A stretch of 31,080 nt of DNA from a virus, in the UHGV virus genome UHGV-0128382; one strand, 5' to 3'. The notes under the pieces were generated by a model. The model saw only the letters and a list, made by a program, of their open reading frames with translations. It had not been told where the DNA came from and searched no databases. Made by a program: the position numbers and the translations under genes. Positions 1 through 31,080 of the stretch are shown here, piece after piece. Position 1 is the stretch's first letter. Each line of letters opens with the position of its first letter.

Positions 1-49
1 TTATCAATTTGTTGCAACGAACAGGTCACTATCAGTCAAAATAAAATCA
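1..49. other. attP/attL P' arm fragment with arm-type Int-binding sites; core lies just beyond window start
   Basis: 'caggtcactat' at 22-32 and 'cagtcaaaat' at 33-42 match the lambda arm-type consensus C/AAGTCACTAT; the stretch matches the lambda P' arm as recalled and abuts the int stop codon. Confidence 0.7.
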
Positions 50-1120
50 TTATTTGATTTCAATTTTGTCCCACTCCCTGCCTCTGTCATCACGATACTG
101 TGATGCCATGGTGTCCGACTTATGCCCGAGAAGATGTTGAGCAAACTTATCGCTTATCTGCTTCTCATAGAGTCTTGCAGACAAACTGCGCAACTCGTGA
201 AAGGTAGGCGGATCCCCTTCGAAGGAAAGACCTGATGCTTTTCGTGCGCGCATAAAATACCTTGATACTGTGCCGGATGAAAGCGGTTCACGACGAGTAG
301 ATGCAATTATGGTTTCTCCGTCAAGAATCTCTTTGCATTTATCAAGTGTTTCCTTCATTGATATTCCGAGAGCATCAACATGCAATGCTGTTGGGATGGC
401 AATTTTTACGCCTGTTTTGCTTTGCTCGACATAAAGATATCCATCTACGATATCAGACCACTTCATTTCGCATAAATCACCAACTCGTTGCCCGGTAACA
501 ACAGCCAGTTCCATTGCAAGTCTGAGCCAACATGGTGATGATTCTGCTGCTTGATAAATTTTCAGGTATTCGTCAGCCGTAAGTCTTGATCTCCTTACCT
601 CTGATTTTGCTGCGCGAGTGGCAGCGACAGGGTTTGTTGTTATATGGCCTTCAGCTATTGCCTCTCGGAATGCATCGCTCAGTGTTGATCTGATTAACTT
701 GGCTGACGCCGCCTTGCCCTCGTCTATGTATCCATTGAGCATTGCCGCAATTTCTTTTGTGGTGATGTCTTCAAGTGGAGCATCAGGCAGCCCCCTCCTT
801 ATTGCTTTAATTTTGCTCATGTAATTTATGAGTGTCTTCTGCTTGATTCCTCTGCTGGCCAGGATTTTTTCGTAGCGATCAAGCCATGAATGTAACGTAA
901 CGGAATTATCACTGTTGATTCTCGCTGTCAGAGGCTTGTGTTTGTGTCCTGAAAATAACTCAATGTTGGCCTGTATGGCTTCAGTGATTGCGATTCGCCT
1001 GTCTCTGCCTAATCCAAACTCTTTACCCGTCCTTGGGTCCCTGTAGCAGTAATATCCATTGTTTCTTATATAAAGGTTAGGGGGTAAATCCCGGCGCTCA
1101 TGACTTCGCCTTCTTCCCAT
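50..1120 (-). CDS. int: Tyrosine integrase (lambda Int)
   Basis: 356-aa ORF; translation MGRRRSHERRDLPPNLYIRNNGYYCYRDPRTGKEF... matches lambda Int essentially end to end as recalled. Confidence 0.95.
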   Translation of the reverse strand: MGRRRSHERRDLPPNLYIRNNGYYCYRDPRTGKEFGLGRDRRIAITEAIQANIELFSGHKHKPLTARINSDNSVTLHSWLDRYEKILASRGIKQKTLINYMSKIKAIRRGLPDAPLEDITTKEIAAMLNGYIDEGKAASAKLIRSTLSDAFREAIAEGHITTNPVAATRAAKSEVRRSRLTADEYLKIYQAAESSPCWLRLAMELAVVTGQRVGDLCEMKWSDIVDGYLYVEQSKTGVKIAIPTALHVDALGISMKETLDKCKEILDGETIIASTRREPLSSGTVSRYFMRARKASGLSFEGDPPTFHELRSLSARLYEKQISDKFAQHLLGHKSDTMASQYRDDRGREWDKIEIK

Positions 1121-1316
1121 TTCTGATCCTCTTCAAAAGGCTACCTGTTACTGGTCGATTTAAGTCAACCTTTACCGCTGATTCGTGGAACAGATATTCT
1201 CTTCCATCCTTAACCGGAGGAGGGAATATCCTGCATTCGCGCACCCATCGACGAACTGTTTCAAGGCTTCTTGGGCGTCGCTGGCGTGCGTTCCACTCCT
1301 GAAGTGTCAAGTACAT
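1098..1316 (-). CDS. xis: Excisionase (lambda Xis)
   Basis: 72-aa ORF MYLTLQEWNARQRRPRSLETVRRWVRECRIFPPPVKDGREYLFHESAVKVDLNRPVTGSLLKRIRNGKKAKS; overlaps the int start as in lambda. Confidence 0.95.
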   Translation of the reverse strand: MYLTLQEWNARQRRPRSLETVRRWVRECRIFPPPVKDGREYLFHESAVKVDLNRPVTGSLLKRIRNGKKAKS

Positions 1317-1340
1317 CGCAAAGTCTCCGCAATTACACGC

Positions 1341-1364
1341 AAGAAAAAACCGCCATCAGGCGGC
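1341..1364 (-). terminator. Intrinsic terminator-like hairpin on the minus strand just upstream of xis
   Basis: Minus-strand stem GCCGCC / GGCGG with loop TGAT followed by TTTTTTCTT (plus strand 'aaaaaaccgccatcaggcggc'). Confidence 0.45.
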
Positions 1365-1765
1365 TTGGTGTTCTTTCAGTTCTTCAATTCGAATATTGGT
1401 TATGTCTGCATGTGCTATCTGCGCCCATATCATCCAGTGGTCGTAGCAGTCGTTGATGTTCTCCGCTTCGATAACTCTGTTGAATGGCTCTCCATTCCAT
1501 TCTCCTGTGACTCGGAAGTGCATTTATCATCGCCATAAAACAAAACCCGCCGTAGCGAGTTCAGATAAAAGAAATCCTCGTCAGTGCGAGGATGCTGTTC
1601 ATTGCTGCTATACACTTTTTTGCTCTCAACGTAAGCGGTAGCCCATTCTGTTGGGTTGGTGCAGTTGCTTTTAGGAAATGCTATTTACCCCTTAAATGTC
1701 GGCTGAAAGAGCTAAAATCCATGCAAAAAATTTACGCAATTTTGTGTATTATTGTGCAGTAAGTA

Positions 1766-2368
1766 ATGAGCTATTTTCTGCGCAAAAAATGGATGGTAAA
1801 TTTGTCCGGGTCAGGAAAAATTTTATGGGCGCTAAACATGAAAAAAGATTCGTATCCTTATTTGATTTGCATGACAGTTTCAGGGCTGATCTTTATTTTC
1901 CTTTTCTTCTGGTGGCGGGCAGATATCTACAGGGTCACGTTTCTTAATCAGAGTATATCCCACTATTACATTCTGTTTAGCATGGGAATAGCTTTTCTGT
2001 TATCTCTGTTTTGGGTTAAGAAGGGGATAGTAAAACAAAGAGGCTGGAAGAGTCTGTCAGCATACCTTAAGGTTTATGCAGGGATGTGCATATTTGCAGG
2101 ATTTTTTCTGATTATACCCCTTACGACACTAACTTATTTTTTGCCTGGAGAGACATCGTCTTATGTTGCACCGTATCGGTATACTTCCGGTAGTTCAAAA
2201 AGTTGTTCTGGAGCTGAGGTGGATGACCCCGATCTACATGAGAATATTCGCATTTGCTATCCGTATGGCAATTATGAGTACGATAATATTATCTATGTTG
2301 AAAAGAAAATTAATATATTAGGTGCGGTAGTGACATATGCACAGACCGCGCGTGATGATACTGAATGA
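1766..2368 (+). CDS. Hypothetical membrane protein, about 3 predicted TM helices plus a roughly 75-aa C-terminal soluble domain; accessory gene
   Basis: 200-aa ORF on the strand opposite the early-left operon; hydrophobic segments YLICMTVSGLIFIFLFFWW, HYYILFSMGIAFLLSLFWV, GMCIFAGFFLIIPLTTLTYFL; AT-rich coding; start codon uncertain (1766, 1793 or 1841). Confidence 0.55.
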   Translation: MSYFLRKKWMVNLSGSGKILWALNMKKDSYPYLICMTVSGLIFIFLFFWWRADIYRVTFLNQSISHYYILFSMGIAFLLSLFWVKKGIVKQRGWKSLSAYLKVYAGMCIFAGFFLIIPLTTLTYFLPGETSSYVAPYRYTSGSSKSCSGAEVDDPDLHENIRICYPYGNYEYDNIIYVEKKINILGAVVTYAQTARDDTE

Positions 2369-2402
2369 TATAGTATATAGCGGGCAAGTTTTAGTTAATT
2401 TA

Positions 2403-2426
2403 TCGAGGTAATATAATTTACCTCGA
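2403..2426 (+). terminator. Perfect 9-bp inverted repeat downstream of the 1766..2368 gene; possible terminator
   Basis: 'tcgaggtaa' - 'tataat' - 'ttacctcga', followed by a moderately T-rich 'ctcgtttgttctgg'. Confidence 0.35.
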
Positions 2427-2578
2427 CTCGTTTGTTCTGGTATTAATATTTCGCTTTACGACCGATTTTTATCTGATGATATCATGCGGTTTTCATATAC
2501 TGACTTACTGTCTTTTCTCCGTTAGCGATTTTCTCCTGCTCAGCGATGATTTTATCTTTGGCTTCTAGTTAATTTCGC

Positions 2579-2800
2579 TCACTTCGAACCTCTCTGTTTA
2601 CTGATAAGCTCCAGATCCTCCTGGCAACTTGCACAAGTCCGACAACCCTGAACGACCAGGCGTCTTCGTTCATCTATCGGATCGCCACACTCACAACAAT
2701 GAGTGGCAGATATAGCCTGGTGGTTCAGGCGGCGCATTTTTATTGCTGTGTTGCGCTGTAATTCTTCAATTTCTGATGCTGAATCAATGATGTCTGCCAT
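2579..2800 (-). CDS. TraR/DksA-family C4 zinc-finger protein (lambda orf73-like)
   Basis: 73-aa ORF with the CxxC...CxxC signature (CCECGDPIDERRRLVVQGCRTCASC); lambdoid phages carry a TraR homologue at this position. Confidence 0.8.
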   Translation of the reverse strand: MADIIDSASEIEELQRNTAIKMRRLNHQAISATHCCECGDPIDERRRLVVQGCRTCASCQEDLELISKQRGSK

Positions 2801-2898
2801 CTTCCATTAATCCCTGAATTGTTGGTTAATACGCTTGAGGGTGAATGCGAATAATAAAAAAGGAGCCTGTAGCTCCCTGATGATTTTGCTTTTCATGT

Positions 2899-3210
2899 TC
2901 ATCGTTCCTTAAAGACGCCGTTTAACATGCCGATTGCCAGGCTTAAATGAGTCGGTGTGAATCCCATCAGCGTTACCGTTTCGCGGTGCTTCTTCAGTAC
3001 GCTACGGCAAATGTCATCGACGTTTTTATCCGGAAACTGCTGTCTGGCTTTTTTGATTTCAGAATTAGCCTGACGGGCAATGCTGCGAAGGGCGTTTTCC
3101 TGCTGAGGTGTCATTGAACAAGTCCCATGTCGGCAAGCATAAGCACACAGAATATGAAGCCCGCTGCCAGAAAAATGCATTCCGTGGTTGTCATACCTGG
3201 TCTCTCTCAT
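2899..3210 (-). CDS. Hypothetical early-left protein (lambda orf61 position; start uncertain)
   Basis: 103-aa ORF whose start overlaps the 3' end of the next gene by 20 nt, as orf61/orf63 do in lambda; alternative in-frame starts at 3180 and 3114. Confidence 0.45.
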   Translation of the reverse strand: MRETRYDNHGMHFSGSGLHILCAYACRHGTCSMTPQQENALRSIARQANSEIKKARQQFPDKNVDDICRSVLKKHRETVTLMGFTPTHLSLAIGMLNGVFKER

Positions 3211-3382
3211 CTGCTTCTGCTTTCGCCACCATCATTTCCAGCTTTTGTGAAAGGGATGCGGCTAACGTATGAAATTCTTCGTCTGTTTCTACTGGTATTG
3301 GCACAAACCTGACTCCAATTTGAGCGAGGCTATGTGCCATCTCGATACTCGTTCTTAACTCAACGGGAGATGCTTTGTGCAT
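3191..3382 (-). CDS. Hypothetical early-left protein (lambda orf63-like)
   Basis: 63-aa ORF; size and overlaps match the lambda orf63 position. Confidence 0.6.
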   Translation of the reverse strand: MHKASPVELRTSIEMAHSLAQIGVRFVPIPVETDEEFHTLAASLSQKLEMMVAKAEADERDQV

Positions 3383-3537
3383 ACAGCTCCCCGTTTATTA
3401 TTTATCTCCTCAGCCAGCCGCTGTGCTTTCAGGGGATTTCGGATAACAGAAAGGCCGGGAAATACCCAGCCTCGCTTCGTAACGGAGTAGACGAAAGTGA
3501 TCGTGCCTACGCGGATATTATCGTGAGGATGTTTCAT
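3355..3537 (-). CDS. Hypothetical early-left protein (lambda orf60a-like)
   Basis: 60 aa from the ATG at 3535-3537, which overlaps the exo stop codon (ATGA); 28-nt overlap with the upstream gene, as in lambda. Confidence 0.6.
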
Positions 3538-4214
3538 CGCCATTGCTCCCCAAATACAAAACCAATTTCAGCCAGTGCCTCGTCCATTTTTTCGATGAAC
3601 TCCGGCACCATCTCGTCAAAACTCGCTATATACTTTTCATTCCGCTCAATCACGACATAATGCAGGCCTTCACGCTTCATGCGCGGGTCATAGTTGGCAA
3701 AGTACCAGGCATCTTTTCGCGTCACCCACATGCTGTACTGCACCTGGGCCATGTAAGCCGACTTTATGGCCTCGAAACCACCGAGCCGGAATTTCATGAA
3801 ATCCCGGGAGGTAAACGGGCATTTCAGCTCAAGGCCATTGCCGTCACTGCATAAACCATCGGGAGAGCAGGCGGTGCGCATACTTTCGTCGCGATAGATG
3901 ATCGGGGATTCAATAACATTTACGCCGGAAGTGAACTCAAACAGAGTTCTGGCGTCGTTCTCGTACTGTTTTCCCCATGCCAGCGCCTTAGCATTAACTT
4001 CCGGAGCCACACCGGTGCAAACCTCAGCCAGCAGGGTGTGGAAGTAGGACATTTTCATGTCAGGCCACTTCTTTCCTGAGCGGGGCTTGGCTATCACGTT
4101 GTGAACTTCTGAAGCGGTGATGACGCCGAGCCGTAATTTGTGCCATGCATCATCCCCCTGTTCGACAGCTCTCACGTCGATCCCGGTACGCTGCAGGATA
4201 ATGTCCGGTGTCAT
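3534..4214 (-). CDS. exo: Lambda exonuclease (Red alpha)
   Basis: 226-aa [68 protein letters not shown]... matches lambda Exo as recalled. Confidence 0.95.
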
Positions 4215-4996
4215 GCTGCCACCTTCTGCTCAGTGGCTTTCTGTTTCAGGAATCCAAGAGCTTTCACTGCTTCGGCCTGTGTCAGTTCTGACGATGCGCG
4301 AATGTCGCGGCGAAATATCTGGGAACAGAGCGGCAATAAGTCGTCATTCCATGTTTTATCCAGGGCGATCAGCAGAGTGTTAATCTCCTGCATGGTTTCA
4401 TCGTTAACCGGAGTGATGTCGCGTTCCGGCTGACGTTCTGCAGTGTATGCGGTATTTTCGACAATGCGCTCGGCTTCATCCTTGTCATAGATACCAGCAA
4501 ATCCGAAGGCGAGACGGGCACACTGAATCATGGCTTTATGCCGTAACATCCGTTTGGGATGCGACTGCCACGGCCCCGTGATTTCTCTGCCTTCGCGGGT
4601 TTTGAATGGTTCGCGGCGGCATTCATCCATCCATTCGGTAACGCAGATCGGATGATTGCGGTCTTTGCGGTAAATCCGGCATGTGCAGGATTCGTTGTCC
4701 TGTTCAAAGTCCATGCCGTCAAACTGCTGGTTTTCGTTGATGATGCGGGACCAGCCATCAACGCCCACCACCGGAACGATGCCGTTCTGCTTATCAGGGA
4801 AGGCGTAAATTTCTTTCGTCCACGGATTAAGACCGTACTGGTTGGCGACGATCAGCAATGCGATGAACTGCGCATCGCTGGCATCACCTTTAAATGCCGT
4901 CTGGCGAAGAGTGGTGATCAGTTCCTGTGGGTCGACAGAATCCATGCCGACACGTTCAGCCAGCTTCCCAGCCAGCGTTGCGAGTGCTGTACTCAT
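4211..4996 (-). CDS. bet: Bet single-strand annealing protein (Red beta)
   Basis: 261-aa [69 protein letters not shown]... matches lambda Bet as recalled. Confidence 0.95.
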
Positions 4997-5001
4997 CCGT
5001 T

Positions 5002-5418
5002 TTATACCTCTGAATCAATATCAACCTGATGGTGAGCAATGGTTTCAACCATGTACCGGATGTGTTCTGCCATGCGCTCCTGAAACTCAACATCGTTATC
5101 AAACGCACGGGTAATGGCTTTTTTGCTGGCCCCGTGGCGTTGCAAATGATCGATGCATAGCGATTCAAACAGGTGCTGGGGCAGGCCTTTTTCCATGTCG
5201 TCTGCCAGTTCTGCCTCTTTCTCTTCACGGGCGATCTGCTGGTAGTGACGCGCCCAGCTCTGAGCCTCAAGACGATCCTGAATGTAATAAGCGTTCATGG
5301 CTGAACTCCTGAAATAGCTGTGAAAATATCGCCCGCGAAATGCCGGGCTGATTAGGAAAACAGGAAAGGGGGTTAGTGAATGCTTTTGCTTGATCTCAGT
5401 TTCAGTATTAATATCCAT
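5002..5418 (-). CDS. gam: Gam, RecBCD inhibitor
   Basis: 138-aa [74 protein letters not shown]... matches lambda Gam as recalled. Confidence 0.95.
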
Positions 5419-5516
5419 TTTTTATAAGCGTCGACGGCTTCACGAAACATCTTTTCATCGCCAATAAAAGTGGCGATAGTGAATTTAGTCTGGATAGCCA
5501 TAAGTGTTTGATCCAT
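5373..5516 (-). CDS. kil: Kil, host cell-division (FtsZ) inhibitor
   Basis: 47-aa reading frame [47 protein letters not shown] starting at the internal ATG (5514-5516) of the 89-aa six-frame ORF; matches lambda Kil. Confidence 0.85.
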
Positions 5517-5649
5517 TCTTTGGGACTCCTGGCTGATTAAGTATGTCGATAAGGCGTTTCCATCCGTCACGTAATTTACGGGTAATTCGTTCAAGTAAAG
5601 ATTCGGAAGGGCAGCCAGCAACAGGCCACCCTGCAATGGCATATTGCAT
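5485..5649 (-). CDS. cIII: cIII, FtsH/HflB inhibitor
   Basis: 54-aa frame [54 protein letters not shown] from the ATG at 5647-5649; matches lambda cIII. Confidence 0.9.
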   Translation of the reverse strand: MQYAIAGWPVAGCPSESLLERITRKLRDGWKRLIDILNQPGVPKNGSNTYGYPD

Positions 5650-5721
5650 GGTGTGCTCCTTATTTATACATAACGAAAAACGCCTCGAGTGAAGCGTTAT
5701 TGGTATACGGTAAAGCCGCAC

Positions 5722-6015
5722 TCAGGCGGCCTTGATAGTCATATCATCTGAATCAAATATTCCTGATGTATCGATATCGGTAATTCTTATTCCTTCGCTA
5801 CCATCCATTGGAGGCCATCCTTCCTGACCATTTCCATCATTCCAGTCGAACTCATACACAACACCATATGCATTTAAGTCGCTTGAAATTGCTATAAGCA
5901 GAGCATGTTGCGCCAGCATGATTAATACAGCATTTAATACAGAGCCGTGTTTATTGAGTCGGTATTCAGAGTCTGACCAGAAATTATTAATCTGGTGAAG
6001 TTTTTCCTCTGTCAT
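5722..6015 (-). CDS. ea10: Ea10-like early protein
   Basis: 97-aa ORF at the lambda ea10 position between cIII and ral; the true start may lie further upstream. Confidence 0.6.
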   Translation of the reverse strand: MTEEKLHQINNFWSDSEYRLNKHGSVLNAVLIMLAQHALLIAISSDLNAYGVVYEFDWNDGNGQEGWPPMDGSEGIRITDIDTSGIFDSDDMTIKAA

Positions 6016-6272
6016 TACGTCATGGTCGATTTCAATTTCTATTGATGCTTTCCAGTCGTAATCAATGATGTATTTTTTGATGTTTGATATCTATTCATAT
6101 CCTCACAGATAAAAAATCGCCCTCACATTGGAGGGCAAAGAAGATTTCCAATAATCAGAACAAGTCGGCTCCTGTTTAGTTACGAGCGACATTGCTCCGT
6201 GTATTCACTCGTTGGAATGAATACACAGTGCAGTGTTTATTCTGTTATTTATGCCAAAAATAAAGGCCACTA

Positions 6273-6473
6273 TCAGGCAGCTTTGTTGTTCTGTTTACCA
6301 AGTTCTCTGGCAATCATTGCCGTCGCTCGTATTGCCCATTTATCGACATATTTCCCATCTTCCATTACAGGAAACATTTCTTCAGGCTTAACCATGCATT
6401 CCGATTGCAGCTTGCATCCATTGCATCGCTTGAATTGTCCACACCATTGATTTTTATCAATAGTCGTAGTCAT
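6273..6473 (-). CDS. ral: Ral, restriction alleviation protein
   Basis: 66-aa ORF MTTTIDKNQWCGQFKRCNGCKLQSECMVKPEEMFPVMEDGKYVDKWAIRATAMIARELGKQNNKAA matches lambda Ral as recalled. Confidence 0.9.
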   Translation of the reverse strand: MTTTIDKNQWCGQFKRCNGCKLQSECMVKPEEMFPVMEDGKYVDKWAIRATAMIARELGKQNNKAA

Positions 6474-6543
6474 AAGGATAGTCCTGGTATTGTTCCATCA
6501 CATCCTGGGGATGCTCTTCGAACTCTTCAAATTCTTCTTCCAT
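6457..6543 (-). CDS. orf28-like small acidic protein
   Basis: 28-codon frame MEEEFEEFEEHPQDVMEQYQDYPYDYDY read by hand on the minus strand; its 3' end overlaps the ral start as in lambda; below the six-frame track size cutoff. Confidence 0.55.
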   Translation of the reverse strand: MEEEFEEFEEHPQDVMEQYQDYPYDYDY

Positions 6544-6686
6544 ATATCACCTTAAATAGTGGATTGCGGTAGTAAAGATTGTGCCTGTCTTTTAACCACA
6601 TCAGGCTCGGTGGTTCTCGTGTACCCCTACAGCGAGAAATCGGATAAACTCTATTCACCCCTACAGAGAGCAAAAGAGAAACGCCG

Positions 6687-7268
6687 ATGAACAACTCATG
6701 GTGGCAGGAACTAATGCATTTTTTCCTGCAAGGAATGACACTTAAACAGTTGATTCATATGCTAATCATCCTGATCATATTGATTATTGTTATGCCGGTA
6801 AGCGTAAAAGAATGGATAAACCTGCATAATCCAGAAATCCTTCCTCATTACTGGATGTATTACATCCTGTTGTTTTGCGTTAGCTATGTGCTTAACGGCG
6901 TTGTTAATTCCGCTTATCACGCTGTGACTGAAAGAATTGAGGTATTCGTTGCTCAGAAGCGCAAATCTAAAGAAGAAAAATATGTGCAAGATTTGTTTGA
7001 TTCGTTAACTCTTGGAGAAAGAGCGTATTTGGCATTCGCTGTAGCCGCTAATAACCAGCTACAAACGGAAAAGGGAGCTCATGAATCAATTTCATTGCTC
7101 AAAAAAGGACTCCTCGTTCGAAGGCCTCCTGCTGTTGGATATCCTGATACCGACCGTTTTGTTATTCCTGAAAGCTATAGACATGAGTGCTACATTCGGT
7201 TTGCCGGGAAGGCAGACAGCCTTATGGATGAACTTATCGCTCAGGATAAGCATGGCAAAAACAAGTAA
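6687..7268 (+). CDS. sieB: Superinfection exclusion protein B (SieB)
   Basis: 193-aa ORF on the plus strand inside the leftward operon, with hydrophobic N-terminal segments (LIHMLIILIILIIVMPV, YWMYYILLFCVSYVL); matches lambda SieB position and sequence as recalled. Confidence 0.85.
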   Translation: MNNSWWQELMHFFLQGMTLKQLIHMLIILIILIIVMPVSVKEWINLHNPEILPHYWMYYILLFCVSYVLNGVVNSAYHAVTERIEVFVAQKRKSKEEKYVQDLFDSLTLGERAYLAFAVAANNQLQTEKGAHESISLLKKGLLVRRPPAVGYPDTDRFVIPESYRHECYIRFAGKADSLMDELIAQDKHGKNK

Positions 7269-7284
7269 TTAGCAAATGAATTTA

Positions 7285-7593
7285 TCATCTCGCCGTCAGT
7301 TGTTTTGATTTCCGGTAGCCTGCCGCGTAAATAGCTACGTTTGGCAGGCAAACACTTCCACTGCATTCATCTACTTTCTTGCAGCGAAGGCTTCCGAGTG
7401 ATATTGCTTTTTCAGAAAGGCTTAACCGCTTTCTCGGGTCTTCCTGAACAGGTTCCTCACTGTCTGTGCCGAAGATCGAATCGATGATGTTGCAGATGGA
7501 ATCACGCTCGATGGCCAGCTTTCTGCGCCGCTCATGACGGCGAGTTTTGGCATTTCCTGCAAATGTTGATTTTCCGTACACGATTACCGTCAT
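7285..7593 (-). CDS. N: Antitermination protein N, P22/21-type arginine-rich motif
   Basis: Start placed at the internal ATG (7591-7593), which has a GAGGAAA RBS: MTVIVYGKSTFAGNAKTRRHERRRKLAIERD...; the arginine-rich motif resembles P22 gene 24 rather than lambda N; the 5' extension of the six-frame ORF lacks an RBS. Confidence 0.8.
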   Translation of the reverse strand: MTVIVYGKSTFAGNAKTRRHERRRKLAIERDSICNIIDSIFGTDSEEPVQEDPRKRLSLSEKAISLGSLRCKKVDECSGSVCLPNVAIYAAGYRKSKQLTAR

Positions 7594-7711
7594 GATGTTT
7601 TCCTCATGTGAAATGGCTTTGGTGGTGATGCGCCAGATGCTGATCTTCTGGTTGCTGTCGTTACTGCTGCAATTCACATCACCCCAAACCCATCTCGTTT
7701 GGTATCTGTTC

Positions 7712-7745
7712 GCGCTTTGTCAGCGCATCATCGAAGTTAAAGAGC
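7712..7745 (-). promoter_or_regulatory. nutL: boxA (GCTCTTTAA) and boxB hairpin (GCGCUGACAAAGCGC)
   Basis: Minus strand reads 'gctctttaa' (7737-7745), then 'gcgctgacaaagcgc' (7712-7726), a perfect 5-bp stem with a GACAA loop; matches the P22-type boxB as recalled. Confidence 0.7.
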
Positions 7746-7799
7746 CTGCCAATCTGTTCCGTTTGGCTGCCAGCGTCCTGCTGATGGCGATGATAATGA

Positions 7800-7990
7800 A
7801 CCAATAGTTCGATATTATCAAGAACTATAAGTACGAATTGTTTGTGGTTCATTAACTTAATGAGATATGTTTTTGATATGTAAAGGAATTTATTTTTGTA
7901 AAGATTGAAGATTGGTCAGTAGGAGAGAAAGAATTGTTTGCTGGCGTGTTAGTTCGTGGGTTAGCACATGTGCGGATGTTAAATAAGGTA
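7800..7990 (-). promoter_or_regulatory. Probable pL promoter/OL operator region (not resolved)
   Basis: By position between nutL and the terminator of the cI operon; AT-rich; contains a GTACG motif (7831-7835) similar to the OR half-sites. Confidence 0.35.
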
Positions 7991-8000
7991 GACGATCGTG

Positions 8001-8029
8001 AGGAAAAGAAAAACCGGCGCTGAGGCCGG
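8001..8029 (-). terminator. Rho-independent terminator ending the cI / rex-locus transcript
   Basis: Minus strand: stem CCGGC / GCCGG with a 6-nt loop, followed by TTTTTCTTTTCC; lies 7 nt past the stop of the 299-aa gene. Confidence 0.7.
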
Positions 8030-8035
8030 GTATAA

Positions 8036-8935
8036 TTATTTGATTATTTCTTTTATAAAGACTTCTTTCGGTTGGTATTTTTTATCTGATGATTTGAGCT
8101 GGTACGTTATTGTTATATCAGCACGTACAGCAAATTTACCTGCAAAATCTGATGGGTTTACGTTGGGGCCAAGAACCATATTTACTCTTCGATCTATTAA
8201 TCCAGGGATAACAGCAGCCCAACCTTTCTCTGGATTGTCGAGGTCTAATGCACGGATTTCAACATCAACATCAAAATGATCCTGAGTATATGACTCTGGT
8301 GTGAAGACAACTTCAGTTGGGGCTTTTTTAATGGTTTCAGCGGGAATGGTCACTGTACCACCCCCTGTACCTATGACCATCGTAGATCCTTCGTCTGCCC
8401 TAGCTGGGGCAAGCGTCTTAATGGAACTTTTGGCAAGAGTCTTCTTATTGGTTACCGTGCTTTCTATGATTGCTTGAAGACGGTCAGGTGAAATATTAGC
8501 CTCACCGGCACCAATATTGATGATTGTATTGTTATTTGCTTCAAAGTGGGAGGTGTTGCTTGGAGCCATAGCCTTAGTTGCTAGAACTAAGCCATATCCA
8601 ACCAGACCAATAACAACAGCACCAACGAGAGCGTTTCTCATTTTCCCATTTCCGATCTTTGCATGAGCGCCAGCAAGAAACTTGTCCATTTCTTCTTGGC
8701 TACCAAAGAGGAGTTTAATAACAATATCTTCATAAAGGCTTCCTGCTTCTAATCGCGCAACATGCACCGATATATCAAGGATATTAGCCCCTGTCAGTTC
8801 CTGCAAAACACCTTCTGATTGTTTTGCGATGGCCTCCCACCCTTGAAGGGAGGTAATCACATCTTTGATGCTTACAGGTTCTTTAGTTGAATAATATATG
8901 TTTTCGGTAAAGGTTAAAGATAATTCTTGGGACAT
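8036..8935 (-). CDS. Hypothetical single-pass membrane protein at the rexA/rexB position; candidate exclusion or abortive-infection protein
   Basis: 299-aa ORF with a GAGGG RBS, co-oriented with and immediately downstream of cI; one central hydrophobic helix (LVGAVVIGLVGYGLVLATKAMA, about nt 8573-8641); no family I recognise. Confidence 0.7.
   Translation of the reverse strand: MSQELSLTFTENIYYSTKEPVSIKDVITSLQGWEAIAKQSEGVLQELTGANILDISVHVARLEAGSLYEDIVIKLLFGSQEEMDKFLAGAHAKIGNGKMRNALVGAVVIGLVGYGLVLATKAMAPSNTSHFEANNNTIINIGAGEANISPDRLQAIIESTVTNKKTLAKSSIKTLAPARADEGSTMVIGTGGGTVTIPAETIKKAPTEVVFTPESYTQDHFDVDVEIRALDLDNPEKGWAAVIPGLIDRRVNMVLGPNVNPSDFAGKFAVRADITITYQLKSSDKKYQPKEVFIKEIIK

Positions 8936-31080: not shown

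Follow-up and report, generated by a model that had tools for sequence, protein, structure and literature searches.

A moron-like membrane-protein gene of apparent P2-family origin in place of ea8.5 and ea22 in a lambdoid phage

Introduction

A moron is an accessory cassette of a phage genome that is transcribed independently. A textbook case is that of HK97 gp15, in which conserved phage genes of the tail gene cluster enclose a promoter, the gene for a small membrane protein of 62 amino acids, and a terminator; gp15 reportedly functions in superinfection exclusion. SieA of phage P22 is also prophage-encoded and located in the inner membrane; it is about 160–180 amino acids in length, has three predicted transmembrane (TM) helices, and is expressed from a single gene with its own promoter, which is found in the gene 16–gene 9 slot of P22-like phages only. 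The conserved motif of SieA is predicted to be cytoplasmic, and the protein blocks DNA injection (PMC10883804). A different setting for such functions is the hotspot between the portal gene (gpQ)/cos and gpA in P2-family prophages. Experiments have shown this hotspot to be rich in anti-phage systems; it holds old, tin, and several validated defence systems, along with cargo unrelated to defence, for example partition systems and toxins (PMC9122126). Genes of unknown function in the equivalent P4 hotspot often turned out to be defensive (PMC13586616).

Here we describe a single-gene membrane-protein cassette in the virus genome UHGV-0128382. The stretch of DNA analysed, 31,080 nucleotides in length, is referred to as the window. 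The cassette lies in the lambdoid exo–xis region, looks like a moron, and bears traces of a P2-family hotspot.

Results

Substitution of the lambda ea8.5–ea22 region

The window was compared with lambda (J02459) by BLAST. Positions 1–1593 correspond to lambda 27763–29355 (98.9% identical) and positions 2567–4286 to lambda 30380–32100 (97.3% identical), as expected from the preliminary description, in which the flanking genes were said to match lambda. That description had placed an AT-rich non-lambda insertion at 1317–2578, between xis and the TraR-like gene. AT-rich foreign DNA does occur there, but because lambda homology ends at 1593 and restarts at 2567, the foreign segment is limited to 973 bp (Table 1). 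It is also a substitution rather than an insertion: lambda 29356–30379, which comprises ea8.5 and nearly all of ea22, the two genes anticipated at this place, has been displaced. The GC content is 0.34–0.41 across 1601–2600 and about 0.45–0.55 in the flanks.

The coding content of 1317–1700 had been left open. The portion up to 1593 is ordinary lambda DNA with tI, orf55, and two minus-strand terminators, the second of which (1574–1593) abuts the left edge of the substitution. Near the right edge lies what is left of an ea22-family gene. Its codons 1–5 (VSEIN) are those of lambda Ea22 and are followed by a stop and by an out-of-frame C-terminal fragment, LEAKDKIIAEQEKIANGEKTVSQYMKTA. In a P88-like prophage (L029), the Ead_Ea22 gene is convergent to the prophage's membrane-protein gene and has a frameshifted C-terminus, which the fragment matches. 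The slot therefore agrees with that of lambda in its position between orf55/tL4 and orf73 and in retaining five ea22 codons and a C-terminal ea22-family fragment. It differs in that ea8.5 is gone, ea22 is gutted, and an unrelated membrane-protein gene occupies the opposite strand.

Table 1. Features of the substituted region and its flanks (window positions).
Feature	Position	Strand	Basis and remarks
tI-type terminator hairpin	1347–1366	−	Terminator scan; annotated at the equivalent place in 434 records; outside the substitution
Lambda orf55 homologue, 55 aa	1356–1523	−	ORF list; phrog_676, E 1.7e-39; ORF55 in M60848; 98.9% to lambda
Two tandem terminator hairpins (1543–1562 and 1574–1593)	1543–1593	−	Terminator scan; t-L4 (tL4) of 434 record M60848 maps here
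56-aa ORF, probably spurious	1592–1762	+	Annotated in 434 and mEp332
Non-lambda substitution, 973 bp	1594–2566	.	BLAST against J02459 and GC content
Relic of portal-proximal, cos-flanking intergenic DNA of P88-like phages	1615–1700	+	Gapped alignment to E. coli P2-family copy L012, 5693–5775
Two 10-bp-periodic direct repeats (tTTGTGTAtt ATTGTGCAgt)	1742–1759	+	Alignment; CII site according to the 434 annotation
In-frame upstream ORF extension, probably untranslated	1766–1837	+	Coding not conserved; upstream of predicted transcription start
Predicted core promoter, extended −10	1774–1802	+	Conservation footprint; sequence-level prediction
Gene for 176-aa inner-membrane protein	1838–2368	+	Homologues, alignment, AF2, hydropathy/charge/conservation, dN/dS
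Hairpin with perfect 9-bp stem and 6-nt loop, then CTCGTTTGTT; likely terminator	2403–2426	+	Terminator scan, RNA fold
Gutted ea22-family gene	2482–2582	−	Translations
TraR/DksA-type zinc-finger gene, lambda orf73 homologue, right flank	2579–2800	−	PF01258, E 1.6e-8; phrog_54; 97% to lambda

Start of the membrane-protein gene

The plus-strand ORF previously noted at 1766–2368 (200 amino acids) exists, and the ORF list places it, as had been recognized, opposite in orientation to the genes of the early-left operon. Its start, however, is likely 72 nt further downstream, and the gene most likely encodes 176 amino acids. The conserved start is Met25, which is used by all homologues of 42–78% identity in the alignment. 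Because these diverged homologues start at Met25, because an E. coli P2-family copy (L012) has an in-frame TAA upstream of it, and because the extension lies 5′ of the predicted transcription start, the first 72 nt of the ORF are probably untranslated.

Annotated lengths of the gene vary among records, being 188 amino acids in 434, 200 in mEp332 and RefSeq, and 176 in some PGAP records. A pseudogene-like "truncated" form of 112 amino acids, which occurs in more than 1000 contigs, proved to be an annotation artefact, with the full 176-amino acid frame intact upstream. The 56-aa ORF preceding the gene has no family match in Pfam and PHROGs searches, and in the homologous sequence from the P2 family several indels disrupt its frame.

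Promoter, terminator, and upstream repeats

The predicted promoter is composed of TTTTCT and TAAATT separated by 17 nt, with TG at −15/−14 and a predicted start near 1809. This block shares 97% identity with its counterpart in the E. coli P2-family copy and 75% with Salmonella copies, which have the same spacing (TGATAAATT), whereas the spacer and 5′ UTR around it have decayed in the same comparisons and synonymous sites of the gene are close to saturation. The predicted −35 is weak (3/6), and the block was not called by a simple consensus scan.

The perfect 9-bp hairpin reported earlier after the gene was found again as an inverted repeat with arms at 2403–2411 and 2418–2426. It begins its stem 35 nt past the stop codon, is followed by a T-rich tail, has a terminator-like score, and folds with a z of −3.1. 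The E. coli P2-family copy has an imperfect counterpart. This hairpin is likely to be the intrinsic terminator of the cassette. A scan of the region returned eight terminator-like sites as compared with 1.1 expected, and an Rfam scan of 1300–2900 gave no match.

As judged from the DNA, the cassette looks like a moron in having a conserved block predicted to be its promoter, a likely terminator of its own (the 9-bp hairpin and its tail), and a foreign base composition (GC 0.39 for the gene vs 0.46 for flanks in the window and 0.54 for flanks in P2-family loci). It also constitutes extra DNA between neighbours whose interval is filled differently elsewhere, by ea8.5/ea22 in lambda and without the gene in P88.

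The direct repeats (ATTGTGCA) contain TTGT-N6-TTGT at 1742–1755, the position at which a CII consensus is annotated in the 434 record. They are conserved at 83–89% while the adjacent spacer has decayed, and in P88-like phages that lack the gene, the shared sequence runs exactly up to them. The repeats are a backbone element of P88-like phages adjoining cos, and P2-family phages are not known to encode a CII. At pRE, pI, and paQ, TTGC-N6-TTGC repeats flank the −35, and a suitably spaced −10 follows. Those in the window are instead ~50–67 nt upstream of the conserved −10. At the pRE/pI spacing from the 1742–1755 repeats stands AGCTAT, which would make a poor −10; the conserved −10 follows 41 nt later. 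By arithmetic, TTGY-N6-TTGY is expected by chance about six times per 48-kb genome, counting both strands.

Architecture and selection

The 176-amino acid protein has three TM helices, a periplasmic loop 1, and a C-terminal small β-barrel of five strands, according to AlphaFold2 (AF2) and hydropathy. This bears out the earlier outline of about three TM helices and a small C-terminal domain. The AF2 model has a pLDDT of 84.8 over its full length and of 87.8 within the C-domain. Loop 2 has five lysine or arginine residues and no acidic ones; it and the N-terminus are positively charged and the C-domain is acidic, which predicts an N-in/C-out topology with the positive segments inside and the acidic domain outside. 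Conservation peaks in the periplasmic parts (0.71 vs 0.48). Two cysteines in the periplasmic barrel, Cys123 and Cys140 (176-aa numbering), are invariant in the alignment and probably form a disulfide.

For the gene as a whole, dN/dS ratios are 0.13 and 0.10, and for the C-domain 0.08 and 0.05, indicating strong purifying selection. Purifying rather than diversifying selection on a periplasmic domain speaks against exclusion, in that it fits a conserved target, possibly of the host, better than an arms race with phages.

Family relationships

Searches of Pfam-A and NCBIfam with the protein and all 18 aligned members gave noise matches only (DUF6057, E 0.18). No Pfam-A family was matched by the aligned members at E ≤ 1, and thus no colicin or immunity family; no defence-protein model in PADLOC-DB 2.0 was matched at E ≤ 1, and a sequence profile search of the PDB gave no match. 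The one PHROG match, to phrog_1416 (function unknown), covers residues 113–200 only, probably due to the short internal starts annotated in many records. A profile search of 1.84 billion proteins yielded a family of 61 representatives, all in Enterobacterales and sharing one architecture. A weak match to a 3074-aa repeat protein at a Cys-rich stretch was judged to be spurious.

The protein resembles P22 SieA in being prophage-encoded, in its length, in its three predicted TM helices and inner membrane location, and in being the product of a single gene with its own promoter, which is here a predicted one. Homology to SieA was rejected on the basis of hhalign alignment of the family (probability 0.2%), and the SieA motif FxRYPxEAxxFNK is absent from the family alignment. 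Unlike in SieA, the conserved parts are periplasmic. The sites occupied by the gene are the lambdoid xis–orf73 slot, the P2-family portal–gpA hotspot, or the chromosome, none of which is the SieA slot. With HK97 gp15 the cassette shares the moron layout but neither size nor location, and homology was likewise rejected (hhalign probability 1.2%). None of the Pfam, NCBIfam, PADLOC, PDB, SieA, and gp15 comparisons linked the protein to an exclusion, defence, or immunity protein of established function.

Distribution

The whole segment 1317–2578 is 98–99% identical in phages 434, mEp332, and 2B8. In 434, CPT_434_36 ("putative membrane protein", UMO75300.1) is the same gene at the same locus with the same neighbours, although 434 has an additional ORF114 between tI and orf55. 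Among 5426 complete E. coli genomes, 981 (~18%) carry the gene. In O157 Sakai it is ECs_0804, located in the defective prophage Sp3/CP-933K adjoining ybhC. There it is intact in spite of the decay of Sp3, whose int and bet are pseudogenes, and it is also intact in a gutted KplE1-like remnant. No function is assigned to the gene in the 434, mEp332, 2B8, or O157 Sakai records (PMC9119081).

The homologues of 55–78% identity from E. coli, Salmonella, Klebsiella, and Enterobacter are in every case located in P2-family prophages, in the portal–gpA interval, and most family members of at least 55% identity are in prophage accessory hotspots. Chromosomal homologues outside prophages occur in Enterobacter mori, a Klebsiella species, and Cedecea neteri, the first two having host-like composition (GC3 0.65–0.74). 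The genes around them vary from genus to genus and so suggest no pathway. Host-like homologues outside prophages hint at a cellular role, and in this respect speak against exclusion.

Relics of a P2-family hotspot

At the DNA level, the cassette is 76% identical to the E. coli P2-family version, and the window retains cos-flanking backbone DNA of the P2-family hotspot upstream of the gene. Within this relic, 1670–1705 gives a short BLAST match of 81% to both L029 and L012. About 87 bp of the P88-like cos flank is absent from it; the missing DNA resembles the P2 cos sequence and may hold a P2-type cos site. P88 lacks the gene at the homologous site, as does lambda at its own. The cos-flank relic together with the gutted ea22-like gene points to transfer from a P2-family phage. 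On this view, a P88-like phage would have supplied the cassette from its cos-adjacent accessory hotspot to 434-type lambdoid phages, where it displaced ea8.5 and ea22; a piece of cos flank and an ea22-family 3′ end came along. The gene was not found among the tested systems that appear in the accessible part of PMC9122126.

Discussion

Phage 434, about 18% of complete E. coli genomes, and the P2-family hotspot all contain the cassette, which argues for a real and probably host-protective accessory gene. Our tentative reading is that of a single-gene moron of P88-like origin, whose most likely function is protection of the lysogen, at its envelope, by superinfection exclusion, a best guess drawn from genomic context and from analogy. 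The extended −10 promoter would drive the gene, and transcription would end at the hairpin following it. The cassette opposes the pL early-left operon and so would be free for expression from a repressed prophage; during lytic growth, antisense pL transcripts would oppose it. The conserved loop 1 and β-barrel, the latter with its likely disulfide, are predicted to face the periplasm, and the protein may act on the periplasmic side of the inner membrane to interfere with genome entry by incoming phages.

A more far-reaching proposal, which we consider possible though on the unlikely side, is that the protein founds a new family of single-protein envelope guards restricted to Enterobacterales. 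Such a family would have arisen from a chromosomal membrane protein and would shuttle between the cos-adjacent hotspots of P2-family phages and the lambdoid exo–xis region via shared ea22-family genes. Its disulfide-bonded periplasmic barrel would bind a conserved component of the host or of the phage and so block genome entry, or some other attack that depends on the periplasm.

It is unlikely, in our estimation, that the protein is instead a fitness factor for the envelope or physiology, having a native cellular role (for instance, the modulation of a periplasm-facing host protein, transporter, or sensor kinase) and being carried as phage cargo with no part in exclusion. The ameliorated chromosomal homologues are consistent with such a role, as is the purifying selection on the periplasmic domain, which suggests a conserved host partner, and the protein is without similarity to any defence protein in PADLOC. 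Yet the chromosomal neighbours are different in every genus, the members of at least 55% identity are mostly in prophage accessory hotspots, and the family is very small and restricted to Enterobacterales.

That the protein is an orphan immunity protein, shielding the lysogen from competitors that use a periplasm- or membrane-directed toxin (a colicin, bacteriocin, contact-dependent inhibition system, or type VI effector), seems to us improbable. Colicin M immunity provides an example of a membrane-anchored immunity protein. The size, membrane anchor, and small periplasmic domain with its likely disulfide resemble such proteins, and the gene stands alone with its own predicted promoter, but no toxin gene is nearby in any context examined, and the Pfam-A and PDB searches described above gave no match.

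We regard as quite improbable an abortive-infection effector that senses infection at the envelope, depolarises or permeabilises the membrane, and kills the cell. A lone small protein in which neither a sensor nor an enzymatic domain can be recognised, conserved most in a compact periplasmic barrel rather than in its TM helices, and stably carried both in about 18% of E. coli genomes and as a seemingly ordinary gene of the chromosome does not fit this well, even though the AT-rich cassette may be silenced until needed and membrane proteins are frequent effectors in P2/P4 hotspot defence systems (PMC9122126). Finally, a functional plus-strand transcript made from a CII-activated promoter, antisense to the pL operon at the establishment of lysogeny and with only an incidental ORF, accords with the orientation of the cassette and the CII consensus annotated in 434 but is very improbable given the position, chance frequency, and gene-independent presence of the repeats and the strong purifying selection on the ORF across homologues of 42–78% identity.

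The gene is carried by phage 434, which is among the founding phages of molecular genetics, by O157:H7, and by P2-family prophages of several genera, and yet has neither a name nor a Pfam family. Corrections to public records concern the start codon, the 56-aa ORF, which is probably spurious, and the doubtful CII site. The history of the cassette is a concrete case of cargo from a P2-family defence hotspot reaching the lambdoid exo–xis region. If superinfection exclusion is indeed its function, the protein would represent a new single-gene exclusion family and would be relevant to host range in phage therapy. If the protein is an envelope guard of the broader kind proposed above, this would account for an exclusion phenotype that has escaped recognition in phage 434 and in the cryptic O157 prophage Sp3.

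Extent of the foreign segment

Lambda homology ends at position 1593 and restarts at 2567, so the foreign, AT-rich DNA between xis and the TraR-like gene comprises 1594–2566 (973 bp). In BLAST against lambda (J02459), window 1–1593 matched lambda 27763–29355 (98.9%) and window 2567–4286 matched lambda 30380–32100 (97.3%). The preliminary description was correct that such a segment exists, but its interval (1317–2578) began 277 bp too far left; the coding content it had left open is, over 1317–1593, ordinary lambda DNA (tI, an orf55 homologue, and two terminators). The segment is also a substitution rather than an insertion. It stands in place of lambda 29356–30379, which holds ea8.5 and ea22 except its first codons, and the displacement of these two genes is thereby confirmed. 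GC content is 0.34–0.41 over 1601–2600 versus roughly 0.45–0.55 on either side. Further right, the lambda-type left arm carries exo and bet.

Features in the window
Feature	Position	Strand	Remarks
int	50–1120	minus	lambda-type left arm
xis	1098–1316	minus	PF07825, E 3.9e-41
tI hairpin	1347–1366		lambda DNA outside the substitution
orf55 homologue	1356–1523		lambda DNA; phrog_676, E 1.7e-39
Tandem terminators (two)	1543–1562 and 1574–1593	minus	second corresponds to t-L4 as marked in the older 434 entry
Repeats	1742–1759		identity 83% to E. coli P2-family copy, 56–89% to Salmonella copies
Spacer	1760–1773		identity 50% (E. coli), 36% (Salmonella)
Core promoter block (predicted)	1774–1805		identity 97% (E. 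coli), 75% (Salmonella)
5' UTR (predicted)	1806–1837		identity 72% (E. coli), 41–44% (Salmonella)
Gutted ea22-family gene	2482–2582	minus	first five codons VSEIN, then stop
Lipocalin, Blc-like	18227–18751	minus	
2-thiouracil desulfurase/DUF1722 protein	18944–19903		
AraC-type regulator	20398–20979		

The membrane-protein gene and its predicted promoter

The 200-amino acid plus-strand ORF (1766–2368) is present as described, but the gene most likely spans 1838–2368 and encodes 176 amino acids. We found 74 homologues of the protein. Those with 42–78% identity (from Salmonella, Klebsiella, Enterobacter, and Cedecea; 169–180 amino acids) all start in alignment with Met25 of the ORF, and across the 72 nt 5' of Met25 identity to the E. 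coli P2-family copy is 81%, but that copy has an in-frame stop there; together these make 1838 the most likely start. The predicted transcription start, located downstream of ATG1766, again favors it. By the Nei-Gojobori method, dN/dS is 0.13 when the E. coli P2-family copy is the comparison and 0.10 when Salmonella is (0.08 and 0.05, respectively, for the C-terminal domain), with dS about 1–2. The perfect 9-bp hairpin with a 6-nt loop at 2403–2426 is as described, and the fold of its region is better than those of shuffled sequences (z = -3.1). An abundant 112-amino acid database form of the protein is an annotation artifact, as the full frame is intact upstream. A separate 56-amino acid ORF (1592–1762) spans an indel-ridden relic, is not conserved in frame, and is probably spurious.

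The conserved block upstream of the gene consists of TTTTCT, 17 nt, and TAAATT, with TG two bases upstream; the Salmonella block has identical spacing (TGATAAATT). We interpret it as a predicted extended -10 promoter, with a start near 1809. A simple promoter scan did not flag this block, as the -35 matches at only three of six positions. Direct repeats of ATTGTGCA with 10-bp periodicity, in two to three copies, precede it in the window and occur at ~5887–5922 of a Salmonella locus (L005) and ~3703–3732 of an E. coli locus (L029). Prophages of the P88-like type and P2-family prophages of Salmonella conserve them next to cos, and the lambdoid copy keeps them. In the 434 record, TTGT-N6-TTGT (window 1742–1755) is marked as a CII site. 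This reading appears doubtful, since the repeats belong to the P88-like backbone, lie ~50–67 nt upstream of the conserved -10, and have a poor -10 hexamer (AGCTAT) at the pRE/pI spacing, and since chance alone should yield so degenerate a motif several times per genome.

The cassette runs antisense to pL transcription. Antiterminated pL transcripts would cross it and continue as far as tL4 and tI, and its own predicted promoter would, judging from lambda biology, be unopposed in a repressed prophage.

Structure and topology of the protein

The AlphaFold2 model, built with the family alignment (pLDDT 84.8 for the whole protein), has three long helices (5–31, 38–61, and 70–101) and a five-strand β-domain, in keeping with the approximately three transmembrane helices and small C-terminal domain first noticed. 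Modeled alone, the β-domain has a pLDDT of 87.8. Hydropathy and charge place the N-terminus (MKK) and loop 2 (five K/R, no acidic residues) inside, with loop 1 and the C-domain, which is acidic (6 K/R, 12 D/E), outside. The C-domain contains two invariant cysteines, in CSGA and ICYP motifs. The two predicted periplasmic parts are the best conserved, with a mean column identity of 0.71 versus 0.48–0.60 for the helices and cytoplasmic loop.

Pfam, NCBIfam, and PADLOC gave no family match for the protein, and the PHROGs match was limited to phrog_1416, a family of unknown function. Among 1.84 billion representative proteins, a profile search picked out just 61 relatives, all of the same architecture, and a sequence profile search of the PDB was empty. 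P22 SieA, a 162–164-amino acid inner-membrane injection blocker with three transmembrane segments (PMC10883804), is unrelated (hhalign probability 0.2%), as is HK97 gp15 (1.2%).

Distribution

Phage 434 already has an annotation for this locus, without an assigned function. The interval 1317–2578 is 99.0% identical in mEp332, 98.4% in 2B8, and 98.3% in classical phage 434, whose ORF (CPT_434_36) is labeled "putative membrane protein"; the label in every source is hypothetical or transmembrane protein. The 434 genome announcement says only that the morons of 434 differ from those of lambda, and assigns no function (PMC9119081). Unlike the window, 434 has an extra ORF114 between tI and orf55.

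Of 5426 complete E. coli genomes, 981 carry the membrane gene, in every case on the chromosome (915 at ≥95% identity, 66 at 60–90%). The O157:H7 Sakai copy (ECs_0804) lies in the defective prophage Sp3 adjoining ybhC, in which int and bet are pseudogenes. The E. coli 19-5 copy, which neighbors torI and dsdC, is intact within a KplE1-like remnant that has been gutted. A 114-amino acid ORF, equal in length to ORF114 of 434, adjoins torI there (L036, 1509–1853, minus strand), and this arrangement, in a remnant keeping the membrane gene, suggests kinship between this cryptic prophage and the left arm of 434-type phages.

Every homologue of 55–78% identity sits in the interval from the portal gene to gpA of a P2-family prophage, in E. 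coli (L012, L029), Salmonella (L004–L007, L013–L015), Klebsiella michiganensis (L016–L018), and Enterobacter hormaechei (L027). This cos-adjacent locus, which carries old and tin in P2, is a demonstrated reservoir of anti-phage systems (PMC9122126). According to a later survey, 19% of P2 elements hold only unknown genes at this hotspot, and unknown genes of this sort in P4 often turned out to be protective (PMC13586616). The K. michiganensis hotspot (L016–L018, 2281–5623) also encodes, beside the homologue, a 790-amino acid AAA_16 protein and a 279-amino acid protein without a Pfam match, which may form a two-gene defense system.

The more distant homologues, of 42–55% identity, are lone chromosomal genes with differing neighbors in Cedecea neteri, Enterobacter mori, and a Klebsiella species; composition is host-like in E. 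mori (GC3 0.65) and in the Klebsiella species (0.74). Prophage copies have GC3 of ~0.38–0.46 versus ~0.54 in their flanks, except at the K. michiganensis locus (flanks 0.42).

Origin of the lambdoid copy

Window 1701–2458 has 76% DNA identity to the E. coli P88-like loci, a match that takes in 137 nt upstream and 90 nt downstream of the gene. Gapped alignment extends this homology back to ~1615, with ~87 bp of P2-family sequence absent from the window. P88-like phages without this gene have the portal-to-cos backbone in common exactly as far as the ATTGTGCA repeats and then carry different hotspot cargo. The window thus holds backbone DNA of the P88-like type, from the hotspot's portal side, and this favors the view that a P2-family genome, either circular or as a prophage, passed the DNA to a lambdoid phage. 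At the other end, the VSEIN start of the gutted ea22-family gene is identical to that of lambda Ea22, and the gene retains an out-of-frame fragment (LEAKDKIIAEQEKIANGEK...) matching the frameshifted C-terminus (LETKDNRIAELEKIA...) of the Ead_Ea22 gene that is convergent to the membrane gene in the P88-like prophage L029. This match makes shared ea22 homology a plausible recombination handle. Ead_Ea22-family genes in the cos-adjacent hotspot occur at L029 4477–4812 (minus strand, frameshifted) and in phage P88 (L033, 2871–3538), adjoining a StbA/ParM-StbB partition pair in P88-like hotspots; the family is therefore common to lambdoid exo-xis regions and P2-family hotspots.

Other cargo in the window

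A SieB superinfection-exclusion homologue is encoded at 6687–7268 (plus strand; PF14163, E 2.5e-22). A 299-amino acid ORF without a Pfam match (8036–8935, minus strand) adjoins the S24/HTH repressor gene (9065–9772), at the site of rexA and rexB in lambda. Directly after replication genes O and P, the nin-side region carries large virulence-type cargo, a 1183-amino acid inverse autotransporter of the intimin/invasin adhesin type (12354–15905, plus strand; IAT_beta, E 1.2e-100, with Big_1/Invasin_D3 repeats). A cluster of non-phage-looking genes occupies 18227–20979.

Possible function

Several facts bear on function. The gene forms a self-contained AT-rich cassette of its own, remains intact in decayed prophages, and has ameliorated chromosomal relatives. 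It occupies accessory slots in two unrelated temperate phage families, one slot being a validated defense hotspot, and its predicted periplasm-facing surface is conserved under strong purifying selection. We tentatively favor a prophage-expressed envelope guard, most likely acting in superinfection exclusion at the inner membrane. The selection on the periplasmic domain suggests a conserved putative binding partner, more likely a component of the host or some conserved piece of a phage than anything that evolves fast.

That the gene is cargo whose role lies in the cell envelope and has nothing to do with phages is possible but clearly less probable. Orphan immunity to a periplasm-acting toxin seems unlikely, and an abortive-infection effector more unlikely still. 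That a CII-driven antisense RNA is the real product, as the CII site marked in 434 might suggest, is very improbable.

The membrane gene is of an ordinary kind, a phage moron whose product is a small membrane protein, and the path it seems to have taken from P2 to lambdoid phages by way of ea22 is neat, if modest as a finding. The family to which it belongs is uncharacterized, widespread, and easy to test.
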